A stretch of DNA of 64,000 nt, from assembly GCA_964575335.1 (NCBI GenBank), contig CAZNPU010000010.1:1174-65173 (forward strand), written 5' to 3'. This stretch comes from an uncultured Isosphaeraceae bacterium. Lineage in GTDB: Bacteria > Planctomycetota > Phycisphaerae > Phycisphaerales > SM1A02. Shown here one piece after another: positions 1-64,000 of the stretch. Both the position numbers and the translations under genes were made by a program. The notes below the pieces were generated by a model that made no database searches, was not told the origin of the DNA, and saw only the letters and a list, made by a program, of their open reading frames with translations. Positions within the stretch are counted from its first letter, which is position 1. Every line of letters starts with the position of its first letter.

Positions 1-635
1 GGCTGATGAGCGTTCATCGGTTGATCAGCAGCTGCAGCGCGAAAGCCATGGGCGACAATGAACATCTCCCGTGATTCGCTGCGCGACGCTTTGGGCTTGA
101 AGCCCTTGACGTTTTCGAACATCGTGCGGGTGCGGTTGAGCAGATCAGGATATGCCTGGCCTTCAAAGACCTTCATGACCAGGTTGCCGCCCTGGCGCAG
201 CAGAAGAGGGCAGCGATCCAGCAGCGAATCGCACAGCCGGACCGAGCGAAAATGATCGCCGGACGGATCGCCCGACGTTGCCGGCGCCATGTCTGAGAGC
301 ACGACATCAAATCGCTGCTCCGGCGTGGTGTTCGCCAGTGCAAGCAGCGCGTCGGCTGGGGTGGTGGTGAAATCGCCCTGCAATGTGCGAATGTTTGGTT
401 GGCTGAACTGATGCCGAAACGGTTGCAGGTCGATGCCGACAACCATTCCTTTGGGCCCGACGCGCTTCGACGCCACTTGGAGCCAGCTCCCTGGCGCTGC
501 GCCGCAATCGAGCACCCGATCACCTGGCCGCAGCACCTTGCGGCGATCATCGATCTCCAGCAGCTTGTACGCGGCGCGCGAGACATAGCCTTCGCGCTTG
601 GCCTGTTTGAAATAGTGGTCCTGCACTTCGCGCAT
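1..635 (-). CDS. rlmE: 23S rRNA (uridine-2'-O)-methyltransferase RlmE/FtsJ; the C-terminal end runs off the left edge
   Basis: Absent from the ORF track because no stop lies in the window. My own minus-strand translation from ATG (635-633) gives MREVQDHYFKQAKREGYVSRAAYKLLEIDDRRKVLRPGDRVLDCGAAPGSWLQVASKRVGPKGMVVGIDLQP...FDVVLSDMAPATSGD...GGNLVMKVFEG. This carries the FtsJ SAM-binding DxGAAPGxW and DVVLSDMAP motifs, and the frame is open to base 1. Confidence 0.85.
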   Translation of the reverse strand, partial: MREVQDHYFKQAKREGYVSRAAYKLLEIDDRRKVLRPGDRVLDCGAAPGSWLQVASKRVGPKGMVVGIDLQPFRHQFSQPNIRTLQGDFTTTPADALLALANTTPEQRFDVVLSDMAPATSGDPSGDHFRSVRLCDSLLDRCPLLLRQGGNLVMKVFEGQAYPDLLNRTRTMFENVKGFKPKASRSESREMFIVAHGFRAAAADQPMNAHQ

Positions 636-890
636 AATTGGATTGCTAACGATAGGCCCGCATGAGCGGCGCGGCTGGATTGCGCCGTGTTACGACAGGT
701 GATTTGTTTTGATTTGATCTGATCGGGACAGCCTGCTCGGACTGCGATCGTGCGTGGAGCGTAGATATTGCGGGTGCAGTGGGTCAGGTGCGCTTCGTGC
801 AGCAGCGGACAGTACGGGGCATTGCTGAAGGCGGCTGACGTGTCGCTCGCTAACGCGCAGTAATTGAGCGATCCGCATCACATCCTGGCT

Positions 891-920
891 TTAAAACGGA
901 TTTTCGGGAAAATCCGAAAT
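891..920 (-). terminator. Weak terminator-like hairpin downstream of the 1033..1353 gene
   Basis: Inverted repeat CGGATTTTC / GAAAATCCG (897-905 / 908-916). On the minus strand it is followed by TTTTAA. The stem is short and AT-rich, so support is weak. Confidence 0.3.
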
Positions 921-1032
921 AAAGTTCGGCGTGATATTGTTGCCTCAATGGGCATTGGCAGCTAGCTGCGTTTGATGGCGCTCAAGCGCTCAATGGGAAT
1001 GGATATGTTTCGCGAGCTGGGTCCAGTGGCGG

Positions 1033-1353
1033 TTACGCGTCAATTGGCTCAAGGCCGGGGAACGGATTAGTGAAGCCCGGAACCTCAGCGGGCGCAATGT
1101 ACTGGCTGCATTGTGCGAATCGCTGCCACAGTTCCTGCACGACGGGATTGCAGTGCGCTTCGTCGATTGCTTCCTGCGACTTCCATTCGAAAATTTCGAT
1201 CACTGTGCCATCTTCAGCTCGTGCGAAAACAGGCGCACGATCGGTGATCAATCCCTGAGATCGCAGGGTTGGCATGTGATCCTTCACGCAGGCAAGCAGG
1301 TCATTGTCCTGACCCGGTTTCGGACGATGAGCAGCAATGACGATAACGGGCAT
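1033..1353 (-). CDS. Small ABM/Dabb-like (ferredoxin-fold monooxygenase-like) protein
   Basis: 106-aa ORF MPVIVIAAHRPKPGQDNDLLACVKDHMPTLRSQGLITDRAPVFARAEDGTVIEIFEWKSQEAIDEAH... Size and pattern resemble the antibiotic-biosynthesis-monooxygenase family. Assigned by eye only. Confidence 0.45.
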   Translation of the reverse strand: MPVIVIAAHRPKPGQDNDLLACVKDHMPTLRSQGLITDRAPVFARAEDGTVIEIFEWKSQEAIDEAHCNPVVQELWQRFAQCSQYIAPAEVPGFTNPFPGLEPIDA

Positions 1354-1422
1354 GCACGCATTGTACGACCGTCAATGCAGCAGGCGCAGCGGTAAAAGCC
1401 AGTGACTGGCGTCACAGCAAGT

Positions 1423-3207
1423 TTACCACTCCGGTCCTCCCGTGTACCGGCCATAGACGTCCGCCATCGCCTGCACCATTTCGCCCAGCGTGCAATTCGC
1501 CAGTGCGCCGTCGATCAAAGCAGGCATGACGTTCTCATTGTTCCTCGCTGCGGATCGAATCGCATCCAGCGCTCGCTTGACGTCGTCGTTGTTTCGGCGT
1601 TTCTTGAACTCAGCCAGCCGCTCGCACTGCTCGGTTTCCACCTTGTGGTCGATCTGCAGAATCTCCACCTGCTTTTCTTCATTGCCTTCGGTGTACGCAT
1701 TCACGCCCACGACAATGCGGTCGCCCGCTTCCATCTCCTGACCGAAGCGATATGACGCTTCTGCGATCGCCCTGCGGAAGTAGCCCCGGTGAATGCCTTC
1801 CACCACGCCGCCCATATCGTCGATGGCCTTGATGATCTCGTTGGCGTCGGCTTCCATCTGATCGGTCAGCGCTTCGACATACCAGCTGCCGCCCAGCGGA
1901 TCGACGGTTCGATGCACGCCGGTCTCGTGCGCAAGAATCTGCTGCGTGCGCAGTGCGACACGCACGGCAGTTTCGGTCGGCAGGCCGAGCGTTTCATCCA
2001 TCGAGTCGGTATGCAGGCTCTGGCATCCGCCCAGCACGCCTGCCAGCGCCTGATAGGCCACGCGGATGATGTTGTTCAGCGGCTGCTGCTCGGTCAGTGA
2101 GCAACCTGCGGTCTGCACGTGCGTGCGCATCAGGTGCGAGCGAGGATTCTTCGCGCCGTAGCGCTCCTTCATGGCATGCGCCCAGATGCGGCGGGCGGCG
2201 CGGAGCTTGCAGATTTCCTCGAAGAACTCGTTGTGTGAGTTGAAGAAAAAGCTCAGGCGGGGCGCGAACGTATCCACATCAAGCCCGCGCTTGAGGCACC
2301 ACTCCACATACTCCATGCCGTCGCGCAGCGTGAAGGCCAGTTCCTGCGTTGCGGTGCTGCCTGCTTCGCGAATGTGATATCCGCTGATGGAAACGCTGTT
2401 CCACCGTGGCGTGTGCTGGGAAGCGAACTCGATCGTGTCCACCACCAGTTTGACGCTCGCTTCCGGCGGGTAGATGAATTCGTTCTGGGAGTGGAACTCC
2501 TTGAGGATGTCGTTTTGCAAGGTGCCGCCGAGCTTCGCCCAGTCGATGCCGCGCTGCTTGGCCATGGCGAGGTACATCGCCCAGATCACTGCCGCGGGGC
2601 CGTTGATGGTCTGGCTGACGGTGACTTCATCGATTGGAATGTCGGCATACAACCGATGCATATCTTCGATGGTGCAGACCGCCACGCCGCAGCGGCCGAC
2701 TTCGCCCGCGCTGAGCGGATCATCGCTGTCACGGCCCATGAGCGTGGGCAGATCAAACGCGGTTGAAAGTCCGGTATTAGCCTTTGTGCCCCTGGCGTTT
2801 TCAAGCAGGTACTTGAAGCGTTTGTTGGTGTCGTCAGCCGAGCCGAAGCCGGCGAACTGTCGCATGGTCCAGAGCCGGCTGCGGTACATCGTCTTGTGAA
2901 TGCCGCGTGTGAATGGAAACTCGCCCGGCCGACCGATGCGCGGATGGACCTTGGTCGGATCATTCGGATCAGTCGTCTGCGCATGTTCCGGGGTGTAGAG
3001 TTCATCCACCACGTAGCCGGAAATCGTTACGGTTTCCGGGTCAGGCCGAGAGGGCGAGACCTTGGTGGCGGGAACGGAAGGCGCGGCTGAATCGGACGTT
3101 GTCTGCTGATTCTGGAGCGTGCTCATAGCCATATCGTAGCACGCTTGACGAATCAGCCGAAGCGGCTGGCGTCCTGAATCGGGCTGGTCGGCCTGATCGA
3201 TCATCAA
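1423..3207 (-). CDS. Acyl-CoA mutase catalytic chain (methylmalonyl-/isobutyryl-CoA mutase family), without a fused cobalamin-binding domain
   Basis: The ORF contains [59 protein letters not shown] and [10 protein letters not shown], typical of the mutase TIM-barrel chain. It ends ...[12 protein letters not shown] with no DxHxxG B12 domain. The start is uncertain: ATG at 3207 abuts a hairpin, and ATG at 3132 (MAMSTLQ) is an alternative. Confidence 0.85.
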
Positions 3208-3210
3208 AGA

Positions 3211-3236
3211 CAGCCCAGGCTGCGCAGCCTGGGCTG
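3211..3236 (-). terminator. Perfect palindromic GC-rich hairpin between the lipoprotein gene and the mutase gene
   Basis: CAGCCCAGGCTG CG CAGCCTGGGCTG (3211-3236) has 12-nt arms that are exact reverse complements. It lies 45 nt downstream of the 3281 stop on the minus strand. The tail (TCTTTGATGA) is only moderately T-rich. Confidence 0.4.
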
Positions 3237-3280
3237 TGTGCGTTGTCGTATCACGTGAGCACGTCGAGCGCTCAAGTCAC

Positions 3281-3781
3281 TTAGTTGTCGTACATTTCAA
3301 CGACGCTGTCAGCAGGCATCGGACCGCCCTCAGGCGTCCACCATGAAGGACGATCAGCGACCTCGTCGGTCCTGAGCATGCGCCGAGGCGAACCGGCAGC
3401 GTACTTCACGTCCTGTCGCACCTGCACTTCAATGATGCGGCTGGCGGCGTTGGGAACGGTGATCGAGTTGCGGAGCCGGCCGAAACGGGTGCCCGCATCC
3501 CAGATTTCGTATCGAAGCAGATCGGGGGTATTCACGGGGTCATCGCCCATGCCCTCATCGAAATCCATTGTGAGCTGCTTCCCAACCGGGATGTCGATCG
3601 AAAACACCGGCTCACCGGAGCGGGTGTCGATCACCGTGACGGTTTTCTGCATCCGCTCGGTGGAAACGTACGTGTGCGACCCGCCGGTATGAGACATGAA
3701 CCCGCCGCTGGGGGAGTGGCAGGCGGTCATCGCCGTTGTGGCGGCCAGGGCAATCATCAACATGCAGGCGTTCTTCAACAT
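3281..3781 (-). CDS. Hypothetical lipoprotein
   Basis: An internal ATG at 3781 is preceded by GAGGAG 6 nt upstream. MLKNACMLMIALAATTAMTAC is a signal peptide with a lipobox-like MTAC. I recognise no family for the mature part. Confidence 0.6.
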   Translation of the reverse strand: MLKNACMLMIALAATTAMTACHSPSGGFMSHTGGSHTYVSTERMQKTVTVIDTRSGEPVFSIDIPVGKQLTMDFDEGMGDDPVNTPDLLRYEIWDAGTRFGRLRNSITVPNAASRIIEVQVRQDVKYAAGSPRRMLRTDEVADRPSWWTPEGGPMPADSVVEMYDN

Positions 3782-4069
3782 GAATAGCTCCTCGTCATCT
3801 TGCTGCCGCTGCCGCTTCCTCGGCGATGCGGCATGCTCCGAACAGCGCAATCGCAATAATGCTGGCAGGCGGTTTGCGCCCACAGGGTACCGTGGCGAGC
3901 CGAACCGGGCTACCTCTGTGTTCCGCTGCGAGGTCTTATCGGCCGGTCTGACGCATAAGTCCGGTGAAATCCTGATCTCTTGCCGATCTTTGGAAGCATA
4001 AGTCCGAGAACATATCAGACAGTCAACAACAAAGCGATCCAATGACGCAGGATCGGATTCGGATAGAGT

Positions 4070-4609
4070 GTGATCATGTCGGAAACTTGCCTGTCAGTTC
4101 CTCCCTTTCGCATCGGCCACGGCTACGACCTGCATCGCCTGGAACCGCGCCCGCCGCAGGGAAACGGTCGCGTGCTGGTGCTGGGCGGCGTTCGGTTTGA
4201 GGATCACGCGATGGGGCCGATCAGCCACAGCGATGGCGATGCGGTCTATCACGCTGTCACCGATGCGGTGCTCGGAGCGCTGGGGCTACCGGACATCGGC
4301 CAGCTCTTTCCCGATACCGATCCCCAATATGACGCGATGGACTCGTCGGTTTTTCTTCGCGAAGCGGCCAATCGCATGAAAGCTCATGGCTACGTGCTGG
4401 GCAATCTCGATGTCACCGTGATCTGCGAGCGGCCGAAGCTCGCAGCCCACAAGCACGCCATGATCGAGAACCTCGCTCAACTGCTGGAATGCGATCGCAG
4501 CCAGGTGAATCTCAAGGGCAAGACGCACGAAAAGGTGGACGCGGTCGGCGAAGGCCGTGCGGTGGAAACCCATGCCGTCGCGCTGCTGGTGAAGCGATCG
4601 GATAAGTGA
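4070..4609 (+). CDS. ispF: 2-C-methyl-D-erythritol 2,4-cyclodiphosphate synthase
   Basis: FRIGHGYDLHRL...GHSDGDAVYHAVTDAVLGALGLPDIGQLFPDTDPQY... are canonical IspF motifs. The start may be the ATG at 4076. Confidence 0.95.
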   Translation: MIMSETCLSVPPFRIGHGYDLHRLEPRPPQGNGRVLVLGGVRFEDHAMGPISHSDGDAVYHAVTDAVLGALGLPDIGQLFPDTDPQYDAMDSSVFLREAANRMKAHGYVLGNLDVTVICERPKLAAHKHAMIENLAQLLECDRSQVNLKGKTHEKVDAVGEGRAVETHAVALLVKRSDK

Positions 4610-4739
4610 ATAGTGAGCGCATTTCTTGTTGCTGCATCGCGTAGCGGGGTGCGATCGCGTTGCGATTCTGGGACTGGCGTTGTCGGCAGATGTTGGTCAA
4701 TTGAAAAAGAGAGCGCTTGAACGAGTTACACTCTGACCT

Positions 4740-5261
4740 ATGGCTCAATTCACTTATCTCTGGCAGGCTGCTGCAGCGTTGGCGGCTCGGGCACATCGGT
4801 CGCAGCTTCGCAAGGACAGGGAAACGCCGTATATCGCTCATCCGATGCGCGTTGCGCTGACGGTGGCGAACGTGTTTGGCGTGACGGATGACGTTACGCT
4901 TGCTGCGGCGCTCCTGCACGACACCATTGAGGACACCGATATCGATTACGACGACATTGCTGAAGCATGCAATCGCGAAGTGGCGGACATTGTTGCAGCG
5001 CTGACCAAAGACGCGCGCATGGACGAGCCGCAGCGCGAACAGGCGTACGATGAGCAGCTTGCCCGCGGCCCGTGGCAGGCGCGGCTGATCAAGCTTGCTG
5101 ATGTGTACGACAACCTGCAGGACACCTACAGCGACAAATCTACCGCCCGCCAGCTCGACAAAGCCCGCCGCGCGCTGAAACTGGCTGAGGGCGATGATCG
5201 CCTTGCTGCAGCACGGGAAATCGTGGCGAAAGTCGTTGATGCGCTCACGCCAGCCGGCTGA
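4740..5261 (+). CDS. HD-domain-only RelA/SpoT-homologue hydrolase (small alarmone hydrolase-like)
   Basis: YIAHPMRVALTVANVFGVTDDVTLAAALLHDTIEDTDIDYDDIAEACNREVADIVAALTKD matches the SpoT/Mesh1 HD (H...HD...ED) hydrolase signature. At 173 aa there is no synthetase domain. Confidence 0.75.
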   Translation: MAQFTYLWQAAAALAARAHRSQLRKDRETPYIAHPMRVALTVANVFGVTDDVTLAAALLHDTIEDTDIDYDDIAEACNREVADIVAALTKDARMDEPQREQAYDEQLARGPWQARLIKLADVYDNLQDTYSDKSTARQLDKARRALKLAEGDDRLAAAREIVAKVVDALTPAG

Positions 5262-5417
5262 GAGCGGGAAGTGTTCGGTCACGATCACCGCAGCGATGAG
5301 GCGGTACGCCCGATTATCGAAACCGCACTCTGTCGGAACATCCCGCCCGCGATTGTGTCCTACCATCGGTGGTTGGTTCGCTTGCTTGCCGCCTGTTCAT
5401 TGGCTTTGGAAAACGCC

Positions 5418-6338
5418 ATGATGATGATGCTTGTACATATGTTTTCTGCTTTGCTGATACTGGCCGCCTGGCCGCTTCAAACGAACCTGCACGCAGCGAC
5501 GTTGCCGCTGCTTGCGATGGACGAAGCTGAAGCTGCAGCCCAGCCGCCTGCCGCGACGCAGCCTGACAGCGCTGTTGAGCAGAAGCAGCCAGAGGAGAAT
5601 CAGCAGCCGCAGCAGTCTGTCGCAGCCGATCCGGTGTATGACCTGCTGGGCCGGCTTGAGCGCAGCGCCAAGGACCTTCATGCGTTTACCGCGAAGATCG
5701 CATTCGAGAAGGAGGACGGTCTCGTCGGGCGAACCGAGCTGCGCACCGGCGAACTGATCTACCGTCTCGATCAGGACACGCAGGAAAAGAGCTTCGCGAT
5801 CCTGCTGGATGCGGTGATCATCAACAATGTTCGTCGACCGAGCGAGAAGAATTACATCTTCAACGGCCGGTGGCTGGTGGAAGTGGATCCGAGTCAGCGG
5901 CAGTTCATCAAGCGTGAGGTTGTGCCGCCGGGTCAGCAGCTTGATCCGCTGAAGCTTGGCGAAGGTCCGTTCCCATTACCGATCGGTCAACCCAGAGATG
6001 AGGTACTGGCGCGGTTTGATGTTTCGCCTGCAACATTGCCTGCAACCGGCATGCTGCAGCATCTTGAAAATGTCGAGGGTCTGCTGCTGGTGCCCAAGCC
6101 GGGCACGCAGGAAGCCCGCGAATATGAGCGTGTTGAGCTGTTTTATGATCGCGACACGCTGCTGCCGGTGGGAATCAACGCCGTTGAGGTGCGAGGCAAT
6201 CGCCAGACGGTGCGTTTGAGCGATATCAAGCGCAATCCCGCGCTCGACGAAGCGACTCTCGCCAAACTCGACATTCGTGAACCCGATCCGCGAGAATGGC
6301 GCATCGACGTGCGGCCGTGGCAGGCTCCGCAGGAGTGA
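5418..6338 (+). CDS. Secreted hypothetical protein, possibly LolA-like fold
   Basis: The ATG at 5418 gives MMMMLVHMFSALLILAAWPLQTNLHAA (signal peptide), then a Q/P/E-rich linker and a beta-rich domain. The LolA-like assignment is a weak pattern impression. The CDS itself looks real. Confidence 0.45.
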   Translation: MMMMLVHMFSALLILAAWPLQTNLHAATLPLLAMDEAEAAAQPPAATQPDSAVEQKQPEENQQPQQSVAADPVYDLLGRLERSAKDLHAFTAKIAFEKEDGLVGRTELRTGELIYRLDQDTQEKSFAILLDAVIINNVRRPSEKNYIFNGRWLVEVDPSQRQFIKREVVPPGQQLDPLKLGEGPFPLPIGQPRDEVLARFDVSPATLPATGMLQHLENVEGLLLVPKPGTQEAREYERVELFYDRDTLLPVGINAVEVRGNRQTVRLSDIKRNPALDEATLAKLDIREPDPREWRIDVRPWQAPQE

Positions 6339-6360
6339 CCGCAGTCATCCGCTTGCTGCG

Positions 6361-7305
6361 CTATCGATGTGGCGTTGCTGCTTCCATCGCGTTGACGCCC
6401 GCGACTGCCGCATCGGGCACAGCAGCGAGAAGCGCTTTGGTATAGGCATGTTGCGGATCATTGATGATCTGATCCGCCGATCCCTGTTCGACGATCGTGC
6501 CGCTATGCATCACAGCAATGCGATTGCAGATGTGATGAACCACCGCCATGTCGTGGCTGATGAACAGGTACGACAGGTTGAACTCGTCCTGCAGGTCTTT
6601 GAGCAGGTTGAGGATTTGGGATTGGATGGATACATCAAGCGCCGAGGTCGGTTCATCGCAGACGATCAGCGCCGGTTTGAGTGCAAGCGCCCGGGCGATG
6701 CCGATGCGTTGGCGCTGCCCGCCGGAAAATTCATGCGGGTAGCGGTCAGCCGCTTCGGGCCATAAACCGCAGCGCACCAGCAAATCTTCAACCTTGCGTC
6801 GCAGCGCATCACCTTTTTTGGCCATGCCGTGCACCAGCAGCGGTTCGCCGACGATCTGCCCCACGCGCATGCGCGGATTCAGCGAACCGGCGGGGCCCTG
6901 AAAGATGATCTGCATGCGCTGTCGAAGTTGACGAAGCTCCTGCGCGCCCAGCGCAAAGACATCCTGACGATCGAAAACAACCCTGCCGCTGGTTGCGGGA
7001 ATCAGGCGCAAAATCGCCCGCCCGACGGTGGTCTTGCCGCAGCCGGATTCGCCCACCAGCCCGAGCGTTTCGCCACGGTTGATGTGAAAGCTTACACCGT
7101 TCACCGCCCGCACGTGATCGACAACGCGCTGCAGCACGCCGCGCCGCACCGGGAAATGCACGTGAAGATCATGCACCGAAAGCAGCGGGGAGGAGGCGGG
7201 AGAAGCAGCAGCAACAGCAGGGGCGGACGACGGATGCCTGTTGCTCTCAGTGGCAGCGGGATCGGGCAGCATACTGCGGAGCATCCTACCGCACTTTGCT
7301 CGCAA
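6361..7305 (-). CDS. ABC transporter ATP-binding protein, oligopeptide/dipeptide OppF/DppF type
   Basis: Walker [10 protein letters not shown], signature [15 protein letters not shown], Walker [13 protein letters not shown], and the OppF-type C-terminal [14 protein letters not shown]. It has a roughly 45-aa Ala/Ser/Pro-rich N-terminal extension. Alternative starts lie at 7284 and 7272. Confidence 0.85.
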
Positions 7306-7361
7306 GCAAGGCAGATGTCATCTGCACACGCCGCCATAGTGCAATTGCATGGCGTTACTGC

Positions 7362-8852
7362 TTACTGCAGTCGCAGCGAGCCGAGAACCTGTCGGCCATG
7401 CGGGTCGATCATCATGGTGCGAACGCCGCCGGGAACAGCAAGGTTGTAGTCACGCAGGACGTTGATGAACTCTTCCACGTTGCGTACAGGCTTATCCATC
7501 ACCTCAACGATGACCGTGCCCGGCTCGATGCGTCGGGCGAAAAAGGTGTTGGGCGTCGTCTCCAGAATCATCACGCCGGGCGTGAACGTCTGTGCGCCAT
7601 GTTGCTGAGCCAGTTCGGGGGTATTGGTCGCCATGCGCTTGATGCCGATCTGCGGGATTCCCTCATGGCTTTGGCTGGGCGGTATGCGGCCGGTTGCAGC
7701 GAGCATGTCAAGCTCGTCCAGCATGATCTCCAGCTCGACGATGCCGCCGCTTTTTTGCTCGTGATCGTAACGCCAGATGCGCAGCACCACCGTCTCGCCC
7801 GGCAAGATTGACGAGATGGTGGAGCGCAACTGTTCGCGTGACGCCACCGGCCGATCGCCCACGTGCGTGATGATGTCGCCTATGCGCATGCCGCTGCGGG
7901 CAGCAGGGCCGTCCGGCGGGACCATCGCAGCAAGCACGCCGCTGCCGATGTAGCCCAGTTCGCGTGCGATCTCTGCGGTCAGCTCCTCCGGCAACACGCC
8001 CAGGTATCCCTTGGTCACATACCCGTTCTCAATCAGTTGCGTCACGACCGGCCGGATCATGTCGATCGGAATCGCCAGGCCGATGCCTGCAAACTGGCCT
8101 TCTTCAAATGAATGCCGCGATCGTCCCGTGGCAATGGCGGTGTTCATGCCGATGACGTGTCCGCGATGATCGGTCAGCGGCCCGCCGGAGTTGCCCGGAT
8201 TGATCGCTGCATCAACCTGAATGAAATTTTCGTACCCGGTGCGGTTGCCCAGTTCGTCGCGAATGACGCCGACTGACCGGCCCTTGCCCGAGACGACCCC
8301 CGAAGACATGGAAAAGCGAAAGTCAAACGGCGATCCGAACGCAAAGACCATATCGCCCTGCTTCACCGTCGCGTCGGTTTCCGCGATCGTCGCCGGGTGC
8401 AGCCGTTCGGGATCCACTTTGATCACCGCAATATCGGTGGTGAAATCCGAGCCGACCATCACCGCGTCGCGCAGCTCGCCGTTATACATCTGCACCTGAA
8501 TGCGCACAGCGTTTTGCACCACATGGTGATTGGTCACAATGTGGCCCTGATCGTCATACACCCATCCCGAGCCGGTTGAAAGCCCCATGCGCTGATTGCC
8601 CAGGGCGTCAAGTTCGGTGTAATGAGCGCTGACATGCACAACGCTTGGTTCAACGAGCGTAGCGATATCGCGGTAGGCCTCGTTGAGGCGAGCGAGAATG
8701 TCGTTGTTGTCGAGGTTGTGCCGGGCCTGAACGATTCGAGCGCGGGTCTGCTCATAGGTGAGTTGCTTGACCGCCTGAGGTCCGGCCAGCAAAACGACAG
8801 CGGCTGTGACGAGCACGATCAGACTAGGCCCATAACCGCTGAGCTTGCGCAT
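7362..8852 (-). CDS. htrA: HtrA/DegP-family periplasmic serine endoprotease with PDZ domains
   Basis: N-terminal TM/signal segment, catalytic triad contexts TNHHVV, DIAVIKV and GNSGGPL, then PDZ-like segments. An SD (GAAGGAAGG) lies upstream of the ATG at 8852. Confidence 0.9.
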   Translation of the reverse strand: MRKLSGYGPSLIVLVTAAVVLLAGPQAVKQLTYEQTRARIVQARHNLDNNDILARLNEAYRDIATLVEPSVVHVSAHYTELDALGNQRMGLSTGSGWVYDDQGHIVTNHHVVQNAVRIQVQMYNGELRDAVMVGSDFTTDIAVIKVDPERLHPATIAETDATVKQGDMVFAFGSPFDFRFSMSSGVVSGKGRSVGVIRDELGNRTGYENFIQVDAAINPGNSGGPLTDHRGHVIGMNTAIATGRSRHSFEEGQFAGIGLAIPIDMIRPVVTQLIENGYVTKGYLGVLPEELTAEIARELGYIGSGVLAAMVPPDGPAARSGMRIGDIITHVGDRPVASREQLRSTISSILPGETVVLRIWRYDHEQKSGGIVELEIMLDELDMLAATGRIPPSQSHEGIPQIGIKRMATNTPELAQQHGAQTFTPGVMILETTPNTFFARRIEPGTVIVEVMDKPVRNVEEFINVLRDYNLAVPGGVRTMMIDPHGRQVLGSLRLQ

Positions 8853-9288
8853 AATTCAGCCTTCCTTCAGGACCAACCCACACCGACTGCCGTTGTATTC
8901 GGCATTTCCGGCAGCGGGTTGCAGCACTTGGGCTGTTTCCGGCGAGGTTTCGACCATTGCCATAGGCAGCATCTCGTCTCGTATGGCTCGCAAAACGAAC
9001 GAGCCGGAGGACTTTGGGCAGCCTGCCCTGACTGACTGTAGGCCCGGCTCCGGGCCGCGGCTGTCTGCAACGTATAGCCAACAGGCATTCGGGATCGGGC
9101 GGCTCGGCGGTGAGCCAGCGTCGTGTCTGCCCATGCCGGTCCAGCACGTCGCCATGACCTGCGTGCAGCACCAGTGTACATGACAAGACGCTGCCTGCGC
9201 ATCGCTGCTGGCATTTGTGCTGCCCAGGTTGCCCATGCGTTTATGCCGGTTGGACTCCGGGAGTCAAAATAAAGACTATCGTTGAACA

Positions 9289-10422
9289 ATGACCAGAACT
9301 GAGAGATATGAGGCAGCGATCATCGGCGCAGGACCAATCGGCTTGGAACTGGCGGTTGCGTTCAAACATGCCGGCGTTGATTACGTGCAGTTTGAGGCAG
9401 GGGCGATTGGCGCAACCATGCAGTGGTGGGCGCCGGATACGCGGTTTTTCTCCAGCCCCGAACGCATCGCCATCGCCGGCGTGCCGCTGGTGACCGTCGA
9501 TCAATCCAAGGCGACGCGCGAAGAGTATCTGGCGTATCTGCGCGGTGTTGCGCAGCAATTTAATCTGAACATACGTTCATACACGCGCGTCGTAAAAGTC
9601 GAACGCCGTGATGATGGCTTTGCGATCTTCACGCAGCCGAGCCTTCATGGAGTAGGTGGGCCGGCAGAGCTGGAGGAGAAGATCGCAGCGGCGCATGACC
9701 AAGCCACGCCGCAAGCCGCACCGGCGGCGGAACCGGCGGTGGTGGCGCGAAACGTGGTGCTGGCGATTGGTGACATGCACCTGCCGCGCATGATCAACGT
9801 GCCGGGCGAAGACCTGCCGCACGTGAGCCATTTTCTTGGCGAACCGCATCAGTATTTCAACCAGCGCGTGCTGATCGTGGGAGGCAAGAACTCCGCGGTG
9901 GAAGCGGCGCTGCGGCTGTATCGCTGCGGCGCTCATGTCATTATGAGTTATCGCGGCAGCGAATTTGATCCGAAACGCGTCAAATACTGGCTGAAGCCGG
10001 AGCTGGATTGGCTTATCTCGAAAGGGCGCATTGAATTTCATCCGCGCACGGTCGTGAAAGCCATTCACGCGCCGCCCCGCGGCACAGTGCTGGCCAATGT
10101 GGAAGACTGTGACGACACGCGCGAGATAGATGCTGATTTCGTCCTGCTCCTGACCGGTTACGTGCAGGATCCGACGTTGTTTGAACAGCTTGGCGTTGAG
10201 CTTGTGGGCAAGTCACGCGCACTCAGATACGATCGCAGCACGATGCAGACCAACGTGCCGGGCGTCTACGTTGCAGGGACCGCAGCGGGCGGCAGCCAGC
10301 AACGAACGCGGCTGTTCATCGAAAACAGTCACGAACACGTGCGCAAAATCGTGCGCGCAATCAGCGGGAGCGATGTGCCGTGGCTTGTGGAATCGGAGTT
10401 CAGCACACTGGAAGAAAGCTGA
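9289..10422 (+). CDS. YpdA-like FAD/NAD(P)-dependent disulfide oxidoreductase
   Basis: GAGPIGLE dinucleotide motif, then FFSSPERIAIAGVPL as in YpdA-family putative thiol-disulfide reductases. A second Rossmann motif is VLIVGGKNSAVEAAL. Confidence 0.7.
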   Translation: MTRTERYEAAIIGAGPIGLELAVAFKHAGVDYVQFEAGAIGATMQWWAPDTRFFSSPERIAIAGVPLVTVDQSKATREEYLAYLRGVAQQFNLNIRSYTRVVKVERRDDGFAIFTQPSLHGVGGPAELEEKIAAAHDQATPQAAPAAEPAVVARNVVLAIGDMHLPRMINVPGEDLPHVSHFLGEPHQYFNQRVLIVGGKNSAVEAALRLYRCGAHVIMSYRGSEFDPKRVKYWLKPELDWLISKGRIEFHPRTVVKAIHAPPRGTVLANVEDCDDTREIDADFVLLLTGYVQDPTLFEQLGVELVGKSRALRYDRSTMQTNVPGVYVAGTAAGGSQQRTRLFIENSHEHVRKIVRAISGSDVPWLVESEFSTLEES

Positions 10423-10465
10423 AGCGCTGCTGGTGCATGCTTGTGCTGCTGCAGCAAGCGCTGCA

Positions 10466-10747
10466 TCAATCTCCCTGTTCAGCGGCAGCATCTCGCTGAC
10501 CGGTTTTGCGGTAGGCAGCCCGGCGCTGCGCGTAGGTTTCAGGCGACACCGGCAGGTTCGGCTCCTCGCCGCGCTTCCATTGTTCGTGCAGTTTCTTCAA
10601 AAACGGCACGCACCATTGACAACCCGTTCCTGCACCCAGGCACTCGCTTAATTGCGACGGCACGCTGGGCTTCTCACGCTTGAGATAATTCACCAGTTTG
10701 CGCTGGCTTACGCGAAAGCAAAGACACACGTGGTCGTCGGGATGCAT
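10466..10747 (-). CDS. BFD-like [2Fe-2S]-binding domain protein
   Basis: 93 aa with the VCLCFRVS...GAGTGCQWC cysteine pattern (CxC...CxxC) typical of bacterioferritin-associated-ferredoxin-like domains. Confidence 0.7.
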   Translation of the reverse strand: MHPDDHVCLCFRVSQRKLVNYLKREKPSVPSQLSECLGAGTGCQWCVPFLKKLHEQWKRGEEPNLPVSPETYAQRRAAYRKTGQRDAAAEQGD

Positions 10748-10898
10748 GGGGAGCGCTCGAAGTTGATGGGCATTGGCCTGATGATTCTAGAGCGGCGTCA
10801 GCGCAATGTTATGGTCCTGGGTCATCCCGCAGGTATGAACGAAGTATCAGCAGCCGGTGTGACGCTCGTTTTGCAATATGAATTGATGGCAATGCGCA

Positions 10899-11540
10899 TC
10901 ACCGCGTTGCCGCAGCGGTGGCGGTCATGGGACGCGGCGAACCGGGCGGCGTTGCCACCGACCCTGGCGCAGGATGCCGGTCTGCAGTGGTGCGGTCCCA
11001 ACTGCGGTGATAACGGGCGATGGGCAGATCGTGATACGTGCTGCGGCAGCGATAGCACACCAGCCGCCGGCGTGAAAACAGCAGAATCGAAATATCCAGA
11101 ACAAGCACGACAGCCATCGCGATGAGCACCGGCAGGTTCGTCACCAGGCCGAACACGCCGACCAGCGCGCCGACGAACGCGAGCACCACGACAAACCCCG
11201 TGACCTGCGGAAACGCTTTTTCCTTGAAAAGATCGGGGCAGCCGCAGGCCACGCATCGCCGCAGCTGACCGGCGTCATCCAGTGCGGTGTCCCAGTTCAA
11301 AAACACCTCGGTTGACGGAGGCGGGGCGATGGCGGCGTCGATATCGTGGCGATCTGCTGCTGAAGCGTCCTGATCGCTAGGCCGCACGATGGCGCTGGCG
11401 CGCCGGATCGTCCGCTGCACGCGGCGAATCAGCGCCGGCGGTCGAAACGGCTCAACGGTTGCGCGGGTCGGCCGCTGGGCCGGATCGACAAGAATCCGGC
11501 CGATCCGCTGTCGATTTTCATTTCGAAGCTCGATGCGCAT
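10899..11540 (-). CDS. Hypothetical membrane protein with a split zinc-ribbon (CxxC...CxxC) around two TM helices
   Basis: RRCVACGC ... two hydrophobic helices (FVVVLAFVGALVGVFGLV, VLIAMAVVLVLDISILLF) ... LVCYRCRS. No family recognised. Confidence 0.5.
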   Translation of the reverse strand: MRIELRNENRQRIGRILVDPAQRPTRATVEPFRPPALIRRVQRTIRRASAIVRPSDQDASAADRHDIDAAIAPPPSTEVFLNWDTALDDAGQLRRCVACGCPDLFKEKAFPQVTGFVVVLAFVGALVGVFGLVTNLPVLIAMAVVLVLDISILLFSRRRLVCYRCRSTYHDLPIARYHRSWDRTTADRHPAPGSVATPPGSPRPMTATAAATR

Positions 11541-11598
11541 CCGTCGATGATGGTACTCCAGACGATGCTATTCTGACATCAAAATGCCGGTCAGGCGG

Positions 11599-12264
11599 TT
11601 ATCCCGTTGTCGCCATTGCCGTCAGACGCGTTTCCAGTTCCCTGAGCAACGTGGCGAAAACGGTATCCGCATCGCCTGAAGCGTCGATCACGAGATATCG
11701 GTCCGGCTGGCTCTGCGCCTGGGCGAGAAATCCCTGGCGGACCCGACGGTGAAACTCGACGCCCTTGAGTTCCATGCGGTCCAGCAGCGGATTGAGTCGT
11801 GTGGCGGCCACGTGCTCATCCACATCAAAGATAATCGTCAGGTCCGGCCACAGCGAGCCGATTGCCACGCGGCCGACCGTCAGGATTTCCTCCTGCGTCA
11901 TGCCGCCAGCCGTCCCCTGATAGGCAAGGGTGGAACTGATGAAGCGGTCGGCCAGCACCAGCTCGTTGCGCTTCAACGCCGGGCGAATGGTCTGCTCGAT
12001 AAGTTGGGCCCGGCTGGCCATGTAGAGCATCATTTCGCATCGCAGGCTCATTTCGGCGTTGGCTGGATCGAGCAGGATTGTGCGAATCTGCTCGCCGATG
12101 GCGGTGCCGCCCGGTTCGCGCACCTCGGTCACTTTCACATTGTGGTCTCGGCAGTACTGGGCGAATCGTTTGAACTGCGTCGATTTGCCCGAACCATCCG
12201 GCCCGTCAAAGACCAGGAAGCGGCCGGCAAGTTGTTGAGTCCAATGATCGGTCAGCGGTGGCAT
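11599..12264 (-). CDS. tmk: Thymidylate kinase
   Basis: The internal ATG at 12264 gives MPPLTDHWTQQLAGRFLVFDGPDGSGKSTQ...VREPGGTAIGEQIR, the Tmk P-loop and REPGGT motif. The longer ORF-track N-terminus is Arg/Cys-rich and implausible. Confidence 0.9.
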   Translation of the reverse strand: MPPLTDHWTQQLAGRFLVFDGPDGSGKSTQFKRFAQYCRDHNVKVTEVREPGGTAIGEQIRTILLDPANAEMSLRCEMMLYMASRAQLIEQTIRPALKRNELVLADRFISSTLAYQGTAGGMTQEEILTVGRVAIGSLWPDLTIIFDVDEHVAATRLNPLLDRMELKGVEFHRRVRQGFLAQAQSQPDRYLVIDASGDADTVFATLLRELETRLTAMATTG

Positions 12265-12554
12265 CGCGGCATCATGGCATTGCGATGCCGGACGGGCAAG
12301 CCGCCGAGCGCGGAGGCGTGCATATCCACAACTGCTGCCGCACGCCAAGCTCGCACGCCGGTTCTCACGGGCGCGATGTGCAGCGCTGCGCAAACAGCGA
12401 AGATAGCAAAACTCATCAGCTTCCCCACGCGATTGCTGGTGGAATTTTCCTATTTTCCCCACATTGTGCGGGGCGGTGCGAATAGGGCAAAACGCTTCAG
12501 GCAGCCGTCGTTTTGTAGGAATTTTCCGGTGCGCCTTGCCGATAGAACCGACGG

Positions 12555-13067
12555 GTGACGGCCTGCACGATACGGGAACTTTTTATGCCGATGCGCGATT
12601 CACCCAAGCCGATCGTGGACACGATTCGGATGTCGGATCGCGATTTATTGCGGCTTCTGGCGGCCGTAGATGCGCAGCATGCTGGCGAACATGGCGGGTC
12701 GGAACACACCGGCGCATTGAAAGCGTCTGTGAATCTCCCGCGAGTGCTGGTGCAGGTGACCGATGCGGGAACGCAGGCAAGCCACATCTTCCTCGTCAAG
12801 CTGCGCGACATTCACGAACATGGCCTTGTATTCATCCACGGCGCGTTCATCTACGAAAACTCGCGCTGCAATGTGCTGCTGCGAAGTGCTGACAGCAAGC
12901 CCGTGCAGCTTCACGCCACGGTGGTGCGGTGCAATTACATCGCCGGCCGTCTGTATGAGGTAACCGCTGCATTCAAGCAGCCTATTTCGCTTCAGAGCTA
13001 CTGTTTCGCCGATGGCGCTCCGCTTCTCGCTGCGCTTCGCGCTGATGATGAGCATGCCTCAACGTGA
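12555..13067 (+). CDS. PilZ-like domain protein (degenerate motifs)
   Basis: ...LPRVLVQVTDAGTQASHIFLVKLRDIHEHGLVFIHG...LHATVVRCNYIAGRLYEVTAAFKQPI resembles the PilZ beta-barrel (DxSxxG-like DIHEHG; terminal G.V.R...Y.V...F). The RRxxxR motif is not intact. Confidence 0.45.
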   Translation: MTACTIRELFMPMRDSPKPIVDTIRMSDRDLLRLLAAVDAQHAGEHGGSEHTGALKASVNLPRVLVQVTDAGTQASHIFLVKLRDIHEHGLVFIHGAFIYENSRCNVLLRSADSKPVQLHATVVRCNYIAGRLYEVTAAFKQPISLQSYCFADGAPLLAALRADDEHAST

Positions 13068-13297
13068 CCGTGCCTGGCCTCCCATGACCGCATGATGCAT
13101 CAAATCATCAGTGATTCATCATTATTGTGAGTCGTCATTGATGCGCCTGCGTGCACGGCATGTGACGATGTGTTACGAAGAAGAGCGCATCGGACACTGC
13201 CCGTAAGCGCAAAAATAGGAATGTTGCCCCACATCACCATAACGATGCACATCATGCATCGCCGGCGTTCAGGCCTGCGAAAAGAGTGCTGCCGGAA

Positions 13298-13657
13298 TCA
13301 CGTTGCAGCTTCGATGGTAACGGTAAGGCCCTTGCTGGCGAACTGTTCACTGAGCAGTTCCGCGTGCTCGCGATGGGTCGTCAAAAGCAACGCAAGCCCC
13401 GTTTTGTGGGCCTCAAAGGTCCGCAACAGGGCTTGACGGGGATTCAGTGTCGTAAGTGCGAGAATGGTTTCGACGACATAGCCGATATCGTTGACGTCAT
13501 CGTTGTGCAGAAGCACGTTCCAGGGCGGAAGCTGATCGACACGAGGTGGGGCTTGACGAGGTTTGGTTGTTGTTGTGGTGGCCCTGCGATTCTGATCTTT
13601 CTTGCCCGGTGGCGCGGTAACCGACGCCTGTTGCTGCTCAACTTGTTCCTGTGCCAT
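13298..13657 (-). CDS. clpS: ATP-dependent Clp protease adaptor ClpS
   Basis: PPWNVLLHNDDVNDIGYVVETILALT...AHKTGLALLLTTHREHAE is the ClpS core. The ATG at 13657 has AAGGAG 6 nt upstream. Confidence 0.9.
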   Translation of the reverse strand: MAQEQVEQQQASVTAPPGKKDQNRRATTTTTKPRQAPPRVDQLPPWNVLLHNDDVNDIGYVVETILALTTLNPRQALLRTFEAHKTGLALLLTTHREHAELLSEQFASKGLTVTIEAAT

Positions 13658-13871
13658 CGTCGGCTCCTTCACGAACACTGCTTCAACTCAAAGCCATGGT
13701 AGGCACTGATTAAGGCTCAGGCACGCATGTGCAATCCTGAAGAACCCAGACAGTCTAGGCTCGCATGGGGAACTTCAGGCAAGCGGCAGGGGAGGATTTG
13801 ACAATCGCTGCTGCGCCGATATGGCCCTGCGCGACCGCCTCCGCCCCGGCATCTCGAACGTCGTATGCAGC

Positions 13872-14993
13872 TCACACAGCCGCCAGCTGTGACTGCTCGA
13901 CAAGAAATTTCACCACGTCACGCACTGCGCCGGTTTGTTCAAAGATGCGCCGCTGCCGCTGTGCGCCGGTGCCGTGGTCAATGATGTCATTCAGGTAATG
14001 CAGGTGCTGCAGGCAGCCCAGTTTTTCTGCGTACGGCTCGCAGCGTTCAATCAGCTTGCGTGCGATGACGCGTGCGGGTACCGCCTGCATGGTTTCAAAA
14101 TCCACAAACAGCGCATCCATGCCGTATCGACCAGCATGCCATTTGTTTTGCTTGGCGATCATCGGGTGCGCATCGAATTGATATGCGCCGTTGTCGATAT
14201 GCTCGGAGATCGCCGCCACAAGCGATTGCGTCAGTGCGACGATCCCCAGCATATGCCGCAGGTTCAGCGGCATGTCCATCACGCGCATTTCCACCGTGCC
14301 AAAGCCCGCATGCGGCCGCACGTCCCACCAGATTTCACGGATGGAACTGATGAACTTTGTCTTGATGAGATGATCCACCAGCCACACGTATTCCGACCAG
14401 TTTCGCATTGTCTGCGGCATGCCGGCAGTGGGCAGCGATTCGATGACCTTTGAACGATAACTTTCCAGCCCCGAATCGCGTGCACACCACAGCGGCGAAT
14501 TGGCGCTCAGCGCAAGCAGCGTGGGAATGTGCTTGAGCAATCGATCGCACATATGGATCGCCTTGTCGCCGGTGTCAACGCCGACATGAACGTGCAGACC
14601 GAAGATCAACAGCCGCCTCGCGACATCCTGCATCGTGTCCAGCAGCCACGCATAGCGCTCCCCGGGAGTAACTTTCTGATCCTGCCAGCGGCTGAATGGA
14701 TGCGTGCCAGCCCAGACGAAGCACAGCCCCAGGCTTTCCGCGGTGTCTTGGGCCCACAGCAGTTTTTCGGTCAGGTCGGCTTCCACTTCGCCAACTGTCT
14801 GACACACGCCGGTGTTGATCTCGCAGTAACTCTGCATGAACTCCGGCTTGATGGAATCCTTCCATTTGGCCGGTACGCGATCGAGAATTGACTGGATGGA
14901 GTTGGAAAGCGCGCCGGTTTCCGCATCAAGAAGTTGCAACTCTATTTCAACGCCAAGCGTGTGCGTCGGGTTGCCATTGAAGATCTGGGGCAT
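13872..14993 (-). CDS. ybdK: Carboxylate-amine ligase, YbdK/GCS2 family
   Basis: THTLGVEIELQLLD..., GTHPF, and a 373-aa length match the glutamate-cysteine-ligase family 2 pattern. Confidence 0.8.
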   Translation of the reverse strand: MPQIFNGNPTHTLGVEIELQLLDAETGALSNSIQSILDRVPAKWKDSIKPEFMQSYCEINTGVCQTVGEVEADLTEKLLWAQDTAESLGLCFVWAGTHPFSRWQDQKVTPGERYAWLLDTMQDVARRLLIFGLHVHVGVDTGDKAIHMCDRLLKHIPTLLALSANSPLWCARDSGLESYRSKVIESLPTAGMPQTMRNWSEYVWLVDHLIKTKFISSIREIWWDVRPHAGFGTVEMRVMDMPLNLRHMLGIVALTQSLVAAISEHIDNGAYQFDAHPMIAKQNKWHAGRYGMDALFVDFETMQAVPARVIARKLIERCEPYAEKLGCLQHLHYLNDIIDHGTGAQRQRRIFEQTGAVRDVVKFLVEQSQLAAV

Positions 14994-15184
14994 GGCCGAG
15001 CGCGCCTCCGGTAAGGAAACATTATTCAGGATACCAATTCCTGATCAGATTCCGCAATCACCAACTTGCATAAATATTTCACCACGCCCGGATCCGATGC
15101 GCCGAATTCGGTACGCCGGGTCTGACGAACGAAGTGAGGAAGACCCGGTTCACTCCCCACCCCACACAACACCTACTTCACCGC

Positions 15185-16447
15185 CTACTGCCCGCACACC
15201 CGCTTCACCGCAGTGCGAGCAAGTAACTTTGCGCCTATGTGCAACGCCCGCTCATCGATGTCAAACATGCCTGAATGCAGCGGTTGACGTTGCGCCGGAT
15301 CGGGCAGCGCTGCGCCGAGCCGGACGATTGCACCGGGAATATTTTGCTGATAATACGCAAAATCTTCGCCGCCCATGCTGGGCACTTCGATCCATGTGAC
15401 CGCCTGCGGGCCGAAAAGCTCAGTCGCTGCGCTGACCATCAGATCGATCAGATGCGGATCGTTGTTCGTTGCCGGAACCGTGGTGGGAAACGTCAGCCTG
15501 GCTTCGCAGCCCGTCGCGTGCGCAACCGACTGCACGACCGCCTCCATGCGCTGCTGCACCGCCAGTTGATCCTGCGCTCGCGCGGTGCGAAGCGTGCCGC
15601 GCACCGTAGCCTCGCTCGGAATGGTGTTGACTGTCGAGCCGGCATTGATTGACGCCACTGCAAGGGCAAGCGGATATCGGCTGTCCATGCTGCGCGGCGC
15701 AAGCTGATACAACAGACTGACGATGTTTGCTGCTGCGGGAATCGGATCGATCGCTTCAAACGGCCGGGCTGTGTGGCCGCTTCGCCCTTTGATGGCAATG
15801 TCGAATACCGTACATGCGCTGGTCAGCGGTCCGTTGCGAAACCCGATCACGCCCGGCTCGAGAAATGGATCGACATGAACCGCAAATATCGCCTGCACGT
15901 TGTCGATCGCGCCCTGTCGAATCATCGACAATGCGCCGGCAGCACTTTCCTCAGCAGGCTGAAAGATTGCGCGAATGTTGTGCGTTGCGCCGATGCTGCG
16001 AAGCGCATCGCGCTGTGTGCCAAGAGCCAGCAACGCGCCGAGCACGATGGCGGTGTGCGCATCGTGGCCGCAGGCATGACACAACCCGGATTTGCGCGAG
16101 GCGTACTCGACGTTTTTATCATCGTTCACTTGCACGCAATCCAGTTCAGCGCGCAAAGCGATGAACCGGTCGGCTGGCGCGCCAAGATCAATGTCCGCCA
16201 CAACGCCCAGACCATCTGCCATCATGCGCGGCTGCAGGTTGTGCTCGCGCAGGCTTTGAGCAATCAGTTGCGAAGAGGCGATCTCCATGCCGGATGCTTC
16301 CGGATTGGCGTGCATCTGCCGGCGCAGCGCGAGCATCGTATCGTGCTGCGCTTCGATCGATTGCGCGATCGCCCGCCAGATACGATCATCAAACGATGTC
16401 GAATCAATGTCAGCAGCAGCAGAGGCAATAGGGGTGACGTGGCGCAT
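15185..16447 (-). CDS. M20D-family amidohydrolase (N-acyl-amino-acid amidohydrolase/hippurate hydrolase-like)
   Basis: HACGHDAHTAIVLGA, FQPAEE and GGEDFAYY are typical M20D metal-ligand contexts. Confidence 0.85.
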   Translation of the reverse strand: MRHVTPIASAAADIDSTSFDDRIWRAIAQSIEAQHDTMLALRRQMHANPEASGMEIASSQLIAQSLREHNLQPRMMADGLGVVADIDLGAPADRFIALRAELDCVQVNDDKNVEYASRKSGLCHACGHDAHTAIVLGALLALGTQRDALRSIGATHNIRAIFQPAEESAAGALSMIRQGAIDNVQAIFAVHVDPFLEPGVIGFRNGPLTSACTVFDIAIKGRSGHTARPFEAIDPIPAAANIVSLLYQLAPRSMDSRYPLALAVASINAGSTVNTIPSEATVRGTLRTARAQDQLAVQQRMEAVVQSVAHATGCEARLTFPTTVPATNNDPHLIDLMVSAATELFGPQAVTWIEVPSMGGEDFAYYQQNIPGAIVRLGAALPDPAQRQPLHSGMFDIDERALHIGAKLLARTAVKRVCGQ

Positions 16448-16619
16448 GGCGTTTCCAGGTCCGACCGTTTCAGACTAACGAATGAGCAGGGGCGGGCAAA
16501 CGACTTTTCAGTGATTTTTCACTAGGGCAGTCGTGCATCGCGCGTCATGCTTCAGCATGACAGCATGACGCGCCAGTTCTTCAAACTCCTTATCCTGCAC
16601 TCAATCAGTGCCGGCTCGC

Positions 16620-17651
16620 TCAGCTCCACCGCACGACAATCTTGCCAAACTGCTGTCCTGATTCCAGCCGCTCATAGGCTTTGGGGGCATCGGCAGCGTC
16701 AAAGACACTGTCAATCACCGGCTTGATCGCGCCGCTCTGGAACAGTGCGGTGACCTCGCGCAGCTCGTTCATATCGCCCATTGTTGAACCGAGGATGCTC
16801 AACTGGTTCCAGTAGAGCCGCGTCAGATCGGTGGTTGCATCGGAGCCGGTGGTTGTGCCGCAGGTGACATAGATGCCGCCGCGCGCCAGCGACTTCATGC
16901 CCGAGAGATGCGTCGCTTTGCCGATGGAGTCCACGCAGATATCCACGCCGCGCCGCCCGGTGATGGTGCGCACCTGCCTTGACCAGTCTTCGCCGGTGTC
17001 AAGCACGCCGTGGTCTGCGCCCAGGTGCATAGCGCGATCGAGCTTGGACTGGTGACGGCTGGTGACGATGATTCTGCAGCCCAGATGTTTCGCAATCGCC
17101 AGGGCCGCTAAGGCAACTCCGCCGCCGATGCCGGTGATGAGCACCCACTGGCCCGGTTGAACGCGGCAGCGCGACCAGAGCATGCGCCAGGCGGTGAGAT
17201 GCGTCAGTCCGAAAGCCGCGGCTTGTACGGGATCGCAATCGCCGACTACCAGCACGTTGCTTGCCGGCGCGACAAACTTCTCCGCCAGCGTGCCGTTGGT
17301 GTGTTCGCCGATCATGATGCGATCGTCGGCTGCCGGTGAGATGCCCGGCAGCACCGGATCAGACACCGGAATCTGGGCGTTGAGGATCACGCGCTTGCCG
17401 ATCCACGACTGATCGACGCCTTCGCCGACGGATTCCACGATGCCGCAGCCGTCCGATCCGCTTACGCGCGGATAGGTCAAACCAAGCCCGGGTAGGCCCC
17501 GCCCAACCCAGAGATCAAGATGGTTCAGCGCAGCGGCTTCAGTGCGCACAACCACTTCGCCGGGCTTGGCGGTTGGTTCAGGCCAGTCGTTGACGACGTT
17601 CACATTCGGCGCAACCGGTGCGCCTTCTTTGGTAATGATGGCAGCTTTCAT
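16620..17651 (-). CDS. Zinc-type alcohol dehydrogenase/quinone oxidoreductase (MDR superfamily)
   Basis: The internal ATG at 17651 gives MKAAIITKEG...GEVVVRTEAAALNHLDLWVGRG...VLITGIGGGVALAALAIAK. This start removes the overlap with the upstream HD-GYP gene. Confidence 0.85.
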   Translation of the reverse strand: MKAAIITKEGAPVAPNVNVVNDWPEPTAKPGEVVVRTEAAALNHLDLWVGRGLPGLGLTYPRVSGSDGCGIVESVGEGVDQSWIGKRVILNAQIPVSDPVLPGISPAADDRIMIGEHTNGTLAEKFVAPASNVLVVGDCDPVQAAAFGLTHLTAWRMLWSRCRVQPGQWVLITGIGGGVALAALAIAKHLGCRIIVTSRHQSKLDRAMHLGADHGVLDTGEDWSRQVRTITGRRGVDICVDSIGKATHLSGMKSLARGGIYVTCGTTTGSDATTDLTRLYWNQLSILGSTMGDMNELREVTALFQSGAIKPVIDSVFDAADAPKAYERLESGQQFGKIVVRWS

Positions 17652-17742
17652 GCATGGATTGTAGAGGCAAAGCGCGCTGTGATCAGCCGCCGATGCTGCG
17701 AACGCGAGGGATCGATTGTGGCTGAGTGCGCAAGCGGATTTC

Positions 17743-18456
17743 CTAGGCTGAAAATCCGAAGATGCCGCGGAGACATCCTTCCTGATCGCATCGCTTGATC
17801 GCCTCAACCACCTGCGGATCAAGTTGCGTGCCTGCAAGGCTGATGACCTCGCGCAGCGCCTGCTCGTAGCTCCAGGACTGCTTATAGCAGCGCTGGGCGA
17901 TCAGCGCATCGAGCACGTCGGCTGCTGCGGTGATGCGCGCCTCGGCGGGTATGGCCTCGCCTGCCAGGCCGTCGGGATATCCCGTGCCGTCCCATCGTTC
18001 GTGATGGCTGCGCGCGATGCGGGCCGCCCGCTCCATGCTCTGACGATCAGCCAGCAACTGCTCGCCTTGAATCGTGTGCTGCTGCATGATCTTGCGCTCA
18101 CTGGGCGTCAGATCGGCCGGCTTTTTCAAAATCTCAGGCGAAATGCGCAGCTTGCCCACATCGTGCAGCATGGCATCGATGCCCAGGGCCTCAGCATCGG
18201 CGGGTGCAAATCCCATTCGCAGTGCAATCTGCTCAACAATCAACCGAATGCGGAGCACGTGCGCGCCGGTGTCTTCATCGTGCCGTTCGCTGGCGCGGGC
18301 CAGTGTGAAAATCGCATCGTGATGCGCCGCCAAGGCAGGATCGCGCAGCTTCGCGCGGCGTTCGCGGCCTTCATGAAACGCGCTTGTCATTGGACCGGAT
18401 TGAGAACTGCCCATGGGCACGATGTGCGAATCCTTCTGCGCTCGCTTCAAATTCAA
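17743..18456 (-). CDS. Stand-alone HD-GYP domain protein (putative c-di-GMP phosphodiesterase)
   Basis: HDVGKLRISPEILKK...HTIQGEQLL...SHHERWDGTGYPDGL carries the HD and GYP signatures. There is no receiver or sensor domain. Confidence 0.85.
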   Translation of the reverse strand: MNLKRAQKDSHIVPMGSSQSGPMTSAFHEGRERRAKLRDPALAAHHDAIFTLARASERHDEDTGAHVLRIRLIVEQIALRMGFAPADAEALGIDAMLHDVGKLRISPEILKKPADLTPSERKIMQQHTIQGEQLLADRQSMERAARIARSHHERWDGTGYPDGLAGEAIPAEARITAAADVLDALIAQRCYKQSWSYEQALREVISLAGTQLDPQVVEAIKRCDQEGCLRGIFGFSA

Positions 18457-18506
18457 ATATCGGAATGATTCGCAGGCGAGTCAAAAATGCGCATCAATAT
18501 CGGTTG

Positions 18507-19505
18507 CTACTTCTGCTCTTTCGCAGCCGACTGCAGTTCATCGCGAACACGCTCCAGCAGCGATTGCGTGGCGCGGATGCCCTCGATCTCGCTGAGCGTC
18601 TGTCCTTCGTACTCAATGCCCACATAGCCGCGATAACCCGCATCGAGCACGATCTTCATCATGCGGCGATAATCGGTGTTCGTCTCGTTGCTCTCATGAT
18701 CAAATTCATTGCTCTTGGCGCTGACCGCTTTCGCAAACGGCATGAGTTCCTTCACGCCCTGATAACGGTCGTACCACACTGCGGGATCATCCTTCCGCGA
18801 CCAGTCCATGCAGAAGTTGCCGAAATCAGGCAGCGTGCCGCAGCGCCCGCCCGGAACGTGCTGATTCACCGCCTTGATTACGCCCGCCAGCCACGCGCCG
18901 TTGGATGACAATCCGCCGTGGTTTTCAACAAGAATGTTGATGCCTTGTCGTGCAGCGTATTCGGTAAGCTGAGAAAGCCCGTCAACGACAAGCTTGTGCT
19001 GTTCATCAGCGCTGCCAGCTGACTGTGCGTTCACGCGGATGCTGTGTCCGCCGAGGAACTTGATCGCATCAACCCACTTGTAATGATTCTCCACCGCTGC
19101 TTTGCGCTTCGACGTATCGGGATCGCCCAAATGTCCCTGCGCATCGATCATGTACAGCAGACTTTTAACGCCAAGATCATCGCAGCGTTTTTTCAGTTCC
19201 GGCAGGTAACTGACGTCATTGTCTTCATACTGATTTTTGAAGCAGCGGTTGACGTACTCCACCGCCTCAATGCCGAAAGTTTCCTTAGCGAAGCGGGGGA
19301 AATCGAGCGGATGAAGCTCGCCGGAAAAAATGGTGCGATGTAATGACCATTGCGCCAGTGAGATACGAAACAGCGGTGCGTCGTCAGCCATGACGGAAGT
19401 TCCAGCACGAAGTGAAAGTGGGGAAGCAGCAAGGCAGCCGGCGGCGAGGCCTGCAGTTGATCGGAGAAAATCGCGGCGATTGAGTGACGCTGCCATCGTT
19501 GTCAC
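18507..19505 (-). CDS. Tat-signal xylose-isomerase-like TIM-barrel protein (sugar phosphate isomerase/epimerase family)
   Basis: The N-terminus NRRDFLRSTAGLAAGCLAASPL is a twin-arginine signal. The body has the AP-endonuclease-2/xylose-isomerase-like TIM-barrel pattern (VENHGG...). Confidence 0.8.
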   Translation of the reverse strand: MTTMAASLNRRDFLRSTAGLAAGCLAASPLSLRAGTSVMADDAPLFRISLAQWSLHRTIFSGELHPLDFPRFAKETFGIEAVEYVNRCFKNQYEDNDVSYLPELKKRCDDLGVKSLLYMIDAQGHLGDPDTSKRKAAVENHYKWVDAIKFLGGHSIRVNAQSAGSADEQHKLVVDGLSQLTEYAARQGINILVENHGGLSSNGAWLAGVIKAVNQHVPGGRCGTLPDFGNFCMDWSRKDDPAVWYDRYQGVKELMPFAKAVSAKSNEFDHESNETNTDYRRMMKIVLDAGYRGYVGIEYEGQTLSEIEGIRATQSLLERVRDELQSAAKEQK

Positions 19506-19891
19506 TGCTCCGGAGATGTGTCGGTTTTATCGTTGGACTTGCGCGGCCAACTGCAGTGAAAGCCGACGCATGGCACGCGCGATGCCGACTCTGTTTCAGC
19601 CTGCTCCAGCAGCGACTGCACCTGCTGCATCAATTCAGCGTCCAGCGTGACCGAGGCGATGTACTGACCGCCTTCCTCGCCGGGCACCACCGTGGTGAGC
19701 ACCGCCACGGTGTCGTCCTGTTGCAGCGCGCGGATCACATGCTCGCCAACCTGCTCAGCGAGCGAACTCAATCGCGTAATCACGATCGGCCGCTTTCCAT
19801 CGCCCGTTTGAGTGGCGCCGGCATCACTTTCAATGTTGTCGGTCTGTGCAGGCGAAGCGATGGAGCGATCAGCCGGATTCATTTCAGTCAT
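19502..19891 (-). CDS. Hypothetical small acidic protein
   Basis: The ATG at 19891 gives MTEMNPADR..., with GGAGAAAGG upstream. Its TGA overlaps the GTG start of the downstream Tat-signal gene (GTGA, 19505-19502). No family recognised. Confidence 0.45.
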   Translation of the reverse strand: MTEMNPADRSIASPAQTDNIESDAGATQTGDGKRPIVITRLSSLAEQVGEHVIRALQQDDTVAVLTTVVPGEEGGQYIASVTLDAELMQQVQSLLEQAETESASRVPCVGFHCSWPRKSNDKTDTSPEQ

Positions 19892-20007
19892 GTCGCTGGC
19901 CTTTCTCCAACAAACGGCGCTGCTTTTGGCGGGCAAGTGACGCGGCAATGAAACCGGCGCGGGATGTCATGCTCATGCATGCAGCATGACTGCGCCGCAG
20001 TTCATTT

Positions 20008-22905
20008 TCAATTGCCCTGGGCTGCTGCGCCAAGTTTCTGCTCGGCGAAGGTTCGCGCCGCGTTGATGGCGTCGTTGATTTTCGACGGATCCTTGCCGCC
20101 GGCCTGGGCCATGTCGGGGCGTCCGCCGCCCGAACCGCCGCACGCTGCCGCTGCCTGCTTGACCCAGTCGCCTGCCTTGAGGCCCGCCTCGATCAACGGC
20201 TTGGGCACCGCAGCAACGATGACAACCTTGCCTTCATCTTCATTGTCTGAGAGCAGCATCGCAGCCATGTCCGGCCGCTTGGCCTTGATCATATCCATTG
20301 CAGCAAGCAGGCTGTCGCGATCCGCATGGTCGAGACGTTCGATCATCACGCGGCTGTCAGATTGCTCCAGCAGCGAGCGCGCCTGTTCGATCACGGCATC
20401 GCGGTTAGCGGCCTGCGCGCTCTTGCGCAGCGACTTCACGCGATCGCGCAGCGATTCAATCTGCTCCCGCACGTTGTGTTTGTGCACCGCGCTCATGGGC
20501 AGTTCATCGACAAGACGCGACAACTCATCGAATTCGGTGAGCAGTTGATCGTCGGGAAGCTGCGCTGCGCGTACTGCGCGCTGCTCGAGTTCGCGGCCAG
20601 CCATGTCCGCAGCCATCGCTGCGCTGCCGGTGCGCGCCAGAATGCGCCGCACGCCTGCCGCCAGGGCCTGTTCGGAAGTGATGACGAACCGCTTGGCTTC
20701 GTTGGTATGCGAAAGATGCGTGCCGCCGCAGAACTCGACGGAGTAGCGCCGCCACTGCGGGTTGGCGGGATCGGCCAGCATCTCGGCAACCGGCGCTCCC
20801 ACGCTCACCACGCGCACCGGATCGGGATAACGCTCGCCGAACACCGCGCGTATGCCGTTGATTTGCCTGGCTTTTTCCAGTGGCGCGATGTCGCTGTAGA
20901 CGGTGAGATCGCGCTCAATTGCCTCGTTGACCAATGTTTCTACGCGCTCGATCTGCTCGATGGTCATCGCCTGCGAATACGAAAAATCGAATCGCAAACG
21001 ATCGTCTGCCACGAGCGAACCTTTCTGATTGACCTCATCGCCCAGCACCTCGCGCAATGCCCAGTTGAGCAGGTGCGTGGCGGTGTGGTTGGCCCGCACA
21101 GCATTGCGCCGTTCGCCGTAAATGATCATCTGCACCGACTCACCCACAGCGATGCGACCTCGCGTCAGCCGGCCGATGTGCAGCACATAGCCTTCGCCGG
21201 GCGGGCCGAACATCTTCACGTCTTCAACAAGAAACTCGCTGGCGTCGCCATCCACGTCGATGATGCGGCCGGTGTCGGCAATCTGGCCGCCCGCCTCGGC
21301 GTAGAAATTGGTGCGGTTGGTGATCACAGCAAGCAACTGCCTGCGTCCGGGGCCGGCAATGTGATTGTCGAAATCGGTTCCGTTCCAGACCGCCTCCACG
21401 CGCGCGGTGATCGGCCGGCCGTGATACTTGTCCACATCGCTGGTCGGTTTGACGTTCTTGAACTTGAGCTGCGCAATTGCGTGGGGCGGCAGGTCGATTG
21501 ATTTTTCCGCGCCTTCGCCGCCGCTGCGGCTTTTGACGCGGGCTTCTTCCATCAACCGCTCGAAACCCGCTTCGTCAACCGTCATGCCGCGCTCTTCCGC
21601 CATCACGCGCGTCAGATCGATGGGGAAGCCGTAGGTGTCGTGAAGTTTGAAGGCGTCCTCGGCGGAGATTACTCCTCCCGCTTGTTGTTCAGCAGCGCCG
21701 CCCTTTGCAGTGCCGGCTTTCTGACATGCGATTTCAAAGAGTTCGAGACCGCGATCGAGCGTCTTGAGGAACGCTTCCTCTTCGCTGCGAATTACTTGCG
21801 CCACACGCTCCGGATTTTTCTTGAGTTCCGGGAACGCATCGCCGAGCGTGTCCACCACCGTCGGCACAAGCTCGTGCAGCCACGCGTCTTTCACGCCGAG
21901 CGTCTGGTGGCCGTGGCGCACTGCGCGGCGGAGAATGCGGCGCAGTACGTACCCACGCCCTTCATTGCTCGGCACAGCGCCGTCGGTGATCGCCATCGTC
22001 AGGCAGCGAATGTGGTCGGCAATCACGCGGTACGCAACATCGATGTGGTCATCGAGCTTGCCCGTGTACTGCCGCGTGCCGGCCTGCTTTTGAATCGCAT
22101 CAAAAATCGGCGTCCAGATGTCGGTGTCGTAGTTCGAGGTCTTGCCCTGGATCACGCGCACGATGCGCTCAAAGCCCATGCCCGTATCGACGTGCTTGGC
22201 GGGCAGGGGCGTGAGCTTGCCGTCGTTGCCTCGGTTGAACTGGATGAACACGAGGTTCCAGATTTCGATCACGCGAGGATCGCCGGCATTGACGAGCTGA
22301 GTGCCCACTTTGTCGGGGGTGTCGTCGTAATGAATCTCACTGCACGGTCCGCACGGACCGGTGTCGCCCATTTCCCAGAAGTTGTCTTTCTTGGTTCCCG
22401 GGTGGACGCGCTGGGGCGGCAGGTATTTCAGCCAGATATCGCGTGCCTCGAGGTCGGGCTGGAGGTTCTCGCTTGGATCGCCTTCGAAGTACGTGGCGTG
22501 CAGGCGTTCGGGGTCGAGCTTCCAGACGTTGACAAGCAAATCCCAGGCCCACGCGATGGCTTCGGCTTTGAAGTAGTCACCGAACGACCAGTTGCCGAGC
22601 ATCTCGAAGAAAGTGTGGTGGTAGGTGTCCTTGCCGACGTCCTCCAGGTCATTGTGCTTGCCTCCGGCCCGGATGCACTTCTGGCTGTTGACGGCCCGTG
22701 TGTACGGCCGGGTTCCCTGGCCGAGGAAGACGTCTTTGAACTGGTTCATCCCCGCGTTGGTGAACAGCAGGGTGGGATCGTCATGCGGCACGACGGGCGA
22801 TGAGGGCACAAACGTGTGGCCGGCATTTTTGACGAAGTAATCGATGAAATCCTGGCGGATCTGTTTCGACGTCAGTACTCGAGAATCGGCAGCGGAATTG
22901 TGCAT
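20008..22905 (-). CDS. alaS: Alanine--tRNA ligase
   Basis: Start at 22905 gives MHNSAADSRVLTSKQIRQDFIDYF...FTNAGMNQFK...WNLVFIQFN... The editing-domain HxxxH/CGGTH motif (FCGGTHLS) and a C-terminal DHHA1-like segment are present. Confidence 0.97.
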   Translation of the reverse strand: MHNSAADSRVLTSKQIRQDFIDYFVKNAGHTFVPSSPVVPHDDPTLLFTNAGMNQFKDVFLGQGTRPYTRAVNSQKCIRAGGKHNDLEDVGKDTYHHTFFEMLGNWSFGDYFKAEAIAWAWDLLVNVWKLDPERLHATYFEGDPSENLQPDLEARDIWLKYLPPQRVHPGTKKDNFWEMGDTGPCGPCSEIHYDDTPDKVGTQLVNAGDPRVIEIWNLVFIQFNRGNDGKLTPLPAKHVDTGMGFERIVRVIQGKTSNYDTDIWTPIFDAIQKQAGTRQYTGKLDDHIDVAYRVIADHIRCLTMAITDGAVPSNEGRGYVLRRILRRAVRHGHQTLGVKDAWLHELVPTVVDTLGDAFPELKKNPERVAQVIRSEEEAFLKTLDRGLELFEIACQKAGTAKGGAAEQQAGGVISAEDAFKLHDTYGFPIDLTRVMAEERGMTVDEAGFERLMEEARVKSRSGGEGAEKSIDLPPHAIAQLKFKNVKPTSDVDKYHGRPITARVEAVWNGTDFDNHIAGPGRRQLLAVITNRTNFYAEAGGQIADTGRIIDVDGDASEFLVEDVKMFGPPGEGYVLHIGRLTRGRIAVGESVQMIIYGERRNAVRANHTATHLLNWALREVLGDEVNQKGSLVADDRLRFDFSYSQAMTIEQIERVETLVNEAIERDLTVYSDIAPLEKARQINGIRAVFGERYPDPVRVVSVGAPVAEMLADPANPQWRRYSVEFCGGTHLSHTNEAKRFVITSEQALAAGVRRILARTGSAAMAADMAGRELEQRAVRAAQLPDDQLLTEFDELSRLVDELPMSAVHKHNVREQIESLRDRVKSLRKSAQAANRDAVIEQARSLLEQSDSRVMIERLDHADRDSLLAAMDMIKAKRPDMAAMLLSDNEDEGKVVIVAAVPKPLIEAGLKAGDWVKQAAAACGGSGGGRPDMAQAGGKDPSKINDAINAARTFAEQKLGAAAQGN

Positions 22906-23230
22906 AAGGCAAGTAGTGTAGCCGGCCGAAAGCATGGCATGGCGGACGTATCTTGCGCGTCGTTGTGCATATTTTGGCCCAGTGAGATTCCACCGCGTCC
23001 GGTGACGGCCTGCGCAAATGGGGCGGGCGCTGGGGGCATGTTGGTGTTCAGGTTGGGGCAGGGGGTTTGGTCAGTTTATGAGGAAAAGGGCCGTCGGCCC
23101 GGCCCTGGCGGTTCCTGCAGGGTGCCTCGCGCTGCGGGCGGGCGTGCCTGCTGCCTGCCAAAGGAAGTGGCAAGAACGGGCAGAATCCGCTATCCTCGGA
23201 AGATTCGCCGCTCAAGACAGGAGCATTGCC

Positions 23231-24013
23231 GTGGCTCATCGAACGCCCATTGTTGGCGGCAACTGGAAGATGAACACCGACCTCGCCTCGGCGGTGGAAT
23301 TGGCCGATAACGTGGTCGCAAGTTGCTCGCCGTTTGTGCAGCACACCGATATCGCGCTGTTTCCGCCTTTTCCGTACCTCCAGGCGGTTGGCAAAACATT
23401 GGGACATCATGGCATCCTGCTGGGTGCTCAGGATGTGTATTACGAAGCCAGCGGCGCTTTCACCGGCGAGGTCAGCGCAGCAATGCTGGTCGACCTCAAC
23501 GTCGCGGTGGTGCTCACGGGCCATTCCGAGCGGCGGCATATCATCGGTGAAAGCGATGAACTGGTGAATCTCAAGACCAGGGCCGCGCTGGACGCCGGAT
23601 TATGGGTGATTTTGTGCGTCGGCGAGACCATCGAGCAGCGTGAGGCCGGCCAGGTGGACGATGTGAATGTCCGCCAGCTCACCATCGGTCTGGACGGCGT
23701 ACCGGTTGAGCAGATGCGCCAGGTGATCATCGCCTACGAGCCAGTGTGGGCCATCGGCACGGGGCGGACCGCCACCCCGGAAGATGCCGAGGCGGTCCAT
23801 CGGGTTCTCCGCGCGACGCTGGCGGATTTATATGATGAATCTGTCGCCGAATCGGTGAGAATTCAATACGGCGGCTCGGTGAAAGCCAATAATGCACGTG
23901 AACTGTTCAGCCAGCCCAACATCGACGGATTTCTGGTTGGCGGCGCATCGCTCAAGGCCGACGAGTTTGCTGCGATCGTTCAGGCGACGGCGGCAACAAA
24001 CGTGTCGCAGTAA
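23231..24013 (+). CDS. tpiA: Triosephosphate isomerase
   Basis: The in-frame GTG at 23231 has AGGAG upstream and gives (M)AHRTPIVGGNWKMN...GHSERR...AYEPVWAIGTG. The 71-codon upstream extension in the ORF track is non-homologous. Confidence 0.95.
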   Translation: MAHRTPIVGGNWKMNTDLASAVELADNVVASCSPFVQHTDIALFPPFPYLQAVGKTLGHHGILLGAQDVYYEASGAFTGEVSAAMLVDLNVAVVLTGHSERRHIIGESDELVNLKTRAALDAGLWVILCVGETIEQREAGQVDDVNVRQLTIGLDGVPVEQMRQVIIAYEPVWAIGTGRTATPEDAEAVHRVLRATLADLYDESVAESVRIQYGGSVKANNARELFSQPNIDGFLVGGASLKADEFAAIVQATAATNVSQ

Positions 24014-24105
24014 CGCACAGTCGTCGGCAGGCGCGTTCTCGCTGCAGCAACAACAGTGTCGATTATGCAACGGCTGAAAGCCAAGCAGAACAAAGGCAGA
24101 TACGA

Positions 24106-24627
24106 ATGAGTTTGGGTTTTCTGATTCTGACCATCGTCTTCATCATCGTGTCCGGTGCGATGATTCTGATCATCCTTGTGCAACGGCCGCAGGGCGGCGG
24201 CCTGGCAGGCGCGTTCGGCGGCGCAGGCGGCACGGGCAGTGATACGGTCTTCGGCGGACGCGTGGGCGACGCCCTCACAGCCATGACGGTGGCAGCGTTT
24301 GTCGCTTACCTTGCCCTGGCGATCGGGCTCAACCTGCTGGAGGTGCGGTCACTTCCTGAAGCAGCCGACCCTGCCACGCCAGCGATCAGCAGCACCGAAC
24401 CGCTGACCGATGTGCCGATCGACAGCGGCAGCAACGCTCCGCCGACGGTCATTCCGCTGGATGGGCCGCCGCCGGAATTGTTCAATCAGGGAACCGGCAG
24501 CGCCGAGGCTCCGGTTCAGGATACATCAGTTGCGCCGCAGGCAGATGAGCAGCCCGATGCTGCGATCCCGTCACCGCCTGCTGATGCTGCCGATGCAGCA
24601 CCGTCAGATGGCGTTGAGAATGAGTAA
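24106..24627 (+). CDS. secG: Preprotein translocase subunit SecG with a long low-complexity C-terminal tail
   Basis: MSLGFLILTIVFIIVSGAMILIILVQRPQGGGLAGAFGG...TAMTVAAFVAYLALAIGL shows the SecG two-TM pattern. tpiA-secG synteny is conserved. Confidence 0.8.
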   Translation: MSLGFLILTIVFIIVSGAMILIILVQRPQGGGLAGAFGGAGGTGSDTVFGGRVGDALTAMTVAAFVAYLALAIGLNLLEVRSLPEAADPATPAISSTEPLTDVPIDSGSNAPPTVIPLDGPPPELFNQGTGSAEAPVQDTSVAPQADEQPDAAIPSPPADAADAAPSDGVENE

Positions 24628-24633
24628 TCGCCC

Positions 24634-25521
24634 ATGATCCGATCAATGACCGGATTCGGCGAAGCGGCCGCCATGGTTGATGGCGTGCATTACGGCGTTG
24701 AAATCCGTTCAGTGAACAACAAATTCTTCAAGGCCCAGGTGCGCCTGCCGGATGAACTGCAGGGCCTTGAAGCTGAGATCGAGGCGGCGGTCGCCAAGCG
24801 CATCAACCGGGGCAGCGTGATCGTGACCGTGCGGTTTACCGATGTTTCAGCCAAAGCGGCGGCTCGGATCAATACCGAAGCCGTGCAGTGTTACCTGGAG
24901 CAAATTCTGACCGTACCGGGGCTGAAGCACGTCGGGGTCCGGGTGGATATCGGCGGGCTGCTCGCTCTACCGGGCGTAATCATCACCGAAACCTCTGAGC
25001 AGCGGCTTGACGAGGCGCGAAGCGTACTGCTGCGGCTGGTTGATGAGGCATGTGACCGGCTGCAGGCGATGCGGATCCGAGAAGGCGAAACGCTGCGGAA
25101 CGAACTGCACAAGCACTGCCAGGTGATTGCATCGCATCTCAAGGTGGTGAAGGAGCGCGTCCCGGTTACGGTGCAGTTGTATCAGGAGCGACTGCGGCAG
25201 CGCATGCAGATGCTGCTTGCTGAGTCGGGCGCCGCTGTTCGCGAGGAAGATTTGCTTCGCGAGGTGGCGGTGTACGCGGAACGGACCGATATTGCTGAGG
25301 AAGTTGCGCGGCTGGAAGGCCACATGGCGCAGTTTGCTGAGATCATTGACGCTGAGGGCGAAGAGCCTTCCGGCCGAACGCTGGATTTTCTCAGCCAGGA
25401 ACTGCTGCGTGAGGCCAACACGATTGCCAGCAAGTGCCTTGATGTGGAAATCAGCCGCCGCATTGTCGAAATCAAGGGCGCAATCGACCGGATCAAGGAA
25501 CAGGCGCAGAATGTCGAATAA
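24634..25521 (+). CDS. yicC: YicC-family stress-induced protein (endoribonuclease YicC-like)
   Basis: MIRSMTGFGEA..., the C-terminal DUF1732-like EISRRIVEIKGAIDRIKEQAQNVE, and a 295-aa length. Confidence 0.9.
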   Translation: MIRSMTGFGEAAAMVDGVHYGVEIRSVNNKFFKAQVRLPDELQGLEAEIEAAVAKRINRGSVIVTVRFTDVSAKAAARINTEAVQCYLEQILTVPGLKHVGVRVDIGGLLALPGVIITETSEQRLDEARSVLLRLVDEACDRLQAMRIREGETLRNELHKHCQVIASHLKVVKERVPVTVQLYQERLRQRMQMLLAESGAAVREEDLLREVAVYAERTDIAEEVARLEGHMAQFAEIIDAEGEEPSGRTLDFLSQELLREANTIASKCLDVEISRRIVEIKGAIDRIKEQAQNVE

Positions 25522-25767
25522 GGGATGCGGCAAGGGGGGCGAGGTGAGGCGATGCATGTGCCTCTTTTTCTGCTGAAAGGCCCCATTACCGAGACAAGGA
25601 GCCAAGGAGACAGGGAGGTAAGGAGACGGACAGATGCTCCCTTTTCCTCATCCCCTTGTTTTCCTGTCTTATCTGGCGGCCTGAAGCGATGTCATGAATG
25701 CCGGGTGCTTCGCATCCGCCGGCTCTTTCAAATGCGTATTGCCTGATGGCCGCAGTATCTGGCTTGC

Positions 25768-26940
25768 TTGTGCGTCAATAGTTCTTTGAAGGATCGCCTC
25801 ATCGTGCCGACCGACCATCATGCTCATTCTGCTGCTTCTTCGGAGCCACCGCGGCCGCACGTTGGGCCGGTGGTGAACGATCAGGTGCACCGTGAGCGAT
25901 TTGATACGCACGAACTGGCCATCGTGCTGAGTCATTTTGATATCGGCGTCATTGAACAGCTACGCCCGTATCCGCGTGGATCGCGCCGATCGCCCAAGTT
26001 GCGCATCAAATCGCAGCGGGGGGAGTTTTTGCTCAAACGCCGCGCTCATGGTCAGGATGATCCGTTTCGTGTGGCCTTTGCGCACGATCTGCAACTGCAT
26101 CTTGCGCAGCAGAACTACCCTGTACCGGGACTGATCGGCACGCGCGACGACAACAATTCGATGCTGCAGTTTGCCGGCCGGGTGTATGAACTGTTCAACT
26201 ACATTCACGGTACGCGCGTGGATGGTTCACCAGCAGCAGCCATGCAAGCCGGCGCTGCGCTGGGGCATTTGCATCGCCTGCTGCACGACTATCGCTCGCC
26301 GTATCCGCCCGGTACAGGGAGCTTCCACGGCGTATCTGCAATCGGGGCGAAGATGTCGCTGCTTCCCGGGGCTGTTGCAGCGGTGGAACCGCAGACCGAT
26401 CGCACAACAGTTGGTCAAACGGTGGATTTTCTTCGAAGGGCGTATCTGGACGCAGCACAGCGCGTTGATGATCTGGATTTTCCCGCCTGGCCGCGCGAGA
26501 TCGTGCATGGCGACTGGCATCCGGGAAACCTGCTGCTTCGCGATGGCAGAGTGGTGGCGGTGCTGGATTTTGACTCTTCGCGTCTGGAGCCGCGCGTCGT
26601 CGATGTCGCCAATGCAGCGTTGCAGTTCTCGATGCGCGTCGATGCAGGAGAAGACCCGCTCAATTGGCCCGAAGGGTTCGACGCTAACCTGATTCGCGCC
26701 ATCGTGCGCGGCTATGATCAGGCTTCCTATGCGCCGCTGACCAAATCCGAGTGCCTGGCTCTGCCATGGCTCATGGTTGAAGGTCTGATCATCGAAGCCA
26801 TCGTGCCCATCGTCGCCACGGGCAGTTTTTCGCAGATCTCCGGATCTTCGTTCTTGCGAATGGTGGAGCGCAAGGTCAAATGGTTGCGGCCGCGGGCAGC
26901 AAATTTGTCCGAGGTGCTTATGCAGGAGTCTGGCGCGTGA
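25768..26940 (+). CDS. APH-family phosphotransferase (homoserine kinase type II / aminoglycoside-macrolide kinase-like)
   Basis: HGDWHPGNLLLRDGRVVAVLDFD is the Brenner/APH catalytic-loop motif. The start is uncertain. Confidence 0.7.
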   Translation: MCVNSSLKDRLIVPTDHHAHSAASSEPPRPHVGPVVNDQVHRERFDTHELAIVLSHFDIGVIEQLRPYPRGSRRSPKLRIKSQRGEFLLKRRAHGQDDPFRVAFAHDLQLHLAQQNYPVPGLIGTRDDNNSMLQFAGRVYELFNYIHGTRVDGSPAAAMQAGAALGHLHRLLHDYRSPYPPGTGSFHGVSAIGAKMSLLPGAVAAVEPQTDRTTVGQTVDFLRRAYLDAAQRVDDLDFPAWPREIVHGDWHPGNLLLRDGRVVAVLDFDSSRLEPRVVDVANAALQFSMRVDAGEDPLNWPEGFDANLIRAIVRGYDQASYAPLTKSECLALPWLMVEGLIIEAIVPIVATGSFSQISGSSFLRMVERKVKWLRPRAANLSEVLMQESGA

Positions 26941-27005
26941 CTGATGAGCGCAGCTGTATTCGATCACCGTTCGGGGGCAGGAAAATCAGCGCAGCAATCG
27001 TGCGA

Positions 27006-27953
27006 ATGGCTGCAGGCTGCTGCATCATGCTGGCGCTTGTGTGGTGCAAACAGCCAGCCATGGCGCAGCTGAACGACGGCTCGCAGCGATTGGTGGTCGT
27101 GTTGCCTGATGAAGCGACGCTCCGAAGCTTTGCGGTTGACCCGCAGGTTCGGGCGCTGGTGGCGCAACTAGATGACGCGTCTTTTCAGACGCGCGAGGCT
27201 GCCACGCAGGCGCTGCTGGAAGTGGCTCCCGATCGCATGCACCTCTACGCCATGCTGGTGCAGGAAGAGTTGAGCACAGAGCAGCGGTATCGCCTGCTTG
27301 AAGTGATTCGCGAGCATTTGCTCCGCACCCCGCGCGGTGCGCTGGGCATCAGCATGCGGATTGCGCCGCTTGGCGAGCATGGGATGGGCATTCAGGTTAC
27401 GGACTTCGTTCAAGGCCTGCCCGCGCAGCGCGTCTTGCAGATAGGCGACATCATTACGCACATCGACGGCTCGCCGGTCACTGACAACGATCAGGTGATC
27501 GCCCGCGTTCAAACCAAGCGGCCGGGTGAGAAGGTCATGCTCACGGTTCATCGTGCGAAGGTCGATGAGCAGGGCAGGATACTGCGTGATGCACGCGGCG
27601 CTGAGATTCTTGAAATCAGGCAGATTGAACTCGAACTGGGCTCAGCTGAATTGCTCTCCCGCGCCGGCACGCCGAGCGTTACGCGCAGCGTCGTGCTGGA
27701 GCAGCGTCAGCGCGAAGCGGCGGTGGTGTATGAGTTGCACCAGCCGACGCCGAGAGAAATCACAATCCGTGGCGAGCTGACGCTGCGGGATGACCAAACT
27801 GGATTGGGATTTGATTCATCGTGGCAGCAGGAGCAGATACGTTCGCAGATCGCTGCCTGGGAGCACGCGCTTCAAACGCATGATCTCACAGCCGAGCAGC
27901 GGCGGGTTCTGCTTGAGGAAATTGCGAAGTATCGCCGGCTGCTGACGCAGTGA
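27006..27953 (+). CDS. Secreted PDZ-domain protein
   Basis: The ATG at 27006 gives MAAGCCIMLALVWCKQPAMAQ (signal-like). The PDZ segment is GMGIQVTDFVQGLPAQRVLQIGDIITHIDGSPVTDNDQVIARVQTKRPGEKVMLTV. Confidence 0.6.
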   Translation: MAAGCCIMLALVWCKQPAMAQLNDGSQRLVVVLPDEATLRSFAVDPQVRALVAQLDDASFQTREAATQALLEVAPDRMHLYAMLVQEELSTEQRYRLLEVIREHLLRTPRGALGISMRIAPLGEHGMGIQVTDFVQGLPAQRVLQIGDIITHIDGSPVTDNDQVIARVQTKRPGEKVMLTVHRAKVDEQGRILRDARGAEILEIRQIELELGSAELLSRAGTPSVTRSVVLEQRQREAAVVYELHQPTPREITIRGELTLRDDQTGLGFDSSWQQEQIRSQIAAWEHALQTHDLTAEQRRVLLEEIAKYRRLLTQ

Positions 27954-27980
27954 AGCGAACCTTCACGCGAACGCAGGCGA

Positions 27981-28406
27981 TCAGAACAGTGAAAGAACGG
28001 CGGTGATCGCCAGAGCCAGCACAAACACAATGACCAGCAGCACCGCCGCAAGAAAGCCTAAACGAGGCAGCAGCGGCATGGAGCCTGGCACCCGCTTCAG
28101 CGGCACGCGATCCACGCGCTCGCCGACGTCAACTTCATCCCAGTCGATGTCAACCGAGTCGGCGATGTTCTGTTCCAGCGCCAGCCGCGCCCGCTCCAGA
28201 TCGCGTCGTCTGACCTGCACCGGCACGCGCGTGAACTTTGCATTGAACGCCAGACTGCTGTGCACGGCGCCGAAGACATGTGTTTCGATTCCCTGCTCGC
28301 GCAAGACGGCAGCCAGCGTGCCAGCTTCGAATTCATTTGCGCCGGTCGCCACCGTCACCAGATCATCGCTTGCGTCATGTTGCGTCTCAGGTTCAAAGGC
28401 GTTCAT
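27981..28406 (-). CDS. DUF2007-like (putative signal-transducing fold) protein with a C-terminal TM anchor
   Basis: LVTVATGANEFEAGTLAAVLREQGIETHVFG...VPVQVRRRDLERARLAL has a beta-alpha-beta pattern. The C-terminal helix is LGFLAAVLLVIVFVLALAITAVLSLF. Its ATG overlaps the upstream stop (ATGA at 28406-28403). Confidence 0.5.
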   Translation of the reverse strand: MNAFEPETQHDASDDLVTVATGANEFEAGTLAAVLREQGIETHVFGAVHSSLAFNAKFTRVPVQVRRRDLERARLALEQNIADSVDIDWDEVDVGERVDRVPLKRVPGSMPLLPRLGFLAAVLLVIVFVLALAITAVLSLF

Positions 28407-29818
28407 ATGCGGCTTCCCGCAGTCAGTTGTTCGATGACTTCCCGCAAAGCGCCGACAGTTTCGGGGCCGAAGGGGCCGCTGCGGGTGAGGGCCTGCCAGT
28501 CGGAAATCTGATCGCGCTCGATCCAGATGAGCTGTCCCTGTTTCAGATTTGCAATCGTCAGCGGCTGGTTGATCAGGCGGCCGCGTGCGCGATCCTGTGA
28601 CGCTTCGATAATTTCAAACCACACGTGTTCGCGATCAGTTGAAGCATCGCTCGCCGCTGTGCCGTCCTGCGTAAAACCAACCTGTACGAGAAACGCAAGC
28701 TCGCGCTTGTCGTCATCCTGACGCATCCATGCCGGGGTGGATTTGAAAGCAGAGATCAGCGTGGGCCAGGTCTGCTGCGCCAGCATGGCCTGTCGAATCG
28801 TTGCGCGCCGGGTTCGGTACATTGCCGCGTCACCCTGGGCGAAGCGCCGCACCGCTTCTTCGGGCCAGACCCAGAGTTTGCGAAACGTGCCGATCGGCTC
28901 GGGCGCACACACAGCCGCCCGCACGCCCAGGCGCGGTTCGCCGTCGTGCCCTTTGCGAAGCTTCATCCCGCCCAGCACGCCATCGGAAACGTACTGCGCC
29001 GCTTCCTGCCAGGGCTGCAGCGCGATAGAGACGTTGTTGGCGATCTCAAACGGTTCGCCCGGCAAGGGCCATTCGCTCTCAAGCAAAAGCTCAGCAATGT
29101 TGTTCAGCAGCATCGCTGCTGCGTTGGCGGAAGCGTACGGCACTTCGAGCATTTCAAGCTCGGGACGGCCGCAGCACGACAAGCCCTGCGTGTACACCCA
29201 TAGCTTGCTGTGTTCGTCCGGCGACTGATCCGCGCCAATGGCGTGAACCATCCACATCACCGAAGCGCGCGGCTCAATGTCGCCAAGCAGCGATTCATCC
29301 AGTTCCTTCCGCGTGTACCAGCTTTCAATGTTGACATTGAGCATGGCTGGCGCATCGGGATACGCCTTGCCCAGCAGGCGCATGATGCGCATGAAATCCG
29401 TCAGCGGATCATCCGGACGAAGAACCGTTTCCAGCCCCAGCGCCCACTTCACCGCGTGGGCATTCAGAGCTTCCATGTGCTCCTGCGGCAGGGGGCGCAT
29501 CGGCTCAACCCACACCACGATTGGCGCAGGCGCATCGGGCAGTTGCACAACCGCCAGCCACTGCAGCCGCAGATCATCAGGTTCGGGCTGATCCAGCAAC
29601 TCCAGCGGCTCATCCAGCACGCCATTGAACGCTTGAATCACCTGCTCCAGCGTGGGCGGTTCAGGCGACGCCAGCAGCAAAATAAGATTCGTCGGCTCCG
29701 GTTCAGCAATCGCCCAGGGATCGGCGCTGTCTGACTGACCATGCAACAGCGGCAGCGGAAAATTGCGGTCGTTCCCGTCAAAGGCGTCAGGATGATCGGT
29801 GCTGGGGAACTCGGCCAT
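28403..29818 (-). CDS. Hypothetical DUF4026-like / DUF2314-like two-domain protein
   Basis: The ATG at 29818 gives MAEFPSTDHP... The central LWVYTQGLSCCGRPELEMLEVP resembles DUF4026. The C-terminal EHVWFEIIEASQDRARGRLINQPLTIANLKQGQLIWIERDQISDW resembles DUF2314 (YegJ-like). Assigned by eye. Confidence 0.5.
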   Translation of the reverse strand: MAEFPSTDHPDAFDGNDRNFPLPLLHGQSDSADPWAIAEPEPTNLILLLASPEPPTLEQVIQAFNGVLDEPLELLDQPEPDDLRLQWLAVVQLPDAPAPIVVWVEPMRPLPQEHMEALNAHAVKWALGLETVLRPDDPLTDFMRIMRLLGKAYPDAPAMLNVNIESWYTRKELDESLLGDIEPRASVMWMVHAIGADQSPDEHSKLWVYTQGLSCCGRPELEMLEVPYASANAAAMLLNNIAELLLESEWPLPGEPFEIANNVSIALQPWQEAAQYVSDGVLGGMKLRKGHDGEPRLGVRAAVCAPEPIGTFRKLWVWPEEAVRRFAQGDAAMYRTRRATIRQAMLAQQTWPTLISAFKSTPAWMRQDDDKRELAFLVQVGFTQDGTAASDASTDREHVWFEIIEASQDRARGRLINQPLTIANLKQGQLIWIERDQISDWQALTRSGPFGPETVGALREVIEQLTAGSRI

Positions 29819-29981
29819 GGCTATCAGTCTATCCCACGATGACGATTGCAGCAGCTTTGATGCAATTCCTCCATCGGATTGAGAGCCAGCGGGAAACCTC
29901 GCTCCAGGTGAAATTGATCGCAGAGGTTTCACCCACGCGCATCAACCAACTGGGCGATGGATCTATCTTCTTTCTTACGGA

Positions 29982-30455
29982 TTACGGATCGAGAAGCTGC
30001 CAGATCGCCAGGCCATGAATAGCGCCGGTTGCGCCAAGCACCACAAAGAATTGCGCGTTGCGGCGATGCCTGCGCAGTTCGAGCCATTCATCGAACTCAG
30101 CCTGCTCAGCGATGATTTCCGAGAGCACCTCTGCCAGATCAGGCCAGTGCAGTTCGGGCACTTCGACGACATAAGGCCCGGGCAGATCATCGGGCACATC
30201 GGCAAGCGATTCATCCGCAGCGCTGCTGGTGCTGCTATGCGGTTCATCAACGTTGTTCTCGTGCTCAAGCTCAAGCGGCCCGAGTGTGGTAAGCCGCACG
30301 TCGAATTCCATGGCTGCGATCGATGTCGCCACGGCGCGAGCCTGCAGCAGGTTTTCGCAACGGTATAGTTCGCGCCACCGGTATGCACGAGCGCTGTCGA
30401 CGTCGGACTTCAGCCGGTTCTGCGCATCGACAGAGGCGGAAGGTATGTTCCACAT
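29982..30455 (-). CDS. Second DUF2007-like protein with a C-terminal TM anchor
   Basis: WRELYRCENLLQARAVATSIAAMEFDVRL...GPYVVEVPELHWPDLAEVLSEI has a beta-alpha-beta...beta-alpha pattern. An acidic linker follows, then the C-terminal hydrophobic FFVVLGATGAIHGLAIWQLL. Confidence 0.4.
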   Translation of the reverse strand: MWNIPSASVDAQNRLKSDVDSARAYRWRELYRCENLLQARAVATSIAAMEFDVRLTTLGPLELEHENNVDEPHSSTSSAADESLADVPDDLPGPYVVEVPELHWPDLAEVLSEIIAEQAEFDEWLELRRHRRNAQFFVVLGATGAIHGLAIWQLLDP

Positions 30456-30611
30456 GCCCCGATTGTACGGGCTGGTCCAGCAGGGGGAACTCCAAAAATG
30501 GCCGAAATCATGGGCGTCGCGAGCGCAAGGAAGGAGCGCAGCAGCATGCCCGCAGCGCTGTTGTCAGGCTGCGAATCATCTCTGCGTTGCGTAGTCATCA
30601 GCGCCGTCGGC

Positions 30612-33650
<3,039 letters not shown>

Positions 33651-33710
33651 GGCTGCAGGGTGAATGATGATGGTGAATAAACCGAGAAAACGCAGAACCT
33701 TCCGACTGGC

Positions 33711-33746
33711 CTGAAAACACAAAAGGCCCCGCCGTCGCGGAGCCTT
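33711..33746 (-). terminator. Rho-independent-type terminator downstream of folC, about 60 nt upstream of the leuS start
   Basis: On the minus strand: GGCTCCGCG ACG GCGGGGCC (one mismatch), followed by TTTTGTGTTTTC. Confidence 0.5.
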
Positions 33747-33892
33747 GGAACAAGCAAAAGGATCGCGCGGCTACGAATGGTGACGAACCATGGTAAGGGT
33801 AAGCAGTGAGCGAGTCATAGCGATGAGGTTCTTCATGCGAACAAGTGTATCGGCTGATGAAAAGCGATCAAATCACCTGAACGTCTGCCGTT

Positions 33893-35308
33893 TTAGCGGT
33901 GGCCGCTGGCGTGCTTTTTCTCAAGCTCGGCAAGGTATTTCTTGGCTTCGCCGACCAGATAGAAGCTGCCGGTGATGCAGATGAGGTCATCGCGGCCCAC
34001 CGCACGCGAGGCAAGGTCAAGCGCTTCGGGCAGAGTGCGCGCCACCTGGCTCATCTTGCCGGACTGTTCCGCAAATTCGCGATGCAGTTCGTCGGGATCT
34101 GCGGCACGGGGATTGCCTTTGGCGCGGGTGAAGATGACCTTGTCGCCCCCCAGGGCAACCTTCTCCAGCATGGCGGGAATGTCTTTGTCTTCGCAGCAGC
34201 CGAAGATGCACACCATCGAATCGTAAGGCACATGCGCGCCTACGCAGCGCATCAGCGCGCCGACGGCTGCCGCGTTGTGGGCCCCGTCGACGAGAATGCG
34301 CGGCCGATTCCACACCAGTTCCATGCGCCCGGGCAGGCTGGTCTTGGCGAGGCCTTCATGGAGCTGCGCTTCGGGAATGTTGAACCCGCAGCCCTTGAGC
34401 GCATCGACCGCTGCCAGCGCCATCGCACAGTTGATGGCCTGATGCTCGCCTGGCAGCGGCACAGGCAGATGCATGAACTGGCTGGTTTCGGTGATCAGGC
34501 ACACGCGCGTGTGCGGGCCAAGCTCATCTGATGCGCCGAAGCGAAAGCTGAACTCAATGTCTTTGTTGATGATCCGCAGGTTCGCACCGATTTCTTCGGC
34601 TGCGAGCTTGAGCGCCGCTTCGGCATCGCGCGGCTGCTCACAGGTAATGGCAGGCACGCCCGGTTTGAAGATGCCGGCTTTTTCGCGGGCAATCTTGTCC
34701 AGCGTGCGGCCGAGGATATGCGTGTGGTCGTAATCAATCTGCGTGACCACCGACACTTCGGGCTTGATGATGTTGGTGGAGTCGAGTCGTCCGCCCAGGC
34801 CGACCTCAATCACCGCCACATCCACCGCCTGCTCGGCAAAGTGCTTGAACGCCAGGGCGGTCATCAGTTCGAAGAACGTCGGCTGGAAGTCAAGCTTCTC
34901 AGCCACCGCAGCGATCTGCCGCATCAGCTCCGTAAATTCGGGGCGGCCGATCATCTGGCCGTTGATGGTGATGCGCTCGCGGATGTCGGTGACGTGGGGG
35001 CTGGTGTACATGCCCACGCCGTAGCCGCACCCCTGCAGGATCGAGGCGATCATCGCGACGGTGGCGCCTTTGCCCACCGTGCCGCCCACATGCACCATCT
35101 TCACCTGCTCGTGCGGATTGCCGAGGCCATCCATCAACCGGCGCATGCGGTCGAGTTTGAAGGTATTCTCGTCGTAGCGAACGACGCGCATCCGCTCATG
35201 ATCGACTCGGTCGAGCAGGTAACGGACGGCGTTGGGAAACGTGGTGATTTCAACAGCCGGCGTCGCGCGATTGCGGACGCTGCGGCGGGTGGGAGTGACT
35301 TTCGCCAT
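33893..35308 (-). CDS. folC: Bifunctional folylpolyglutamate synthase / dihydrofolate synthase
   Basis: Mur-ligase P-loop VHVGGTVGKGAT, and the overall FolC pattern (...TSPHVTDIRERI..., ...LDGAHN...). Confidence 0.9.
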   Translation of the reverse strand: MAKVTPTRRSVRNRATPAVEITTFPNAVRYLLDRVDHERMRVVRYDENTFKLDRMRRLMDGLGNPHEQVKMVHVGGTVGKGATVAMIASILQGCGYGVGMYTSPHVTDIRERITINGQMIGRPEFTELMRQIAAVAEKLDFQPTFFELMTALAFKHFAEQAVDVAVIEVGLGGRLDSTNIIKPEVSVVTQIDYDHTHILGRTLDKIAREKAGIFKPGVPAITCEQPRDAEAALKLAAEEIGANLRIINKDIEFSFRFGASDELGPHTRVCLITETSQFMHLPVPLPGEHQAINCAMALAAVDALKGCGFNIPEAQLHEGLAKTSLPGRMELVWNRPRILVDGAHNAAAVGALMRCVGAHVPYDSMVCIFGCCEDKDIPAMLEKVALGGDKVIFTRAKGNPRAADPDELHREFAEQSGKMSQVARTLPEALDLASRAVGRDDLICITGSFYLVGEAKKYLAELEKKHASGHR

Positions 35309-35475
35309 AGGAACGGAACTGTAGCAAATTCTTGAGGCCGATTCAAATAGAAGAACGTAAACCCTGTATTGACAACGGTTTGTATTCTATACGCCGTCGA
35401 CCTCGCCCGGCAGATGCGCATTGAAGCGCTCAAGCCGGCTTCGGCTTGGCACGATCAGGTTACTTGGAGACAGTC

Positions 35476-36267
35476 ATGCACGTACCGGACCACAAAGATG
35501 CCCTTCGCCACGAATCATGGCGCGTCTTTCGCATCATGAGCGAGTTTGTCGAGTCTTTTGACATCCTCGCGCGAATCGGGCCGGCTGTGAGTGTGTTCGG
35601 GTCGGCACGCACCAAGCCGACTGACCCCTATTACCAGCAGGCTGTCGAGTGCGGCGCCAAACTGGTCAAACGCAACTTTGCCGTCATCACCGGCGGCGGG
35701 CCGGGCATCATGGAGGCGGCGAACAAAGGGGCTGCGGAAGCCGGCGGCACGTCCATCGGCCTCAATATCGCACTGCCCATGGAGCAGGTGCCGAACCCAT
35801 ACCAAAATATCGAGTTGAATTTCCGCTACTTCTTCATCCGCAAAGTTATGTTTGTGAAATATGCCCGCGGGTTCATCATTTTCCCCGGCGGGTTCGGCAC
35901 GATGGATGAGTTCTTTGAGTCGCTGACCCTCATGCAGACGCTCAAGATCGCGCCGTTTCCGGTGGTGCTTATTGGCTCAGCATTCTGGTCGGGGCTGCTT
36001 GACTGGATGCGCAGCACGCTTGCGGAGCAGTATCGCACCATCGGCTCCGAAGATTTTGGGCTTTTCCAGCTCACCGATGACGTGGATGAGGCGGTGAACA
36101 TCGTGTATGACGCCTACATCGGCAAACGGCAGGTGGCGTCACAATTGCCGCGGTTCAAGAGTGATGCGTCGATCCGCACCGGTGAAGGCACGCGAGCCGG
36201 CGTCATGCCCCGCAAGTTCGGCTTACGCCGCCATGAGTTCGACGGCCTGGAAGACGGCGCAATCTGA
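35476..36267 (+). CDS. LOG-family (TIGR00730) nucleotide phosphoribohydrolase
   Basis: The ATG at 35476 has GGAGA upstream. GGGPGIMEAANKGA and PGGFGTMDEFFE are the LOG signatures. Confidence 0.9.
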   Translation: MHVPDHKDALRHESWRVFRIMSEFVESFDILARIGPAVSVFGSARTKPTDPYYQQAVECGAKLVKRNFAVITGGGPGIMEAANKGAAEAGGTSIGLNIALPMEQVPNPYQNIELNFRYFFIRKVMFVKYARGFIIFPGGFGTMDEFFESLTLMQTLKIAPFPVVLIGSAFWSGLLDWMRSTLAEQYRTIGSEDFGLFQLTDDVDEAVNIVYDAYIGKRQVASQLPRFKSDASIRTGEGTRAGVMPRKFGLRRHEFDGLEDGAI

Positions 36268-36338
36268 AATTTAGATTCGCTGACAGCGCAGCAACCAGAA
36301 ACGCGCAGCGTTGCGGCGATGGCGTATCGCACCTCTCA

Positions 36339-37544
36339 TCATTCATCGCGAGCAAGGTCAACTGTCCGCGCAGCACCTGACGCTGTTGTCGTAAACATTC
36401 CGCATGGCCGCCCGAACGCCTGCTCAAATGCCGCAGCAAGATGTTGCTGCACGCTTCTGAGCTGCTCAGTGCGGCAGATTGCGATCACGCATCCGCCGAA
36501 CCCGCCGCCGGTCATGCGCGCACCGTACACGCCCTTGTCGCCGCGCAATTCACGGGCCGCATCCACCAGTATGTCCAGTTCATCGCAACTGACTTCAAAG
36601 AGGTCCCGCAGCGAATCGTGGCTGGCGAACATCAGCTCGCCAAGCTGTTCGAGATCGCCGCTGGCGAGTGCAGTTGCAGCAAGAATCGTGCGTGAGTTTT
36701 CCGCAAGAACGTGCAGCACCTTTCGACGGTCTTCATTGGAAAGGCCGTTGTGGTTGAGCATGTCGATCGTGGCGTCGCGCAGCGCAGCGACCTCCAGTAT
36801 TTGCGCTGCGCGTTCACATGCTGCTCGTCGCTGGGCGTATTCTCCGCTCGCCAGCGCGTGCTTTTTTCGTGTGTCGATCACCAGAATTGCAGCGTGTGAT
36901 TGCGGCGGCAGCGGCACGTGCTGGCCTTGATTGCTGCGGCAGTCGAGCAGCATCGCATGGCCGGGCACGGCGCTGCTGATGATGTACATATCCATGATGC
37001 CGCACGGCGTACCGGGAAAATCATGTTCAGCCTGCTGGCACAACATCGCCTTCTCCAGCGGAGAAAGACGAACGTGCATGACCTGTTCAAGCAGGGTGGC
37101 GAACGCCACTTCAACTGACGCGCTGCTGCTCAAGCCCGCGCCTGGGGGAATTGTGCTGGCCACAGCCAGATCGAGGTTGGGCAATTGCTGGCCGCGCGCG
37201 ATGAACTGCTGCGCGATGCCGAGCACATAATCGCTTGCATGGCCGCCCTGCGGTTTGAGCGATCGAGTGAAATCAGCGTGGTAAACCTCATCCAGATCAA
37301 TGGCCCAGAGCGTTGACGTTGACGCGTCGGCAGCGTGATCAGCCACAATGACGGTCTGCCGGTCAATGGCCATCGGCAGCGCAAAACCCTGGCTGTAGTC
37401 GGTATGTTCGCCGATGATATTGATCCGTCCCGGCGCAACGGCAGCGAAAACAGGCGGACGCCCGAAGCGGCGGCGAAACGCGCCAACAGTGTTGGCCAGA
37501 AGCTGTGCAAAGTCGGGCGCGCTATTGGAAGCCGGCTGCGTCAT
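36339..37544 (-). CDS. galK: Galactokinase
   Basis: The ATG at 37544 gives MTQPASNS... Signatures are GRINIIGEHTDY, the GHMP motif PPGAGLSSSAS, and C-terminal GARMTGGGFGG. Confidence 0.9.
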   Translation of the reverse strand: MTQPASNSAPDFAQLLANTVGAFRRRFGRPPVFAAVAPGRINIIGEHTDYSQGFALPMAIDRQTVIVADHAADASTSTLWAIDLDEVYHADFTRSLKPQGGHASDYVLGIAQQFIARGQQLPNLDLAVASTIPPGAGLSSSASVEVAFATLLEQVMHVRLSPLEKAMLCQQAEHDFPGTPCGIMDMYIISSAVPGHAMLLDCRSNQGQHVPLPPQSHAAILVIDTRKKHALASGEYAQRRAACERAAQILEVAALRDATIDMLNHNGLSNEDRRKVLHVLAENSRTILAATALASGDLEQLGELMFASHDSLRDLFEVSCDELDILVDAARELRGDKGVYGARMTGGGFGGCVIAICRTEQLRSVQQHLAAAFEQAFGRPCGMFTTTASGAARTVDLARDE

Positions 37545-37690
37545 GGCACAAGCAAATCGCGGCATCGCCTGATTGTCAATGCCGGCGCATACCATCGTTC
37601 ATTGAAATTGTCAGGCATCATGCAGCGCAACATGCATCCATCATGATGCGCATAACCAGGCACAACCATGCCACAGGAAGGCGATGTGCA

Positions 37691-39082
37691 ATGAAACAAC
37701 ATCATCACCGAACAATTGCAGCGGTCATGATTATGTGGCTGGCAAGCGCTGCGGTATCGCTGCACGCAGCTCCGCGTCAGGATGGCTGGAAGCCGATACA
37801 TCAGGCAGCCATCTCAGGTGACGCCGATGCGCTTCGAGAGTTGCTTGCAACAGGCGCGCAGGTCAACGAACCAATCGTCGGCGATGATGCGGAGTTTGCC
37901 GGAACAACTCCTTTGATGCTGAGCCTGCACGTTGGATGTCAATCGTGTGTGGATATTCTGCTGCAGGCCGGTGCTGATGTTGATCGCCGTGATGCTCATG
38001 GCCGCACCGCGCTGCATTATGCAGCAGGATATGACGATGCGCTGCTGCTGTCGGCACTCATCAACGCCGGCGCAAACATCGAGTCGCGCGACCATGCCGG
38101 CCAGACTCCGCTGATGCTGGCGGCGCTGCGCGGGTTGGCGAACAATGTGCGCGAATTGCTGCGCGCCCAGGCGGATGTCAATGCAGCGGCCGATGGCGGA
38201 TGGACAGCGCTGATGGCCGCAGCACGCGGCGGTGATCCGCAATGCATCGCGCTGTTGATTGAAGCGGGCGCCGATCTCGAAGCGTCATGGCATGAAGGCT
38301 CAACGCCTTTGCTGATTGCTGCAGCGTTCGGCAGCTATGACGGCATGCTTTTGCTGCTGGAAAACGGCGCAGCGGTGAATCACGCCGATCACAGTGGCAT
38401 GACGGCCCTGCATCATGCTGCCATGCGAAAGGATGCGCAGAAGGCCAAGGCTCTTCTCGACGCCCGGGCGAATCCGAATGCAGCAACCGCGCTGAGTCTG
38501 ACGCCGCTGATGATGGCTGCGATGTACGGCGATCGGGAAACGGCGCAGACGCTGCTGCGCAGCGGCGCTGATGTGAACCTGACCGATCGCAACGGCTACG
38601 CTGCGCTGCATTGGGCGGCAGAGTACGGCAGCGCGCCGGTGATGCGCGACCTGCTGGAAGCCGGCGGCCTGATGCATCAGCGAGCAAGCGGCGGAGTGAC
38701 GGCTTTGCATCTTGCTGCAGCGAGCAATCACGTCGAAGCGATCGACCTGCTGGCAGGGGCGGGGGCGCTGATTGATCTGGCTGACAGTCAGGGCCAAACT
38801 TCACTGATTATCGCTGCGGGCGCAGGTCATGCTGAAGCGGTCCAGCGCCTGCTGCGTGTCGGCGCGAATGTTGCGGCACGCGATATTTTCGAACGAACCG
38901 CCCTGCACTGGGCCGCTGCGACCGGCAATGACGAATCAGTCCGCATGCTGATTGAGACTGGCGCAGATATCGATGCATGTGACGCACGAGGCTGGACCGC
39001 ACTGGACCTGGCGATCGAGCGAGGCGAGGCGGCGATTATTGAGGCGATCCACGCGCCGATAGCGCCCTCACCGCCACGGTAA
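37691..39082 (+). CDS. Signal-peptide-bearing ankyrin-repeat protein (13 repeats)
   Basis: The ATG at 37691 gives MKQHHHRTIAAVMIMWLASAAVSLHAAP. About 13 units of 33 aa follow (TALHYAA.., TPLMLAA.., ..LL.AGADVN..D..G). Confidence 0.9.
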   Translation: MKQHHHRTIAAVMIMWLASAAVSLHAAPRQDGWKPIHQAAISGDADALRELLATGAQVNEPIVGDDAEFAGTTPLMLSLHVGCQSCVDILLQAGADVDRRDAHGRTALHYAAGYDDALLLSALINAGANIESRDHAGQTPLMLAALRGLANNVRELLRAQADVNAAADGGWTALMAAARGGDPQCIALLIEAGADLEASWHEGSTPLLIAAAFGSYDGMLLLLENGAAVNHADHSGMTALHHAAMRKDAQKAKALLDARANPNAATALSLTPLMMAAMYGDRETAQTLLRSGADVNLTDRNGYAALHWAAEYGSAPVMRDLLEAGGLMHQRASGGVTALHLAAASNHVEAIDLLAGAGALIDLADSQGQTSLIIAAGAGHAEAVQRLLRVGANVAARDIFERTALHWAAATGNDESVRMLIETGADIDACDARGWTALDLAIERGEAAIIEAIHAPIAPSPPR

Positions 39083-39284
39083 TGTGAAACTGGGTTGGGT
39101 CGGGTGCACCCCGGAAATTGACGGGTTGGCTGATCGCTGCATGTGCGATGGAGCGAGGCATTTCAATTTTTGGTTTCCAGCGCAAGAAAAAGCTCCATCG
39201 AGCATATCAGGATAACAGACAGAGGCGATCAAGGCAATTTTGCCATACAGGCTCAATTCGCACATTGTGCGGGAGGCAAGATCG

Positions 39285-42200
39285 ATGATGATGAACCAGA
39301 CAGCAGTTTCAGCAGCGGTTGCCGTTTGCGCGCAATGGGCGGCAAATCGTGCAGCGGGCGTGGCGGCGGCGGTCATGATGCTTATTGCGGCAGCCGGTGC
39401 GGTTCACGCTGAAACCATTCATGTTCCCAAGGACTATGCCACGATCCAGGCTGCGATTGATGCGGCCATGCCCGGCGATGAAATCGTTATCGCGCCGGGA
39501 ACCTACAACGAGGCGATTGATCTTCTGGGCAAGCCGATTGCGCTGATCGGCAGCGGCGGTGCGGAACAGACAATCATTGACGGCAGGGGCCTTGATTCAA
39601 CCGTCGTCACGATTGTGAATGTGCCTCAGCCCGGCGCACGACTGGAAGACCTCACCATCACCGGCGTCAACAACACATTAATAATATTTACCGGCAGCGT
39701 TTATGTCTCGAGCAGTGTCGTCAAACTGACGAGGTGTATTGTTCGAGAGAATGTGGCGGCCTATGGAACGGCTGGCATTCGAGTCGGCGCTGGCAGTGAC
39801 ATTGAAATGCGCTACTGCATTGTGGAGGGGAATACGAGTATAAATGGCTACGGTGGAATGACTTCAAGTAACTCGAACGTGCTGATCGATGCATGTGAAT
39901 TTCGAGCGAATGTTGCTTCCATAGAGCACCAGCATAGTGTGGTGTTTCTGGCCGCCTATAACGGTGAATCTGTGTATGTGAATGACACACTTTTTGAAAG
40001 CAATGCTGGCATCACGACGATTGAGGTGTACGGAGGCACTGAATCCAATCCGATTCGCTTTGAAGCGTGCACCATTCGGGGAAATCGAGGGATGCAAGGC
40101 GTCGGCATGTATGTTTCCGGCAACGCATATACCGACATCATTGCCTGTCAATTCGAAGACAATTGGTCTGATAGTGGGCCGCCGGTTTATCAGTCCGGCG
40201 CAGGAATAGCTGTCAGATCGTCCTCTACACCAGGATTGCTGCGGATCGAAGACTGTGAGTTCAGGAACAATCGTGCAGCCAGCGGCGCTGCGGTGATTGT
40301 CTTTGGAAATATCGTGAAGTTTTCCAACTGTCTCTTTGAAGATAATGTAAGCGACCCTGGCATAGGCGCAGCAATCACTGTTACAGGTTCGAATAATGCC
40401 TATGCTGCATTCTCACATTGCCGCTTCGAAGGCAATCACTCGCAGCGAGGCGGCGCTGCGGCTGGATATCGCGGCACACTTGAATTTCAGCAGTGCGAAT
40501 TCATCGATAATACCGCTGAGTTCAATGGCGGTGCGATATATGGTTATGGCCAATCAAATATCCATGCAGATCAGTGCATTTTCGAGAGCAATCAGAGTCT
40601 GCAGGGCGGTGCGCTTTACTTCACCGACCAGTCATCGGCGACATTGACTGCATGCAGTTTTGTGAACAACGGCGCTGCAGCACAGGGAGGCGCAGCGTAT
40701 CACCACAGTGATGCCGGTACGCTGGCGTATGACAATTGCTCATTCATCGACAATGAAGCCGGAAGTGATGGCGGTGCAGTGGCCAGCACGAGCACTCAGG
40801 CTGCCTTCGAGCATTGCAATTTCAGCGGCAACACAGCAGTCGTCGGCGGTGGGATGGCGAACGGATTCAATGCTGCTGCCACGCTTGTGAATTGCAAATT
40901 CATCGACAATCTGGCTGATCTGGGCGGCGGACTTGCCAACGAGTTCGGCGGCGTGGCGACGCTTGTCGACTGCACGTTCGAGAGCAATGCTGCGATTTAC
41001 GGTGGCGGCATCTACAACGACTTTGCTGACATCGATATTGATCAGTGCGCGTTCCGGTTCAACGTTGCGGATGGAGGCTATGGAAGCGCGATCGGCAAGC
41101 AGTCCGGTACGATATCGATCGGCAATTCGCAATTCTGCGGCAACCTGCCGCCCGGCACGCAAATTACGGGCAGTTATGACGATGTCGGCGGCAATATGCT
41201 GATGGGTTATTGCACGCGGCCGCTGGTGATCCATGTTCCGAATGACCTGTCCAGCATTCAGCAGGCTGTGTTGGAGGTTGCTGACGGCGGCGAGGTCATC
41301 GTCGGTCCTGGGGTATATAATGTTCCCATTGCAATCCCCGCACGTGGAATTACGCTGCGCAGCTCACACGGGCCGGCGATGACGGTTCTCAACGGCGGAG
41401 GGTTTGAAGACAGCATCATCACCTGTGCTGAAGCGTCGCGTTCAGACAGGGGTACGCCAGCCGTGACGCGGATCGAGGGATTCACATTCATCAATGGCAA
41501 AGGCAAGCCAAACCCTTTGGCTACTGATGGAGGAGCGATCTTTGCGCTTTCAGACCTTGAGGTTGCTGATTGCGTCTTTCAATTCAATACAGCGACCAGT
41601 GAAGGGGGAGCGATCGATTCGCATGCGAACCTCAAGGTCATTAACTGCATGTTTGAACACAATGCAGCATCTCATAGAGGTGGAGCAATCTATTCGCATG
41701 CGAATCTCGAAGTCATCGATTGTGTGCTTGGACACAATACAGCGTCCGGTGAAGGTGGAGCGATCTACTCGCAGGCAAACCTCGAAGTCGTCAATTGTGT
41801 GTTTGAACGCAACACGGGTGGCTTCGGTGGCGGCGCCATCAGGCTGCATGAAGCAGCGGGTGCGCTTACGGTGAAGGAAACCACTTTTATGCTGAACGAA
41901 GCGTCTACCGGAGGCGCGATTCACGGCGGCAACAATGATATGGAAATAACCGTGACGGATTGCGTATTCACTGAAAACAGCGCCGCAAACGCTGGCGCGT
42001 TGTACATCTCCGGAGGTACGGTTGAGCGATGTGAATTCATTGCGAACACCACTGAATCTGCAGGCGGAGCTATTCGGGCGACCGTCGGACTGGGGTCGTT
42101 TCTGACGTTGAATGATTGTGTGTTGTCAGGAAATACGGCAGGCGATCGAGGCGGCGCGATCTCCTTCCTGGTTCTTAACCCGCAGGTGAGCGTGAACAAC

Positions 42201-42647
42201 TGTACGTTCAATGAAAATCATGCCGATGAAGGCGGCGCTATATATACAACTTCATTCTACGATGGCGCTGTGACGATCACGGGATCGAAGTTCAAGAACA
42301 ACACAGCCGACACGCAGGGCGGAGCGATCTATGTGTATCCCACGGGGAATGAATCAGATGCCGTCGTCGCCGACACGCTGTTCTGCGGCAATTTGCCGGA
42401 ACATATCGCTGGCCTGTGGCTCGATAACGGCGGCAATGAATTTCACGATGCCTGCTCGGTGAGTGCGGACATCACCGGCGACGGGTTGGTGAATATCGAT
42501 GATCTGCTTGCGGTGATTGCGAGTTGGGGGCCATGCCCCGCAATGCCTGACGAATGTCCAGCCGACATCGCACCGGTATCAACCAATGGCGATGGCATGG
42601 TGAACGTGGACGACCTGCTTGCGGTCCTCGCCAATTGGGGTGGGTAA
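39285..42647 (+). CDS. Large secreted right-handed beta-helix protein with Pmp-like FxxN/GGA(I/L/V) repeats and a C-terminal dockerin-like repeat pair
   Basis: The ATG at 39285 has GGGAGG 8 nt upstream, and a signal-like N-terminus follows. Two cap motifs occur (IHVPKDYATIQAAIDAAMPGDEIVIAPGTYNE and IHVPNDLSSIQQAVLEVADGGEVIVGPGVYNV). More than 20 F-x-x-N...GGA(I/L/V) rungs are present. The end has DITGDGLVNIDDLLAVIASWG and STNGDGMVNVDDLLAVLANWG. Confidence 0.8.
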   Translation: MMMNQTAVSAAVAVCAQWAANRAAGVAAAVMMLIAAAGAVHAETIHVPKDYATIQAAIDAAMPGDEIVIAPGTYNEAIDLLGKPIALIGSGGAEQTIIDGRGLDSTVVTIVNVPQPGARLEDLTITGVNNTLIIFTGSVYVSSSVVKLTRCIVRENVAAYGTAGIRVGAGSDIEMRYCIVEGNTSINGYGGMTSSNSNVLIDACEFRANVASIEHQHSVVFLAAYNGESVYVNDTLFESNAGITTIEVYGGTESNPIRFEACTIRGNRGMQGVGMYVSGNAYTDIIACQFEDNWSDSGPPVYQSGAGIAVRSSSTPGLLRIEDCEFRNNRAASGAAVIVFGNIVKFSNCLFEDNVSDPGIGAAITVTGSNNAYAAFSHCRFEGNHSQRGGAAAGYRGTLEFQQCEFIDNTAEFNGGAIYGYGQSNIHADQCIFESNQSLQGGALYFTDQSSATLTACSFVNNGAAAQGGAAYHHSDAGTLAYDNCSFIDNEAGSDGGAVASTSTQAAFEHCNFSGNTAVVGGGMANGFNAAATLVNCKFIDNLADLGGGLANEFGGVATLVDCTFESNAAIYGGGIYNDFADIDIDQCAFRFNVADGGYGSAIGKQSGTISIGNSQFCGNLPPGTQITGSYDDVGGNMLMGYCTRPLVIHVPNDLSSIQQAVLEVADGGEVIVGPGVYNVPIAIPARGITLRSSHGPAMTVLNGGGFEDSIITCAEASRSDRGTPAVTRIEGFTFINGKGKPNPLATDGGAIFALSDLEVADCVFQFNTATSEGGAIDSHANLKVINCMFEHNAASHRGGAIYSHANLEVIDCVLGHNTASGEGGAIYSQANLEVVNCVFERNTGGFGGGAIRLHEAAGALTVKETTFMLNEASTGGAIHGGNNDMEITVTDCVFTENSAANAGALYISGGTVERCEFIANTTESAGGAIRATVGLGSFLTLNDCVLSGNTAGDRGGAISFLVLNPQVSVNNCTFNENHADEGGAIYTTSFYDGAVTITGSKFKNNTADTQGGAIYVYPTGNESDAVVADTLFCGNLPEHIAGLWLDNGGNEFHDACSVSADITGDGLVNIDDLLAVIASWGPCPAMPDECPADIAPVSTNGDGMVNVDDLLAVLANWGG
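41604..41828 (+). repeat. Three consecutive in-frame 75-nt (25-codon) tandem units inside the beta-helix gene
   Basis: The three units are GGAIDSHANLKVINCMFEHNAASHR / GGAIYSHANLEVIDCVLGHNTASGE / GGAIYSQANLEVVNCVFERNTGGFG. They are clearly similar at the nucleotide level over the first ~50 nt of each unit. Confidence 0.7.
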
Positions 42648-42674
42648 GGGAAGGCGACTGACGCATGCAGCGAT

Positions 42675-42710
42675 CAGCCCCGGGTCAAATGACCCGGGGC
42701 TGTTTGTTTG
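42675..42710 (+). terminator. Rho-independent terminator after the beta-helix gene
   Basis: A perfect 12-bp stem CAGCCCCGGGTC / GACCCGGGGCTG with loop AAAT, followed by TTTGTTTG. Confidence 0.8.
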
Positions 42711-42754
42711 TATGTAGGAGTGTGTCATGCGTCGTGATGATGTGCGACATCGCA

Positions 42755-43873
42755 TCACATCACCTTCAACGGATCGGCATCGCGTTTGGAGATGCTGATG
42801 ACAGCGTTCGGGAGCAGTTCGCCTAATCGCTTGCGCAGCACCTTGAGATAGCCGCGTTCAGTATTGGTATGGCCAGCGAGCACGACGGTGCAGCCGCGTG
42901 CCTGTGCGGCCAGCACATCGTGATGGCGCAGTTCGCCGGTGAGGAATAACTGACAGCCCTGTGCAAGTGCGTCGTTGAGCAGTGAGCCGCCTGCTCCAGC
43001 GCACAGGCCGATTTTTTCATACCGCTGCGGCGCTTCGCGTCCGGCAGCCACATACACATAGCGCACGCCGAGCTGCTGCTTGATGCGTTCGATGAGCGTG
43101 CGCAGGCTGACGGGTTGATCGAGCATGACCCGTCGTCCTTCGCCGATGTTGCGAAGCGGCCGCGGCTGCAGTTCATAGATTTCCATGGGCGGCTCTTCGT
43201 AGGGGTGAAACTCGCGCAGCGCCATGATGGCCAGGGCGAGCGCGGATTTCGGGCAGACCATTTCCAGCCGCACTTCGTTCACGCGTTCCAGCGAGCCGCG
43301 TTCGCCGACCACCGGGTCGGTTCCTTCGCCACCGAGGAACGTGCCGGTGCCGGGAATCTCAAACGAACACAGTTGATACGCGCCGATGCGCCCCGCGCCG
43401 GCGGCTGCCAGGCCGTTGCGAATCTGATCGGCTGCATCGGGCGGGCAGAAGGTGACGATTTTGCATTCTTCGGTTTCCGGCAGCGCGCCGTGCGACACCA
43501 GCGCCCGCACATCACCTTCGCCCAGCCCCTGGGCAAGCCAGTCGTTTATGCCGCCGGGAGCTGCGTCCAGCGCGGTATGAGGGCTGTATACGCCCAGGCC
43601 GGCCCGCGCTGCAGTGAGCACGATGCGCTGTTTGAGCGTGGCATCGGTGAGCGATTTCATCGGTTCGAAGATCGGCGGGTGATACGACACGATCGCTTCA
43701 ATACCGTTTTGGATCGCCTCAGCGAGCACGTCTTCGGTCAGATCGATCGTGAGCAGAATCTTGTTGGCGGGCCACTCGGGAGAGCCGATGAGCAGGCCGA
43801 CGTTGTCCCATTCCGCAGCGAATTCCAGCGGGGCGATGGTGTGCAGGGCTTCGGTGAGATCGTTGAGATTCAT
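42755..43873 (-). CDS. Nif3-family dinuclear-metal-centre protein (GTP cyclohydrolase 1 type 2 homologue)
   Basis: The ATG at 43873 gives MNLNDLTEALHTIAPLEFAAEWDNVGLLIG...SYHPPIF...GHTNTE, a Nif3/YqfO-type pattern with an inserted domain. Confidence 0.9.
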   Translation of the reverse strand: MNLNDLTEALHTIAPLEFAAEWDNVGLLIGSPEWPANKILLTIDLTEDVLAEAIQNGIEAIVSYHPPIFEPMKSLTDATLKQRIVLTAARAGLGVYSPHTALDAAPGGINDWLAQGLGEGDVRALVSHGALPETEECKIVTFCPPDAADQIRNGLAAAGAGRIGAYQLCSFEIPGTGTFLGGEGTDPVVGERGSLERVNEVRLEMVCPKSALALAIMALREFHPYEEPPMEIYELQPRPLRNIGEGRRVMLDQPVSLRTLIERIKQQLGVRYVYVAAGREAPQRYEKIGLCAGAGGSLLNDALAQGCQLFLTGELRHHDVLAAQARGCTVVLAGHTNTERGYLKVLRKRLGELLPNAVISISKRDADPLKVM

Positions 43874-44487
43874 GATTAATGGGATGAAGGCGTTGAAAAA
43901 AGATCGTTGAGGGCGACTGCCGCAATGACGTTCAGGCAGCAGGTGCGTTTCGGCCTGCAAGGTGCAGCGCCAATGCTGCGCCATGTCACAAGGCATGGTT
44001 GAGGCCGGTGCATCCGCCTGCACACTGTAGCGCAAATTGACGAATAATGCGCCGGGACGGGCAGATAGCTGCGAGCAATACCCGCCGCCACGATACATGA
44101 CAGGCCAGCCGCCTCCGCTCCGCCTCTCTCCAGCGCAGCGTAGCGTGACGAAGCAGCCCGGAGCGGCACAAGCCGGCGCGTATTGGCGCGACGGTATCGG
44201 GCGAGCCGATGCGGTGCATGTTTACGCCTTTACACCGCCAGTGTGATCCTCAGCACAGCCAGCGAAGCGATCGGCCAAGAGTTATTGACAATCGACATGC
44301 GATGATATGGCTCTTCAGCCGGCCAAGTTGGGGCATCGGTCAGTCAGAATGAATGTAAGCATCCCGTTCGTTGACCTGCAATTATTGTGAATAGATCCCG
44401 GCTGGACGAAGGAGCACGGCAGAAACCGCCGATAAACCCTGCAGACGGCTGCACCGTTGCGGTACATATTGCTGATGACACCCGCCT

Positions 44488-45996
44488 ATGATTGAGTGCG
44501 ATCAATTCCCCAACATGGGCGGAGGATGCACGCCCCGCATGACCGGAGTACCCACCTTGACAAGCACCGCGAGCAACGGCCCCATCACGTCACACGCCGC
44601 TTCCGGAGCCGAGTCGCGCCTTTCCAGTCCGCGAAAAACATTCGTCCTCGACACCAATGTGCTGCTGCACAACCCTAATGCCATCTACATGTTCCAGGAA
44701 CACGAGGTGGTCATTCCCCTTGTGGTGATCGAAGAGCTTGATCGTTTTAAGAAAAACAATGATGACACCGGCCGCAATGCCCGGCAGGTGATTCGGGAAA
44801 TCGACAAACTGCGCAACGTCGGCCGGCTGTTCGAGGGCGTGCCGCTGAACGACATGGGCGGCACCCTTCGTGTCGATCGATGCGACCAGTCGCTGCCGTA
44901 CATGGACATCGATATAGTCGACAACCGCATTCTAGCGGTGGCGCTGTCGCTGCACAGTCAGGGCAAGAAGACGATCTTCATTTCCAAGGACATCAACGCG
45001 CGGGTCAAAGGCGATGCGCTGGGCGTGGCGGTGGAGGATTTCGAAGCCGATCGCGTCGATACCGACTGGCTGTACACCGGGCAGGCTGAGGTCGCTGTGC
45101 CGAGTGAATTGATTGATGATCTGTACAACGAGCGGCAGTTGCTGCTGGAGCGTGTGCAGCCGTACATGACAGCGGAGCGTGAAGACGGCGAGAAGCTGGC
45201 CGTTTCGCTTTTTACGAATCAGTTTCTGCTGCTGCGCGACGACTCCGATGAGTCGCACACAGGTCTGGCGCGTGTGCTCGCGGATACGGGGCATCTGATT
45301 CCCGTCGCCGGACCGCGGCGGCCGATCTTCGGCATCATGGCTCGCAACGTGCAGCAGACCATGGCGATGGATTTGCTGCTGGACGATGAGATTCGTCTGG
45401 TGACGCTGCTTGGCACGGCTGGCACGGGGAAAACGCTGCTCGCTCTGGCTGCGGGCATGCACAAGGTGTATAAGGATGAGCGTTACGACAAACTGCTGGT
45501 GGCCCGGCCCATCATGCCGCTGGGGCGCGACATCGGTTACCTGCCCGGCTCAAAAGATGAAAAGCTGGAAATGTGGATGCAGCCGATTTTCGACAATCTG
45601 GCGTATCTGCTCTCCACACGCGGCAGTCATCTGGATCATGCCGAAAGTCACACGACCGAGCAGCGCATCAAGCAGCTTGTAGCCGGCGGCAAACTGGTGC
45701 TGGAAGCGCTGACCTACATTCGAGGCCGATCCATTCCCCATCAGTTCATGATCGTGGATGAGGTGCAGAACCTGACGCCGCATGAAGTCAAAACCATCAT
45801 CAGCCGCGTCGGCGACGGCACGAAGATCGTGCTCACCGGCGACATCAATCAGATCGACAACCCGTATCTGGACGCGTCATCCAACGGCTTGAGCCACGTC
45901 ATCGAGCGCATGAAGGGGCAGGCCATGGCAGGACACGTGACGTTGACGAAAACCGAACGAAGCAGTCTCGCCAGCCTCGCAGCGGAAATTCTGTAA
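44488..45996 (+). CDS. PIN-domain + PhoH-like ATPase fusion (PhoH2/YlaK type)
   Basis: The PIN segment is FVLDTNVLLHNPNAIY...VVIPLVVIEELDRFKK. The PhoH P-loop is GTAGTGKTLLALAA, with ...IVDEVQNLTPHE... The start is uncertain (44488, 44515 or 44539). Confidence 0.85.
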   Translation: MIECDQFPNMGGGCTPRMTGVPTLTSTASNGPITSHAASGAESRLSSPRKTFVLDTNVLLHNPNAIYMFQEHEVVIPLVVIEELDRFKKNNDDTGRNARQVIREIDKLRNVGRLFEGVPLNDMGGTLRVDRCDQSLPYMDIDIVDNRILAVALSLHSQGKKTIFISKDINARVKGDALGVAVEDFEADRVDTDWLYTGQAEVAVPSELIDDLYNERQLLLERVQPYMTAEREDGEKLAVSLFTNQFLLLRDDSDESHTGLARVLADTGHLIPVAGPRRPIFGIMARNVQQTMAMDLLLDDEIRLVTLLGTAGTGKTLLALAAGMHKVYKDERYDKLLVARPIMPLGRDIGYLPGSKDEKLEMWMQPIFDNLAYLLSTRGSHLDHAESHTTEQRIKQLVAGGKLVLEALTYIRGRSIPHQFMIVDEVQNLTPHEVKTIISRVGDGTKIVLTGDINQIDNPYLDASSNGLSHVIERMKGQAMAGHVTLTKTERSSLASLAAEIL

Positions 45997-46349
45997 CACG
46001 TATACCTCAATAGTCGTTGGCTTGAGCCAGCATATTGCATTGCCATGACACCACTCGCTGCGCATGGCAGGCGATAGAGGATGAGTTTTCGTTTGGTGAA
46101 TCAGCTGTGGCCGCGCTGATGACGCACAATGCGTTTTTGATCTGGTAAGGGAGCGTCAAGGTAAGGGCTTGCTGAATCGTGATCCGTCACGAAGAGCCCA
46201 GCATGTTGACATTACAGCGGGGGACGAATTGCCGCCAGAAAGGATGTTGCGGCTGAGATTGTCAAGCTATACTGGCGGGCAGCCGATTTTTTGGGAAGCG
46301 ATCGGCGTATGAACCCGCAAGTTACCCCAAGCAGGTGGGAGGTCAGCGT

Positions 46350-47180
46350 ATGTGGCAGTCATCAAATCCGGTTCTCGTGAACAACGACGCCTTTGAACAG
46401 TATTACGGCCGGAACGGGATCAACGTGAACGAGCAGGCGAACGTGACCACGCTACAGGGCGTGGTGAACAAAACCGCGATTCTGATCACCGTAGCGGTGG
46501 CAGCAGGCATGCTGGGGTACTGGCTGTTGCGTCAGTTCCCCGCCACGCCGGTGATTCTCATCAGCTGCATCGCCTCGATGGTGGTCTGCTTCGGCGTCGG
46601 GCTGGTGCTGAGTCGTAAGCCGCAGCTTGCGGTGACGCTTGCGCCGGTATACGCCATGGTCGAAGGGGTGTTTCTCGGCGCGCTCAGTTCCGCGCTGGAC
46701 CTCTGGCTTGAGGGTTTGAAGATCGCAGCGCTGGGCGGGGTCGCGCTGCAGGCGTTCATCATCACCATCAGCATTGTGCTGGCTATGCTCGCGCTGTACT
46801 CGGCTCGCGTTCTTCAGCCGACGCGGATGTTCGTGTCGATGGTGAAAGTGGCCACACTGGGCATCATGATCACGTATGCGCTGACCTGGGTTGCGTATCT
46901 GCTGTTCAATACCGACTTGCCTTTCATCGGTCTGTCCAGCGCATTTGGCAGCGGATGGACGCCGCTGATCGGTTTGGGCATCAACGTGTTAATCCTCGGC
47001 GTCGCGTCGATGTGGCTGATCATCGATTTCAAGATGATTGAAGACAACATCAGCGCAGCTGCGCCAAAGTACATGGAGTGGTACTGCGGCTTTGCGCTGC
47101 TGGTCACGATCGCGTGGATTTATTACGAAGCGTTGAAGCTTGTATTCCGCCTGGCGATTCTGCTGAGCAATCGCGAATGA
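46350..47180 (+). CDS. Bax-inhibitor-1/YccA-like multi-pass membrane protein
   Basis: The ATG at 46350 has GGGAGG 7 nt upstream. MWQSSNPVL... is an N-terminus typical of the BaxI_1 family, followed by about 7 hydrophobic helices. Confidence 0.6.
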   Translation: MWQSSNPVLVNNDAFEQYYGRNGINVNEQANVTTLQGVVNKTAILITVAVAAGMLGYWLLRQFPATPVILISCIASMVVCFGVGLVLSRKPQLAVTLAPVYAMVEGVFLGALSSALDLWLEGLKIAALGGVALQAFIITISIVLAMLALYSARVLQPTRMFVSMVKVATLGIMITYALTWVAYLLFNTDLPFIGLSSAFGSGWTPLIGLGINVLILGVASMWLIIDFKMIEDNISAAAPKYMEWYCGFALLVTIAWIYYEALKLVFRLAILLSNRE

Positions 47181-47247
47181 TGCCTGACGCGCCGGGGAAG
47201 CGTTGGGCGTTCAAGCTTCAACACTACTGTTATTGAAGTTCGGTTTT

Positions 47248-48444
47248 CTACCCGATCTCAACGTGCTCGACGATTTCCAGCCCGAAGCCGTGCAGGCCCG
47301 GGTAAGGCTGGGGGTTGTTGGTGAGCAGCCGCAGGCGGGTGAGGCCGAGATCGCGAAGAATTTGACCGCCGATGCCGATCTCGCGCTGGTCCAGCGGCAC
47401 GGCTCGCCCCGCAACGCCGTCGGCCCGCGTAAGGTCCGGAGCGTTGATGTTTTCGCCTTGCGATGGCCGGCGAATCCGTTGCAGGCGTGCGCGAAGGTCG
47501 TCGCCGATGCCTTCCGGGCGCACGTACACCAGTGCGCCCCGGCCGGCGTCCTGAATCATCTGCAGCGATTTGCGCAGCCGCTTGCCGGTGGGATTGGTGG
47601 CTTCTTCAAAAATGTCGCCCAGCAGATCGCGGCGGTGCACACGCACCAGCACCGGTTCATCCACAGCCTTGGCCATGCCGGTTGACGGATCGATTTCACC
47701 GATGCCGCCGGTGGTGAATACCAGGTGGGGCAGGGGATCGATCGCGCTTTGATAGGCGATGAGATTGAACCGGCCGCAGGATGTGTCAATCGGCGTGCCC
47801 TCGATCGGCGCGATGCGTTCGATGAGCGTTTCCCGCGCCAGGCGATATTCGATGATCTGCTCAACGGAACACATCTTGAGGTTGTACTGGGCACAGATGC
47901 GTTCGAGGTCGGGCATGCGCGCCATTTCGCCATCTTCTTTGACCACCTCGATAATGACCGCGCTGGGGTGCAGCCCGGCCAGGCGAGCCAAATCGATGCT
48001 GCCTTCGGTCTGGCCGGTGCGCACCAGCACCCCGCCGTCGCGGGCGCGAAGGGGGTTGATATGGCCAGGACGCACAAAGTCATCGGCGGTAGTGGCGGGG
48101 TCGATCAGCAGTTGGATCGTCTTGACGCGGTCGGGGGCCGACACGCCGGTGCCGACGCCGTGCTTGGGATGGCCATCCACACTGACGGTGAGCGGCGTGC
48201 CCCACATGCTGTTGTTGCTGGTCGATTGGGGTTGGAGGTCCAAACGGTCGCAGTCGGCTCGGGTGAGCGACACGCAAAGGTATCCGCCGCCGACGCGGGT
48301 CATGAAGTTGATGATTTCAGGCGTGACCTTCTCCGCAGCGCAGACAAAGTCGCCTTCGTTTTCGCGGTTTTCATCATCCACGAGCACGACGACCTTACCG
48401 GCTCGAAGCTCGTCAAGAATCTCTGGAATGGGTGATAGTGGCAT
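47248..48444 (-). CDS. ribB: 3,4-dihydroxy-2-butanone-4-phosphate synthase fused to a degenerate GTP cyclohydrolase II-like domain (RibBX-type)
   Basis: The ATG at 48444 gives MPLSPIPEILDELRAGKVVVLVDDENRENEGDFVCAAE (RibB). The C-terminal half aligns to RibA (..RLRLLTNNP..) but reads VHRRDLLGD / TNPTG where RibA has VHSECLTGD / RCDCG. Confidence 0.85.
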   Translation of the reverse strand: MPLSPIPEILDELRAGKVVVLVDDENRENEGDFVCAAEKVTPEIINFMTRVGGGYLCVSLTRADCDRLDLQPQSTSNNSMWGTPLTVSVDGHPKHGVGTGVSAPDRVKTIQLLIDPATTADDFVRPGHINPLRARDGGVLVRTGQTEGSIDLARLAGLHPSAVIIEVVKEDGEMARMPDLERICAQYNLKMCSVEQIIEYRLARETLIERIAPIEGTPIDTSCGRFNLIAYQSAIDPLPHLVFTTGGIGEIDPSTGMAKAVDEPVLVRVHRRDLLGDIFEEATNPTGKRLRKSLQMIQDAGRGALVYVRPEGIGDDLRARLQRIRRPSQGENINAPDLTRADGVAGRAVPLDQREIGIGGQILRDLGLTRLRLLTNNPQPYPGLHGFGLEIVEHVEIG

Positions 48445-48524
48445 GGGGATAGTGTAGGACAGATCCCCGTCTTGCTTCCTGCTGTCTGCGGTCTTCACGT
48501 GCGCGGTGTCGGCGTCGTTGGCAA

Positions 48525-49760
48525 GTGCGACTACCATGGTGGGCTATGGCAACCAAGGCGCATTCACAACGAACCGTTCATGAAGAGTGGCTTCGAGAAG
48601 TGACCGCTCTTCCCACCGCAGCAGGGCGCGAGCAGCGTGTCATTGCGTGGGTGAAAAACTGGGTCAGAAAACGCCGCAATCTGCAGCTTCGCGAAGATCG
48701 GGCGGGAAACCTGATCATCACCCGGCTGGCGAAGACCGGCCGCCGGAAATCCTCGCCCGCGCCGCTTTTTATCACAGCCCATCTCGATCATCCGGCGTTC
48801 GTCGTGCGCAGCATGCTCAACGACCGCGAGGTCGAGTTGGAATTCCGCGGTGGCGTCAACGATCCGTACTTTGACAATGCCGAGATCGAAATCTTCGATC
48901 AGCATGATCGCGTTCATCGTGCGAGCATTGACGCTCTGGATTCACGCGCCAAGCCGTTCAAACGTGTCATCGCGCGCCTTGACTCGTCTGCCGATTCGCT
49001 CATGCCCGGCGATGTCGGGCGGTGGGTGTTTGAAGGCGGCGGCGAACTGCCGCGCGTTGAGAATGGCTTGCTTTACACGCATGCCTGCGATGATCTGGCG
49101 GCAGTGGCCGCAGCGTTGGCTACGCTCGATGTGCTGCGCAACCGCAAGGGCATGGAGCACGTGGGCGTGCTGCTGACGCGGGCCGAGGAGATCGGCTTTG
49201 TCGGAGCGATCGCTGCATGCAAACACAAGAGCGTTCCCAAGTCATCTCGCCTGATCTGTCTGGAGAATTCTCGCAGCTTTGCCGAGTCGCCGATCGGCGG
49301 CGGCCCCATTGTGCGCGTGGGCGACAAGATGAGCGTCTTCGAGCCGACGCTCACAAATCGCATCAGCCTGCTGCTGATGGAGCATCAGAAGTCGCACCCG
49401 GAATTCAAATGGCAGCGCAAACTCATGCCCGGCGGCACGTGCGAGGCTACCGCGTTCAGCACCTTCGGGTATCAGTCGACCTGTCTGTGTCTGCCGCTTG
49501 GCAACTATCACAACATGACAGACATTGACGGCGTGGCTGGCGGCAAGCGGCCGGCGAAGGTGGGGCCGGAATTCATCAGCGTGGATGATTACCACGGCCT
49601 GATCGAGATGCTGATCGTGTGCGCACGGCTGCTTGATTCAGCAAAAACACCATCGCTGAAGGATCGCATGGACAACCTGTTGCGCAATCATGCCTTTGTG
49701 CTGGCCGATGAGGCTGTCGTGTCAGGAGCGCGAAAGCGATCGCCTGCTCGTCGACGATAG
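48525..49760 (+). CDS. M42/M20-type metallopeptidase-like hydrolase
   Basis: ITAHLDHPAF, ACDDLAAVAA and TRAEEIGFVGA resemble the His/Asp/Glu-Glu metal-ligand contexts of M42 aminopeptidases. The start may be 48546 (MATKAH). Confidence 0.55.
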   Translation: MRLPWWAMATKAHSQRTVHEEWLREVTALPTAAGREQRVIAWVKNWVRKRRNLQLREDRAGNLIITRLAKTGRRKSSPAPLFITAHLDHPAFVVRSMLNDREVELEFRGGVNDPYFDNAEIEIFDQHDRVHRASIDALDSRAKPFKRVIARLDSSADSLMPGDVGRWVFEGGGELPRVENGLLYTHACDDLAAVAAALATLDVLRNRKGMEHVGVLLTRAEEIGFVGAIAACKHKSVPKSSRLICLENSRSFAESPIGGGPIVRVGDKMSVFEPTLTNRISLLLMEHQKSHPEFKWQRKLMPGGTCEATAFSTFGYQSTCLCLPLGNYHNMTDIDGVAGGKRPAKVGPEFISVDDYHGLIEMLIVCARLLDSAKTPSLKDRMDNLLRNHAFVLADEAVVSGARKRSPARRR

Positions 49761-49858
49761 GACTGGCGTCCGCCGGAAAACATCGTGTTGTTCTGCAAGG
49801 AAACCGCTACGATCAAGCGTGCGAAAAAACGACTCGTACATCGAAGGAAAAAGACACC

Positions 49859-50374
49859 ATGCCTGCCACCACCAGCCCCGCGACTGAATATTTTGCCCAC
49901 TGTCTGAATATCACGCTTAGTTATGCTGAGCGGGTGTTGGATGGCATTCCCGCTGACACCTTCGCTCACATGCCGCATCCTGGGATGAACCATCCAGCAT
50001 TCTGCATCGGGCATCTTTCACTGTATCCCGCCCGTATTCTGACCATGCTTGGGCGGCCGGAGCTCGCGGTGGAAAAGCCGGGCTGGCCTGAACTGTTCCA
50101 GGCCGGCGTGGCGTGCGTTGAACAGGACGGTCGATATCCCGGCAAGGATGAACTGGTTGCTCATTACTTTGAAGGCTATCGCACGGTTGGCGAGATTCTT
50201 CCCGAAGTAACAGAGCAAACGCTGCAACAGCCCAACCCGATAGAAGGTCGACTGAAAACGTTGCTGCCCACCGTCGGCGCGATGGTGAACTTCATGCTGA
50301 ACAATCACCAGATGGTACATTTGGGTCAGATCAGCGCCTGGCGTCGCGCGATGGGTATGGGTTCAGCAATGTAA
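49859..50374 (+). CDS. DinB-superfamily protein
   Basis: 171 aa with a four-helix pattern. It has the conserved His contexts (FAHMP..NHPAFCIGH..., ...NHQMVHLGQI) of DinB_2-like proteins. Confidence 0.75.
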   Translation: MPATTSPATEYFAHCLNITLSYAERVLDGIPADTFAHMPHPGMNHPAFCIGHLSLYPARILTMLGRPELAVEKPGWPELFQAGVACVEQDGRYPGKDELVAHYFEGYRTVGEILPEVTEQTLQQPNPIEGRLKTLLPTVGAMVNFMLNNHQMVHLGQISAWRRAMGMGSAM

Positions 50375-50514
50375 GTCCGGGCGGAAAAACATACACAATC
50401 GCAAGGTAAAGAGATCGTTTCGTTTACAGTTTTGCAGCCCGCATGCTCGCTCAAAGCCCATCATGAACGGCGTACGGTGAGAAACTCACGTCAAACTTCT
50501 GCGATAAACCTTCC

Positions 50515-53500
50515 ATGACCGCTTCATCGGTTGAACCAGTCGCCTCGCAATCGCGCTTGATGGTGCTGCTGTTCACCGATTTAGTCGGCTCAACGCAACT
50601 GAAGGCGGAACTGGGTACGGGCGTCTATGCTGCGCTGGCCGCTAGGCATGATGAAATTTTCCGCCGCATCATCGCTGCATCGCCCGGAGCGGAGATTCTT
50701 AAAGACCTTGGCGACGGGTTTATGGTGCGCTTCGACACTGCCAGCCAGGCGGTTCGGGCGGCGCTGTTGTTTCAATATGCAATCGCGACCGAACCGTGGA
50801 AACCCGTTCCGCTGCACGTGCGCATTGGTCTGCATCTTGGCGAAGTGACCGACCTCGGCGAGGACGTGCTGGGCAAGGTGAAGGTGGTCGGGCTCGCTGC
50901 GGATATGGCGGCTCGGCTGATGAGCCTCGCGCTGCCGAATCAGATTCTGCAGACGCGCGCTGCTTTCGACGAATCCCGCCAGTATCAGCGTGTGCATCCT
51001 CTGGCTGAAGATCACAACGGCATTGGTGCGATGCCGGGAACCTTCACGGCGCCTACATTGCGATGGGTGGCTCACGGACCGTATCTGTTCAAAGGTGTGG
51101 ATGAACCGGTTGAGGTATTTGAGGTGGGGGCTGAAGGCATTGCGCCGCTCACGCCGCCGCCCGATTCTGACAAGGCGCGCCGCGCGGTGCGCATCGATGA
51201 AGAAGAAACGCTCGGCTGGCGACCGGCGATCGGCCTTGATATTCCCAACCGCTCATTCTGGCATCTTGACCGCAAGCTCGGCGAGGGCGGCTTTGGCGAA
51301 GTCTGGCTCGGATCGAACTCCAAGACCCGCGAACGCCGTGTGTTCAAGTTCTGCTTTGATGCGGAGCGATTGCGTTCGTTCCGGCGGGAACTCACGCTGG
51401 TGCGACTGCTGCGGGAAGCTTTGGGCAACCGCGCCGACATCGCGCGGCTGTATGAAGGAAGTGCATCTCGAAAACGCGCCGTACTACCTGGAAAGCGAAT
51501 ACAGCGAGCTTGGCAATCTCACTGAATGGGCTGAAGCGAACGGCGGCATCAGCAATGTTCCCCTGTCGCTTCGGCTGGATATCATTCGCCGTGTGGCCGA
51601 CGCCATTGCCGCTGCGCACGGTGTGGGCGTATTGCACAAAGATATCAAGCCGTCGAACATTCTGATGTATCGCACCGAAGACGGCGACATAAGGCCGCAG
51701 ATCGCGGACTTCGGCATCGGCGTGCTCGCGGACCCCGCGCAGCTCAAAAGCCGCAACATCAGCGTTACAGGGTTTACTGCCACGAGCCTGACGGAGAACT
51801 ATTCCAGCCGTACTGGCACGCGCATGTATGCCCCGCCGGAAGCGATGCTCAATATGCCCTTTACCGTTCAGGGCGATGTGTATGCGCTGGGGGTGATGCT
51901 GTATCAAATGGTCGTGGGTGATCTGAACAGACCTCTTGCGGAAGGATGGGACTGCGACATTGCCGATCCGTTGCTGCGGCAAGACATTGCTGCATGTGTG
52001 CAGGGCGATCCGGCGCGTCGCCTCGGCAGCGCAAGAGAACTGGCTGACCGTCTGCTGCAACTGCCGCAACGGCGCAAGGCGATGCGCTGGCAGCGCATCT
52101 TTCGTGGGAGCGCAGCGGCCGTGGTGGCGCTGTTCATTTTGCTGGTGGCATCGGGTTTGTGGATCATGCGTGAGCAGAAGCTTCGCAGCCACGCTGAGCG
52201 CGAACACAGGCGTGCGCTGGATGCTGAAGCCGTTGCCCTGCAGGAACGCGACAATGCCTTGCGCGCTCACGAAACCGCCCATGCGGTCAGCAATTTTCTC
52301 CAGGACATGCTTGCGTCGGTCGATCCGGCCAAAGCGCAGGGACGCGAAATCACCGTCAGGGAACTGCTCGACAGCGCCGCGAACACCCTCGGCGATGCGC
52401 TGCGCGATCGACCCGATGTGGAAGGCGAAATTCGCCACACCATCGGCCAGACTTATTACACCCTCGGACGATATCCGCAAGCCAAAGAGCAGCTGGCAAT
52501 TGCGCTGGAGCGGCGGCTGCAGACGCATGGCGAAGCGCATGCGGAAACGATCGTTGCGATGGATTCGCTTGGCGTATTGCATCTCATGCTCGGTGAGCTT
52601 GATGAAGCTGAGGCGCTGTTCACCAAAGGGCTTGAACTTGCCCGGAAGACACTTGGGCCGGAAGACCCGCGCACGCTGGCTGCGATGGATCACATGGCCC
52701 TGCTGCTGCAGGATCGCGGACGCTATCTCGAAGCCGAGCAACTGCATCGCGAATCGCTTGAAATCCGCAGAAACGTCCTCGGGCCGGATCATCTCGATAC
52801 GCTGTCGCAGATCGTCTCGCTGGCTGATGTCATGGAAGACACCGGCAAGGCTGAAGAAGCGGTGCGTATGAGCGCAGAAGGCATTGTGCTGGCCAAGCAG
52901 TCGCTCGGGCCGACGCATCCGATCACGTTCAGTTTGATGAGCATCAATGCCTCAGGGCTGTATCAGCTTGGCCGATATGAAGAATCAGAGCGGATTTCGC
53001 GTGAGGTGATCGGTGGGCGTATCCGGGTCCTGGGCGAAGCCCATCCGCAAACGCTGGTGTCACGCAACGCATTAGCCTTGACGCTGGAACAGATGGGCCG
53101 GCACGATGAGGCGGCTGCGGAGTTGCGCCAGATTGTCGAACTTGCAGAGCAGACGCTGCCTCCGGGTCACGATTCGATCCTTACGTACATGGGCAACCTG
53201 GCGCGAAGCGAACATTTGCGCGGCAACCTGGATGAAGCAGAGCGTCTGATGCGGCACGTGCTGGAAGTTCATCGGCACATGCACGGCGAAGACGCGCAGA
53301 GCACGCTGTTTGACATCAACAATCTGGCGCGGCTTCTGCTCGATCGCCACAAGCCTCAGGATGCGCTGCCGCTTTTTGAGCAGGTCGTCGCGGGTATGGA
53401 TCGATCCTTGCCCGACGGGCATTGGATCCGCGCCGCTGCGCGGGTCAATCTTGGCGAATGCCTGCGGCTGCTTGAGCGGTATGACGAAGCGCTATCGATG

Positions 53501-53665
53501 CTGAATGCCGGCTACGCGGGGCTGCAGACGTCGCTTGGAGCGCAGCATAACCGCACCCGGAACGCTGCAGCATTGCTGGCCGATCTGTATCAGGCAATGG
53601 GGCGGGATGCTGATGCGCAGCAGTGGCGCGCAAAAGCCCAGCCCATGGATAAGGATGCGAGCTAA
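50515..53665 (+). pseudogene. Class III cyclase-homology domain + Hanks Ser/Thr kinase + TM + TPR protein, split by a +1 frameshift at about 51454-51461
   Basis: ORF 50515..51525 carries the cyclase motifs (LLFTDLVGST, KDLGDGFMVRF, RIGLHLGEV) and the kinase N-lobe (GEGGFGEVW, RVFKF). ORF 50990..53665, one frame over, continues with EVHLENAPYYLESEY, HKDIKPSNIL, IADFGIG and TRMYAPPE. A TM helix and multiple TPR units follow. Confidence 0.7.
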
Positions 53666-53992
53666 ATTCTGCCTACCCATGTGGAAGCGGCGGTTCTGCG
53701 GCGCGTGCAATGGTCAGGGACGAGCAGGGCACAGCCAGGCCTTTGGCGATCCCTAACCGCTTCCGAATATGGGAATGGCCGTTGCGTCGCCCCGCGGCGC
53801 GGTACACTTTGTGGCAGCGTCAGATTCAGGTTGACGGTCCTGGGGAACTTCCGGGCCAGCAACCGGTACATGATACACAGGGGGCTTTTTGCGTTGACGG
53901 TGTAACCAGACAGCAGGGATGGATACTTTTGTGGTTGGGAGCCGACCGCGCACACTCTCACCGTCGCCTGTGCCCGGGAAAGGAAAAACGAC

Positions 53993-56572
53993 ATGCAGCA
54001 ATCAAACGTCATCAATGCCATCGGCCGCACGCATCTGCGCTTTCACTGGCTTGCAGTAGTGCTGGTGTTGCTGCTGGGAATCAACGCCCCGGCCCACGCC
54101 CAGGGCACCATGGGCGCGGTGCCTGATCCCATCTCCACGCGCGAATTGGCTGGCTACATGAACCGGCTGCGCCTCAGCGATCATCAGCGCGTTGCGGTTG
54201 ATCACCTGCATGCCATATACCGCGAAGAGTTTCGACTTTTGCGCGAAACCGACATTGAGAAGTTCATCAATGAAAGCGCCGATCTGATGCGCGGGGGCAT
54301 GGGCGCGATCATGAACGTGAATCGCGAAGAAGTGAAAAAGAGCCTAAACCAGCTGGACAATCTCCTTAGCCGGATTCGCGCTCTCGATGATGGCTTCTTC
54401 GATCAGCTTCAGTCCATACTCACCGATGAACAAATGCAGATCATGCCTCGCGTCCGCCAGACCCGCGAACGCGTTCGCTATCAAAGCGGCATGGGGCGAA
54501 TGGTGAGCTTTCTCAATCCCGCAAGCCAGGTTGAACTGACCGAGTTCGTTGATGAGTTGGACCTCTCGCCTCAGGAGTTCGAGCAGGTTGATCTGCTCAT
54601 GGCTCAGTATGAAGCCTCGCTCACCGCTGCAGCCCGGCGGCTGCACAACAGCGGCAGCACGTTCATTCTTGATTTTCTCGATGCGATGCAGGCGCTCGGC
54701 GTTTCCGAAGAGGCGATGCGCGACAGGCAGCGCCGAGCAGCGATGTTCGATGGCATCCGCCAGGCATGGCAAGACATCTCGAGCAAGCTGCATGACCAGA
54801 GCAAGGTGATGAGTTCGCTAAACCGGCGGACGCTTCGGTCGCTTGAGCAGGTGCTGTCGCCTGTAGATGCTGCCCGGCTGCGCGATCGCTTTTTCCGCAG
54901 CGCGTACCCTGACGCAGCATATACCGGCCCGGTGCTGAACGCGTACGAGCTTGCGATGAAACTGGATCAGCTTACCGATGAGCAGCGTCAGGCAGTGGCA
55001 TCCATGGCGACCGAACTGCGCACCACGCTCAATCGCATCGCCGATCAACTGGCGGATCTGATTGACGAAAACCCGCGTGGCCGCATGATGCTTGCCGGCG
55101 ACGACGCCCGCCAGCAATACGAAGACAAGATGCGTCGTCTTCGCGATCAGCGCACCGCAGTTGTTGAGAATGCTGCGCGAGTGCTCAAGGATCTGCTGGG
55201 GCCGGAACTGAACGAGCAGCTTGAAAAGCGAGTCACACTTGCAGAAGAATCCGATCAGCAACTTGAAGTCGTCAGCGTACAGGTAATGGGCGGCGGCGGT
55301 GCGGCTGTTGTGGCTACGCGGACTTCCGTCTGGCAAACTGGAGACGATATCGATATCGATCCATTTCTGCCCCAGCCGATCAGTTCAACCGACATTGATG
55401 AATACGCTTCGCGCCTGGGCGTCAGCGATGATGTGCGCACAATCATGGCTGGACTGCACAGCGAATATCAGGAGAAGTTTCGGCTGCTGGAAACCGAAGG
55501 CGCGATCAAGGCGGTTCGCGAAGCAGAACGCCGCCATCATGCGATGAACTCACAGACCGGCGAGATTCTGCCGCCTGCGCCGGAACAGGTCGATTCACTG
55601 TACGCGCTTCGCCGCCAGGCTCTGACTGCTGTTGAGCAACTAGATGCGCAGTTTTTTACTGACCTTGCTTTGATTCTTTCTGGTGAGGATGCTGAAAGCA
55701 AAGTCAACCGGCTTCGCCTGGCGCGGCAACGGGCAATGTATAGCCGCAATACAGACAGCAACATCAACATTGGCTTCGGCGGGCCGCGTCAGGCCCAGCG
55801 CGGCGGGCGCATATTCGCAGGCGGGTTCGGCGAATCGAACGAGGCTGCTGTCGATGTCGCCTTGCTGGTTGAAAACCTTGATCTGACGCCCACTGAACCG
55901 GAAGCGTTTCATGCTGCATTGCACGATTACGAGCAGGCGGCCACAACCGCGTACCGTGAACTTTTTGAAGCGAACATGCGCATGCGTCAGTCAATGGAAA
56001 AACTGATGGCGCGGGCACGCATTGAAACGCGAGGTGATCGGGAGCGCACCGGGCAATTCCAGTTCAACAACATGCGCAGCGTTATGCAGAATGAAGGCCA
56101 GGCGGCACGCGAAATGCGCCGGAAAGTTGCCAGCCTCAATCGCGACACGCTGACCAGACTGACGGCGCTTCTGCCGCCGGAAAACGCCGATGCGCTTCGG
56201 CAGGCGTATAACCGCAAGGCGTATCCCGAGGTGTACCGCGACCCCCGTTCAGCGCAGCCGCACCTCTCCGCAGCGTTGATGCTTTCCGATCTGGCCGATC
56301 AGCAACTGAGCCAGATTCAGGAGTTGGCTCTCGAATTCCGCTCAAAGTATGACGAGCTGACCGATCAACTGGTGCAACTTCTGGCGACAAACCATGAGCC
56401 GCCCAACTTTGCCGACGCCTCGTTCCGCGATTGGATTCGTGAGCGAGAACGCCTCGAATTCGATCGCAATGAGCTTTCCGATCGCACGATCGCCCGATTA
56501 AGCACAATTCTTACGGAGGATCAGGTGCAACGGCTGGGCGGACTGAGCCTGGAGCGAACTTCGCAGCAATAA
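53993..56572 (+). CDS. Secreted helical repeat protein, LTxxQ-rich, paralog 1 (unknown function)
   Basis: The ATG has AAGGAAA upstream. The signal peptide is ...WLAVVLVLLLGINAPAHA|QG. At 859 aa it is collinear with the next gene and internally duplicated. Confidence 0.75.
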   Translation: MQQSNVINAIGRTHLRFHWLAVVLVLLLGINAPAHAQGTMGAVPDPISTRELAGYMNRLRLSDHQRVAVDHLHAIYREEFRLLRETDIEKFINESADLMRGGMGAIMNVNREEVKKSLNQLDNLLSRIRALDDGFFDQLQSILTDEQMQIMPRVRQTRERVRYQSGMGRMVSFLNPASQVELTEFVDELDLSPQEFEQVDLLMAQYEASLTAAARRLHNSGSTFILDFLDAMQALGVSEEAMRDRQRRAAMFDGIRQAWQDISSKLHDQSKVMSSLNRRTLRSLEQVLSPVDAARLRDRFFRSAYPDAAYTGPVLNAYELAMKLDQLTDEQRQAVASMATELRTTLNRIADQLADLIDENPRGRMMLAGDDARQQYEDKMRRLRDQRTAVVENAARVLKDLLGPELNEQLEKRVTLAEESDQQLEVVSVQVMGGGGAAVVATRTSVWQTGDDIDIDPFLPQPISSTDIDEYASRLGVSDDVRTIMAGLHSEYQEKFRLLETEGAIKAVREAERRHHAMNSQTGEILPPAPEQVDSLYALRRQALTAVEQLDAQFFTDLALILSGEDAESKVNRLRLARQRAMYSRNTDSNINIGFGGPRQAQRGGRIFAGGFGESNEAAVDVALLVENLDLTPTEPEAFHAALHDYEQAATTAYRELFEANMRMRQSMEKLMARARIETRGDRERTGQFQFNNMRSVMQNEGQAAREMRRKVASLNRDTLTRLTALLPPENADALRQAYNRKAYPEVYRDPRSAQPHLSAALMLSDLADQQLSQIQELALEFRSKYDELTDQLVQLLATNHEPPNFADASFRDWIRERERLEFDRNELSDRTIARLSTILTEDQVQRLGGLSLERTSQQ

Positions 56573-56806
56573 AAATAACGGTGAACGCCGTTCAAAGAGT
56601 GGCGTGCAGCGCCGGGGCGAGTACGGCAGAGTTATTGATGCACAGCTTCTGCGAACGACTTTTTCGCAGCACAGCCCTGCGTCATGCAAGGCAGCGGTGC
56701 AGATTCCCTATTAGAATCTGTAACAACGCATTGCCTTGACTGGCAGGCGGAAGCCTCGTGCGCCATGATGCGCTGCAGCAATCATCAATAGTGCAGGAGT
56801 CGATTC

Positions 56807-59371
56807 ATGATCAGCGTCCACTCATGCGAACCCCTCTCGCGCCGTGTTCTGCATGTGCTTGTGCTTATTGCTGTCTCACTTGCTGTCTTGGCAATGGCTG
56901 CTCCAGCCGCAGCGCAAGGCACGATGGGGCTGCTGCCCGATCCTATCACCACGCGTGAGCTGGAAGATTTTGCCATGCGATTGCGCCTGAGTTCTCAACA
57001 GCGCAAGGCTGTCGAAGACCTGCACGATCAATACAAGCGCGAATTCCGCGAGCTGCGCGAAACTGAGATTGCCGACTTCATGAAGAGCATGATGAGCATG
57101 CAGGGCGGGATGCCGGCGCGGCAGGCGGTTGAAGAAATGATCGATCGCATGACGAAAATACGCAAGCAGATCGAGTTGGTTGACAGCCGCTTGTTCGATC
57201 GGATGCAGCCGATACTTACCGACGAGCAACTGGTCATGTTGCCGCGCGTGCGGCTGGTTCGTGAGCGGACGCGTCTGGCAAGTCAGCAGATGATGTGGAT
57301 GGGTGGGGGAGCGCCGCCCGATCTGAGCGCGATGGTATTTGAGCTTGACCTCACCCCCGAGCAGATGCAGGCGATCGATCCGACACTGGCGGGATATGAA
57401 AGTCGTCTCACCGCCACGATGGCCAAGATGCAGGACGCCTCCAGCAAAATGTTCCTGGCGATGATAGACGCCATGGAAAGCGCCGGCATTACCCAGGAGA
57501 CAGTGGAAGATCCCGATCCCGAGGTTGCCGCCAAGGTGGAAGAAGCGATGCAGCAGATTTTCGAAAGCGTCACCACTGAAATAATGATGTTGAGCAGCGA
57601 CCTTGCCCAGGAGAATCGCCGCACCTGCCGCAGCTTGATGTCGATGCTCCCGCAGGAACAGGGGCGCTCACTTCGCGATGCGCTGTACCGCCGCGCATAT
57701 GTGGAAGCGAGATTTGCGCTCCCGAATGACACGATGTTTCCTGCTGCGCTGAAACTTGACGATCTCACCGACGAGCAGCGCGACATGCTGCGGGCAGCGC
57801 AGCAGCAGTTCTACAGCAGCATGGATCAACTACTCGAGCGGATAGTTGATTATCTGGATGAGTTCAACCGGAGCGGATCGCCTTTTGATTTCGCCCGCGA
57901 ACATTGGGAGGAGAAGAATAAAAAGCTAGAGGAATCCAGAGCGAGGGCAACCGAGATTCGCGCCGCAGCGGTGCAGGATGTGACCAACATTCTGGGCGCT
58001 GAACTTACAAAGAAAATCCAACCCCACATCGCTGCGATGCAATCAGGGGCCCCCGACGTAATGGCTGAAGTTCTTGCCGATGCGATGGAAGCGGACCACG
58101 CTGCTGCGGGCGAAGGGGCGGCAACGGACGAACCTGGTGACGGCGGCGCGATTGCGATTGAAGAAAGCCAAGCGATGGTGTGGAGCGGTAACCAATGGCT
58201 TCCGCCTCAGATCAGCCATCAAGATCTCAACGAGTATGCTGCCATCCTCAAGTTAAGCGAGGAGCATTACGCGGTGCTGCAGCATCTTTATAAAAGTTAT
58301 GTTGAGGCATTCGGACGCATCAGGTCCACTGAAATTGCAGCGGCGTCCAATGCCGCTCAATCAATGTGGCAATGGGATGAAGCGACTGGTCAGCTTCGCG
58401 TGCCGGCCGGAGAAACTGCCGAGCAACTTTACCGGCTTCGGCAACAGGCCATGCAGGCGATATGCGATGCCGACGAGGCGTTCTTCAATGACGTGGAGAT
58501 CACGTTGGTCTCGGAAGCGCAGGCACAGCAGATGATGCGTGTGCGGATGATGCGCGAGCGTGCGCGTTGTCGTCAAGGCAGCAACATGAGGCAATGGTTC
58601 AGTCCTCGATCAGCCGAGGCTACAGTCGATCTGATGCAGATGATTCGTCGGCTGCGATTGTCGGAAGACACCTTGCAGAAGATCGACAGCCAATTGTATC
58701 GGTATGAAGTTGCTGTCACACCGCTGTTGCGCAAGTACTACGAATCTGCGCTGCGGGTTCAGCAGGCACAGGACCACTGGAACATTGAAATCAATCGCAA
58801 CGCGGAGGAGGGCGTCGCGACCAGCGCTGCTCGATACCGCGAACTGTTCGAGGAACCTTCCAAGCGGGCAAGCGAGATCAGTCGCGAACTGGCGCGCATC
58901 AATCGCGAAACCCTTGAGCAGATACTTGAAGCGATCAACTCCGATGCAGCGTTTGAACTTCGCGCCGCCTACAACCGCGAAGCGTTCCCCACTGTGTACA
59001 ACGATCCCGTGTGCATTGATCGTCATCTGAACGAAGCACGCAAGCTCTCAGACCTCACCGACGATCAGCAGCGCATGCTGGATGAACTTGCTGTGGAGTA
59101 TCACCCCGCCTACCGCGACTTTTGCGAGCAGATGATCAAAATTCATGCAGAGACGGAGGAATACGCCTACTGGTACATGTCGATGGAAGACGATCCTGAT
59201 CAGCAACGCCGCTGGATGGAGCGCATGGAAGCCATCGCCAAGCTGAATTTCGATCGCAGCGAACTCAATGCCCGCGCTGTCAGCCGCTTGAAGTCGATTC
59301 TCACCGAAGAGCAGATCAAGCGCATCGGCGGCCTGCCGGAGTTGCCGGAAAACACGTTCAATATGTGGTGA
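56807..59371 (+). CDS. Secreted helical repeat protein, LTxxQ-rich, paralog 2 (unknown function)
   Basis: The ATG has AGGAG 8 nt upstream. The signal peptide is ...VLVLIAVSLAVLAMAAPAAA|QG. At 854 aa it is collinear with the preceding gene. Confidence 0.75.
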   Translation: MISVHSCEPLSRRVLHVLVLIAVSLAVLAMAAPAAAQGTMGLLPDPITTRELEDFAMRLRLSSQQRKAVEDLHDQYKREFRELRETEIADFMKSMMSMQGGMPARQAVEEMIDRMTKIRKQIELVDSRLFDRMQPILTDEQLVMLPRVRLVRERTRLASQQMMWMGGGAPPDLSAMVFELDLTPEQMQAIDPTLAGYESRLTATMAKMQDASSKMFLAMIDAMESAGITQETVEDPDPEVAAKVEEAMQQIFESVTTEIMMLSSDLAQENRRTCRSLMSMLPQEQGRSLRDALYRRAYVEARFALPNDTMFPAALKLDDLTDEQRDMLRAAQQQFYSSMDQLLERIVDYLDEFNRSGSPFDFAREHWEEKNKKLEESRARATEIRAAAVQDVTNILGAELTKKIQPHIAAMQSGAPDVMAEVLADAMEADHAAAGEGAATDEPGDGGAIAIEESQAMVWSGNQWLPPQISHQDLNEYAAILKLSEEHYAVLQHLYKSYVEAFGRIRSTEIAAASNAAQSMWQWDEATGQLRVPAGETAEQLYRLRQQAMQAICDADEAFFNDVEITLVSEAQAQQMMRVRMMRERARCRQGSNMRQWFSPRSAEATVDLMQMIRRLRLSEDTLQKIDSQLYRYEVAVTPLLRKYYESALRVQQAQDHWNIEINRNAEEGVATSAARYRELFEEPSKRASEISRELARINRETLEQILEAINSDAAFELRAAYNREAFPTVYNDPVCIDRHLNEARKLSDLTDDQQRMLDELAVEYHPAYRDFCEQMIKIHAETEEYAYWYMSMEDDPDQQRRWMERMEAIAKLNFDRSELNARAVSRLKSILTEEQIKRIGGLPELPENTFNMW

Positions 59372-60125
59372 GCAATGCGTTCGCGTTGCGGCGATGCCCG
59401 GCTGACGGCTGTTTCTGGCTCACCAGCGTGAAGCGATACAGCAGGTGACTGCGGTAGGTTACGTGCGGCAGATCGGCCCTGCGGGCCAGATCCAGCGCCT
59501 CGCGGCGGGTAAAGCCGCCATCAACGCTCACCAGCGCATCGTGCTGAACGATGTGAGGAGCGCCGATCGTGAGCAGTCGCACGCCGAGTTTTGCGATTCG
59601 GCTGCGCACCAGATCGTTCCAGATCATGCCCTGCGCACTCAGGCGGTTCATGATTTGCAGCACGGTCAGCACTTCGATGTCCTGCAGGTGATGCAAAAAC
59701 ATCCCCGCATGCGCATAGTCGAATTGATGCGGCTCGAATCGATCCATCAGACGAAGCGCATCATGCTGCACCAGCTCAATGTCGCTGCGCTCGCCGATGT
59801 ATTGCCGCGCCAACTGCAGGGTGGCGGCGTGCAGGTCAACAGCGGTGATTTTGACCCGGTGACCGCGTGCACGAGCCCATGTGGCGATGGCGAGAGGAAT
59901 ATCCGCAGAGCCGGTTCCGATGTCGAGAATGGTGATGGTGCGATCTTTGGGCCAGTTGCGTGACCAGCGTTGAAGCTGCCGCAACGCTGCTGCCGTACCG
60001 CCGAGCCTGCGATTCACCATGCGGATGAACTTCAGCGACACAGCAAGATCGTTGTGGTCGACCTGCGGGTCGTCCATCAGTTCCGGCGTGATCCGGCGTT
60101 GCGTGAGATAGGCCATCGGATTCAT
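59358..60125 (-). CDS. Class I SAM-dependent methyltransferase
   Basis: The ATG at 60125 gives MNPMAYLTQRRITPELMDDP... Motif I is ILDIGTGSADIP, followed by ITAVDL. Confidence 0.8.
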   Translation of the reverse strand: MNPMAYLTQRRITPELMDDPQVDHNDLAVSLKFIRMVNRRLGGTAAALRQLQRWSRNWPKDRTITILDIGTGSADIPLAIATWARARGHRVKITAVDLHAATLQLARQYIGERSDIELVQHDALRLMDRFEPHQFDYAHAGMFLHHLQDIEVLTVLQIMNRLSAQGMIWNDLVRSRIAKLGVRLLTIGAPHIVQHDALVSVDGGFTRREALDLARRADLPHVTYRSHLLYRFTLVSQKQPSAGHRRNANALLTTY

Positions 60126-60185
60126 CGTATTCCAGCAGCATGCCGATCGCTGCCCCAGACCGCGCCGCTCCGCTACACTATTTGC

Positions 60186-61106
60186 ATGTCTACGATCGCA
60201 CGAGAAGTTCCTGCTCACGCACAGAGCAGCGCAGATGCCGCCTCAGCAGCGCCGGTGACCGCAATGCCAATCACCAAGCCCGTCACATTGCGAACCATCG
60301 CCAAGTGGGTCGCAAGCAGCGAGAAATTCGCCTGCCTGACCTGCTATGACGCCACGACCGCGCGCTGGCTGCAGCAAGCCGGCGTGCCTGTGCTGCTGGT
60401 AGGCGACACCGCAGCGGAGATGATTCTGGGGTTGCCCGGCACGATTCATGCGCCACTGGATTTTCTGATCACGCTCACTGCAGCAGTCAAGCGAGGCGCG
60501 CCCAATTGCTTCGTCATCGGTGATATGCCTTTTATGAGCTATCAGACTGACGATGCGGAAGGCATTCGCAACGCAGGCCGTTTCATGACCGAAGGCTTTG
60601 CCGACGCGGTAAAGCTTGAAGTCGATGCGAGCTTTGCGCCGCTGGTGCGCAAGATGAGCCGCGCCGGCGTGCCGGTCGTGGCGCATATCGGTTCGCGTCC
60701 GCAGCAATCGAAAATGCGCGGCGGATACAGTTCAGTCGGCCGATCCGCTGATGAGGCTCGCAGCATGGTTGATGACGCATTGGCAATGCAGGATGCCGGC
60801 GCATCGATGCTGCTGATCGAAGCATGCCCCAACGAAGTTTCACAGCGCATCGTGGAAAAGACGTCAGCTTCCATTCCGCTGATCGGCTGCGGCGGCGGCG
60901 CAGCATGCCACGGACAGATCGTGGTGCTGCAGGATCTGCTCGGCCTGACCAACTGGCAGCCGGCGTTCGCCCAGCCGGTGATTCATCTTGGCCAGCACCT
61001 CACGCAGGCGGCCCAGCAGTGGATCACTAACGTGAAAACTTCCAACCTCGGCGAGCATCCTTATACGATGTCCGAAGAAGAACGGCAGCGCTTTGATGCG
61101 CCGTGA
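60186..61106 (+). CDS. panB: 3-methyl-2-oxobutanoate hydroxymethyltransferase
   Basis: The ATG at 60186 gives MSTIAREV... Signatures are LTCYDATTARWLQQAGVPVLLVGDTAAEMILG...GDMPFMSYQ...VKLE...AHIG. Confidence 0.95.
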   Translation: MSTIAREVPAHAQSSADAASAAPVTAMPITKPVTLRTIAKWVASSEKFACLTCYDATTARWLQQAGVPVLLVGDTAAEMILGLPGTIHAPLDFLITLTAAVKRGAPNCFVIGDMPFMSYQTDDAEGIRNAGRFMTEGFADAVKLEVDASFAPLVRKMSRAGVPVVAHIGSRPQQSKMRGGYSSVGRSADEARSMVDDALAMQDAGASMLLIEACPNEVSQRIVEKTSASIPLIGCGGGAACHGQIVVLQDLLGLTNWQPAFAQPVIHLGQHLTQAAQQWITNVKTSNLGEHPYTMSEEERQRFDAP

Positions 61107-61281
61107 TTCGTGCAGCCAAGGGGCAGTGCAGAAGCGCTTCATGCTGAACTGAAGGGAAAAGACCTGCGCTGTGCAGCGATTATCATCGCGCAGCGCCGCT
61201 GTTCGTTCACTGCCGCGGCCTTGCGGTGATTTCCAGTGTGCCGTCTTATCGGCTCGAAGCGCTGCCACTTGAATCGCAGCG

Positions 61282-62958
61282 TCACACCTGCAGCACGCCG
61301 GTTTTGAATTCACCCGCGGGCGGAATCGGGCAGGTTGAGGCAATCTCCAGTGAGCGGATCAGTTCCTCGCGTGTTTTGTCCGGCTCGATGATGCGATCCA
61401 CCCACAACCGTGCTGCGCCGTAGCGGATGTCCTGCTGTTCGGTGTAGCTCTTGGTGATGGCTGCGAGCAGTTCCTTGCGCATGTTTTCATCGACCTTTTC
61501 ACCTCGCCGCTCACGTGCAGCGAGGTCGATCTGCAGCAGCACGCTTGCAGCCTGGCCCGCGCCCATCACGCTGCATTTTGCGCCCGGCCACGCCAGCGAC
61601 AGCAGCGGATCAAACGCTCTTCCGCACATGGCGTAGTTGCCTGCACCGTAACTGCCGCCCACGATCAGCGCGATCTTCGGCACGATGCAGTTGCTCATGG
61701 CGTTCACCATCTTCGCGCCGGAGCGAATGATGCCCGCCTGTTCGCTGTCGCGCCCCACCATGAAGCCGGTGGTGTCGTGCACGAAGATGATTGGAATGCG
61801 TTTCTGGTTGCAATCCATGATGAAGCGCGCCGCTTTATCCGCAGAATCGTCATAGATGACCGCAGGCATGTTCACTGCAGTTGACGGGCCTGCCTTGCCT
61901 CCGGGCATTTTCTTCTGCGTGAGCTTGCGCTGGTTTGCCACAATTCCGCACGGCCACCCGCCGATGCGGGCATACGCGCACACAAGGCTCTTGCCGTAGT
62001 CAGCTTTGTATTCATTAAAGCTCTCATCATCGACAATGCATTCGAGCAGCTCGACCATGTCGTACTGCTGAGTCATTTCGCTCTTGAAGATGCGATAGAC
62101 TTCGTCTGCCTTGCGCTTGGGCTTGACCGGTTCAAACGGCGGATCGCCCACCGGCAACACGCTCATGTTGGCGTGCATAATCGAGCGCAGTCGCTTGATG
62201 CAGGATGGATCGTCCTTTTCCTTGAAGTCGATGGTGCCGGAGATCTCCGCATGCATGCTGGCTCCGCCAAGCTCCTCGTTGCCGACATCCTGGCCGATGG
62301 CTGCCTTCACCAGTGCGGGACCAGCCAGGTACAGCCCGCTGCCTTCGGTCATCAGCAGCGTATCGCAGAGCACGGGCAGGTAGCCGCCGCCGGCCACGCA
62401 GTTGCCCATGATGGCAGCGATCTGCGTGATGCCCTTGGCTGAGAGAACCGCGTTGTTGCGGAAGATGCGGCCGAAGTCGTCGGTATCGGGAAAGACATCT
62501 TCCTGCAGGGGCAGGTACACGCCTGCAGAGTCCACCAGATAAATCAGCGGCAGGCGGGCGCGTTCCGCGATTGTCTGGGCGCGAATGATCTTTTTGCACG
62601 TCATCGGGAAAAACGCGCCGGCCTTCACGGTGGCGTCGTTGGCGATGATCATGCACGTCTTGCCGCCCACGGTACCGATGGTGGTGACCACGCCCGCCGA
62701 GGGAGCGCCGCCGTGCTCGTTGTACATGTTCCACGCAGCGAACAGACCGCATTCGAACAGCGGCGTATTGGAATCAACGAGCAAGTCGATGCGCTCGCGT
62801 GCGGTCAGGCGGCCGTGTCGATGCTGGCGTTCCGCACCTTTCGGTCCGCCGCCGGCGCGGATGATTCGAGCCTGCTCGATGTATTCAGCGGTGGCGGCCT
62901 GGAGAGCGGTGGGGGTGGAAGGTGTCGAAGATGCTTTGGAAGAAGCCGTTGCGGTCAT
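61282..62958 (-). CDS. Acyl-CoA carboxylase carboxyltransferase (beta) subunit, MccB/PccB-like
   Basis: GRLTARERIDLLVDSNTPLFECG...IIANDATVKAGAFFP...YLVDSAGVYLP... is the two-domain crotonase-like carboxyltransferase pattern. Confidence 0.9.
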   Translation of the reverse strand: MTATASSKASSTPSTPTALQAATAEYIEQARIIRAGGGPKGAERQHRHGRLTARERIDLLVDSNTPLFECGLFAAWNMYNEHGGAPSAGVVTTIGTVGGKTCMIIANDATVKAGAFFPMTCKKIIRAQTIAERARLPLIYLVDSAGVYLPLQEDVFPDTDDFGRIFRNNAVLSAKGITQIAAIMGNCVAGGGYLPVLCDTLLMTEGSGLYLAGPALVKAAIGQDVGNEELGGASMHAEISGTIDFKEKDDPSCIKRLRSIMHANMSVLPVGDPPFEPVKPKRKADEVYRIFKSEMTQQYDMVELLECIVDDESFNEYKADYGKSLVCAYARIGGWPCGIVANQRKLTQKKMPGGKAGPSTAVNMPAVIYDDSADKAARFIMDCNQKRIPIIFVHDTTGFMVGRDSEQAGIIRSGAKMVNAMSNCIVPKIALIVGGSYGAGNYAMCGRAFDPLLSLAWPGAKCSVMGAGQAASVLLQIDLAARERRGEKVDENMRKELLAAITKSYTEQQDIRYGAARLWVDRIIEPDKTREELIRSLEIASTCPIPPAGEFKTGVLQV

Positions 62959-63175
62959 GCGGGAAGGATATCAGACACACGCCGGTTCGGCGGCGCGGTT
63001 GCCCAGCTTTGATGCCTATGGCGTTGTGCCTGCTGCGCTGCCGGCTCAGGCCGCGGTCTGCAATTTCGCGGTGCGATGTCCGAAAAATCTTGCTGCCGGC
63101 ACATTGCGTGGCATGATGTGTAAAGCTGGGTAACCGACGGTTCCCGCAATATGGGCAATGCTTGGGAGGTGCGGC

Positions 63176-64000
63176 ATGCAGGACGAACTGACGATCGACC
63201 GACTGCTTCTAAAGATGCAGGAGGTGGAAGCCAGCGATTTGCATATCAAGGTCGGTTCGCCACCGGTGCTGCGCATCGCGTCGCAACTGCACGAGATCAA
63301 CGTGCCGCCGCTGACGAATGAAGCGGCTCGAGCCATGCTCATGCAGATCGTGCCCAAGCATCTGCAGGATCAACTGCAACAGCGAGGCGGGGTGGATTTT
63401 TCTCATACGCCTGCGCCGGGGCAGCGGTATCGCTGCAGCGTCTTTCATGCTGGCGGGGGACTGCATGCTGCAATCAGACGCGTGAATCCCAAGATCCCCA
63501 GCTTTGAAGAATTGCATCTGCCGCCCGTATACGAGCACGTAGCGGAGCACACGCACGAAGGACTGGTGGCGATCTGCGGCGTGACGGGCAGCGGCAAGAG
63601 TTCAACGCTCGCTGCCATCATCGAGCACATGAACCAGAAGCACGCCTATAACATCATCACCATTGAAGATCCGGTGGAATATCTGTTTACGCCGAAAAAG
63701 TCATACATCAGCCAGCGCGAGATCGGACTGGATGTGATCGATTTTCCCGCAGCGCTGCGGGCCGCGGTTCGACAGGATCCCGATGTGATCATGATCGGCG
63801 AGATGCGTGATCGTGAGACGATGATGGCGGGGCTGATGGCTGCAGAAACCGGGCACGTGGTGTTTGTGACGCTGCACACTGCGGATGCCATGCAGAGCTT
63901 TGCCCGCATTCTGGAGTTCTTTCCCTCCAATGAGCATCAGTTCATTCGATCAAGCATGGCCAACGGATTGCGGGCGGTCATGGCGCAGCGGCTGCTGCCG
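63176..64000 (+). CDS. pilT: Type IV pilus retraction ATPase PilT-like, truncated by the right edge
   Basis: Absent from the ORF track because the frame is open at the window end. My translation from ATG 63176 (GGGAGG upstream) gives MQDELTIDRLLLKMQEVEASDLHIKVGSPPVLRI...GVTGSGKSSTLAAII...ITIEDPVEY...SQREIG...ALRAAVRQDPDVIMIGEMRD...ETGHVVFVTLHT. Confidence 0.9.
   Translation, partial: MQDELTIDRLLLKMQEVEASDLHIKVGSPPVLRIASQLHEINVPPLTNEAARAMLMQIVPKHLQDQLQQRGGVDFSHTPAPGQRYRCSVFHAGGGLHAAIRRVNPKIPSFEELHLPPVYEHVAEHTHEGLVAICGVTGSGKSSTLAAIIEHMNQKHAYNIITIEDPVEYLFTPKKSYISQREIGLDVIDFPAALRAAVRQDPDVIMIGEMRDRETMMAGLMAAETGHVVFVTLHTADAMQSFARILEFFPSNEHQFIRSSMANGLRAVMAQRLLP

Follow-up and report, generated by a model that had tools for sequence, protein, structure and literature searches.

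Two adjacent genes (A and B) within the 64,000-nt stretch of planctomycetal DNA that we analysed (the window) encode giant proteins that, with a high degree of confidence, we identify as arrays of six fused units of the LTXXQ superfamily. In each protein the order of units is (U1-U2-U3)x2 and a flexible stretch rich in Gly joins one triplet to the other, which makes 12 units for the locus; the pair (~94 kDa each, acidic, pI about 5) represents a novel architecture within a domain family that is already known (Table 1). What these arrays do can be stated less firmly: we tentatively propose, as the best explanation, that they work as periplasmic client-binding proteins, and regard the explanation as a whole (architecture and function together) as moderately probable.

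Table 1. Genes, signal peptides, units and spacers of the A/B locus (window coordinates; a slash within a sequence marks the cleavage site)
Feature	Residues (aa)	Position (nt)	Strand	Remarks
Gene A, A-type upstream paralogue	859	53993..56572	+	ORF; secreted six-unit LTXXQ-array protein (export predicted)
A signal peptide	1-36	53993..54100	+	...NAPAHA/QGTMG; strongly hydrophobic stretch, A-x-A site
A U1	44-170	54122..54502	+	canonical LTXXQ unit; 21.9 bits to PF07813 (positions 6-89 of the 100-position profile)
A U2	171-305	54503..54907	+	degenerate unit; motifs LDLSPQE, VLSPVD; ends in AYP; hhalign U2~U5 99.5%
A U3	306-420	54908..55252	+	motifs QLTDEQ (canonical), LLGPEL; hhalign U3~U1 95.8%
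A inter-module linker	421-457	55253..55363	+	Gly/Ala-rich, flexible; pLDDT <50 over aa 420-454
A U4, duplicate of U1	458-600	55364..55792	+	starts DPFLPQPIS; Arg ladder R573/578/580
A U5, duplicate of U2	612-745	55826..56227	+	hhalign U2~U5 99.5%; faint PF13801 Metal_resist match
A U6	746-855	56228..56557	+	canonical LTXXQ unit; motifs DLADQQ, ILTEDQ; PF07813 15.1 bits
A-B intergenic spacer		56573..56806	+	234 bp; AGGAG 6 nt before B ATG
Gene B, B-type downstream paralogue	854	56807..59371	+	ORF; secreted six-unit LTXXQ-array protein (export predicted)
B signal peptide	1-36	56807..56914	+	...AAPAAA/QGTMG; hydropathy maximum 2.7 at aa 14-32, A-x-A site
B N module	U1 44-164, U2 165-298, U3 299-414	56936..58048	+	mapped from A by alignment
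B C module	U4 464-597, U5 599-728, U6 729-847	58196..59347	+	mapped from A by alignment

An ancient pair of paralogues with signal peptides

The sequence-only reading of this locus had described two ORFs of 859 and 854 aa as collinear paralogues, and its coordinates and lengths were exact: the collinear alignment of A with B spans 848 columns at 32% identity (E=7e-118), and the estimate that about half of the residues match over the first ~130 aa fits the 43% identity that we obtained between U1 of A and U1 of B. Because A-type and B-type orthologues are found in conserved order at five loci (B-type downstream of A-type in L001, L004, L005 and L006), the two genes are considered an ancient paralogous pair. 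Their spacer is 85% identical to that of a 93%-identical orthologous locus and spans ~110-430 bp across the loci examined; a scan of its + strand for consensus promoters and terminators found none and was uninformative.

Both N-termini (inspected by hand and by hydropathy) display a basic n-region, a hydrophobic h-region and an A-x-A/QG site, which bears out the classical signal peptides proposed for them, and hydropathy revealed no second strongly hydrophobic segment in either protein. Residues Q37 and G38, situated just past the cleavage site of A, are invariant (26/26 sequences), and aa 1-35 have low pLDDT in the AlphaFold2 (AF2) model of A. On the strength of these sequence features A and B are predicted to be Sec-exported and periplasmic. 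Export of B through Tat, envisaged because of an S-R-R in its n-region, was rejected since A is devoid of a twin arginine and the RR is inconsistent among the orthologues inspected.

Six units per protein

The proposal that the locus holds four copies of a ~400-aa module was borne out as regards internal duplication, as composition-corrected BLASTP aligned the N half with the C half in A (E=1.5e-25, 28% identity over 349 aa) as well as in B (E=1.0e-15). As the matches between equivalent halves of A and B (N-N 5e-70, C-C 3e-51) are both stronger than the N-C ones, the internal duplication predates the gene duplication. The module itself is not a new fold, being composed of three divergent four-helix units of LTXXQ type. 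Profile comparisons (hhalign) between the units of A gave probabilities of 99.8% (U1~U4), 99.5% (U2~U5) and 98.9% (U3~U6) for the duplicated units, and of 95.8% (U1~U3), 96.0% (U1~U6), 90.3% (U1~U2) and 92.9% (U2~U3) for the others, in comparison to at most 11.8% for reversed and 2.8% for column-shuffled control profiles. Since the module is made of three homologous units, the proteins are six-unit arrays and not two copies of a novel large module.

The units (~110-140 aa) share one layout: a short helix, an L-x-L-[ST]-x-x-Q cap, a long helix, a turn, a second long helix, an L-[ST]-x-x-Q cap and a terminal helix. In U1 of A the two caps are LRLSDHQ (59-65) and ILTDEQ (142-147), followed by an arginine ladder (R155/158/160/162). 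The motif L[TS]xxQ occurs five times in A and six times in B, where 2000 shuffles of the residues lead one to expect 0.8 and 0.5 (i.e. a 6- to 12-fold excess; P=0.0015 and P<0.0005, respectively). Each protein has 12 motif sites (two per unit), every one of which caps the N-terminus of a predicted helix, either alpha2 or alpha4. Five of the sites are canonical and seven degenerate; among the canonical ones the Leu is present in 26/26 sequences at all five, and the Gln in 26/26 at four and in 20/26 at U3a. The five recurring anchors listed in the earlier reading are all real, and correspond to sites U1a, U1b, U2a, U2b (with the adjoining AYP) and U3a together with their U4-U6 equivalents. The linker between the triplets of A varies in length among homologues and has the highest dN/dS in the mature protein (0.34), and a further disordered Gly-rich loop (aa 589-613) follows U4 in the AF2 model.

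As anticipated from composition, the AF2 model of A is all-helical (pLDDT 78, pTM 0.70). Single-unit modelling covered U1 (pLDDT 90.8), which in its model appears to adopt the four-helix hooked-hairpin fold of the solved LTXXQ members. The top 16 PDB matches of this model in Foldseek were all STV or CnrX (probability 0.89-0.99), with target-normalised TM scores of 0.58-0.67 and marginal E-values (0.06-0.6), and Spy and CpxP were absent from its top 50 fold matches; at the fold level, the modelled unit thus seems to resemble STV and CnrX more than Spy. The complete 859-aa model of A recovered only generic helical repeats and bundles (best E=0.23).

Relationship to the LTXXQ family

The LTXXQ profile PF07813 (gathering cutoff 24.3 bits) matches B above the cutoff (whole protein 25.8 bits; U6 29.0 bits, E=1.8e-6; U1 19.3 bits; U3 11.5 bits) and A just below it (U1 21.9 bits, E=3e-4). 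The same profile was matched independently by 14/21 U1 and 14/23 U6 orthologues (E<=0.01, best about 1e-6), among which no other family reached more than two matches. The best PDB profile match of U1 was the LTxxQ protein 5ihf (E=0.014), in an end-to-end alignment where both LTxxQ motifs and the His after the first one line up; ZraP (3lay) was also listed. For the U6 profile, the PDB returned only spurious short matches (a lysozyme repeat and ribosomal protein L29). Direct comparisons of unit profiles with the E. coli proteins were all weak, with hhalign probabilities of 54% (U3-ZraP), 26% (U6-Spy, aligned in full register, 10-104 vs 45-139) and 10% (U6-CpxP). The suggested kinship with Spy, CpxP and ZraP accordingly stands at the family level (PF07813 above cutoff in B, the orthologues, the STV/CnrX fold matches), but the units are distant from these three E. 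coli proteins themselves (hhalign <=54%).

No full-length match emerged from family profiles, PDB sequences or Foldseek (whole-protein searches of NCBIfam and of the PDB by sequence gave nothing usable), in agreement with the earlier statement that the full architecture could be placed in no characterised family, and in the literature searched we met with neither multi-unit LTXXQ proteins nor the A/B family itself.

Distribution, selection and gene neighbourhood

Homologues elsewhere proved abundant, with 2,859 clusters at 50% identity (E<=1e-3), of which the best 150 are essentially all full length, and the six-unit fused form is widespread in metagenomes. Exact public matches were found on 57 contigs for A and on 83 for B (P0030), and 25 full-length homologues of A were gathered. 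All family members whose source is named stem from MAGs of Planctomycetota (mostly Phycisphaerales); the search for related loci relied on one narrow peptide pattern that recovered 6 genomes and under-samples the taxonomic breadth. A homology search with the U6 profile found neither free-standing single units nor intermediate architectures, but only C-terminal fragments of the giant proteins at contig ends. Some C-terminal fragments carry the JGI label 'Spy/CpxP family protein refolding chaperone'. Both A and B are under purifying selection (dN/dS 0.17 and 0.25, respectively), the units being more constrained than the linker. Throughout the clade a locus carries one or two members of the family, which evolves faster than its neighbours (30-40% vs 50-74% identity).

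The related loci show a housekeeping-type synteny (ThiF, PanB, ThyA, ribosomal proteins), and in 4 of them an HtrA/DegP-like protease is encoded two to three genes downstream. As unrelated cytoplasmic genes set the HtrA gene apart from those of the giant proteins, and as it lies 45 kb from A/B in the window, this synteny may simply reflect common descent. Directly upstream of A, the window contains a large gene for a sensor kinase (a cyclase / Ser-Thr kinase / TPR protein), which is frameshifted here while A and B are intact, and whose place is taken in the related loci by ThiF, DinB or heme oxygenase; a functional link to this kinase was rejected, the neighbour being frameshifted and not conserved. 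Neither the window nor any of 9 related loci has a two-component system adjacent to A/B; we found no adjacent ECF sigma or anti-sigma gene in any locus examined, and no metal efflux or resistance genes nearby in the window and the related loci.

Comparison with characterised LTXXQ proteins

To our knowledge, the characterised LTXXQ proteins are all single small units that act through oligomerisation. Spy and CpxP are dimers, and the ZraP crystal entry 3lay contains ten chains. Spy possesses two LTxxQ motifs and forms an ATP-independent cradle dimer with a hydrophobic core and basic edges (PMC4791398, PMC12503329). Like the A/B units it belongs to PF07813, is Sec-exported and all-helical, and carries one LTxxQ motif on each side of a long hairpin and basic residues following the second motif; unlike A and B, with their six fused units, it is a single 161-aa unit that associates non-covalently into its cradle-shaped dimer (PMC4791398), and no Bae/Cpx-type regulator is found near A/B. 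CpxP, an inhibitor and adaptor in the Cpx envelope stress system, is also periplasmic and of the LTXXQ domain family; it comprises one unit of 166 aa, and its gene is divergent from cpxRA, whereas A and B have no adjacent two-component system and reach hhalign probabilities of <=10% with it. CpxP is degraded by DegP, and the DegP/HtrA-type protease near A/B-family genes in several related loci was counted as a likeness. Of the three E. coli proteins, ZraP (a Zn-dependent chaperone of the periplasm and a modulator of ZraSR) gives the strongest match in direct profile comparison, and an array of six units, or A and B assembled into 12, could imitate its 10-chain oligomer; on the other hand, it has 141 aa, carries His/Gly-rich metal-binding termini and adjoins zraSR, while the A/B family has neither a conserved His-rich motif nor an adjacent sensor gene.

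The solved folds closest to the U1 model are STV (Salmonella Typhimurium VirG-like protein; 5ihf/5io8) and CnrX (Ni/Co sensor domain of Cupriavidus metallidurans; 2y39, 3epv). STV, the top match of both the U1 profile and the U1 model (probability 0.99, 19-23% identity), is a single ~116-aa LTxxQ unit whose function is not established, and consequently it does not inform the mechanism of A and B. CnrX superposes on the U1 model with an RMSD of 3.5-5.3 A over about 107-116 columns (14% sequence identity). It is membrane-anchored, binds metal via His, Glu and Met residues and has an ECF sigma pathway under its control; A and B differ in having no anchor, no conserved ligand set and no ECF genes. 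CnrX and CpxP are related in fold; our literature search found no paper linking the two.

Putative function and alternative readings

In the explanation that we favour, the A/B arrays, once exported to the periplasm, would act as ATP-independent client-binding proteins. A chaperone or adaptor function proper is advanced here tentatively, from comparative analysis: the arrays may serve as holdase-type chaperones or adaptors for unfolded or exposed envelope proteins, with clients held on the helical-hairpin surfaces by hydrophobic patches and conserved arginine ladders, as in Spy. What the small family members achieve by non-covalent oligomerisation, the arrays would achieve by covalent fusion of their six units; where a genome encodes both A and B, the two would probably cooperate or serve separate sets of clients. 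The HtrA/DegP-like protease near the giants in 4 related loci was counted in favour of a quality-control role; counted against the favoured explanation were the weak similarity to Spy, CpxP and ZraP, the nearest folds (STV and CnrX) not being established chaperones, and the overall acidic character of A/B as opposed to the basic edges of the Spy client-binding surface, as were the absence of Spy and CpxP from the top 50 fold matches, the marginal Foldseek E-values, the sub-cutoff PF07813 score of A, the separation of the HtrA gene from the giants and, with respect to co-transcription, the A-B spacers of ~110-430 bp. A far-reaching extension, which we deem quite improbable, holds that the six-unit arrays (and, where a genome has the pair, an A:B hetero-complex of 12 units) form a super-assembly of closed or cradle-like shape, the covalently linked equivalent of the Spy dimer or ZraP decamer, which serves as a principal ATP-independent periplasmic chaperone of Phycisphaerae; if true, it would define a new class of 'polychaperone' created by domain concatenation, possibly acting with the syntenic HtrA protease.

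Among the alternatives to client binding, the one that survives best (albeit as an unlikely one) is that A and B are a periplasmic structural scaffold or spacer of the enlarged planctomycetal periplasm or envelope (such as a meshwork or a flexible tether of helices), for which the LTXXQ hairpin would be a mere building block devoid of chaperone activity. Their size, all-helical make-up and flexible Gly-rich linkers are consistent with it, as are the synteny of housekeeping type (and not of a stress island), the one or two copies per locus, the faster evolution (common for scaffolds) and the generic fold matches of the whole protein. However, A and B lack a membrane anchor, a lipobox and any peptidoglycan-binding or OM-binding domain, the conservation of their Arg ladders and of His/Tyr positions points to surfaces for specific binding, and the characterised relatives of the domain are all soluble binding or sensing proteins.

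We regard as decidedly unlikely a role as signalling accessory (in the manner of CpxP, ZraP or CnrX) that would modulate a membrane sensor under envelope stress, the candidate sensor here being the upstream cyclase/Ser-Thr kinase/TPR protein. CpxP and CnrX modulate signalling systems, E. coli ZraP is annotated as 'signaling pathway modulator ZraP', and CnrX is among the nearest fold matches, which together with the position of the kinase gene would fit such a role; the kinase neighbour, however, is neither conserved in the related loci nor intact in the window, and no two-component, ECF sigma or anti-sigma gene adjoins the family in the loci examined.

A periplasmic metal sensor or buffer of ZraP/CnrX type, an array able to soak up large amounts of metal through Zn, Ni, Co or Cu binding by its units, is highly improbable. 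It was suggested by faint PF13801 matches on several units (E 0.03-0.7) and on 2/23 U6 orthologues, by CnrX and ZraP appearing among the structural and profile matches, by the Met-richness of B (6.0%) and by the abundance of Asp and Glu. We rejected it for want of conserved ligands: a conserved set (His + Glu/Met/Cys) was not found in the family alignment, where H73 is the only invariant His in ~850 residues (H489 being 77% conserved) and no Cys or Met is conserved. Moreover, His content in the family is 0.3-2%, Cys is absent from A, the Met-richness is not conserved (family range 1.6-6%), and the metal efflux and resistance genes that such a role would evoke are missing nearby. Lastly, the notion of spurious ORFs or of a decaying duplicated pseudogene pair, for which nothing speaks except that DNA of 59% GC is generally rich in long spurious ORFs, is refuted by the thousands of homologues, the dN/dS values, the independent assembly of identical proteins and the confident AF2 models, and its probability is practically nil.

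Implications

LTXXQ proteins (Spy, CpxP and ZraP) serve as models for ATP-independent chaperoning and envelope-stress signalling, and the A/B family, with its architecture kept across thousands of clusters and its ancient paralogue pair retained, would provide a naturally occurring test of the effects that valency and covalent linkage have on client binding. In practical terms, a large set of 'hypothetical proteins' gains a domain-level annotation. The periplasm of Planctomycetota is unusual and poorly understood, and we consider that these six-unit arrays may be a pointer to envelope proteostasis or envelope architecture in this phylum.

A tandem pair of internally duplicated secreted proteins

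The genes A (upstream) and B (downstream) lie precisely where a sequence-only reading of the window had placed two adjacent same-strand ORFs (see table), and encode, as that reading had held, collinear paralogues (848 columns, 32% identity, BLASTP E=7e-118), whose mature forms have ~94 kDa each and a pI of about 5. When the mature proteins were cut at the central Gly-rich region and their halves compared by composition-corrected BLASTP, the N-terminal half was found to match the C-terminal one in both A (E=1.5e-25) and B (E=1.0e-15), while between the two proteins the N-terminal halves matched at E=4.6e-70 and the C-terminal ones at E=2.8e-51. It follows that a ~400-aa module occurs four times in the locus, and that the internal duplication predates the gene duplication. 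The recurrence of L[TS]xxQ, another element of the sequence-only reading (which was confirmed in every point that we checked), amounts to 5 occurrences in A and 6 in B (shuffle expectation 0.8 and 0.5).

Features of the giant gene pair and its surroundings (window positions unless indicated otherwise)
Feature	Position	Strand	Remarks
Gene A	53993-56572	+	859 aa
Gene B	56807-59371	+	854 aa
U1	A aa 44-170
U2	A aa 171-305
U3	A aa 306-420
U4	A aa 458-600
U5	A aa 612-745
U6	A aa 746-855
Variable loops	A aa ~96-105 (U1 hairpin); 589-613 (U4-U5)		homologues P0007, P0009, P0012 and others
QGTxGxxPDPI	54101-54133 (A); 56915-56947 (B)		aa 37-47 in both
Tat-like S-R-R-V-L-H-V	56807-56860		B aa 10-16
HtrA/DegP-like protease homologue	7362-8852	-	58% identical to post-PanB protease of L001
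PF02415 repeat protein	39240-42647	+	1,135 aa; E=2e-36
Adenylate/guanylate cyclase, Ser/Thr kinase and TPR gene	50515-53665	+	upstream of pair; two overlapping ORFs; indel 51454-51457
Methyltransferase	59358-60218	-	convergent with B; overlap 59358-59371 (14 bp, B 3' end)
Methionine sulfoxide reductase	L001 4325-5505		MsrB/MsrA domains

Six LTXXQ-type units per protein

In a Pfam scan of the proteins cut into ~130-aa pieces, PF07813 (LTXXQ) spanned the first piece almost end to end (21.9 bits in A, 19.3 bits in B) and reappeared on the last one (15.1 bits in A; 29.0 bits in B, over the gathering cutoff of 24.3 bits), with a faint match on the third piece of B and faint matches of the related PF13801 (Metal_resist) on other pieces. 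Six unit profiles (U1-U6), generated from a 26-sequence family alignment, recovered the module duplication by hhalign (U1~U4 99.8%, U2~U5 99.5%, U3~U6 98.9%) and also aligned across units over nearly their full length (U1~U3 95.8%, U1~U6 96.0%, U1~U2 90.3%, U2~U3 92.9%, U2~U6 92.3%). As reversed profiles reached at most 11.8% and column shuffles (20 per pair) at most 2.8%, helical or compositional bias is ruled out as the source of these matches. The proposed ~400-aa module is thus present four times in the locus, though not as the elemental building block, since it is itself made of three units.

The AF2 model of full-length A (pLDDT 78.2, pTM 0.70), in which disorder is limited to the signal peptide, residues 420-454 and 589-613 and the last five residues, repeats one helical arrangement in all six units, with a short helix followed by a long one (~30-45 residues), a turn, a second long helix and, in every unit but U3, a terminal helix. 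Mapped onto this model, each protein has 12 motif sites, two per unit (a and b), each N-capping helix alpha2 or alpha4, and the five anchors singled out from sequence correspond to such sites. Five sites are canonical (U1a, U1b, U3a, U6a and U6b), with the Leu conserved in 26/26 sequences at all of them and the Gln in 26/26 at four and 20/26 at U3a; the remaining seven follow a degenerate form, L-[STPG]-x-x-[EDQ]. Gly-rich insertions whose length differs greatly from lineage to lineage (e.g. GGTGGGRGGQGGPGGGRGGRGGQ) mark the hairpin-tip loops and linkers as low-complexity expansion hotspots in an otherwise constrained helical framework.

The N-termini of A and B possess the standard Sec features (a basic n-region, the sole strongly hydrophobic stretch of each protein and A-x-A|QG), in line with the signal peptides reported from sequence, and no second hydrophobic segment was found in either protein. 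The n-region of B includes a twin-arginine (Tat)-like stretch; given that A has no RR and that the RR is inconsistent across the orthologues inspected, Tat export was rejected and Sec export is assumed. The family is most strongly conserved directly after the predicted cleavage site, in QGTxGxxPDPI (Q37, G38, P44 and P46 invariant in 26/26 sequences), and the module-start motif reappears at U4 as DPFLPxPIS. The Gln at the mature N-terminus could cyclise to pyroglutamate, and the motif may serve as a signal for sorting or docking.

Placement in the LTXXQ superfamily

Scanned orthologue by orthologue (E<=0.01), PF07813 was matched by 14/21 U1 sequences (best 2.9e-6) and 14/23 U6 sequences (best 1.1e-6), and no competing Pfam family was matched by more than two members. 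Searched against PDB sequences, the U1 profile gave as top match the Salmonella LTxxQ protein STV (5ihf, E=0.014; profile 13-107, chain residues 19-109/116, both motifs in register), with ZraP (3lay) also among the matches. The top 16 Foldseek PDB matches of a separate AF2 model of U1 (pLDDT 90.8, pTM 0.80) were exclusively STV and CnrX, a periplasmic Ni/Co sensor (probability 0.89-0.99, target-normalised TM 0.58-0.67, RMSD mostly 3.5-5.3 A, E-values just 0.06-0.6). Against the E. coli proteins hhalign matches were weak (U3-ZraP 54%; U6-Spy 26%, in register across both motifs; U6-CpxP 10%). Taken together, these matches identify the units as divergent members of the LTXXQ superfamily, the kinship suggested at the outset, and not as close kin of Spy. 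The whole protein matched no characterised family in Pfam, NCBIfam, PDB sequences or Foldseek, as had also been anticipated.

Distribution and evolution of the family

A word-indexed search recovered full-length homologues of both proteins, 25 for A and 15 for B, with only Phycisphaerales and Planctomycetota MAGs among their organism names, while an exhaustive search with the family-profile HMM yielded 2,859 clusters (50% identity) at E<=1e-3, of which 751 also passed E<=1e-30. The best 150 of the 2,859 clusters are essentially all full length (800-930 aa), the shorter ones being fragments truncated at one end. All GTDB reference genomes recovered with the family (6/6) are Planctomycetota MAGs, and the exact sequences of A and B occur in public data on 57 and 83 contigs, respectively. 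Upstream genes match each other at 461-551 bits and downstream genes at 412-488 bits, against 261-383 bits in A-B cross comparisons; this makes the pair an ancient one, of conserved gene order. It is present in the window and in the related loci L001, L004, L005 and L006, and a single A-like copy in L002/L003, L007, L008 and L010. Measured against the orthologous locus L017 (93% identical), dN/dS was 0.17 for A (units 0.10-0.19, inter-module linker 0.34) and 0.25 for B. Existing automated labels read 'hypothetical protein' (fragments: 'Spy/CpxP family'), and our literature search retrieved no description of multi-unit LTXXQ proteins or of this planctomycetal giant family.

Gene neighbourhood

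The related loci share a class-level syntenic block (ThiF, optionally DinB, the giant gene or genes, a minus-strand methyltransferase, PanB and an HtrA-like protease) that is rearranged in the window, where RibBA, an M42 peptidase, DinB and the cyclase/kinase/TPR gene lie upstream of the pair, and the methyltransferase, PanB and a carboxyltransferase downstream. The HtrA homologue, found directly after PanB in L001, L002, L007 and L010, is here 45 kb from the pair, which indicates a rearrangement of an otherwise conserved block in this genome. The overlap between B and the methyltransferase, called identically in contigs L014-L016 from other samples, leaves no space for a terminator between both genes. 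The cyclase/kinase/TPR gene is broken by a 4-bp tandem duplication (GAAG -> GAAGGAAG); L014 and L015 carry an uninterrupted allele (1,048 aa) and L016 a split one. An assembly error looks less likely than a polymorphism within the population or an on/off slippage variant. In L001 alone, the pair is preceded at a distance of about 1.5 kb by a methionine sulfoxide reductase gene, which is notable because Spy is inactivated by Met oxidation (PMC12503329); no Msr homologue was found in the nine other sequences compared, window included. Elsewhere in the window, a protein rich in Chlamydia polymorphic membrane protein repeats is probably a surface or autotransporter-like adhesin.

Putative function

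The export signal, the domain family and the architecture are established, as are conservation and purifying selection; function may be approached by analogy. To our knowledge, every LTXXQ relative characterised so far is a soluble protein of the periplasm with other proteins as its binding partners; unfolded clients are bound by Spy, CpxP and ZraP, and sensor domains by CpxP, ZraP and CnrX. Spy, which has two LTxxQ motifs, dimerises into a cradle and needs no ATP to bind its clients, for which it uses a hydrophobic core edged with basic residues (PMC4791398; PMC12503329), whereas A and B each consist of six covalently fused units. Conserved across the family are the motif caps, a number of Tyr, Asp and Asn positions and, right after the second motif, arginine ladders (U1 R155/158/160/162; U4 R573/578/580), together with a single invariant His but no Cys or Met, a pattern that argues against a metal site of the CnrX/ZraP type and fits a protein-binding surface. 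On the strength of these residues and of the protein binding of the relatives, we tentatively favour an ATP-independent holdase or adaptor: the exported six-unit protein would act in the periplasm, and covalent hexamerisation would substitute for the oligomer formation of the small relatives. The recurrent HtrA neighbour is compatible with such a quality-control role, and may be inherited synteny alone.

That the giants serve as a structural scaffold of the periplasm appears unlikely, and a part as signalling accessory proteins is slightly more doubtful, since neither a two-component system nor an ECF sigma gene adjoins the pair in the window or the related loci examined. A metal buffer is highly improbable, in view of the residue pattern and of a metal-resistance gene being likewise absent beside the pair in these loci.

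The holdase or adaptor role is proposed by analogy, and sequence alone makes no long-standing question directly testable. The domain was already known; new are its sixfold fusion, the strictness with which that fusion is conserved, and the ancient pairing of A and B.
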